Shown here: in pieces, positions 1-20,417 of the stretch
How the letters are laid out: each line of letters begins with the position of its first letter
Numbering within the stretch: position 1 is the first letter of the stretch
Virus record (IMG/VR): IMGVR_UViG_2778261646_000019
Direction: 5' to 3' (one strand)
Origin: a virus
Taxonomy: Duplodnaviria; Heunggongvirae; Uroviricota; Caudoviricetes
Length of the DNA stretch: 20,417 nucleotides
Notes under the pieces: model-generated
Database searches by the model: none
The model's input: only the letters and a program-made list of their open reading frames with translations
What the model was told of the DNA's origin: nothing
Position numbers and translations under genes: made by a program

Positions 1-72
1 GCTCTGACTTTCCAGAACCATACGGACTGCCCGTTGACGGACTTCGGGGGAAAAACGAGTATTTTTAGTCAT
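1..72 (-). CDS. IS3-family transposase OrfA, N-terminal 24 codons (partial, cut by window edge)
   Basis: Minus-strand translation from the ATG at 72..70 gives MTKNTRFSPEVRQRAVRMVLESQS, matching the characteristic N-terminus of IS629/IS1203-type OrfA (MTKNTRFSPEVRQRAVRMVLESQ...). Not in the ORF track because it is truncated. Confidence 0.7.
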   Translation of the reverse strand, partial: MTKNTRFSPEVRQRAVRMVLESQS

Positions 73-126
73 CCTGTTTACCTCTTTCTCAGGAAGTTTA
101 GTCTCCAGGATTCCCGGGGCGGTTCA
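1..126 (-). mobile_element. IS3-family insertion sequence, terminal part (IS629/IS1203-like); continues beyond the left window edge
   Basis: Reverse complement of 73..126 reads TGAACCGCCCCGGGAATCCTGGAGACTAAACTTCCTGAGAAAGAGGTAAACAGG, an IS3-family terminal inverted repeat (TGAACCGCCCCGGG...) followed by an RBS and the ATG at 72..70. Element end placed at 126. Family assignment is from memory of IS629-like ends, not a search. Confidence 0.75.
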
Positions 127-175
127 TATTACTGATCCATTTTTTGCTTTTTATCTAAAATGGCGATAAAGGTTC

Positions 176-194
176 TGGCTGCCAAACTGGCAGC
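176..194. other. Perfect 7-bp stem / 5-nt loop hairpin (GGCTGCCaaactGGCAGCC) just beyond the portal gene 3' end; possible terminator or packaging-region structure
   Basis: Inverted repeat read directly; no clean U-tract on either strand, so terminator function is uncertain. Confidence 0.3.
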
Positions 195-201
195 CTTAAA
201 G

Positions 202-1236
202 CTAATTTGAATGAAGTTTATATTCTTCGAACTGTATCACTTTTTCTTTTAACCAAACATTTAACTCTTCAAATCTTTTTTGCAATGGTATTAGTTCATT
301 GCGTACAAATACATTACTTGCCTTCTCCACATCCCCAAACCCCCCAACATTATTTGGCATTATCCCCATCATCTGTGGCGGCACGCGGTGTGCTGCCATC
401 ATGTCATCGCGACTAACATTTTTGATATTCAGAAATTCATCCTTCGCTGCGACTTCTGACAACGGGATAATCTGAAGTCCGTCTTTTTTACCATTAGGCG
501 AGTACATAAACAGATTGCGGAAGTTACCCGGACCTTTGGCGCTTTTCATTGCGTTGCGGAGGTTGTTCACATCCTCCTGGTTCTGCGCGGCATCGGTCAT
601 GTACATGATGAAGCCGGCATGACTGCCGTTAATGTAATACTTGCGGCGGAACAGCGTGGCGGACTCGTTGAGCAAAGCGGATGGGATGGCAGAAAGATAG
701 CCGGGCAGGCCGTAGATCTCCTGGTTGATGTCCGGTTCCATCAGCTGAAAAATGCTGCCTTTCGTGAACTGATACGGCTGGGTTGTCATACCGTATTGCA
801 CAAACCAGTAGGTATCCAGGTCTAACCCGCGTCGGGTGTATTTTGCCAGCGCAGGCTCAAGGGCGATAACTTCACCGAATCGGTTCGTGCGTTTCTCCAG
901 GTAGGCGTTACCAAATACCAGATAGTCCTGTACAAAACGCGAAAAAGCCTGTTGGCTGAGCAGCGGATGAGGGATATAGGTACTGGTCAGAATGTTGCAC
1001 TTTACTGCAATCGGGGAACTGTGATGCACGGCAGCCCGGAAGGTGCGCGCCAGTCCGTCAAAACTTACGGGTGGCTCGTACCAACACTCCATCTGTACGC
1101 ATTCCACATAGTCCAGCAGTTCGCGGCGGTCCAGAACAGGAACGGGATCACCGAAGCTGAATGCTTCGGCTGAAGTCTGGCTTTTATGCTGGATCTGTTT
1201 CGTCGACGCAGCGCGGTTCTTCTTACTCTTTCCCAT
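202..1236 (-). CDS. Q: Portal protein (P2 gpQ-like)
   Basis: ORF 202..1239; the first track codon is TTG, and the ATG at 1236..1234 gives 344 aa, the same length as P2 Q. Position and orientation (leftward, next to P) match P2. Stop codon overlaps the P stop region. Confidence 0.9.
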   Translation of the reverse strand: MGKSKKNRAASTKQIQHKSQTSAEAFSFGDPVPVLDRRELLDYVECVQMECWYEPPVSFDGLARTFRAAVHHSSPIAVKCNILTSTYIPHPLLSQQAFSRFVQDYLVFGNAYLEKRTNRFGEVIALEPALAKYTRRGLDLDTYWFVQYGMTTQPYQFTKGSIFQLMEPDINQEIYGLPGYLSAIPSALLNESATLFRRKYYINGSHAGFIMYMTDAAQNQEDVNNLRNAMKSAKGPGNFRNLFMYSPNGKKDGLQIIPLSEVAAKDEFLNIKNVSRDDMMAAHRVPPQMMGIMPNNVGGFGDVEKASNVFVRNELIPLQKRFEELNVWLKEKVIQFEEYKLHSN

Positions 1237-3002
1237 CAAAAAATCTCCACAATATTGCTGGTATTGGCGGACTCGCCCTGCAGCGGTTCGTTAAACAGTG
1301 CGTGCATTGTTGCCCAGGCCAGATCGGCATGGCTGGCTTCTTCGCTGCGGCTGGCTTCATAGGTCGGGCGGTTGCCACTGGCAGTGGTAGCGCGACGGAT
1401 TGCCATAAATGACTGCGCAATGTCGGTGTGCCCGGCGTCAAACTCCAGACGGCGGTGGCTGATAATGTCGTAGGCCTTGAGTACCAGGGCGTTTTTAACA
1501 TTGGGGTTGTAGACAAACTCCCGGACGGCAGGAAAGAACGCTTTCACGTTCTCATAAACCCCGTGACCAACGCCGGTTGAGTCGATACCGATATAGGTCA
1601 CGTTGTACTGTTCGGTCAGTTTTTTGATGGCGTCAGCCTGGGCGCGGAAGTCCATCCCGCGCCACTGGTGACGCTCAAGAATGCGGAACTTACCACCAGG
1701 CACGGCTGGCGGTGCCACCACCACGCATCCGGCGCTGTCGCCGTTTTGCGTACCTTTTGCCGGGTCATAACCGATCCACACTTCGCGCCAGCCAAACGGG
1801 CGCAGAGCCAGTGCATGAAAGTCGGTCCAGACTTCCCAGCTGTCCACCATGCACGCCTGCAGCTCGCTGAGCGGAAATACGGACGCGAGATCGTCCACAA
1901 ACTCGCACATCAGCAGGTTCTGGTATTCGTCTGGGCTGTACTCCATGCGCAACTGGTCAAGGTCGAACAGGTTACAGCCGCCGCGCACCGCATCTTCCAC
2001 GGTGACTATCTGGCGGTATTGCCCGTCTGCGCACAGCAGGCCGGGGGCCAGATTGCTGTGGGACAGGTCGATGTCCACCTTGTCGGCCTTGTTGCGCCCA
2101 CGGTTGAACAGCGCACCGGACCAGAACGGATAAGCACTGTGTGTCAGGCTGGATGGCGTGGAAAAATAGGTTTGTCGCCATTTTTTGTGAATAGCCATAC
2201 CGGAAGCCACTTTGCGCAGCTCCTGGAATTTCGGTATCCAGAAATATTCATCCAGATACAGGTTGCCGTGATAACTCTGGGCCGTGCGGGCATTGGTGCC
2301 GAGGAAGTAAAGCGTGGCCCCGTTAGGAAGCACCATCGGATCGCCTTTCAACTCCACCCCCACTTCTTTGGCGAAGTCGATGATGTACTGCTTAAAGACG
2401 TGGGCCTGTGCCTTGCTGGCGGAAAGGAAAATCTGGTTACGTCCGGTAAGCAGGGCGTCAATCAGGGCTTCACGGGCAAAGTAAAAGGTCGCGCCGATCT
2501 GGCGTGACTTCAGCAGGTTGCGGATGCGGTTGGTTTTTCCGGCTTCCCACCAGTGGCGCTGGTAGTTGAACATGGAGGAATGGAAGATTTCTTCCAGCTT
2601 CTCAATCTGCTCATCGGTGAAAACATTCTTTTCCGGCTGACGGCGTGGGCCTTTATTGCGGTTGGCGACGTTAGGGTTTAAGTCGGCTTCGTTGCCGCCA
2701 TTGTTAAACTTGCCGATCCGCGCGTGGCGCTCCGACTGGCGCGCCAGCAGGTCAATCTCTTTGAAATCTTTCCCTTCTTTGTGCTCCTTCATGATGAGCT
2801 GGCAGTAGCGTGCGGCGGTGGTGAGCTGCATCTGATCCAGCGGCCCATAGTCACCCCACTTGTCGCGTTTTTTCCAGCTGTGAACGGTTGCAACTTTCTC
2901 GCCCAGCATTTCAGCAATGCGGGCTACGCGGTATCCCTGAAAGTACAGCAGCATGGCCTGCCGACGGGGATCGAGATCTGCGGGTGTCAGTGTGGTGTTC
3001 AT
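1236..3002 (-). CDS. P: Terminase large subunit (ATPase/nuclease, P2 gpP-like)
   Basis: 588-aa ORF with ATG start at 3002..3000, leftward and adjacent to Q, divergent from O as in P2. Size matches P2 P (about 590 aa). Confidence 0.9.
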   Translation of the reverse strand: MNTTLTPADLDPRRQAMLLYFQGYRVARIAEMLGEKVATVHSWKKRDKWGDYGPLDQMQLTTAARYCQLIMKEHKEGKDFKEIDLLARQSERHARIGKFNNGGNEADLNPNVANRNKGPRRQPEKNVFTDEQIEKLEEIFHSSMFNYQRHWWEAGKTNRIRNLLKSRQIGATFYFAREALIDALLTGRNQIFLSASKAQAHVFKQYIIDFAKEVGVELKGDPMVLPNGATLYFLGTNARTAQSYHGNLYLDEYFWIPKFQELRKVASGMAIHKKWRQTYFSTPSSLTHSAYPFWSGALFNRGRNKADKVDIDLSHSNLAPGLLCADGQYRQIVTVEDAVRGGCNLFDLDQLRMEYSPDEYQNLLMCEFVDDLASVFPLSELQACMVDSWEVWTDFHALALRPFGWREVWIGYDPAKGTQNGDSAGCVVVAPPAVPGGKFRILERHQWRGMDFRAQADAIKKLTEQYNVTYIGIDSTGVGHGVYENVKAFFPAVREFVYNPNVKNALVLKAYDIISHRRLEFDAGHTDIAQSFMAIRRATTASGNRPTYEASRSEEASHADLAWATMHALFNEPLQGESANTSNIVEIF

Positions 3003-3048
3003 GGCACAAACCTACAACCTTGAATGAAGGCTTTCCCCGCCTGCGGTT

Positions 3049-3066
3049 TGTGTGGTTGTCGGTACA
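3049..3066. promoter_or_regulatory. Ogr/Delta-type late promoter activator site (TGT-N12-ACA dyad) in the P/O divergent intergenic region
   Basis: TGTgtggttgtcggtACA read directly; lies 87 bp upstream of the O start, consistent with the P2 late promoter element centred near -55. Confidence 0.6.
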
Positions 3067-3144
3067 AATACCGCGCATTGTTTCACTGCCCCCATCACCG
3101 CAACCATAAGGCTCCAGTAAGTTTTTTCTAACGGAGCACGGCTC

Positions 3145-3978
3145 ATGACAGTGAAAGCAAAGCGTTTTCGCATCGGGGTGGAAGGTGCCACCACCGACGG
3201 ACGCGAAATCCAGCGTGAATGGCTGGAACAGATGGCAGCCAGCTACAACCCGGCGGTGTATACCGCGCTGATTAACCTTGAGCACATCAAGTCTTATCTG
3301 CCGGACAGCACCTTTAACCGCTACGGCAAGGTGACGGCGCTGTTTGCTGAAGAAATCAAGGAAGGTCCGCTGGCAGGCAAGATGGCGCTGTATGCCGACG
3401 TTGAGCCAACGGAGTCCCTGGTGGAACTGGTGAAAAAAGGCCAGAAATTATTCACATCTATGGAAGTTAGCCCGAAGTTCGCTGATACGGGCAAAGCCTA
3501 CCTGGTCGGCCTGGCTGCCACTGATGACCCTGCCAGTCTGGGCACTGAAATGCTGACATTCAGCGCCAGTGCAGCCCATAACCCGCTGGCAAACCGCAAG
3601 CAGAATCCCGCCAATCTTTTTACCGCTGCAGAGGAAACGGTGATCGAACTGGAAGAAATCCAGGATGACAAACCGTCCCTGTTTGCCCGTGTCACGGCGC
3701 TGTTCACCAAAAAAGAGCAGTCCGATGACGCCCGGTTCTCTGATGTGCATCAGGCCGTGGAACTGGTCGCCACTGAGCAGCAGAACCTGAGTGCGCGCAC
3801 CGAAAAATCCCTGTCTGAGCAGGAAGAACGCCTGTCTGAGCTGGAGACTGCCCTGCAGGCACAGCAGACCGCCTTTAACGAACTGGTGGACAAGCTGAGC
3901 CATGAAGACAGCCGCCAGGACTACCGCCAGCGTGCAACAGGCGGTAACGCCCCCGCTGACACTCTGACCAATTGCTGA
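3145..3978 (+). CDS. O: Capsid scaffolding protein (P2 gpO-like)
   Basis: 277-aa ORF, acidic and coiled-coil-rich C-terminal half; first gene of the rightward late operon, as in P2. Confidence 0.85.
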   Translation: MTVKAKRFRIGVEGATTDGREIQREWLEQMAASYNPAVYTALINLEHIKSYLPDSTFNRYGKVTALFAEEIKEGPLAGKMALYADVEPTESLVELVKKGQKLFTSMEVSPKFADTGKAYLVGLAATDDPASLGTEMLTFSASAAHNPLANRKQNPANLFTAAEETVIELEEIQDDKPSLFARVTALFTKKEQSDDARFSDVHQAVELVATEQQNLSARTEKSLSEQEERLSELETALQAQQTAFNELVDKLSHEDSRQDYRQRATGGNAPADTLTNC

Positions 3979-3994
3979 TGGAGCACAAAACCTG

Positions 3995-5053
3995 ATGAAG
4001 AAGAATACCCGCTTTGCTTTTAACGCTTATCTGCAGCAACTGGCGCGTCTGAACGGTGTGGCAGTTGAAGAACTGTCCAGCAAGTTCACCGTAGAGCCGT
4101 CCGTGCAGCAGACATTGGAAGACCAGATCCAGCAGTCCGCCGCTTTCCTGACGCTGATTAACGTCACGCCAGTGACTGAGCAGTCCGGTCAGCTGCTGGG
4201 GTTGGGAGTTGGCAGCACCATTGCCGGAACCACTGATACCACCGCGAAAGAGCGTGAACCTGTCGATCCGACGCTGATGGTCGATGTGGAATATAAATGC
4301 GAGCAGACCAACTTTGACACGGTACTGACCTACGCGAAGCTGGACCTGTGGGCGAAGTTTCAGGATTTCCAGGTGCGTATCCGTGACGCCATCGTGAAAC
4401 GTCAGGCACTGGACCGCATCATGATCGGCTTTAACGGCGTGAAGCGTGCGAAAACCTCCAACCGTAGTGAAAACCCGCTGCTGCAGGATGTGAACAAAGG
4501 CTGGCTGCAGAAAATCCGTGAGGATGCACCGGATCACGTTATGGGCAGCACCACCACGGGCGGTGAAACCACACCGGGCGCGGTGAAAGTCGGTAAAGGT
4601 GGCGAATATGCCAACCTGGACGCTGTGGTGATGGATGCCGTCAATGAGCTTATCGACGTGGTCTACCAGGACGATGACGATCTGGTGGTGATTTGCGGTC
4701 GTGAACTGCTGTCTGACAAGTATTTCCCGCTGGTCAACAAAGAGCAGGAAAACAGTGAAAAACTGGCTGCCGATATGATCATCAGTCAGAAACGCATGGG
4801 TGGCCTGCAGGCCGTGCGTGCGCCGTTCTTCCCGCCGAATGCACTGCTGATCACCCGTCTGGATAACCTGTCCATTTACTGGCAGGAAGACACCCGCCGC
4901 CGTTCAGTTATCGACAACCCGAAACGTGACCGGATTGAAAACTTTGAATCCGTTAACGAAGCCTATGTGGTTGAGGACTACCGCTGCGCTGCACTGGTGG
5001 AAAACATCCAGATTGGCGATTTTAGCGCCGCCGCAGCAGAAACCGGAGCGTAA
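3995..5053 (+). CDS. N: Major capsid protein (P2 gpN-like)
   Basis: 352-aa ORF (P2 N is 357 aa); GGAG RBS 11 nt upstream; synteny O-N-M. Confidence 0.9.
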   Translation: MKKNTRFAFNAYLQQLARLNGVAVEELSSKFTVEPSVQQTLEDQIQQSAAFLTLINVTPVTEQSGQLLGLGVGSTIAGTTDTTAKEREPVDPTLMVDVEYKCEQTNFDTVLTYAKLDLWAKFQDFQVRIRDAIVKRQALDRIMIGFNGVKRAKTSNRSENPLLQDVNKGWLQKIREDAPDHVMGSTTTGGETTPGAVKVGKGGEYANLDAVVMDAVNELIDVVYQDDDDLVVICGRELLSDKYFPLVNKEQENSEKLAADMIISQKRMGGLQAVRAPFFPPNALLITRLDNLSIYWQEDTRRRSVIDNPKRDRIENFESVNEAYVVEDYRCAALVENIQIGDFSAAAAETGA

Positions 5054-5056
5054 TTC

Positions 5057-5707
5057 ATGAGCCTGAGTCCCGCACGGCAGCATCGCCTGCGCGTTCAGGC
5101 TGAACAGGCCGCCCGTGAGGGCGGCAGCGTTCGCCACGCGTCGGGCTATGACCTGATGCTGCTGCAACTGGCGGAAGATCGCCGCCGTCTCAAGGGCGTT
5201 CAGTCCACGGTCAAAAAAGCGGAAATCAAGGTGGAGCTGCTGCCGAAATACGCCGCCTGGGCAGAGGGTGTTCTGGCTGCCGGAGGCGCTCAACAGGATG
5301 ACGTGCTGATGTACGTGATGCTGTGGCGCATTGATGCCGGAGATTATGCCGGGGCGCTGGAGATCGGGCGTCATGCCCTGCGTCATGGCTGGGTGATGCC
5401 GCTGGGTAACCGCAATGTGCAAACCGTGCTGGCAGAGGAAATGGCAGACGCGGCACAGAGCGCAATGCTTGCCACTACCGGCTTTGATGTCGATCTGTTG
5501 CTGCAGACGCTGGAGCTGACAGACGGTCTGGACATGCCGGACCAGTCACGGGCGCGTCTGCATAAAGCGATTGGCGCTGTCCTGAGTGAAAGTAATCCGG
5601 CTTCCGCCCTTAATCATCTCAACCATGCGTTACAGCTCGATCCCCGCTGTGGCGTGAAAAAAGACAAACAGCAGCTGGAGCGCAGACTGCGCAATGACAG
5701 CCGCTGA
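5057..5707 (+). CDS. M: Terminase small (endonuclease) subunit (P2 gpM-like)
   Basis: 216-aa ORF immediately after N, with GGAG RBS; position matches P2 M. Confidence 0.8.
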   Translation: MSLSPARQHRLRVQAEQAAREGGSVRHASGYDLMLLQLAEDRRRLKGVQSTVKKAEIKVELLPKYAAWAEGVLAAGGAQQDDVLMYVMLWRIDAGDYAGALEIGRHALRHGWVMPLGNRNVQTVLAEEMADAAQSAMLATTGFDVDLLLQTLELTDGLDMPDQSRARLHKAIGAVLSESNPASALNHLNHALQLDPRCGVKKDKQQLERRLRNDSR

Positions 5708-5802
5708 CAGAACGTGCCCCCGCGCACGGGCGGCACGGGGTGGCGAAAGGCACTGCCACATCAAAACCCCGTCCACCGCCCTCTATCTCAGGAGAAAGCA
5801 GC

Positions 5803-6267
5803 ATGAAGTTTGTTGCGCCAGAACAGGCACCGGAACAGGCGGAAATCATCAGGAATACGCCGTTCTGGCCTGATGTGGATCTGTCGGAGTTCCGCAGTGT
5901 GATGCGCACTGACGGTACGGTGACGCAGCCGCGTTTAAAGCAGGTTGCGCTGTCGGCAATTTCGGAGGTCAACGCAGAGCTGTATGAGTTTCGCAGATGC
6001 CAGCAGATGCTGGGGTATGCCTCGCTGGCAGAGGTTCCGGCGGAACAGCTGGACGGCAAAAGTGAGCGCATTCAGCACTATTTCAACGCGGTTTACTGCT
6101 GGGCACGCGCCATGCTCAACGAACGTTACCAGGACTATGACGCCACGGCATCCGGTGTGAAGCGGGGCGAGGAACTGGCGGAAGCCAGCGGTGATTTATG
6201 GCGTGACGCCCGCTGGGCCATCAGCCGGGTACAGGACGCGCCGCACTGCACAGTGGAGCTTATCTGA
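5803..6267 (+). CDS. L: Head completion/stabilisation protein (P2 gpL-like)
   Basis: Track ORF 5740..6267; the internal ATG at 5803 is preceded by AGGAGAAAG and is the likely start (MKFVAPEQ...). Stop overlaps the X start (ATGA). Confidence 0.8.
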   Translation: MKFVAPEQAPEQAEIIRNTPFWPDVDLSEFRSVMRTDGTVTQPRLKQVALSAISEVNAELYEFRRCQQMLGYASLAEVPAEQLDGKSERIQHYFNAVYCWARAMLNERYQDYDATASGVKRGEELAEASGDLWRDARWAISRVQDAPHCTVELI

Positions 6268-6470
6268 TGAAAGTGCGTGCGCATCAGTATGACACGGTGG
6301 ACGCGCTTTGCTGGCGTCATTACGGGCGCACGCAGGGTGTCACGGAGCAGGTACTGAAGGCAAATCCGGGGCTTGCCGAATATGGCCCCTTTTTACCTCA
6401 CGGGCTGCAGGTGGAGCTGCCGGACATTCCGACAACCACCACCGTGCAGACCGTCCAGCTATGGGACTGA
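6267..6470 (+). CDS. X: Tail protein X (LysM-like, P2 gpX-like)
   Basis: 67 aa, the same length as P2 X; position between L and the lysis genes. Confidence 0.85.
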   Translation: MKVRAHQYDTVDALCWRHYGRTQGVTEQVLKANPGLAEYGPFLPHGLQVELPDIPTTTTVQTVQLWD

Positions 6471-6473
6471 ATT

Positions 6474-6689
6474 ATGACGCTTGAGCGAATCAGCGCCTTT
6501 ATCACGTACTGCATCGCCGTTGTGCTGGTCTGGCTGGGCGATTTGTCCATCAAGGATGCCTCAACGCTGGGCGGCCTGATGATTGGTGTGCTGATGCTGG
6601 CTATCAACTGGTACTACAAACACAAAGCCTACCAGCTTCTGCGCGACGGGCAGATCTCGCGGGAGGACTATGAATCCATCAATCGTTAA
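6474..6689 (+). CDS. Holin, small two-TM class (pinholin-like)
   Basis: 71 aa with two hydrophobic helices (ISAFITYCIAVVLVWL, LGGLMIGVLMLAINWYY) and a charged C-terminus; sits directly upstream of and overlapping the endolysin. Confidence 0.7.
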   Translation: MTLERISAFITYCIAVVLVWLGDLSIKDASTLGGLMIGVLMLAINWYYKHKAYQLLRDGQISREDYESINR

Positions 6690-7182
6690 ACGCTGCCTTG
6701 TCGGGACCGTGCTGGCTATTGCTGCCACGCTGCCGGGTTTTCAGCAGCTTCACACCTCCGTGGAGGGACTGAAACTGATTGCCGATTACGAAGGCTGTCG
6801 TCTGCAGCCCTATCAGTGCAGCGCGGGTGTATGGACTGACGGCATTGGTAATACGTCGGGCGTCATTCCCGGCAAAACCATTACGGAACGACAGGCAGCA
6901 GAAGGGCTTATCTCCAACGTGCTGCGTGTGGAGCGGGCGCTGGAAAGATGTGTGAAGCAACAGCCGCCACAAAAGGTGTATGACTCGGTGGTGTCGTTTG
7001 CCTTCAACGTGGGGACAGGCAATGCCTGCAGCTCCACGCTGGTGAAATTGCTCAATCAGCGGCGCTGGGCGGATGCGTGCCGACAGTTGCCGCGCTGGGT
7101 TTATGTAAAAGGTGTGTTTAATCAGGGGCTGGATAACCGCCGTGCGCGGGAGATGGCCTGGTGTTTACAGGGAGCAAACTGA
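6670..7182 (+). CDS. Endolysin, lysozyme family with N-terminal signal-anchor-release (SAR) domain
   Basis: 170 aa; weakly hydrophobic Gly/Ala-rich N-terminus (CLVGTVLAIAATLPGF) followed by an E...D...T catalytic arrangement (DYEG...TDGIGNT), resembling P21 R21-type SAR lysozymes. Confidence 0.8.
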   Translation: MNPSIVKRCLVGTVLAIAATLPGFQQLHTSVEGLKLIADYEGCRLQPYQCSAGVWTDGIGNTSGVIPGKTITERQAAEGLISNVLRVERALERCVKQQPPQKVYDSVVSFAFNVGTGNACSSTLVKLLNQRRWADACRQLPRWVYVKGVFNQGLDNRRAREMAWCLQGAN

Positions 7183-7183
7183 A

Positions 7184-7561
7184 ATGAAAAAGAAATTAAT
7201 CAGCGGACTGTTTCTGATGTTATGGATGGCGCTGTTAATCGCAGCAATGGTGTATCCGCAGGGGATCTTTCCGGTACTGGCAGCGTCCGGCGTTTGGGTA
7301 GCCTGTTTGCTGACATGGGCGGTAATTCCGGTAGCACTGGCTGCGTTAATTCAGAATGGCCCGCTCTGGCAGGAGTTAAGGGCATCTTTGCTGAAGACAA
7401 TTACCCGAAAAGAAAACGTATTTATCAGTTGGGTGATGCGATTGCTGATTGTTGTAAGTCTCGCATGGACGGGGTGGGCTATTACCCTGGTCTTTTATCT
7501 ACTGACCGTTATTGCCTTCTGGATCACCCGTAATCAGATGGCGCAACAGGTAGCAGCATGA
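7184..7561 (+). CDS. LysA-like multi-TM membrane protein (lysis timing/accessory)
   Basis: ATG at 7184 within track ORF 7112..7561; 125 aa with about four hydrophobic helices; position between endolysin and lysB matches P2 lysA. Confidence 0.6.
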   Translation: MKKKLISGLFLMLWMALLIAAMVYPQGIFPVLAASGVWVACLLTWAVIPVALAALIQNGPLWQELRASLLKTITRKENVFISWVMRLLIVVSLAWTGWAITLVFYLLTVIAFWITRNQMAQQVAA

Positions 7562-7986
7562 ACCGGTTGCTGCTGGTTGTGCTGGCGTTATTACTAGCGG
7601 CGCTGGGCTGGCAGACGTGGCGGCTGGCTGATGCCAGCCAGACCATCAGCACGCAGGCAAACGAGCTGCAGAGCAAAAGCCAGGCACTGGCAAAGAGCAA
7701 CAGCCAGCTTATCAGCCTGTCCATTCTGACTGAAACCAATAACCGGGAGCAGGCGCGGCTCTATGCCGAAGCAGAACAGACCAGCGCACAGCTGAGACAA
7801 CGACAACGCCGGATCGAGGAACTGAAACGTGAGAACGAGGATTTACGCCACTGGGCTGATACTCCTTTGCCTGCTGACATTATCCGGCTGCGGGAACGTC
7901 CGGCACTCACCGGAGGTGCAGCTTACCGTCAGTGGTTGTCCGCGAGTGACGCCGTGTCGGCTGGAGCAGGCAGCACCGCGCACTAA
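7558..7986 (+). CDS. lysB: i-spanin (Rz-like, P2 LysB-like)
   Basis: 142 aa; N-terminal TM (LLLVVLALLLAALGW), coiled-coil middle, Pro-rich C-terminus; ATGA overlap with the upstream gene. Confidence 0.8.
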   Translation: MNRLLLVVLALLLAALGWQTWRLADASQTISTQANELQSKSQALAKSNSQLISLSILTETNNREQARLYAEAEQTSAQLRQRQRRIEELKRENEDLRHWADTPLPADIIRLRERPALTGGAAYRQWLSASDAVSAGAGSTAH

Positions 7987-8119
7987 CGGTGATCTGAATG
8001 CGTTGCTGGATGAAACGGAGGCCGCCTGGGCGGTCTGTGCAGACAAAGTGGACATGATTATTGCGTGTCAGGAGCGAAACAGTGAACAAACCACAATCCC
8101 TGCGCCACGCCCTCAATAA
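7829..8119 (+). CDS. lysC: o-spanin lipoprotein (Rz1-like, P2 LysC-like), embedded out of frame in lysB and overlapping R
   Basis: Starts at a GTG; signal peptide with lipobox LSGC (MRTRIYATGLILLCLLTLSGC...), Pro-rich C-terminus; typical embedded spanin architecture. Confidence 0.65.
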   Translation: MRTRIYATGLILLCLLTLSGCGNVRHSPEVQLTVSGCPRVTPCRLEQAAPRTNGDLNALLDETEAAWAVCADKVDMIIACQERNSEQTTIPAPRPQ

Positions 8120-8513
8120 AGCGGTGCCTTATGTCCGCAATAACCCGGACAAACTGCATCTGTTTGTGGATAACGGTTCGCTGGTTGCCACGGGGGCCAG
8201 CTCCATGTCATGGGAGTACCGCTACACCCTGAACGTGGTGATTGAGGATTTCAGCGGCGACCAGAATCTGCTGATGGCCCCGGTTTTGCTGTGGCTGCGT
8301 GATAACCAGCCCGATGCCATCAATAACCCGGCGTTACGGGAAAAGCTATTCACCTTTGAGGTGGATATTCTGCGCAACGATGTCTGTGATATCAGCCTCA
8401 ACCTGCAACTGACGGAGCGTGTGCTGGTCAGCACTGACGGCAGTGTGTCGAGCGTTGAAGCTATAGCGGAACCTGATGAACCTGAAGAAATGTGGACGGT
8501 GAAACGTGGCTGA
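8082..8513 (+). CDS. R: Tail completion protein (P2 gpR-like)
   Basis: Track ORF 8061..8513 begins at a TTG; the GTG at 8082 has an AGGAG RBS 7 nt upstream and is the likely start. The sequence (KPQSLRHAL...FVDNGS...YTLNVV...LTERVLVS) matches my recollection of P2 R. Confidence 0.8.
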   Translation: MNKPQSLRHALNKAVPYVRNNPDKLHLFVDNGSLVATGASSMSWEYRYTLNVVIEDFSGDQNLLMAPVLLWLRDNQPDAINNPALREKLFTFEVDILRNDVCDISLNLQLTERVLVSTDGSVSSVEAIAEPDEPEEMWTVKRG

Positions 8514-8952
8514 ACTGCAGAAAGTGGACGACTGGCTGAGTGCCTTGCTGGCGAATCTGGAGCCAGCCGCAAGAAGCCGCATGATGCGCCAGCTGGCGCA
8601 GGAACTACGCCGGACACAGCAGCAAAATATCAGAATGCAGCGCAATCCAGATGGCAGCAGTTATGAACCGCGACGGGTAACAGCACGCAGTAAAAAAGGC
8701 CGTATCAAACGTCAGATGTTTGCAAAGCTGCGCACCACAAAATACCTGAAAACTTCCGCCAGCGCCGACTCTGCCAGCGTGCAGTTTGAAGGCAAGGTGC
8801 AGCGCATTGCCCGCGTTCACCATTACGGCCTGCGAGATCGCGTCAGTCGTAAGGGACCGGAGGTGCGTTACGCAGAGCGTCGCCTTCTGGGTGTAAATGA
8901 TGATGTTGAGGCAATGACCCGCGACATGATTCTGCAATGGCTGGCGGGGTGA
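8506..8952 (+). CDS. S: Tail completion protein (P2 gpS-like)
   Basis: 148 aa (P2 S is 150 aa); GTG start overlapping the R stop; synteny. Confidence 0.8.
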   Translation: MAELQKVDDWLSALLANLEPAARSRMMRQLAQELRRTQQQNIRMQRNPDGSSYEPRRVTARSKKGRIKRQMFAKLRTTKYLKTSASADSASVQFEGKVQRIARVHHYGLRDRVSRKGPEVRYAERRLLGVNDDVEAMTRDMILQWLAG

Positions 8953-8956
8953 TCTT

Positions 8957-8974
8957 TGTATCAGCACTGATACA
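8957..8974. promoter_or_regulatory. Ogr/Delta-type late promoter site (TGT-N12-ACA) upstream of V, inside a perfect 9-bp inverted repeat
   Basis: TTGTATCAGcaCTGATACAA read directly in the S-V intergenic region. Confidence 0.6.
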
Positions 8975-9020
8975 AGTTGCAGCACTGCCGCCTTTCTTCC
9001 CCTGATGGCAACCTTTCCCT

Positions 9021-9599
9021 ATGAACGCACAATTAACCGAAATCATGCGCCTTATCACCAACCTGATCCGCACAGGGGTAGTCACCGAAGTGGACAGGGA
9101 AAACTGGCTTTGCCGGGTGAAAACGGGCGAGCTTGAAACCAACTGGATCAGCTGGCTGACGCTGCGTGCCGGGAATGCCCGTACATGGTGGCGACCATCG
9201 GAAGGTGAGCAGGTGGTGCTGCTGAGTCTGGGCGGCAATCTGGAAACCGCCTTTGCGCTGCCCGCTGTCTATTCGAATCAGTTCGCACCACCGTCGACGT
9301 CGGCGGACGCCTGCGTGACAGAACATCCTGACGGTGGCTGGTTTGAATACGAACCCGCCACCGGGCGCTGGTATGTCAGGGGCATCAAATCAATGGTCAT
9401 TGAGGCTGCTGACAACATCACCATGAAAACCAGTGAGTTTGTACTGGAGGCTGACCGCACGCGCATTAACAGCGAAGTGGTGATCAATGGTGGCGTTACC
9501 CAGGGCGGCGGAGCGATGAGTTCTAACGGGATCGTGGTTGATGCGCATCAGCATACTGGCGTCCTGAAAGGCGGCGATACAACCGGAGGCCCGGTATGA
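9021..9599 (+). CDS. V: Baseplate spike/assembly protein (P2 gpV-like)
   Basis: 192 aa; sequence features (WLTLRAGN..TWW.PS.GEQV, C-terminal HxH...GG..TGGP) match P2 V. No strong RBS, so the start (9021 versus the ATG at 9045) is uncertain. Confidence 0.8.
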   Translation: MNAQLTEIMRLITNLIRTGVVTEVDRENWLCRVKTGELETNWISWLTLRAGNARTWWRPSEGEQVVLLSLGGNLETAFALPAVYSNQFAPPSTSADACVTEHPDGGWFEYEPATGRWYVRGIKSMVIEAADNITMKTSEFVLEADRTRINSEVVINGGVTQGGGAMSSNGIVVDAHQHTGVLKGGDTTGGPV

Positions 9600-9955
9600 C
9601 GCTTTATAGCGGGATGAACAATACCAGCGGCAAAGTCATTACTGATATTGATCATCTGCGCCAGTCGGTGCGGGACATTCTGCTGACACCGCAGGGTAGC
9701 CGTATTGCCCGCCGGGAATATGGTTCCCTGCTGTCGGCACTGATAGATCAGCCACAAAATCCGGCATTACGCCTGCAGGTCATGTCGGCAGTGTATGTGG
9801 CGCTGAGTCGCTGGGAGCCACGGTTGACGCTGGATTCCATCACCATCAACAGCAATTTTGACGGTTCAATGGTGGTGGAGCTGACCGGGCGGCGGAATAA
9901 CGGTGTGCCTGTGTCCCTTTCCGTATCAACAGGAGCAGAGAATGGCAGTGATTGA
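9596..9955 (+). CDS. W: Baseplate wedge protein (P2 gpW-like, gp25-like)
   Basis: 119 aa (P2 W is 115 aa); ATGA overlap with V. Confidence 0.85.
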   Translation: MTLYSGMNNTSGKVITDIDHLRQSVRDILLTPQGSRIARREYGSLLSALIDQPQNPALRLQVMSAVYVALSRWEPRLTLDSITINSNFDGSMVVELTGRRNNGVPVSLSVSTGAENGSD

Positions 9956-10850
9956 CCTTTCGCAGTTGCCTGCACCGCAGATTGTGGATGTGCCGGACTT
10001 TGAGACGCTGCTTGCCGAACGCAAGGCAGAATTTGTGGCGCTTCATCCGAAAGATGAGCAGGAAGCAGTGATCCGCACGCTGGAACTGGAATCTGAACCC
10101 GCCACTAAATTGTTGCAGGAGAACGCTTACCGTGAGTTGCTTCTGCGCCAGCGCATTAACGAAGCCGCGCAGGCGGTGATGGTGGCTTACGCGATGGGCG
10201 GCGATCTTGACCAGCTCGCTGCCAACTACAACGTGACACGCCTGACGGTGACGCCTGCTGATAATGATGCTGTGCCGCCCGTTGCAGCTGTGATGGAAAG
10301 CGATGAAGCGTTGCGCCTGCGTGTGCCTGCAGCCTTTGAAGGGCTTTCTGTTGCGGGGCCAACTGCAGCTTATGAATTTCATGCCCGAAGCGCCGACGGT
10401 CGGGTGGCGGATGCCAGTGCAACCAGCCCGGCACCTGCAGAGGTGGTGCTGACTGTCCTTAGCCGCGAAGGCGATGGAACTGCAGAAAAAGACCTGCTGG
10501 ACGTGGTGGAAAAAGCTCTGAACAGTGAGAACGTCCGCCCGGTGGCTGACCGTCTTACGGTTCGCAGCGCAGAAATCATCCCGTATCGCGTGGAAGCCAC
10601 CATTTTTCTCTATCCTGGACCGGAAGCAGAGCCGGTAATGGCAGCGGCAAAAGCCAGCCTGCAGAAGTACATCGCCAGTCAGACGCGTCTTGGTCGGGAT
10701 ATTCGCCGTAGCGCCATCTTTGCCGCCCTGCATGTTGAGGGGGTGCAGCGTGTGGAGCTGGCTTCTCCTCTGGCGGATGTGGTCCTGAACAAAACACAGG
10801 CGGCATCATGTACGCAGTGGAGCGTAACCAACGGAGGAACGGATGAATAG
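9942..10850 (+). CDS. J: Baseplate protein (P2 gpJ-like)
   Basis: ATG at 9942 with AGGAG RBS gives 302 aa, the same length as P2 J (the track ORF starts at an upstream GTG, 9903). N-terminus MAVIDLSQLPAP resembles P2 J. Confidence 0.85.
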   Translation: MAVIDLSQLPAPQIVDVPDFETLLAERKAEFVALHPKDEQEAVIRTLELESEPATKLLQENAYRELLLRQRINEAAQAVMVAYAMGGDLDQLAANYNVTRLTVTPADNDAVPPVAAVMESDEALRLRVPAAFEGLSVAGPTAAYEFHARSADGRVADASATSPAPAEVVLTVLSREGDGTAEKDLLDVVEKALNSENVRPVADRLTVRSAEIIPYRVEATIFLYPGPEAEPVMAAAKASLQKYIASQTRLGRDIRRSAIFAALHVEGVQRVELASPLADVVLNKTQAASCTQWSVTNGGTDE

Positions 10851-11448
10851 TCTGCTGCCACCGGGTTCAACACCACTGGAGTGCCGACTGGCGCAAACCT
10901 GCAGCGGGATTTCTGATCTGCAGGTGCCGCTTCGTGATTTGTGGAATCCGGCAACCTGTCCGGTCAGTTTCCTGCCTTATCTCGCCTGGGCGTTCTCTGT
11001 GGATCGCTGGGACGAGGGCTGGACAGAAAGCGTCAAGCGCCAGGTGGTGAAGGATGCTTTTTATATTCATCAGCATAAAGGGACCACCAGTGCCGTGCGG
11101 CGGGTGGTGGAGCCGTTCGGATTCCTGATCCGCATTATTGAGTGGTGGCAGACCGGAGAAACACCGGGCACGTTTCGCCTGGATATCGGCGTGCAGGACC
11201 AGGGCATCACTGAAGATACCTATCTGGAACTTGAGCGACTGATAAGCGATGCCAAACCATGTAGCCGCCACATGATCGGCATGTCCATCAATCTGCAGAC
11301 CAGCGGCCCGCATTGGGTGGGAGCCGCCAGCTATCTTGGCGAAGAAATCACGATCTATCCGTATATCAACGAAACGATTATTTCCGGTGGCACCGCGCAT
11401 GAAGGCGGGGCGGTCCATGTTATTGACACAATGAGAGTGAATCCATGA
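10843..11448 (+). CDS. I: Baseplate/tail fibre attachment protein (P2 gpI-like)
   Basis: 201 aa; between J and H, with overlapping start and stop codons on both sides. Confidence 0.8.
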   Translation: MNSLLPPGSTPLECRLAQTCSGISDLQVPLRDLWNPATCPVSFLPYLAWAFSVDRWDEGWTESVKRQVVKDAFYIHQHKGTTSAVRRVVEPFGFLIRIIEWWQTGETPGTFRLDIGVQDQGITEDTYLELERLISDAKPCSRHMIGMSINLQTSGPHWVGAASYLGEEITIYPYINETIISGGTAHEGGAVHVIDTMRVNP

Positions 11449-12524
11449 GCACAAAATTTTATACCCTGCTGACGGATATTGGCGCGGCGAAACTTGCCAG
11501 CGCCGCCGCGCTCGGTGTGCCGCTAAAAATTACCCATATGGCGGTGGGCGATGGCGGTGGAGTATTGCCAACGCCGGACGCAAAGCAGACGGCACTGGTA
11601 AATGAGAAACGCCGGGCTGCGCTGAATATGCTTTATATCGACCCGCAGAACAGCAGCCAGATTATTGCCGAACAGGTGATCCCTGAAAACGAGGGCGGTT
11701 GGTGGATACGTGAAGTGGGCCTGTTTGATGAGTCAGGTGCATTGATTGCCGTGGGCAACTGCCCGGAAAGCTATAAGCCGCAACTGGCTGAAGGTAGCGG
11801 GCGCACTCAGACCGTGCGCATGGTGCTGATTACCAGCAGCACGGACAATATCACCCTGAAAATCGACCCTGCTGTAGTGCTGGCAACCCGCAAGTATGTG
11901 GATGACAAGGCACTGGAGCTGAAGGTGTACGCGGATGATCAGATGGCAAAACATCTTGCCGCACCGGACCCGCATTCACAGTACGCGCCAAAAGCCAGCC
12001 CGACATTTACCGGAACCCCCAAAGCGCCAACGCCAGCGGCGGGGAATAATACCACGCAGGTTGCGACCACTGCGTTTGTACAGGCGGCACTGACGGCCCT
12101 TATTAATGGTGCGCCAGCCACGCTGGACACGCTGAAAGAAATAGCCGCAGCCATTAACAATGATCCGAATTTCAGTACCACCATTAACAATGCGCTGGCA
12201 CTAAAAGCACCGTTGTCGAGTCCGGCACTCACCGGAACGCCAACAGCCCCCACGGCGGCGCAGTCGGTCAACAATACACAGATTGCCACTACGGCTTTTG
12301 TGAAATCGGCGATTGCAGGAATGGTGGGTTCTGCACCTGCTGCACTGGATACACTGAACGAACTGGCGGCGGCACTGGGGAATGATCCGAACTTTGCCAC
12401 GACAATGCTTAATGCGCTGGCAGGTAAACAACCGCTGGACAATACGCTTACCAATTTGAGTGGAAAGGATGTAGCTGGTCTTCTCCCAAACCAACGTTTA
12501 AGAAAATGCAGAGGTAACAGCTAA
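11445..12524 (+). CDS. H: Tail fibre protein, conserved N-terminal part only (P2 gpH-like); truncated, ends 18 bp after a hix-like crossover site
   Basis: 359 aa against about 669 aa for P2 H. The N-terminal half matches P2 H (MAVGDGGG, ESYKP.LAEGSGR, LNELAAALGNDPNFATTM.NALAGKQP), but the ORF stops after ...LLPNQRLRKCRGNS; the receptor-binding C-terminus is absent. Confidence 0.8.
   Translation: MSTKFYTLLTDIGAAKLASAAALGVPLKITHMAVGDGGGVLPTPDAKQTALVNEKRRAALNMLYIDPQNSSQIIAEQVIPENEGGWWIREVGLFDESGALIAVGNCPESYKPQLAEGSGRTQTVRMVLITSSTDNITLKIDPAVVLATRKYVDDKALELKVYADDQMAKHLAAPDPHSQYAPKASPTFTGTPKAPTPAAGNNTTQVATTAFVQAALTALINGAPATLDTLKEIAAAINNDPNFSTTINNALALKAPLSSPALTGTPTAPTAAQSVNNTQIATTAFVKSAIAGMVGSAPAALDTLNELAAALGNDPNFATTMLNALAGKQPLDNTLTNLSGKDVAGLLPNQRLRKCRGNS
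12000..12438 (+). repeat. Tandem duplication of about 220 bp (two ~73-aa repeat units) inside the tail fibre gene
   Basis: Repeat units beginning ...PTFTGTPKAPTPAAGNNTTQVATTAFV... and ...PALTGTPTAPTAAQSVNNTQIATTAFV..., both ending in ...NDPNF.TT..NALA.K.PL; DNA similarity is visible (aatgatccgaatttcagtacc... near 12162 versus aatgatccgaactttgccacg... near 12382). Confidence 0.7.
12481..12506. other. Candidate invertase crossover site (hix/gix/cix-like, 26 bp) at the 3' end of H
   Basis: TTCTCCCAAACCAACGTTTAAGAAAA matches my recalled hixL sequence (TTCTTGAAAACCAAGGTTTTTGATAA) at 19 of 26 positions, including the AAACC-AA core; it sits 50-80 bp upstream of the invertase gene. No second copy was seen in the window. 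Confidence 0.5.
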
Positions 12525-12561
12525 CTGGCATCATCTCCGGTTTTTATTCAGGGGGATGATC

Positions 12562-13128
12562 ATGCTTATTGGCTATGTACGCGTGTCAACAAATGACCAG
12601 AACACCGATTTGCAACGTAATGCACTGAACTGCGCGGGATGTGAGCAGATTTTTGAGGACAAAATCAGTGGCACTAAGTCCGACAGACCGGGGCTGAAAA
12701 AACTACTCAGGACACTATCGGCAGGAGACACGCTGGTTGTCTGGAAGCTGGACAGGTTGGGGCGCAGTATGCGGCATCTTGTTACGCTGATAGAAGAGTT
12801 GCGCCAGCGTGGTGTGAATTTCAGAAGCCTGACTGACAGTATTGATACCAGTACCCCAATGGGCCGTTTCTTTTTTCATGTCATGGGTGCCCTGGCTGAA
12901 ATGGAACGCGAACTGATAGTTGAACGTACCAGGGCAGGGCTGGCTGCAGCTCGTGCCAAAGGCAGAGTAGGTGGACGCCGTCCTAAGTTGACCACCGAAC
13001 AGTGGGCACAGATTGGGCGTTTACTCGAGGCCGGAGAATCAAGACAGCGTATTGCACTGATTTTTGATGTAGGCGTTTCTACCATTTATAGAAAATTTCC
13101 GGCAAATAAGATCAATGAATCCCCCTGA
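12562..13128 (+). CDS. Serine DNA invertase, Hin/Gin/Pin/Cin family
   Basis: Near-identical over long stretches to my recollection of Hin/Pin (MLIGYVRVSTNDQNTDLQRNAL...GDTLVVWKLDRLGRSM...FRSLTDSIDT...MGRFFFHVMGALAEMERELIVERT.AGLAAARAKGR.GGR), with the catalytic Ser in VRVSTNDQ and a C-terminal HTH. The ATG at 12562 follows a GGGGGA RBS (the track ORF starts two codons earlier). Confidence 0.9.
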   Translation: MLIGYVRVSTNDQNTDLQRNALNCAGCEQIFEDKISGTKSDRPGLKKLLRTLSAGDTLVVWKLDRLGRSMRHLVTLIEELRQRGVNFRSLTDSIDTSTPMGRFFFHVMGALAEMERELIVERTRAGLAAARAKGRVGGRRPKLTTEQWAQIGRLLEAGESRQRIALIFDVGVSTIYRKFPANKINESP

Positions 13129-13176
13129 ATCAGCATTATGTTGATTATCCCTGCAAGCAGACAAATACCGTTATTT

Positions 13177-13194
13177 TGTGTGAATAACGACACA
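13177..13194. promoter_or_regulatory. Ogr/Delta-type late promoter site (TGT-N12-ACA) for the FI operon
   Basis: TGTgtgaataacgacACA read directly, 85 bp upstream of the FI start, in the invertase-FI intergenic region. Confidence 0.6.
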
Positions 13195-13270
13195 ACTGCG
13201 CTTAGCTGTTTGTCAGGCACAATCACTTCAACATAGGGCGAAGCCTAATCCAATCAGGAGGTTCGCCACT

Positions 13271-14443
13271 ATGGCTCAGGATTACCACCACGGGGTGCGC
13301 GTTGTTGAAGTCAACGAAGGTACCCGATCTATTACCACGGTGAGCACCGCCATCGTGGGTATGGTCTGCACGGGCGATGATGCCGATGCAAAAATGTTTC
13401 CTCTTAATAAACCCGTGCTGATCACTGATGTGCTGACTGCCAGCGGTAAAGCGGGTGAGTCAGGTACTCTGGCCCGTTCGCTGGATGCCATCGCTGACCA
13501 GGCAAAACCCGTGACCATTGTTGTGCGTGTGCCGCAGGGTGAAACGGAAGACGAAACCACGACCAATATCATCGGCGCAGTGACTGCTGAAGGTAAAAAA
13601 ACAGGTATGAAAGCCCTGTTATCTGCCCAGTCACAGCTCGGCGTTAAACCGCGCATTCTCGGCGTGCCAGGCCACGACACCAAGGCGGTAGCTACTGAGT
13701 TGCTGAGCGTGGCGCAAAGCCTGCGTGGATTTGCTTACCTGTCAGCGTATGGCTGCAAGACAGTGCAGGAGGCGATCACTTACCGCGAAAACTTCAGCCA
13801 GCGCGAAGGGATGCTGATCTGGCCTGACTTTACTGGCTGGGACACGGTGCTGAATGCCGAAGCAACGGCATATGCCACCGCCCGTGCGCTTGGTCTGCGC
13901 GCCAAAATTGACGAGCAGACCGGATGGCACAAAAGCCTGTCCAACGTGGGCGTGAACGGTGTCACCGGAATTTCTGCAGATGTGTTCTGGGATCTGCAGG
14001 ACCCGGCAACCGATGCAGGTCTGCTGAACCAGAACGACGTCACCACGCTTGTGCGTAAAGACGGTTTCCGCTTCTGGGGTTCCCGCTGCCTGAGTGATGA
14101 CCCGCTCTTTGCCTTCGAAAACTACACCCGCACGGCGCAGGTGCTGATGGACACGATGGCAGAAGCACACATGTGGGCGGTGGATAAACCGCTTAACCCG
14201 TCGCTGGCCCGCGACATTATCGAAGGTATCCGCGCCAAAATGCGCAGCCTGGTCAGTCAGGGCTATCTCATTGGTGGTGATTGCTGGCTGGATGAGTCGG
14301 TGAACGACAAAGACACGCTGAAAGCCGGAAAACTCACCATCGACTACGACTACACGCCAGTGCCGCCACTTGAAAACCTGATGCTGCGTCAGCGCATCAC
14401 CGATCAGTACCTGGTTAATTTCGCCAGCCAGGTCAGCGCGTAA
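13271..14443 (+). CDS. FI: Contractile tail sheath protein (P2 gpFI-like)
   Basis: 390 aa (P2 FI is about 396 aa); AGGAGG RBS; followed by the tube gene. Confidence 0.9.
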
Positions 14444-14452
14444 GGGGACAAC

Positions 14453-14968
14453 ATGGCTTTACCACGCAAATTAAAACACCTGAACCTGGTTAACGACGGG
14501 AACAACTGGCAGGGGATCGTTGAGTCGCTGACGCTGCCGAAATTTACCCGCAAATATGAGAAGTATCGCGGCGGCGGAATGCCGGGTGCGGTGGATGTGG
14601 ATCTGGGGCTTGATGACAGTGCGCTGGATACAGAATTTTCCATTGGTGGTACTGAATTGCTGCTGTTTAAACAGATGGGTAAAGCCACGGTGGATGGCAT
14701 CCAGCTGCGCTTTACCGGCTCTATTCAGCGTGACGATACCGGGGAAGTGCAGGCCGTGGAGCTTGTCGTGCGTGGACGTCACAAAGAAGTGGATTCCGGC
14801 GAGTGGAAGACGGGCGAAAGCAACACCACCAAAGTGACCAGTACCAACAGCTACGCGAAGCTGACCATCAATGGTGAGGTGCTCTATGAAGTGGACCTTA
14901 TCAACATGGTGGAAATTGTGGACGGTGTGGACCTGATGGAAGCGCACCGCAACGCCCTCGGCCTCTGA
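14453..14968 (+). CDS. FII: Tail tube protein (P2 gpFII-like)
   Basis: 171 aa (P2 FII is 172 aa); synteny. Confidence 0.9.
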   Translation: MALPRKLKHLNLVNDGNNWQGIVESLTLPKFTRKYEKYRGGGMPGAVDVDLGLDDSALDTEFSIGGTELLLFKQMGKATVDGIQLRFTGSIQRDDTGEVQAVELVVRGRHKEVDSGEWKTGESNTTKVTSTNSYAKLTINGEVLYEVDLINMVEIVDGVDLMEAHRNALGL

Positions 14969-15022
14969 TATATCTGAACGGCGCGGGATACCGCGCCAGA
15001 ACCCAATTGACAGGACAGCAAA

Positions 15023-15325
15023 ATGAGCGATAAGCAGACTGAAAAGACCATTCAACTGGATACCCCCATCAAGCGCGGTAAAACAGAAATCACCGAAATT
15101 GTGCTGCGTAAACCGCAGTCCGGTGCGCTGCGCGGTACACGCCTGCAGGCCATTATGGATATGGATGTAAACGCGATGATGACCGTGATCCCCCGCATCT
15201 CCAGTCCGGCACTGACTGCACAGGAAATTGCAGAGATGGACCCGGCAGATCTCACTGCCATGTCGGTTGAGGTTGTCACTTTTTTGTTGAAGAAGTCGGT
15301 GCTTGCCGGTTTACCGACAGCCTGA
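15023..15325 (+). CDS. E: Tail assembly chaperone E (P2 gpE-like)
   Basis: 100-aa ORF upstream of the tape measure gene, with the slippery site near its 3' end. Confidence 0.8.
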   Translation: MSDKQTEKTIQLDTPIKRGKTEITEIVLRKPQSGALRGTRLQAIMDMDVNAMMTVIPRISSPALTAQEIAEMDPADLTAMSVEVVTFLLKKSVLAGLPTA

Positions 15326-15459
15326 CGGTTGACGATCTGGTGGCAGATATCGCCACCATTTTTCACTGGCCGCCATCCGTTACTGACGTTATGCCGCTGA
15401 CCGAAGTGCTGGAATGGCGGTATAAAGCGATTCAGAGAAGCGGGGCCAACGATGAGTGA
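15023..15459 (+). CDS. Tail assembly chaperone E+E' fusion (product of -1 frameshift at 15280..15286)
   Basis: The -1 frame after the slip encodes ...VEEVGACRFTDSLTVDDLVADIATIFHWPPSVTDVMPLTEVLEWRYKAIQRSGANDE and stops at 15459; this matches the conserved P2 E/E' arrangement. Confidence 0.65.
15280..15286 (+). other. Programmed -1 ribosomal frameshift slippery heptamer T-TTT-TTG (E to E+E')
   Basis: tttttttg at 15280..15286, in frame as ACT TTT TTG (T-F-L) of E; the -1 frame stays open to the TGA at 15457..15459, which overlaps the T start. Confidence 0.7.
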
Positions 15460-18400
15460 TAACAACCTGCGTCTGCAGGTCATTCTTAATGCGGTTGACA
15501 AGCTCACCCGCCCATTTCGATCTGCGCAGGCCAGTTCAAGAGAACTGGCTGCTGCTGTCAAAAAATCCCGCGATGCAATAAAGCAGCTTGATCAGGCCGG
15601 GAGCAGTCTGGACAGCTTCCGAAAGCTGCAGGCAGAAAATCAGAAATTAGGCGACAGGCTGAACTATGCCCGCCAGCGTGCAAATTTGCTCAGTCAGGAA
15701 CTGGGAGCGATGGGGCCGCCTTCGCAACGTCAGGTTGTTGCTCTGGGCCGTCAACGGCTGGCTGTTCAGCGCCTGGAAGAACGCCAGAAAAAGCTGCAGC
15801 AGCAGACGGCGCTTGTGCGTGCTGAACTGTACCGGGCGGGAATTTCTGCGAAAGACGATGCGGGAGCAACTGCCCGTTTAGCCCGTGAAACATCACGTTA
15901 TAACCAGGAACTTTCGAAACAGGAGGCGCGGCTGAAGCGACTGGGGGAAGCTCAGCGCAGGATGAATGCAGCGCGTGCCAGTTATGCCCGTTCGCTGGAG
16001 GTGCGTGATCGTATTGCAGGTGCCGGAGCCACCACCACGGCTGCAGGGCTGGCAATGGGCGCACCAGTGATGGCGGCAGTAAAAAGCTATACCAGCATGG
16101 AAGATGCCATGAAAGGTGTGGCAAAGCAGGTCAATGGTCTGCGTGACGATAATGGCAACCGCACTGCACGTTTTTATGAAATGCAGGATGCCATCAAGGC
16201 TGCCAGCGAACAGTTGCCGATGGAAAACGGTGCTGTGGATTTCGCTGCACTGGTTGAAGGTGGCGCGCGCATGAACGTCGCAAACCCTGACGACAGTTGG
16301 GAAGATCAGAAACGTGACCTGCTGGCCTTCGCCAGTACGGCAGCAAAGGCGGCAACAGCCTTTGAGCTGCCAGCGGATGAACTGTCAGAAAGTCTGGGGA
16401 AAATCGCCCAGCTCTACAAAATCCCCACCCGCAATATTGAACAGCTCGGTGATGCGCTGAACTATCTGGATGATAACGCCATGTCGAAAGGGGCAGACAT
16501 CATTGATGTGATGCAACGTCTGGGCGGTGTGGCTGACCGTCTGGATTATCGTAAAGCGGCGGCGCTGGGTTCCACCTTCCTGACACTGGGCGCTGCGCCA
16601 GAGGTTGCAGCCAGTGCAGCAAACGCGATGGTGTGTGAATTGTCCATTGCCACCATGCAAAGCAAAAGTTTCTTTGAAGGGATGAATCTGCTGAAACTCA
16701 ATCCTGAAGTGATTGAAAAGCAGATGACGAAGGATGCGATGGGAACCATCCAGCGCGTGCTGGAGAAGGTAAACGCGCTGCCGCAGGACAAGCGCCTGTC
16801 TGCCATGACTATGTTGTTTGGTAAAGAGTTTGGCGATGACGCGGCGAAACTGGCAAACAACCTGCCGGAACTGCAGCGTCAGTTAAAACTGACAGCGGGC
16901 AATGATGCGCTCGGCTCCATGCAGAAAGAATCCGACATTAACAAGGATTCACTTTCTGCGCAGTGGTTGCTGGTCAAAACCGGAGCGCAGAACACCTTCA
17001 GCAGCCTGGGCGAAACGCTGCGCCAGCCGCTGATGGATATTCTGTACATGGTGAAAAGCGTCACGGGGGCGTTGCGTCGCTGGGTGGAAGCTAACCCGGA
17101 ACTGACAGGCACACTGATGAAAGCATCGGCTGTTGTGGCTGCGGTTACCGTCGGCCTCGGCACCTTAGCGGTGGCGCTGGCTGCAGTGCTGGGGCCGCTG
17201 GCAGTGATCCGTCTGGGATTCTCTGTGCTGGGTATCAAAACGTTATCTTCCGTTACGGCAGCAGTAACTCGAACCAGCAGCGCGTTGTCCTGGCTGGCTG
17301 GCGCACCACTGGCACTGCTGCGACGCGGGCTTGCTTCATCGGGCAACGCCGCAGGTTTACTTACTGCGCCGTTGTCGTCTTTGCGCCGCACGGCATCACT
17401 GACGGGAAATGTCCTTAAAACTGTAGCAGGTGCGCCGGTTGCACTTTTGCGGTCTGGATTATCCGGTTTACGTGCTGTTGCTGTGATGTTTATGAATCCT
17501 CTGGCGGTACTGCGCGGTGGACTGGCTGCCGCAGGCGCGGTGCTTCGTGTGCTTGCATCTGGTCCGCTGGCGATGCTGCGCGTTGCCCTGTATGCCATAT
17601 CTGGTCTGTTAGGTGCTCTGCTCAGTCCGATAGGTCTTGTGGTTACTGCACTGGCGGGCGTGGCGCTGGTTGTCTGGAAATACTGGCAACCCATCACCGC
17701 ATTTCTCGGTGGCGTGGTGGAAGGATTCAAAGCGGCGGCAGGTCCCATCAGTGCTGCATTCGAACCACTTAAGCCTGTGTTTCAGTGGATTGGCGACAAA
17801 GTACAGGCGCTGTGGGGCTGGTTTACTGATCTGCTGACGCCCGTTAAGTCGACCTCTGCCGAACTGCAGAGTGCAGCGGCAATGGGGCGGCGATTCGGGG
17901 AGGCACTGGCGGAAGGGCTGAATATGGTCATGCATCCGCTGGACTCCCTGAAATCCGGCGTTTCCTGGTTGCTGGAGAAGCTCGGCATTGTCAGTAAAGA
18001 GGCCGCAAAGGCAAAACTGCCGGAAAGCGTGACGCGTCAGCAACCTGCGACGGTGAATGCAGACGGTAAAGTGATGATGCCATCGGGTGGTTTTCCATCA
18101 TGGGGATATGGCTTTGCGGGGATGTATGACAGCGGCGGGTATATCCCGCGAGGGCAGTTTGGCATCGTCGGTGAAAACGGGCCGGAAATTGTTAACGGCC
18201 CGGCAAATGTGACCAGCCGGAGAAATACAGCTGCACTGGCTGCCGTTGTTGCCGGAATGATGGGCGTTGCTGCCGCGCCAGCAGAGCTTCCACCGTTGCA
18301 CCCTTTGGCACTTCCCGCGAAAGGTGGAGAAGCAATTGTGAGTCGCGCAGCCACTGTGCCGCTCGTTCAACGGATTGAGGCACCGACGCAGATCATCATT

Positions 18401-18529
18401 CAGACGCAGCCAGGACAAAGTGCGCAGGATATTGCGCGGGAGGTGGCACGCCAGCTTGATGAACGTGAACGCAGGCTGAAGGCAAAAGCCAGGAGTAACT
18501 ACAGCGATCAGGGGGGATACGACGCATGA
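15452..18529 (+). CDS. T: Tail tape measure protein (P2 gpT-like)
   Basis: 1025 aa; coiled-coil N-terminus, central hydrophobic Ala/Leu-rich repeats, Gly-rich C-terminal region; position after E/E'. Confidence 0.9.
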   Translation: MSDNNLRLQVILNAVDKLTRPFRSAQASSRELAAAVKKSRDAIKQLDQAGSSLDSFRKLQAENQKLGDRLNYARQRANLLSQELGAMGPPSQRQVVALGRQRLAVQRLEERQKKLQQQTALVRAELYRAGISAKDDAGATARLARETSRYNQELSKQEARLKRLGEAQRRMNAARASYARSLEVRDRIAGAGATTTAAGLAMGAPVMAAVKSYTSMEDAMKGVAKQVNGLRDDNGNRTARFYEMQDAIKAASEQLPMENGAVDFAALVEGGARMNVANPDDSWEDQKRDLLAFASTAAKAATAFELPADELSESLGKIAQLYKIPTRNIEQLGDALNYLDDNAMSKGADIIDVMQRLGGVADRLDYRKAAALGSTFLTLGAAPEVAASAANAMVCELSIATMQSKSFFEGMNLLKLNPEVIEKQMTKDAMGTIQRVLEKVNALPQDKRLSAMTMLFGKEFGDDAAKLANNLPELQRQLKLTAGNDALGSMQKESDINKDSLSAQWLLVKTGAQNTFSSLGETLRQPLMDILYMVKSVTGALRRWVEANPELTGTLMKASAVVAAVTVGLGTLAVALAAVLGPLAVIRLGFSVLGIKTLSSVTAAVTRTSSALSWLAGAPLALLRRGLASSGNAAGLLTAPLSSLRRTASLTGNVLKTVAGAPVALLRSGLSGLRAVAVMFMNPLAVLRGGLAAAGAVLRVLASGPLAMLRVALYAISGLLGALLSPIGLVVTALAGVALVVWKYWQPITAFLGGVVEGFKAAAGPISAAFEPLKPVFQWIGDKVQALWGWFTDLLTPVKSTSAELQSAAAMGRRFGEALAEGLNMVMHPLDSLKSGVSWLLEKLGIVSKEAAKAKLPESVTRQQPATVNADGKVMMPSGGFPSWGYGFAGMYDSGGYIPRGQFGIVGENGPEIVNGPANVTSRRNTAALAAVVAGMMGVAAAPAELPPLHPLALPAKGGEAIVSRAATVPLVQRIEAPTQIIIQTQPGQSAQDIAREVARQLDERERRLKAKARSNYSDQGGYDA
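17290..17620 (+). repeat. Degenerate tandem repeats (about 20-22 codons each) within the tape measure gene
   Basis: Protein motifs GAPLALLRRGL / TAPLSSLRRTASL / GAPVALLRSGLSGL / NPLAVLRGGLAAAG / GPLAMLRVALYAISGL recur in series. Confidence 0.5.
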
Positions 18530-19011
18530 TGATGGTGCTGGGATTGTACGTGTTTATGCTGCGCACCGTTCCGTATCAGGAACTGCAGTATCAACGCAGC
18601 TGGCGACATGCGGCAAACAGTCGGGTAAACCGACGTCCGTCCACGCAGTTTCTGGGACCGGAAAACGACATGCTGACGCTTTCCGGTGTTCTTATGCCGG
18701 AAATAACAGGCGGCAGGCTGTCGTTGCTGGCACTGGAGCAGATGGCAGAACAGGGGAAAGCATGGCCCCTGATTGAAGGCAGCGGCACGATTTACGGCAT
18801 GTATGTGATTGAGGGACTGAATCAGACTAAAACGGAGTTTTTCCGCGACGGTATGCCGCGCCGGATTGAGTTCACCCTGTCGCTCAAACGAGTGGATGAA
18901 TCCCTGTCCGATATGTTCGGTGATCTCAGTGCGCAACTGAATAATCTGCAGGACACGGCAACGTCTGCCTTAAGCGATATCAGTAAAACGGTGGGAGGGC
19001 TGCTGTCGTGA
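18526..19011 (+). CDS. U: Tail protein (P2 gpU-like)
   Basis: 161 aa (P2 U is 159 aa); ATGA overlap with T. Confidence 0.85.
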   Translation: MMMVLGLYVFMLRTVPYQELQYQRSWRHAANSRVNRRPSTQFLGPENDMLTLSGVLMPEITGGRLSLLALEQMAEQGKAWPLIEGSGTIYGMYVIEGLNQTKTEFFRDGMPRRIEFTLSLKRVDESLSDMFGDLSAQLNNLQDTATSALSDISKTVGGLLS

Positions 19012-20108
19012 ATTTCAGCTCTGAACTGCTTAACAAAGGCAACAAAACTCCCGCATTCAGCATCAGTATTGAGGGCAGGGATATCACCACTGTGCTGGAT
19101 AACCGCCTGATGAGTTTGACGCTGACGGATAACCGGGGCTTTGAAGCGGACCAGCTTGATCTGGAGCTGGATGACGCTGACGGAAAAATCGTGCTGCCGC
19201 GCCGTGGTGCGGTTATTACGCTGGCGCTGGGCTGGAAGGGGCAGCCGCTTTTCCCGAAAGGGGCATTCACAGTGGACGAGATTGAACACACTGGCGCACC
19301 GGACCGCCTGACTATCCGGGCGCGAAGTGCTGATTTTCGGGAAACGCTGAATACCCGCCGTGAAAAATCGTGGCATAAGACCACCGTCGGGGAAGTGGTG
19401 AAGGAAATAGCCGCGCGGCACAAGCTGAAGATGGCACTGGGTAAAGACCTGTCGGATAAGCCCGTGGAGCATATAGACCAGACTAATGAGAGTGACGGCA
19501 GTTTTCTGATGCGGCTGGCGCGACAGTACGGTGCCATCGCGTCGGTGAAAAATGGCAATCTGTTATTCATCCGGCAGGGGCAGGGCAAAAGCGCCACTGG
19601 TAAACCTCTGCCAGTGATCACTATCACACGCAAGGACGGCGACAGTCACCGATTTACCCTGGCAGATCGCGGAGCCTACACGGGCGTAATTGCCAGCTGG
19701 TTGCATACCCGCGAACCTGCGAAGAAAGAAAGCACCACGGTGAAGCGTAAGCGCAGAACTAAGAAGCAGAAGAAAGAGCCAGAAGCGAAGCAGGGCGATT
19801 ACCTGGTGGGTACGGATGAAAACGTGCTGGTACTTAATCGCACTTATGCCAACCGGAGCAACGCCGAACGAGCGGCGAAAATGCAGTGGGAACGCCTGCA
19901 ACGCGGCGTTGCGTCATTTTCGCTACAACTGGCAGAAGGGCGGGCAGATCTCTACACGGAAATGCCTGTGAAGGTCAGTGGTTTTAAACAGCCGATAGAT
20001 GATGCGGAATGGACCATTACGACTCTGACACATACCGTCAGCCCGGATAACGGTTTTACAACCAGTCTGGAGCTTGAAGTGAGGATTGATGATTTCGAAA
20101 TGGAATGA
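19008..20108 (+). CDS. D: Tail protein D (P2 gpD-like, late control/baseplate hub)
   Basis: 366 aa; GTG start overlapping the U stop; synteny U-D-ogr. Confidence 0.85.
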   Translation: MNFSSELLNKGNKTPAFSISIEGRDITTVLDNRLMSLTLTDNRGFEADQLDLELDDADGKIVLPRRGAVITLALGWKGQPLFPKGAFTVDEIEHTGAPDRLTIRARSADFRETLNTRREKSWHKTTVGEVVKEIAARHKLKMALGKDLSDKPVEHIDQTNESDGSFLMRLARQYGAIASVKNGNLLFIRQGQGKSATGKPLPVITITRKDGDSHRFTLADRGAYTGVIASWLHTREPAKKESTTVKRKRRTKKQKKEPEAKQGDYLVGTDENVLVLNRTYANRSNAERAAKMQWERLQRGVASFSLQLAEGRADLYTEMPVKVSGFKQPIDDAEWTITTLTHTVSPDNGFTTSLELEVRIDDFEME

Positions 20109-20134
20109 TTCTTCGCAATGGAGAACTTTTAAGT

Positions 20135-20162
20135 TTGCAAAATGGAATAATGCGGTATCATT
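20135..20162 (+). promoter_or_regulatory. Candidate sigma70 promoter for ogr (-35 TTGCAA, 15-16 bp spacer, -10 TATCAT/ATCATT)
   Basis: Hexamers read directly in the AT-rich D-ogr intergenic region, about 40 bp upstream of the ogr start. Confidence 0.35.
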
Positions 20163-20198
20163 ATTGTGAATTTAGCAAAAATGGGGAGAGCTCGAAAA

Positions 20199-20417
20199 AT
20201 GATGATTTGCCCACTGTGTGGAAGTGCCGCCCATACTCGCAGCAGTTTTCAGGTATCTTCATTGACCAAAGAGCGTTACAACCAGTGCCAGAACATTAAC
20301 TGCAGCCATACTTTTGTTACCCATGAAACTTTTGTTCGTTCGATTGCAACGCCAAAAGAGTCAAATCCGGTTCAGCCGCATCCAATGAAATCAGGACAGG
20401 TGGCGCTCTCTCTTTGA
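20199..20417 (+). CDS. ogr: Late transcription activator Ogr (zinc-finger)
   Basis: 72 aa from the ATG at 20199 (GGGGAGAG RBS upstream); C-X2-C-X22-C-X4-C zinc-binding motif (CPLCG...CQNINC) and a sequence closely resembling P2 Ogr; the stop codon is the last 3 bases of the window. Confidence 0.9.
   Translation: MMICPLCGSAAHTRSSFQVSSLTKERYNQCQNINCSHTFVTHETFVRSIATPKESNPVQPHPMKSGQVALSL

What the first reader, a model, noticed from the sequence alone, without database searches (positions are those of the whole stretch)
1..201. IS3-family element inserted 75 bp beyond the portal gene, where the cos/packaging region is expected
The left edge carries an IS3-family terminal inverted repeat and the orfA start, oriented away from the prophage. 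In P2 the portal gene is the leftmost virion gene with cos just beyond it. The 75 bp between the IS end and the Q stop is AT-rich and contains a hairpin but nothing resembling a GC-rich cohesive end. The IS may therefore have separated or disrupted cos and other packaging cis elements, which together with the truncated tail fibre points to a defective prophage.
Basis: partly seen in the sequence, partly recalled or inferred. Interest (0 to 1): 0.5.

Follow-up and report, generated by a model that had tools for sequence, protein, structure and literature searches.

The report
IS629 deletion scar beside prophage portal gene
The left edge of the window is the end of a common E. coli jumping gene (IS629) that, in every sequenced relative, marks where about 8-12 kb of a P2-like prophage, including its DNA-packaging site, was deleted; this is ordinary prophage decay.

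Summary
Window 1-126 (minus strand) is the left end of a 1310-bp IS3-family element of the IS629 type: a 25-bp inverted repeat at 102-126 and the orfA start at 72. It sits 75 bp beyond the portal (Q) stop.

- In this phage lineage cos is not next to Q. In 10 intact relatives the cos core (GGCGTGGCGGGGATACGAG) lies about 1.39 kb beyond the Q stop, behind a 416-aa candidate defence ATPase gene (PADLOC PDC-S59).
- The IS sits in the last 14 codons of that cargo gene. Window 127-169 is the gene's 3' remnant, and 177-195 is a hairpin shared with Q.
- All 13 distinct assemblies examined that carry this exact junction lack a target-site duplication. What follows the IS is a truncated CII gene or a stub of the integrase gene, giving three nested left endpoints against one fixed right endpoint.
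- So cos, replication gene A and, in some strains, the immunity region were deleted (7,758 bp or more). They were not merely separated from Q.
- No cos-like core occurs in the window.
- The tail-fibre gene has also lost its invertible distal segment.

Verdict: a defective P2-like prophage remnant of the O7:K1 (IAI39/CE10) E. coli lineage. This kind of structure is already known and of low interest.

The parts
1..126 (-). Left (IRL/orfA) end of an IS629-type IS3-family insertion sequence, cut by the window edge. The full element is 1310 bp in relatives.
   Evidence: 100% identical to complete copies at the same junction in 5 complete genomes. 99.5% identical to elements annotated IS629.
102..126 (-). 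25-bp terminal inverted repeat (IRL), TGAACCGCCCCGGGAATCCTGGAGA.
   Evidence: 23/25 match to the opposite end of the full element.
1..72 (-). First 24 codons of transposase orfA (MTKNTRFSPEVRQRAVRMVLESQS).
   Evidence: Translation. The full orfA/orfB with programmed frameshift is annotated in relatives.
127..169 (+). 3' remnant (13 codons plus stop, ITDPFFAFYLKWR*) of a 416-aa AAA-type cargo gene. This is a PADLOC PDC-S59 candidate defence gene of the P2 gpA-gpQ hotspot. The rest of the gene is missing.
   Evidence: Identical to the end of the intact gene in Ecol_224, UMNF18 and 64EVA. PDC-S59 E = 2.4e-31 and AAA_22 for the intact protein.
177..195 (.). Hairpin GGCTGCCA-AAC-TGGCAGCC between the convergent cargo gene and Q. 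It is terminator-like and sits where P2 tQ and 186 tW are annotated.
   Evidence: Fold of window 127-215: -20.8 kcal/mol, z = -2.8. The simple terminator scan did not call it because there is no T-run. P2 and 186 have annotated terminators directly after Q/W.
202..1236 (-). Portal gene Q, intact (344 aa).
   Evidence: The exact protein is found in both intact and IS-bearing relatives. Annotated as phage portal protein.
1236..3002 (-). Terminase large subunit gene P, intact (588 aa).
   Evidence: The exact protein is found in many relatives. In IAI39 it is interrupted by IS26.
11445..12524 (+). Truncated tail-fibre gene H (359 aa). Only the constant N-terminal part remains, fused at the invertase crossover site (12481-12492).
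   Evidence: Phage_tail_fib N-terminal domain only. A 1.85-kb invertible segment is missing relative to N32.
12556..13128 (+). Serine DNA invertase (Resolvase + HTH_7), intact.
   Evidence: Pfam E = 2.3e-53.

Best explanation
The window starts inside an IS629-type insertion sequence that marks a deletion junction in a P2-like (Peduoviridae, Cartapus/186-related) prophage of the E. coli O7:K1 IAI39/CE10 lineage.

The intact phage has this order: int - CI - apl-like - CII - fil ... dam - gpA - DinI - small ORFs - cos - 416-aa PDC-S59-like ATPase gene - (hairpin) - Q - P and the late genes.

An IS629 copy came to lie 43 nt before the stop codon of the ATPase gene. DNA on the IRR (orfB-end) side of the IS, the side outside the window, was then lost. 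The loss ran first up to the middle of CII (7,758 bp, including cos, gpA and the replication origin region). In sublineages it ran further, into the integrase gene. The junction on the Q side stayed fixed throughout.

Shown: the IS identity, the fixed junction, the three left endpoints, the absence of a target-site duplication, the absence of cos, and the position of cos in intact relatives.

Inferred:
- That the window's own strain, whose left flank is not in the window, is in one of these deleted states.
- The mechanism of deletion. It was either one-ended, transposase-dependent deletion adjacent to the IS, as described for IS629, or homologous recombination between two directly repeated IS629 copies. 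These genomes hold 27 to more than 40 copies.

Consequence: the remnant keeps an almost complete late-gene block but cannot replicate, be cut at cos or be packaged. In the window's strain it also cannot make a functional tail fibre.
For: - The junction (window 1-400) is 100% identical in 5 complete genomes and in 8 further assemblies.
- The IS is 1310 bp, identical in the five complete genomes, with terminal inverted repeats, and is of the IS629 type.
- There is no target-site duplication. The right flank is always TAT.... The left flanks are ...TTATTAAC (in CII)...CGTAAAG (327 nt of int left) and ...GGTCACC (400 nt of int left), each contiguous at 100% with the CE10 sequence.
- The intact counterpart 64EVA matches the CE10 left flank at 99.3% up to the junction and matches window 127-186 exactly. 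The gap between the two points is 7,758 bp and contains the cos core.
- The cos core GGCGTGGCGGGGATACGAG and its flanks align with P2 and 186 cos. The core is present in all 10 intact relatives examined, at about 1.39 kb from the Q stop in each of the 9 prophages, and absent (up to 4 mismatches) from the window and from the 12 IS-bearing loci scanned for it.
- The reciprocal junction of a simple insertion is found in 0 of 5,426 complete genomes. The 5' part of the cargo gene occurs only in the 7 uninterrupted genomes.
- IS629-associated deletions adjacent to the IS, from a few nucleotides to more than 40 kb, are described in the literature (PMC9943667; bioRxiv 10.1101/2023.06.07.543989, both citing Kusumoto 2011).
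Against: - The window ends inside the IS, and its source strain is not among the genomes retrieved. It has private SNPs at 1932 and 3751 and a unique tail-fibre deletion. Its own left flank is therefore unobserved.
- The ancestral simple insertion has not been seen, so the order of events (insertion at the cargo site first, or at CII first) is not established.
- No microhomology or other signature at the endpoints distinguishes the two deletion mechanisms.
- Whether this lineage has the IS-excision enhancer was not tested.
Confidence: 0.85

Rival explanations
1. Simple insertion in the window's own strain. IS629 merely interrupts the last 14 codons of the cargo gene. The rest of that gene, cos and the whole early region lie intact beyond the IS, so only the tail-fibre defect cripples the prophage.
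For: The window stops inside the IS, so its left flank is unseen. The strain is distinct from all those retrieved. Such a state may have existed as the ancestor of the deleted forms, though only if the IS inserted at the cargo site first.
Against: All 13 distinct assemblies examined with this exact junction are deleted forms. None of 5,426 complete genomes has the reciprocal junction. The window differs from the deleted forms by only 2-5 SNPs in 12.5 kb.
Confidence: 0.08
2. Mechanistic rival within the deletion model. Each deletion arose by RecA-dependent recombination between this IS629 and a second, directly oriented copy that had inserted in CII or int. It did not arise by one-ended transposase-dependent deletion.
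For: These genomes carry 27 to more than 40 matches to the IS end, against a median of 3 per genome. The resulting structure would be identical: one IS, no target-site duplication.
Against: It needs a separate same-orientation insertion within a few kb for each of the three endpoints. No genome with two flanking copies was seen. Deletions adjacent to IS629 are documented experimentally.
Confidence: 0.4
3. The missing half of the prophage (cargo 5' part, cos, gpA ...) was not lost. It was moved elsewhere in the chromosome by an inversion between IS629 copies.
For: IS-rich genomes often carry such inversions. AR_0013 and AF57 show an inversion inside this same prophage.
Against: The 80 nt of cargo gene upstream of the junction occur only in the 7 uninterrupted genomes and nowhere in the five IS-bearing complete genomes. 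The left flanks are prophage CII/int DNA in its normal position next to attL and yneK.
Confidence: 0.02
4. A functional cos lies to the right of position 126 (in the 75-bp gap or elsewhere in the window), and the prophage can still be packaged.
For: None found. The only point in its favour is that cos sequences diverge between P2-like phages.
Against: No match with up to 4 mismatches to three cos cores, and none to the conserved 13-mer GGCG[AT]GGCGGGGA, anywhere in the window. The gap is fully accounted for as a gene remnant plus a hairpin identical to intact relatives, whose cos is 1.39 kb further on.
Confidence: 0.01

Closest known systems
IS629 (IS3 family; also described as IS1203v), the abundant IS of E. 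coli O157:H7
   Same: 1310 bp, 25-bp inverted repeats starting TG, orfA/orfB with a frameshift, and 99.5% nucleotide identity to annotated IS629 copies. It is known to cause gene inactivation and deletions adjacent to the IS.
   Different: Here it is in an O7:K1 extraintestinal lineage rather than EHEC. This copy has no target-site duplication because it is a deletion junction. Whether IEE is involved is unknown.
The cos-Q arrangement of phages P2 and 186
   Same: Homologous cos core and flanks. Q/W is followed directly by a hairpin terminator.
   Different: In P2 and 186 the cos core is 186 and 195 bp from the Q/W stop with no gene between them. Here a 1.25-kb cargo gene intervenes and cos is about 1.39 kb away.
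Escherichia phage Cartapus (Peduoviridae, Elveevirus)
   Same: Identical 19-nt cos core. A cargo gene lies between cos and the portal gene. The Q-P region is 93-96% identical at the nucleotide level.
   Different: Its cargo gene is a DUF4145 gene, not the PDC-S59-like ATPase. Cartapus is an intact phage.
The P2-like defence hotspot between gpA and gpQ next to cos (Rousset et al. 2022, PMC9122126)
   Same: The IS lies in exactly this hypervariable locus. The interrupted gene matches a PADLOC candidate defence family.
   Different: Only 13 codons of the cargo gene survive here. Nothing functional remains of the hotspot.

Membership tests
IS3 family / IS629 | Terminal inverted repeats of about 20-40 bp ending 5'-TG...CA-3' | tested here: met
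   25-bp inverted repeats, 23/25 identical, starting TGAACC. The window holds one of them at 102-126.
IS3 family / IS629 | orfA (HTH) and orfB (DDE rve) joined by a -1 programmed frameshift; length about 1.2-1.5 kb | tested here: met
   Met in the full copies at the identical junction: 1310 bp, annotated programmed frameshift, HTH_Tnp_1 + rve. The window itself holds only 24 orfA codons.
IS3 family / IS629 | Near-identity to the reference element (isoform level) | tested here: met
   99.5% over 1310 bp to elements annotated 'IS3 family IS629' in GenBank Stx-phage records. ISfinder itself was not available.
IS3 family / IS629 | 3-4 bp target-site duplication flanking a simple insertion | tested here: not met
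   Left flanks end AAC, AAG or ACC, while the right flank starts TAT, in all 12 copies checked. This indicates rearrangement at this copy, not non-membership.
P2-type cos site | 19-nt G+C-rich cohesive-end core GGCG(A/T)GGCGGGGA... with conserved flanks | tested here: not met
   Absent from the window and from the 12 IS-bearing loci scanned for it. Present in all 10 intact relatives, at about 1.39 kb from Q in the 9 prophages.
P2-like (Peduoviridae) prophage | Late-gene block Q-P divergent from O-N-M-L, followed by lysis, baseplate, tail-fibre, sheath/tube, tape-measure and D genes | tested here: met
   ORF layout of the window matches the annotated and Pfam-typed genes of relatives at over 99.9% identity.
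P2-like (Peduoviridae) prophage | Complete early region (int, repressor, CII/cox, replication gene A) allowing induction and replication | tested here: not met
   In relatives with this junction, gpA is always missing, and CII, CI and int are partly or wholly missing. This is not directly testable for the window's own strain.
Rho-independent terminator (tQ-like) | G+C-rich hairpin followed by a T-run | tested here: inconclusive
   A stable 8-bp hairpin is present, but there is no T-run and the scan did not call it. Its position corresponds to P2 tQ and 186 tW.
PADLOC PDC-S59 candidate defence protein | Full-length match to the profile | tested here: not met
   The intact homologue matches (E = 2.4e-31, residues 7-415). 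The window keeps only the last 13 codons.

The most novel reading that the evidence does not exclude
The cos-less, replication-less late-gene block is not simply decaying. It is kept in the O7:K1/IAI39 lineage because it does something, for example as a helper for P4-like satellites that cannot compete for packaging, or as a tailocin-like particle source. On this reading the nested IS629-anchored deletions would be a natural record of one-ended IS629 deletion activity outside EHEC.
Probability: 0.04. Interest if true: 0.4.

Novelty: already known. Interest (0 to 1): 0.12.

Why it matters
Its value is mainly for annotation.
- The region should be called a defective P2-like prophage remnant with an IS629 deletion junction, not a phage with a displaced cos.
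- It also shows that in this Peduoviridae subgroup cos is separated from the portal gene by a hotspot cargo gene. 'cos is next to Q' is therefore not a safe assumption when judging whether a prophage is intact.
- The three nested endpoints give a small natural example of stepwise IS-anchored prophage erosion.

Tried and rejected
- Searching with the P2 cos 19-mer at up to 3 mismatches found nothing, even in intact relatives. The lineage core differs at 4-5 positions and was found only through the Cartapus annotation and alignment.
- I tried to assign the window to one of the three deletion states by SNPs. The window has only private differences (1932, 3751), and the one shared polymorphism (2374) is uninformative. 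That script also produced a large, useless misaligned output for draft assemblies with indels.
- I tried to find the source strain through its terminase protein. The private SNP is synonymous, so the look-up returned the common protein. It did yield the best intact counterpart, 64EVA.
- The first multi-locus BLAST mixed all loci because one file held them all. It was redone.
- The simple terminator scan does not call the hairpin.
- Ooka et al. 2009 (PMC2765283) is not held. IS629 deletion behaviour is therefore cited through PMC9943667 and bioRxiv 10.1101/2023.06.07.543989.
- The endpoints show no microhomology that would decide the mechanism.
- Presence of the IS-excision enhancer in this lineage was not tested, because the tools give no practical way to query specific genomes for it.

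Full report
**1. What is at 1-201**

Read on the minus strand, window 126-1 is TGAACCGCCCCGGGAATCCTGGAGACTAAAC...AGGTAAACAGG-ATG. The ATG is at 72-70 and opens MTKNTRFSPEVRQRAVRMVLESQS.

A megablast of window 1-400 against 5,426 complete E. coli genomes finds the first 126 bases in 3,706 genomes. The whole 400 bases, at 100% identity, occur in only five: IAI39, CE10 (O7:K1), AR_0013, N32 and AF57. In those five:
- The element is 1310 bp and identical in all of them.
- It has 25-bp inverted repeats, 23/25 matching.
- It is annotated as an IS3-family transposase with a programmed frameshift.
- It is 99.5% identical to elements that GenBank Stx-phage records annotate as 'IS3 family IS629'.

The IS end is at 126, the Q stop codon is at 202-204, and the gap is 75 bp with 37% G+C. 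The gap contains a hairpin at 177-195; the 89-nt stretch 127-215 that holds it folds at -20.8 kcal/mol, z = -2.8.

**2. What the 75 bp are**

Seven complete genomes carry the same DNA uninterrupted (H6-H12). Further assemblies were found through the exact portal and terminase proteins.

In these genomes window 127-169 is the end of a 416-aa gene that converges on Q (...HITDPFFAFYLKWR*). The hairpin lies between the two stop codons, where P2 and 186 have their annotated tQ/tW terminators.

The 416-aa protein has a P-loop AAA domain (AAA_22). It matches the PADLOC candidate defence family PDC-S59 at E = 2.4e-31. This locus is the hypervariable gpA-gpQ hotspot of P2-like phages described by Rousset et al. 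2022 (PMC9122126).

**3. Where cos is**

- In P2 the cos core is 186 bp from the Q stop. In 186 it is 195 bp from the W stop.
- The P2 19-mer finds nothing within 3 mismatches, even in intact relatives of this prophage.
- Phage Cartapus is 93-96% identical across Q-P and annotates a putative cos. The same sequence, core GGCGTGGCGGGGATACGAG, is present in the intact prophages.
- That sequence aligns with P2 and 186 cos over the core and both flanks.
- In all nine intact prophages examined it lies about 1.39 kb beyond the Q stop, on the far side of the cargo gene.
- It is absent, allowing up to 4 mismatches, from the window and from the 12 IS-bearing loci scanned for it. The conserved 13-mer GGCG[AT]GGCGGGGA is absent too.

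**4. What lies beyond the IS**

The window stops inside the IS, so this was read from relatives with the identical junction. Three states exist:
- **State A** (CE10, N32 and four other assemblies): the IS abuts ...TTATTAAC inside CII. Upstream of it int, a ClbS-like gene, ISEc53, CI and the apl-like gene are kept.
- **State B** (AR_0013, AF57 and at least three further assemblies: L011/L025, L019 and L031): the IS abuts ...CGTAAAG, leaving 327 nt of the int 3' end.
- **State C** (IAI39): the IS abuts ...GGTCACC, leaving 400 nt of int.

The right flank is always TATTACTG..., and no state has a target-site duplication. The flanks of states B and C are 100% contiguous with the CE10 sequence up to their junctions.

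Strain 64EVA carries an intact counterpart with the same CI protein. It matches the CE10 left flank at 99.3% up to the junction and matches window 127-186 exactly. The segment between the two points is 7,758 bp. It holds the rest of CII, fil, DUF5347, DUF2732, traR, dam, replication gene A, dinI, small ORFs, cos and most of the cargo gene.

A synthetic query for the reciprocal junction of a simple insertion (cargo 5' part joined to the IRR) is matched by none of the 5,426 genomes. The cargo 5' part occurs only in the seven uninterrupted genomes. In the relatives, therefore, the DNA is really gone, not inverted to another place.

**5. Mechanism**

One IS end is fixed and the other has three nested endpoints. 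This is the pattern of IS-anchored deletion.

For IS629, deletions adjacent to the IS from a few nucleotides to more than 40 kb have been reported. They are attributed to aberrant strand transfer or breaks during transposition, enhanced by IEE (PMC9943667, and bioRxiv 10.1101/2023.06.07.543989 summarising Kusumoto 2011).

The alternative is recombination between two direct copies. That is plausible because these chromosomes carry 27 to more than 40 matches to the IS end, against a median of 3. The endpoints show no signature that decides between the two. I regard the deletion itself as shown for the relatives and inferred for the window's strain. The molecular route is unresolved.

**6. State of the rest of the prophage**

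- In the window all late genes from Q to D are open (99.9% or higher identity to relatives), with one exception.
- The exception is H. It is fused at the invertase crossover site (12481-12492) to the invertase-proximal site, with loss of the 1.85-kb invertible segment that carries the H C-termini and the tail-fibre assembly genes.
- Sister strains have different secondary lesions. IAI39 has IS26 in P and in H. AR_0013 and AF57 have an inversion that splits the sheath gene. One assembly has a group II intron inside this IS copy. Another has an IS4 insertion and has lost CI.
- Independent lesions in different strains argue for ongoing decay rather than domestication.

**7. Verdict**

The IS and the defective prophage are real. 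However, cos was never expected within or just beyond these 75 bp in this lineage. The IS hit a hotspot cargo gene, and cos was lost through a deletion of 7.8 kb or more, not by separation.
- IS629, P2-like remnants and the gpA-gpQ hotspot are all described, and the IAI39 and CE10 genomes are public. Novelty: already known. Interest: low.
- The main residual uncertainty, about 10%, is the unseen left flank of the window's own strain.

Noticed in passing
window 12481-12524, with 12556-13128: The tail-fibre gene H is joined directly to the invertase-proximal crossover site (TTCTCCCAAACCAACGTTTAAGAAAA). Relative to strain N32 the 1.85-kb invertible segment, with the alternative H C-termini and tail-fibre assembly genes, is precisely missing. 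This looks like a site-specific deletion by the adjacent, intact serine invertase.
   Followed up: partly
L007 and L009 32488-36085 (window equivalent 12481-14229): In AR_0013 and AF57 the invertase, the invertible segment and the 5' part of the sheath gene are inverted together. One endpoint is inside the sheath gene (window 14223-14229) and splits it. This may be an aberrant invertase event at a pseudo-site.
   Followed up: partly
L001 21909-22736 and 33321-34241: IAI39 carries IS26 in the terminase gene P (828 extra bp after about window 1900) and a second IS26 at the distal end of H. Neither is present in the window.
   Followed up: partly
L019 about 11100-14700: In one assembly (GCA_964049245.1) the IS629 copy at this very junction is itself interrupted by a group II intron (RVT_1 + GIIM ORF). 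The IS then spans 3580 bp.
   Followed up: no
L006 28404-28484 (window 8323-8403): CE10 has an 81-bp tandem duplication in tail gene R, giving 170 aa instead of 143 aa.
   Followed up: no
L002 18799-20049; L022 12834-14084: The cargo gene between cos and Q in intact relatives is a 416-aa P-loop ATPase that matches the PADLOC candidate PDC-S59 (E = 2.4e-31). This places a defence candidate on the Q side of cos, unlike old/tin of P2.
   Followed up: partly
L006 15533-17290: State-A genomes carry a ClbS/DfsB-family gene and an ISEc53 (ISL3) element between int and the repressor gene. The intact counterpart 64EVA lacks both. Assembly L018 additionally has an IS4 insertion and has lost CI.
   Followed up: no
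window 1932 and 3751: Two single-base differences are private to the window, with all 12 relatives compared carrying the other base. The one at 1932 is synonymous in P. The source strain is not among the complete RefSeq E. coli genomes.
   Followed up: partly
statistics (whole genomes): The five genomes with this junction carry 27 to more than 40 matches to the IS629 end per chromosome, against a median of 3 in E. coli. This indicates an IS629 expansion in the lineage.
   Followed up: no

Follow-up and report, generated by a model that had tools for sequence, protein, structure and literature searches.

A deletion of the invertible tail fibre cassette very probably explains the short H gene beside a serine invertase in a P2-family prophage of Escherichia coli

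Why does a P2-family prophage encode a tail fibre protein H of 359 aa, when that of P2 has 669 aa (2010 nt), and why is the gene followed by a recombinase gene and not by a tail fibre assembly gene? We examined this question in a stretch of 20,417 nucleotides (the window), which comprises the late genes of a P2-family prophage of E. coli and is 100% identical to NLXL01000035.1 of the NCBI draft assembly GCA_002513485.1. Q and P are located on the minus strand, while the plus strand carries, in this order, O, N, M, L, X, holin, lysozyme and lysA/B/C genes, R, S, V, W, J, I, H, the recombinase gene, FI, FII, E, T, U, D and ogr. The features on which the argument depends are compiled in Table 1. 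The TGT-N12-ACA dyad upstream of FI, which we take to be a late-promoter activator site from what is known of P2 and 186, has counterparts upstream of the P/O and V operons (positions 2991, 3049 and 8957). An Rfam scan of the window gave no match, and a promoter and terminator scan of the window gave no candidate above chance.

Table 1 Features of the H-FI interval and further sites referred to in the text, in window coordinates
Feature	Position	Strand	Remark
Terminal part of an IS3-family element, adjacent to the portal gene Q	1..126	-	Draft contig breaks here
Gene I (baseplate), upstream neighbour of H	10843..11448	+	Pfam Tail_P2_I, E = 9.9e-54
H, whole open reading frame, 359 aa	11445..12524	+	
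Constant part of H, codons 1-347	11445..12485	+	N-terminal fibre domain and two shaft repeats
Deletion joint, microhomology (C)TTCTC, 5-6 bp	12480..12485	.	Bases with which both siteL and siteR begin in the parent
Single remaining 26-bp crossover site TTCTCCCAAACC-AA-CGTTTAAGAAAA	12481..12506	+	Core at 12493..12494; identical to siteR of the siblings
Twelve junk codons PNQRLRKCRGNS and stop	12486..12524	+	Reading frame continues through crossover site and invertase leader
Din-family serine DNA invertase, 188 aa	12562..13128	+	Intact, Ser9 present; Pfam Resolvase and HTH_7
TGT-N12-ACA dyad TGTGTGAATAACGACACA upstream of FI	13177..13194	+	An activator site is annotated at the corresponding position of P2
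FI tail sheath gene	13271..14443	+	Intact in the window; Pfam sheath domains
Quasi crossover site GCGACATTATCG AA GGTATCCGCGCC in FI	14211..14236	+	Unused in the window; recombined with siteL in AR_0013 and AF57

The original prediction, made from the window alone, stated that H is much shorter than its P2 counterpart, that the fibre lacks both its receptor-binding C-terminus and its chaperone, and that only an invertase lies between H and the dyad upstream of FI. All of these observations were confirmed. Analysis of the open reading frames showed that the serine recombinase gene is the only gene between the stop codon of H and FI. PF12571 (aa 1-150, E = 7.6e-65) is the sole Pfam domain in H of the window, and the C-terminal receptor-binding tip is absent, as no Collar or Gp53-like_C domain was detected by Pfam. 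When the variable tips of sibling prophages and both of their assembly proteins were compared with the 20.4-kb window by tblastn, nothing significant was obtained with the exception of a 20-aa vestige on the minus strand (12531..12472); a Caudo_TAP assembly gene downstream of H is thus missing, with neither sibling chaperone matched in the window. By analogy to the fibres of P2, Mu and P1, the remaining stub could attach to the baseplate, but any particles would presumably not adsorb, because the stub has neither the receptor-binding tip nor the chaperone for its folding.

The choice of P2 H as a yardstick turned out to be misleading. Similarity of the window protein to P2 H extends to about aa 332, at 53% identity, but intact fibres of the same prophage comprise 465-516 aa, of which 347 aa are constant; fibres of about 360 aa, which had been named as the finding that would speak against a truncation, were thus not seen in close relatives. 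Amino acids 1-347 of the window protein are 100% identical to those of the 468-aa H of APEC O18 and of the 516-aa H of CE10, and the divergence from intact fibres falls exactly at the crossover site. At this point intact relatives continue with ...AGLL-TYLGLGEAAKR..., while the window protein runs into the junk codons.

In order to identify the parental arrangement, we made use of the chromosomal flank. The DNA beyond ogr consists of a truncated LysR/ptrR gene followed by sad, and this flank is 100% identical to that of E. coli IAI39, CE10, AR_0013, N32 and AF57. In each of the five, this prophage occupies the ptrR/sad locus, and its identity to the window amounts to 99.83-99.99%. The 516-aa H of CE10 consists of the 347 constant residues and 169 residues with a Collar domain; it is followed by tfaE, an inverted second chaperone gene, an inverted alternative tip and the invertase gene. 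In N32, the segment of CE10 is inverted, and H is a 465-aa protein with a Gp53-like_C tip. Two Caudo_TAP chaperones are encoded in the cassette of both genomes, and the cassette is flanked by two inverted crossover sites 1,863 bp apart, siteL (TTCTCACATACC-TT-GGTTTGGGAGAA) and siteR (TTCTCCCAAACC-AA-CGTTTAAGAAAA). The window is colinear with CE10 and N32 except for a gap of 1,863 bp. This deletion between the two crossover sites had not been noticed in the first reading of the window. The idea that a fibre domain encoded downstream is attached to H by another mechanism, which had been put forward as a second objection to a truncation, therefore holds for the relatives, where attachment occurs by DNA inversion, but not for the window, where the downstream DNA is gone.

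The other three genomes carry lesions of their own. In IAI39, most of the segment together with the invertase gene is replaced by IS26, whereas AR_0013 and AF57 show a 3.6-kb inversion between siteL and the quasi-site inside FI, by which both H and FI are broken; the exchange took place exactly at the core dinucleotide. RM10809-3 (99.6% identical in this region, with an insert of 1,373 bp) was initially regarded as a parent and was dropped in favour of the same-locus siblings. In addition, 'partial' H proteins of 339-354 aa were considered as natural short fibres and rejected; they end in or just before siteL, as would be expected if contigs had broken at the inverted repeat.

The recombinase itself is intact. 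Its ATG is at 12562, while the mechanically called open reading frame starts at 12556, and its N-terminus MLIGYVRVS contains Ser9. PF00239 (E = 2e-53) and PF02796 (E = 1e-15) were identified, and the Gin structure 3UJ3 matches aa 1-184 (E = 3e-93). In size, catalytic domain, serine and helix-turn-helix, the protein conforms to the Din-family serine DNA invertases Hin, Gin, Cin, Pin and Fin. The DNA of AR_0013 is 100% identical to the window over 12481..14229, and the same invertase allele, WP_000905010.1, adjoins the segment, which is oriented one way in CE10 and the other way in N32, as well as the core-precise quasi-site inversions in AR_0013 and AF57. These arrangements indirectly suggest that the allele is capable of inversion. 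A Din-type crossover site, which had been overlooked before, is present within the last codons of H; its 2-bp core is flanked by two inverted 12-bp halves that match imperfectly. The window contains a single copy, with none expected by chance, so that one of the two inverted 26-bp sites that accompany such an enzyme was found. The protein is thus a member of the family, but the inversion system of the window is incomplete because the partner site is gone.

The joint was mapped in BLAST comparisons of the window with CE10, N32 and AR_0013, in which two colinear blocks overlapped at 12480/12481..12492. The H flank ...GATGTAGCTGGTC is joined to a complete siteR, and the joint reads GGTC/TTCTCCCAAACC. 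Hence, TTCTC on the H flank is followed by CCAAACC, the inner half of siteR, and not by ACATACC of its own outer half. The crossover must therefore have occurred left of the core, in the (C)TTCTC common to both sites. Strand exchange by serine invertases is confined to the 2-bp core, and the flanks keep their own outer half-sites. A canonical reaction of the invertase can therefore not have produced a joint that lies off the core. The two sites are identical at 18 of 26 positions when aligned directly; because each of them is quasi-palindromic, they also form imperfect direct repeats. The two sites share an inverted repeat of 27-39 bp.

Next, we determined how common collapsed and intact arrangements are. 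At least 80% of 11445..13270 is covered in 23 complete E. coli genomes, and in 22 of the 23 the match is split in two by an extra 1.0-1.9 kb, annotated as a fibre C-terminus, one or more tail fibre assembly proteins and an inverted 'gp53-like' fragment. In a set of 5,426 complete E. coli genomes, the junction of the constant part of H with tip A was present in 460 and that with tip B in 33, while H was fused to inverted FI in two and abutted the invertase gene in a single genome, EC16, whose prophage differs from that of the window (about 95.7% identity). The exact joint GCTGGTCTTCTCCCAAACCAA had no match in GTDB representative genomes, IMG/VR or JGI metagenomes. Likewise, no collapsed arrangement of any kind (H flank, 60-90 nt, invertase start) was found in IMG/VR and the GTDB representatives; the intact junction of H flank and siteL, used as a positive control, was found on 83 IMG/VR contigs.

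Overall, we consider it very likely, with a probability of roughly 90%, that we are dealing with the fibre module of a Fels-2/186-like P2-family prophage from which the whole 1,863-bp invertible cassette was deleted by ordinary decay. The normal layout consists of the 347-codon constant part of H, siteL, an invertible segment of 1.86 kb, siteR and a Gin/Fin-type serine invertase gene, and the segment contains two alternative C-terminal receptor-binding tips and two tail fibre assembly chaperones. In the deletion, (C)TTCTC in the outer half of siteL was joined to the same bases in the inner half of siteR, such that H passes from codon 347 into siteR and terminates 12 codons further on, leaving one site and the intact invertase gene. 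As judged from the joint sequence alone, the most likely route would be short-homology slippage or illegitimate recombination between the quasi-palindromic sites, which the 27-39-bp inverted repeat could bring together.

Aberrant resolution between the two sites by the invertase itself would also produce end points that lie in register at the crossover sites. The enzyme seems to have been active in this lineage, given the opposite orientations in CE10 and N32 and the core-precise quasi-site exchange in AR_0013 and AF57, and the independent deletion in EC16 joins the outer half-sites minus exactly the 2-bp core, as if both cores had been cut. In the window, however, a core exchange would have left ACATACC on the H flank, which instead carries CCAAACC. 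Moreover, inverted sites that are aligned for deletion oppose TT to AA at their cores, and mismatched core nucleotides block ligation (PMC4817059). A deletion catalysed by the invertase is thus unlikely in our view, while it is possible that invertase-mediated synapsis had a helper role in slippage. In the literature that was available to us, a search for work on invertase-mediated deletions and quasi-sites returned only general mechanism papers.

It could further be argued that the segment is present in the isolate and was collapsed out of a short-read contig during assembly. The source is indeed a draft with a contig of 41.5 kb, invertible fibre regions trouble assemblers, and many IMG/VR contigs stop at the site; in the 1,317-member cluster at 90% identity, of which 15 proteins are listed, all 14 listed proteins besides that of the window are 'partial' and comprise 339-354 aa. 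Because such artefacts usually take the form of a contig break and not of a join, because neither parent orientation contains k-mers such as GCTGGTCTTCTCCCAAACC that the joint requires, and because the exact 359-aa product is found on 4-5 contigs from NCBI and Logan assemblies, an assembly error is very improbable. Only 5-6 bp are common at the joint, which also speaks against it, and the complete genome of EC16 shows that collapsed states occur. It is possible that the deletion was carried by a minority of the source isolate or by a mixed population. Even less credible, and almost certainly incorrect, is a reading related to the original prediction, namely that the fibre is naturally short or completed in trans and that the invertase is unrelated cargo in the Z/fun hotspot. 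It is true that the invertase gene fills the same interval, from H/G to FI, as fun(Z) of P2. Against this, siblings with 99.8-99.99% identity keep the cassette and their H continues through siteL into the tip domain, the last 12 codons of H in the window are junk derived from siteR, and the invertase of Fels-2 belongs to the fibre module. The gene is accordingly, like its Fels-2 counterpart, the recombinase gene of the fibre module and does not represent cargo in the Z/fun position.

The deletion of the cassette affected a prophage that was already damaged. Base 1 of the window aligns to position 12235 of L098, within the coding sequence of the IS3 transposase of CE10. In CE10, the whole early/replication region is replaced by an IS3-family element, and a cII fragment, CI, an ISEc53 element, a ClbS-like gene and int are left. 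The IS3 junction next to Q is common to the window and CE10, implying that the lineage was replication-defective before the fibre deletion, and the loss of the cassette is a further step of decay. Among the six genomes with the prophage at this locus, three independent lesions of the fibre module were found, two of which made use of crossover sites, namely the in-register deletion in the window and the core-precise quasi-site inversion in AR_0013 and AF57. The prophage had previously been described as decaying or domesticated. The IS3 junction, the fibre deletion and the lesions in the siblings support decay, while nothing was found in favour of domestication. One might speculate, with only a slight chance of being right, that the fibre-switch module is a self-inflicted weak point of resident P2-family prophages, in which the invertase and the quasi-palindromic sites promote inactivating rearrangements. 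If this were true, the single site together with a live invertase might provide a docking point where sites of co-resident prophages could recombine with it.

These results are mainly a correction, in that a short H beside an invertase in a P2-family prophage indicates a damaged host-range switch of the Gin/Fin type and not a replacement of the Z/fun cargo. They resolve no open question; nonetheless, they provide a clean natural case of switch loss with both parent and product at hand, and the use of a quasi-site in FI suggests that off-target activity of the invertase may be one way in which prophages are inactivated. Of mild interest as by-products are the joint that lies in register and the quasi-site inversion that occurred naturally in the siblings. 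Secondary ('quasi') crossover sites of Cin, Gin and Hin were reportedly described by Iida and co-workers in the 1980s. The inversions in AR_0013 and AF57 resemble these, since siteL was exchanged at the core with a weakly similar site in FI, whereas the joint of the window is not a core exchange.

The closest known counterpart is Fels-2 of Salmonella, which shows the same P2-family order: I, H, tfa, an inverted tfa', an inverted alternative H C-terminus, the invertase gene (STM2702) and FI. The N-terminal 257 aa of H are 85% identical between Fels-2 and the window, and STM2702 is 86% identical to the invertase of the window. Compared with Fels-2, the window lacks everything between the constant part of H and the invertase gene and has one site left. 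P2 itself shares a homologous N-terminal two-thirds of H, FI and the late-promoter dyad in its H-G-fun(Z)-FI region, but differs in its 669-aa H, its one chaperone G, the lack of an invertase and the position of fun(Z) on the opposite strand between G and FI. A similar design, in which inversion links the constant portion of a fibre to either of two tips, is known from the G segment of Mu with Gin, the C segment of P1 with Cin and the P segment of e14 with Pin. The likeness to Mu includes one chaperone per tip, 26-bp crossover sites with a 2-bp core and a Gin-like invertase. A cassette of the Mu G type, with two tips and two chaperones between inverted sites, is absent from the window and present in the same-locus siblings. 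In contrast to Mu G and P1 C, the host element is here a P2-family prophage, and the switch is destroyed in the window. Inversions of invertible tail fibre loci have been shown experimentally for P2-like prophages of E. coli E2348/69 (Goldberg et al. 2014, PMC4272514). Those loci are of the same kind and from the same species, but they are intact and switching, while the window represents a deletion derivative. The kind of system is thus already known, a Gin/Fin-type fibre switch in a P2-family prophage, and the copy in the window is a decay product of it.

In E. coli AR_0013 and AF57, we found that siteL, one of the inverted crossover sites bounding the invertible fibre cassette, had recombined with a weak quasi crossover site within the tail sheath gene FI, the exchange lying precisely at the core dinucleotide. 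The inverted stretch spans 3.6 kb, taking in 959 nt from the 5' end of FI as well as the invertase gene. Both the tail fibre gene H and FI are disrupted by the inversion. This rearrangement was detected only in these two strains (2/5,426 complete genomes).

Coordinates of the features considered here (L-numbers denote compared genome regions or contigs in their own numbering)
Feature	Position	Strand	Remarks
Quasi crossover site, weak	window 14211..14236		within FI; GCGACATTATCG-AA-GGTATCCGCGCC
Quasi-site inversion, AR_0013 / AF57	L012 1185-1210 and 4778-4803; L014 likewise		
IS3-family element, end	window 1..~126		directly adjoins the portal gene; draft contig breaks inside the element
20-codon vestige	window 12531..12472	minus	matches the annotated start of the CE10 'gp53-like' ORF

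Further cassette lesions were observed. In E. coli IAI39, which carries the same prophage at the same locus, IS26 has inserted ~38 codons past siteL (L010 3744-3960), and the remainder of the cassette as well as the invertase gene are absent. In a different P2-like prophage, that of E. coli EC16 (NZ_CP189734), the cassette has collapsed independently. The joint (L002 2537-2560) consists of the fused outer half-sites, TTCTCACATACC directly followed by CGTTTATGAAAA, from which precisely the 2-bp core is absent, without microhomology. The appearance of this joint suggests cleavage at both cores and loss of the mismatched overhangs.

The metagenomic viral contig IMGVR_UViG_3300029656_000144 (L047) contains the H flank with siteL twice, at 37-69(+) and 1947-1979(-), the copies being oppositely oriented with 1.9 kb between them. 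This doubling may be an assembly error in which the invertible segment gave rise to a hairpin. The minus-strand vestige in the window is not a gene here but a by-product of how the silent alternative tip is annotated. In CE10, the 'gp53-like' ORF has its annotated start beyond the bounds of the invertible segment, and from there the frame runs through siteR.

Outside the cassette, the IS3-family element found at the window start stands in place of the entire early/replication region of the prophage in CE10. Compared with window 8323..8403, gene R of CE10 (L098) carries an 81-bp tandem duplication, and its product is annotated with 170 aa vs 143 aa called in the window.

A related full-length prophage is present in E. 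coli RM10809-3 at a different locus, rcdA/ybjL (L009, NZ_CP023165 990000-1029000). Its fibre cassette is degenerate, with a frameshifted H and a partial gp53-like gene, and its portal gene Q is frameshifted as well. Between the early region and Q, this prophage harbors DarT/macro-domain genes, which are DarTG-like.

Follow-up and report, generated by a model that had tools for sequence, protein, structure and literature searches.

Tail-fibre stub, crossover site and invertase gene

The stretch of DNA analysed here (20,417 nt; the window) comes from a P2/186-like prophage of the E. coli O7:K1 (CE10/IAI39/N32) lineage and covers the late region of that prophage. The tail-fibre gene H, encoding an N-terminal baseplate-attachment domain, lies between gene I and the sheath operon, as in the H-G module of P2-like Peduoviridae, and is joined to a crossover site, a short leader and a DNA invertase gene (Table 1).

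Table 1. Features of the tail-fibre locus and its surroundings in the window.
Feature	Position	Strand	Basis
Gene order R-S-V-W-J-I-H-...-sheath-tube-E-T			Pfam matches along the window
Truncated tail-fibre gene H, 359 aa	11445..12524	+	Translation, Pfam
Deletion junction, 6-bp microhomology CTTCTC	12480..12485	.	Overlap of left and right identity runs to N32
Crossover site of the gix/cix/pix/hix type, 26 bp	12481..12506	.	Identical to parent right site
Half-site TTCTCCCAAACC	12481-12492		Part of the site
Central dinucleotide AA	12493-12494		Part of the site
Half-site CGTTTAAGAAAA	12495-12506		Part of the site
Leader between site and invertase start, 55 nt	12507..12561	+	Identical upstream of the invertase in all relatives
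Serine DNA invertase of the Gin/Pin/Cin/Hin family, 188 aa, intact	12562..13128	+	Pfam, Gin structure matches
Candidate Fis-dependent recombinational enhancer	12583..12646	.	Motif-level match inside the 5' part of the invertase gene

The N-terminus of H (residues 1-150) matched the Phage_tail_fib domain (PF12571; E 7.6e-65), and residues 1-347 were 98-99% identical to the full-length H proteins of relatives (425-559 aa); the same start gives proteins of 465 and 516 aa in N32 and CE10, respectively. The original prediction had the H reading frame passing through a 26-bp hix/gix-like site and stopping 18 bp later, and these coordinates were confirmed: the frame reads through TTCTCCCAAACC-AA-CGTTTAAGAAAA, and the stop codon ends at 12524, 18 nt past the site. 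The product therefore consists of a constant N-terminal part (residues 1-345) followed by 14 junk residues, LLPNQRLRKCRGNS, encoded by the crossover site and by the leader DNA of the invertase, inside whose 55 nt the tail and the stop codon fall. The receptor-binding C-terminus of H is absent. A stub with neither receptor-binding domain nor chaperone would be expected to leave the prophage unable to make fibres, i.e. fibre function appears to have been lost.

Only one crossover site was detected. The 26-mer occurred once in the window even when three mismatches were allowed (0 expected from shuffles), and a relaxed gix-type pattern, allowing at most one mismatch, matched 12481-12506 alone in the 20.4-kb window. 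Neither a chaperone gene nor a variable fibre part was detected when the same 20.4 kb were searched by tblastn with 11 queries, namely six tail-fibre-assembly proteins and five others representing fibres or fibre C-termini. A second inverted site, variable fibre exons and a chaperone near the locus, which the original prediction named as marks of an intact switch, were accordingly absent from the window.

The invertase starts with an ATG at 12562 (MLIGYVRVS...), 56 nt past the end of the site, exactly as had been proposed; an in-frame ATG at 12556 would make the protein 190 aa. The site is placed relative to the invertase as in Mu, in which the spacing between gixR and gin is 55 nt, and most of 79 invertase loci from other Enterobacterales had a site 55 or 66 nt upstream. 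The leader contains a weak hairpin followed by a T-run at 12523-12542. Assignment of the protein to the Pin/Gin/Hin family as an intact enzyme was well founded: Resolvase (PF00239; E 2.2e-53, residues 3-135) and HTH_7 (PF02796; E 1.4e-15, residues 138-181) domains were both found, and the Mu Gin structures 3uj3/4m6f were matched over residues 1-184 with E 3e-93, against E 8e-34 for gamma-delta resolvase. The Ser9 nucleophile is present, MLIGYVRVSTNDQ aligns with Gin, and Hin's DNA-binding domain (1hcr) was matched with E 1.9e-9. The exact protein was found on at least 1000 public contigs.

A candidate enhancer was recognized at the level of motifs in the 5' part of the invertase gene: two 15-mers of the form G-N13-C (12583-12597 and 12632-12646), spaced by 49 bp and enclosing ATTTG and TAATG, at ~97 bp from the centre of the site. 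The spacing of the Fis sites of hin is 48 bp, against 49 bp for the candidate. In hin, the proximal Fis site is located ~100 bp from hixL, and ATTTA and TAATG lie between the two sites (PMC3798978).

Parent switch and mapping of the deletion

A search with the whole window led to E. coli N32 (NZ_CM165895.1), whose copy of this prophage has 1,863 extra bases but otherwise differs at just 5 of 20,417 nt (99.98% identity), all of them substitutions outside 12480-13128. The constant part of H, the right site, the leader, the invertase (0 nucleotide differences from N32), the sheath operon and the IS3 scar at Q are identical in the window and in the parent form represented by N32 and CE10. In this parent, the constant part of H is followed by a left site, TTCTCACATACC-TT-GGTTTGGGAGAA, and a right site, TTCTCCCAAACC-AA-CGTTTAAGAAAA, precedes the invertase; the 1,861-bp segment contains two opposed sets of an H C-terminus and a tfa chaperone, and the order in N32 is H, tfa, opposed tfaE and fibre C-terminus, and invertase. 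The 1,861 bp between the central dinucleotides of N32 are the exact reverse complement of those of CE10 (NC_017646.1), with 0 mismatches and with identical sites and flanks, indicating that the switch flipped recently in the lineage. N32 and CE10, which carry the identical invertase gene, differ by a precise inversion, and in the parent the invertase would flip the segment via exchange at the central dinucleotide. For the candidate enhancer, a stronger argument than the motif match is that DNA of identical sequence supports inversion in N32/CE10. A further relative, RM10809-3, was 99.6% identical and contained a decayed segment of 1,373 bp (1.86-kb query).

N32, CE10, RM10809-3 and A28 all have the 26-bp site of the window, base for base, as their right site. 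Because the same 26 bp form the invertase-proximal arm of the inverted repeat bounding a demonstrably inverted segment in the parent, and because of the gixR-like position, the designation as a hix/gix-like site now stands on firmer ground than resemblance.

When the junction was aligned to the intact switch of N32, which is 1,863 bp longer, the left identity run reached window position 12485, and the right run started back at 12480; both breakpoints therefore map to CTTCTC. The deleted 1,863 bp comprise the whole left site and the invertible cassette (two H C-termini and two tfa genes), in agreement with the predicted loss of the entire cassette. The two CTTCTC repeats lie at the outer edges of two similarly oriented left half-sites and correspond to their first bases and one flanking C. 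The TTCTCCCAAACC of the window corresponds to the inner half of the right site and not to the outer half of the left one. What survived is the invertase-proximal (right) site of the parent, in complete form, rather than a recombinant junction. The original view that the fibre and the invertase are joined across a single site was therefore correct in that one site remains and the cassette is gone; the surviving site is not, however, a product of crossover.

In all relatives examined, the constant part of H is followed by TTCTC[A/G]CATACC. Among 758 E. coli genomes with that H end, the best had 2 mismatches to the window, and a 31-mer joining the constant part of H to TTCTCCCAAACC had no match in 5,426 genomes. 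A hybrid site composed of the outer-left half, the core and the outer-right half was also considered and was rejected, since its left half comes from the right site, of which it is the inner part; this reading was further contradicted by the lack, among the genomes just mentioned, of the left-site variant that it requires.

From the parentage, the breakpoints, the inversion between sister strains, the lack of a partner site and cassette, and the identity of the invertase, the locus is very probably the remnant of a tail-fibre switch of the Mu G-segment type, collapsed by a single 1,863-bp deletion between CTTCTC repeats. The deletion appears to have occurred by microhomology and not by crossover at the central dinucleotide. 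The likeliest route would be RecA-independent illegitimate recombination, i.e. replication slippage or microhomology end-joining. It would have left behind the fibre stub, one complete site, and the unchanged invertase gene with its internal candidate enhancer region; because one site remains, no inversion in cis would be expected, and the locus would be locked. The mechanism is read from the scar alone.

An alternative is that the invertase itself made the deletion, either by misaligned core exchange leaving a hybrid site or by cutting the left site, followed by a repair deletion. The 6-bp microhomology is compatible with the latter (a break at the left site, resection and microhomology joining), and accidents of the invertase type were found in sister loci. 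In the complete genome of EC16 (NZ_CP189734.1), as in the window, the constant part of H is joined to the invertase module and the cassette is gone, with PGAP annotating a 'missing C-terminus'. The junction there, TTCTCACATACC/CGTTTATGAAAA (24 bp), brings together the two outer half-sites, shows no microhomology and lacks exactly the 2-bp core, and matches the blunt joining of two invertase-cleaved half-sites after loss of their 2-nt 3' overhangs; this collapse is a different, independent event that left no complete site. In AR_0013, of the same prophage lineage, the left site has recombined with a secondary site inside the sheath gene that has the central dinucleotide in common with it; the inversion is reciprocal, and the crossover falls precisely at TT/AA. 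On the other hand, a core crossover must keep TTCTCACATACC beside the constant part of H, whereas the window has TTCTCCCAAACC and an uncut, complete right site, and no left site with TTCTCCCAAACC as its outer half was present in either the 758 or the 5,426 genomes checked. In addition, the two cores, TT and AA, do not complement each other when the sites are aligned for deletion, and with serine invertases such a mismatch blocks religation. Recombination at secondary 'quasi-sites' has a precedent in Cin (Iida and Hiestand-Nauer 1986, 1987, as cited in PMC4134206), and AR_0013 behaves likewise; the junction of the window, not being anchored at the core, is no example of it. We consider it unlikely that the invertase produced this deletion, and microhomology-mediated deletion between the CTTCTC repeats is preferred.

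Occurrence of the collapsed allele and state of the prophage

The exact 359-aa H product was found on 5 contigs from NCBI and Logan assemblies, and the contig analysed here in at least 2 samples; one contig (L009, from GCA_002513485.1) was identical to the window over 7,080 nt. EC16 was the one other, independent case of a collapsed form among 5,426 complete E. coli genomes, that is, 1 in the 1,539 E. coli genomes carrying the locus. Scans of genome, viral and metagenome contig collections with a collapsed-junction pattern (the end of the constant part of H, 0-30 nt, then the right half-site and leader) gave 0 matches. No collapsed example was present among the 79 invertase loci of other species, of which only ~11 carry a recognizable H of the same type, and the phage collection contained no collapsed locus, giving partial matches alone, with the constant part of H in Klebsiella and Escherichia P2-like phages.

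A further reading is that the architecture is ancestral or alternative, an invertase and one site having been inserted beside a short fibre gene that never had a cassette; it is contradicted by the comparison with N32 and CE10, in which the cassette is seen. Non-invertible arrangements do exist in the relatives 873.10 and BE311, with the invertase beside a fixed H-tfa pair, and this does not specifically favour such an origin. The 99.98%-identical parent carries the cassette, the last 14 residues of the H frame are encoded by the site and the leader, and the collapsed form is very rare in the collections described above, making this architecture scarcely credible. At the 'fixed' loci, homology stops precisely at the core.

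Loci of this kind frequently disturb draft assemblies: in ~20 of the 79 loci from other species the contig ended at the site, 64-131 nt upstream of the invertase, and the public cluster holds many 'partial' H proteins (339-354 aa). It may be argued from this that the full switch is present and that the segment was skipped by a short-read assembler, the collapsed form being an artefact or a minority variant. This disturbance, however, takes the form of contig breaks and not of clean internal deletions, and the sole repeat at the junction (6 bp) is far shorter than any assembler k-mer. Since the truncated H product was also recovered on contigs from two sources of assemblies, and an independent collapsed locus exists in the complete EC16 genome, this explanation is very improbable.

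IS3 adjoins Q in the window (bases 1-72) as well as in CE10, N32 and IAI39, and in CE10 a truncated cII gene directly abuts IS3, indicating that the replication and late-activator region is gone. Because IS3 replaces the early region, the prophage was already dead, and it was thus defective before the cassette was lost. CE10 carries an extra 81 bp, and IAI39 carries an IS26 allele.

Orphan invertase and comparison with known switches

The deletion is so recent that the invertase gene is the parent's copy; the intact, conserved reading frame is therefore no evidence of retention by selection. The orphan invertase has probably kept both its expression and its activity. Compatible sites at other places in the genome are the sole targets through which it could matter, and such action in trans is plausible by analogy: a prophage invertase reportedly acts on the Salmonella H segment, an observation attributed to Kutsukake in 2006. 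A tentative and rather doubtful extension is that the orphan module is a live recombination element and that invertase-linked accidents are a recurrent route of fibre loss in these prophages. If so, the module (invertase, candidate enhancer and one site) could flip compatible switches that other prophages carry within that cell, or could join with secondary sites and so bring about rearrangements, and the core-less junction of EC16, the sheath inversion of AR_0013 and the core-broken 'fixed' loci would exemplify accidents of fibre loss.

The collapse itself is ordinary prophage decay of a well-known system; the system is textbook, its presence in E. coli P2-like prophages has already been published, and the import for biology at large is small. 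Its value is that of a clean worked example: one prophage lineage offers, at near-zero divergence, the parent together with its two orientations and a number of decay products, which allowed single-base mapping of the deletion and a discussion of how it arose. Annotators are given a reason for the occurrence of a 'phage tail protein, missing C-terminus' beside an intact 'recombinase family protein'. For studies on phase variation, it points to a strain that keeps an invertase but has lost the substrate of that enzyme, the situation required for asking about action in trans.

In the G segment/Gin system of Mu (also P1 C/Cin and e14 P/Pin), the constant part of the fibre is followed by a 26-bp site, the cassette, an inverted site and, ~55 nt on, the invertase. 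The site of the window shares with Mu the frame TT...AAACC-NN-GTTT...AA and, by our own count, 17 of 26 positions with gixR. Unlike Mu, the host is a P2/186-like prophage with one site and no cassette, which cannot invert. Functional switches of the Mu G, P1 C and e14 P type have two inverted sites and alternative fibre C-termini with chaperones, neither of which is found in the window; compared with the H-G module of P2-like phages, it lacks both a complete H C-terminus and the G/tfa chaperone. Invertible tail-fibre segments have been described for the P2-like prophages of EC958 (Phi2) and EPEC E2348/69, with inversion observed in culture and action in trans proposed for a prophage with a truncated invertase (PMC4134206, PMC4272514). 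The Phi2 sites given in PMC4134206, TCCTCAATTACCTT GGTTTAGGAGAA and GAGAGATAAACGTT GGTTTGGGGGAA, are of the same type as that of the window. Whereas the EC958 Phi2 and E2348/69 loci are intact switches or are devoid of the invertase, the window represents the opposite state, in which the invertase is intact and its substrate is gone.

Crossover site, invertase gene, and intact parent locus

The ORF list and the Pfam-labelled gene calls of an identical public contig showed the window to be the part of a P2/186-like prophage that holds the late genes. Portal and terminase were encoded on the minus strand; scaffold, capsid, and the lysis genes came next, followed by R, S, V, W, J, I, and H, and a recombinase gene separated H from the block of sheath, tube, E, tape measure, U, D, and ogr. 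The H ORF, of which residues 1-150 formed a tail-collar fibre N-terminal domain (Pfam), traversed a 26-bp site and stopped 18 nt beyond it. Searches allowing up to 3 mismatches gave no second copy of this 26-mer in the window, which also contained no other gix-type sequence; tblastn with tail-fibre-assembly proteins and the full-length fibres of relatives detected neither a chaperone gene nor a variable fibre C-terminus in the 20.4 kb, and matched only the constant N-terminal part of H (H-constant). When ORF ends, site, and spacings were re-read, the original prediction, with no second site or cassette, was accurate to the base.

Positions of the features in the window (no prefix) and in extracted loci of other genomes (prefix L)
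Feature	Position	Description
H ORF	11445-12524	359 aa (translation)
Crossover site	12481-12506	TTCTCCCAAACC-AA-CGTTTAAGAAAA
Invertase gene	12562-13128	ORF; start 56 nt past the site
Candidate Fis sites	12583-12597 and 12632-12646	Motif-level match; ~97 bp from site centre
TGT-N12-ACA	13177-13194	TGTGTGAATAACGACACA; between invertase stop and sheath gene
Secondary site in sheath gene	14211-14236	GCGACATTATCG-AA-GGTATCCGCGCC; used in AR_0013
CE10, 81 extra bases	L092:8082-8594	Versus window 8082-8513
CE10, IS3 locus	L096:164-1377	
IAI39, interrupted H	L094:12273-14189	
EC16 junction	L002:2537-2560	24 bp
AR_0013 junctions	L010:2537-2562; L011:~6135-6160	Both exactly at central dinucleotide
873.10 outer half-sites	L004:1337-1352 and ~2410-2425	
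BE311 outer half-sites	L006:1337-1362 and ~2485-2500	
Trabulsiella odontotermitis, H-constant homologue	L017:4787-5326	
Loci with contig end upstream of invertase	L012, L018, L020, L024, L027, L029, L035, L038, L039, L043, L044, and others	Draft genomes

The site was similar to those of Mu (NC_000929), gixL (TTATCCAAAACC-TC-GGTTTACAGGAA) and gixR (TTCCTGTAAACC-GA-GGTTTTGGATAA, ending 55 nt before gin), in both frame and position relative to the invertase, and such a site preceded the gene by 55 or 66 nt in most of 79 loci from other Enterobacterales that encode relatives of this invertase. The same type of crossover site has been published for Phi2, a P2-like prophage of E. coli EC958 (PMC4134206). 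The strongest evidence was the parent locus. Use of the entire window as query gave E. coli N32 (NZ_CM165895.1), O7:K1 CE10 (NC_017646.1), and IAI39 (NC_011750.1) at 100.0% identity (rounded to one decimal place), with extra DNA. Apart from 1,863 additional bases, N32 differed from the window at 5 of 20,417 nt, all of them substitutions and none in 12480-13128. Directly after H-constant, it carried a left site, TTCTCACATACC-TT-GGTTTGGGAGAA, followed by the H C-terminus, the chaperone gene tfa, an opposed tfaE plus another fibre C-terminus, and then the right site and the invertase; the right site was identical to the single site of the window. In CE10, the 1,861 bp between the central dinucleotides were the exact reverse complement of those in N32 (0 mismatches), with the same sites and flanks, indicating that the switch was flipped by central-dinucleotide exchange within this prophage lineage, very recently. 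The 26-bp sequence is, therefore, a genuine crossover site, as its hix/gix-like frame and position had suggested, and the proposed deletion of the invertible cassette as a whole was supported by the near-identical N32 prophage, which retained both cassette and left site.

The invertase contained a resolvase catalytic domain and HTH_7 (Pfam), and matched Mu Gin structures across 184 residues (E 3e-93) with the catalytic serine present; together with the adjacent site, these features placed it in the Gin/Hin/Cin/Pin family, and the prediction of an intact ORF held. The gene was identical to that of N32, and its leader and the region corresponding to the gin/hin enhancer were also unchanged; in hin, the distance corresponding to that of the candidate Fis sites is ~100 bp (PMC3798978).

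Deletion scar and its probable origin

The original prediction had proposed that breakpoints be mapped against an intact relative. Identity with N32 extended from the left as far as 12485 and from the right as far as 12480 and, since the two runs overlap, the breakpoints lie inside CTTCTC (12480-12485). One copy of this hexamer lies at the outer edge of the left site and the other at the inner edge of the right site, because both sites are near-palindromic; their left halves, TTCTCACATACC and TTCTCCCAAACC, respectively, are imperfect direct repeats. The deletion took the entire left site, and the right site remains complete.

An origin by crossover at the central dinucleotide was rejected: it would keep TTCTCACATACC beside H-constant, where the window has TTCTCCCAAACC. 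Every relative examined had TTCTCACATACC at this position; the best of 758 genomes with the window's H end differed from the window at exactly the two TTCTCACATACC/TTCTCCCAAACC positions, and a 31-mer demanding the window's version of the join had 0 matches in 5,426 complete genomes. Since the right site is complete and all relatives examined have TTCTCACATACC, the event was read as microhomology-mediated, without strand exchange by the invertase: illegitimate recombination between the CTTCTC repeats would have removed the segment together with the left site. Conceivably, the same scar could be produced if the invertase cut the left site and the ends were then resected. In the microhomology reading, the predicted joining of fibre and invertase over a single site stands, with the refinement that the survivor is the intact invertase-proximal site. 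A TGT-N12-ACA sequence, the kind of dyad usual in P2 late promoters activated by Ogr/Delta, lay downstream of the invertase; this candidate promoter of the sheath operon appears to have been left intact by the deletion.

The prophage had already been defective before the fibre deletion. Window bases 1-72 (up to ~130) belonged to an IS3-family transposase gene abutting portal gene Q, and this junction was common to CE10, N32, and IAI39. In CE10, the element occupied a LysR-family gene with sad and yneK on either side, and IS3 directly adjoined a truncated cII, after which came the CI repressor, a further IS, and the integrase; the replication/late-activation region is thus missing in the whole lineage. 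Because N32 and CE10 both bear the IS3 scar, their difference in orientation postdates this loss, and the invertase continued to work in a dead prophage. Compared with the window, N32, and IAI39, CE10 also had an additional 81 bases in or close to a gpR-like "phage tail protein" gene (annotated as 170 vs 143 aa).

Rarity of the collapse and other routes of decay

Pieces of a 371-nt junction query were matched in 1,539 of the 5,426 complete E. coli genomes, and were contiguous only in E. coli EC16 (NZ_CP189734.1), in which TTCTCACATACC was fused directly to CGTTTATGAAAA. This junction consisted of the outer halves of both sites: the 2-bp core was lost, and neither microhomology nor a complete site was present. 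Such a structure would be expected if two invertase-cleaved half-sites were joined after losing their 2-nt overhangs, and marks an event independent of that in the window. Pattern scans for either junction type gave 0 matches in species-representative genomes, IMG/VR, and JGI metagenomes, and 0 of the 79 invertase loci of other species were collapsed. Five public contigs carried the exact truncated H; one of them (GCA_002513485.1, NLXL01000035.1) agreed with the window at every position across 7,080 nt. As far as these searches show, the collapsed allele is undescribed and rare. The contigs of ~20 draft genomes from other Enterobacterales stopped 64-131 nt short of the invertase start, at the crossover site or just past it, and many public H proteins of 339-354 aa were labelled "partial"; both are consistent with assemblies breaking at segments present in both orientations.

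Other members of the same prophage lineage had lost or fixed the switch by other routes. In IAI39, H was interrupted by IS26, the invertible segment and invertase were gone, and a second IS26 divided the terminase gene; this is another independent loss. In E. coli AR_0013, the left site had recombined with a secondary site in the sheath gene, and the stretch thereby inverted comprised the segment, the right site, the invertase, and the sheath gene's 5' part: at one junction, H-constant and TTCTCACATACC-TT adjoined the minus strand of the sheath DNA, and the reciprocal one, TTCTCCCAAACC-AA-GGTATCCGCGCC, was located ~3.6 kb from it. The loci of E. coli 873.10 and BE311 were fixed, with a full-length H, one tfa, the invertase, and outer half-sites only; similarity to the invertase module started exactly at the core AA, and the cassette boundaries thus coincided with the crossover points. 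T. odontotermitis had an H-constant homologue on the strand opposite to the invertase, upstream of it by only 675 nt; this unusual arrangement may represent another large inversion or a different architecture.

Present function and relation to known switches

With one site and no partner in cis, the locus is locked. The receptor-binding part of H is missing and the chaperone gene is absent; since P2 fibres require both H and G, no functional fibre would be expected to form, with little consequence for a prophage unable to replicate. Members of the invertase family complement one another, and action of this invertase on compatible sites elsewhere in the genome is plausible. The Phi4 segment of EC958 was inverted despite the truncation of its own invertase (PMC4134206).

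Invertible fibre segments in P2-like E. coli prophages have already been published (PMC4134206, PMC4272514), and the value of the present locus lies in how completely, to an unusual degree, the sister states of a single prophage are represented. With the parent in N32, the flipped state in CE10, and one site left in the window, the reading as a collapsed inversion switch was supported. The locus derives from, and resembles, a switch of the Mu G type, but, unlike a functional one, has neither a pair of inverted sites nor an intervening cassette; it is the decay product of a known system and not a new kind of system.
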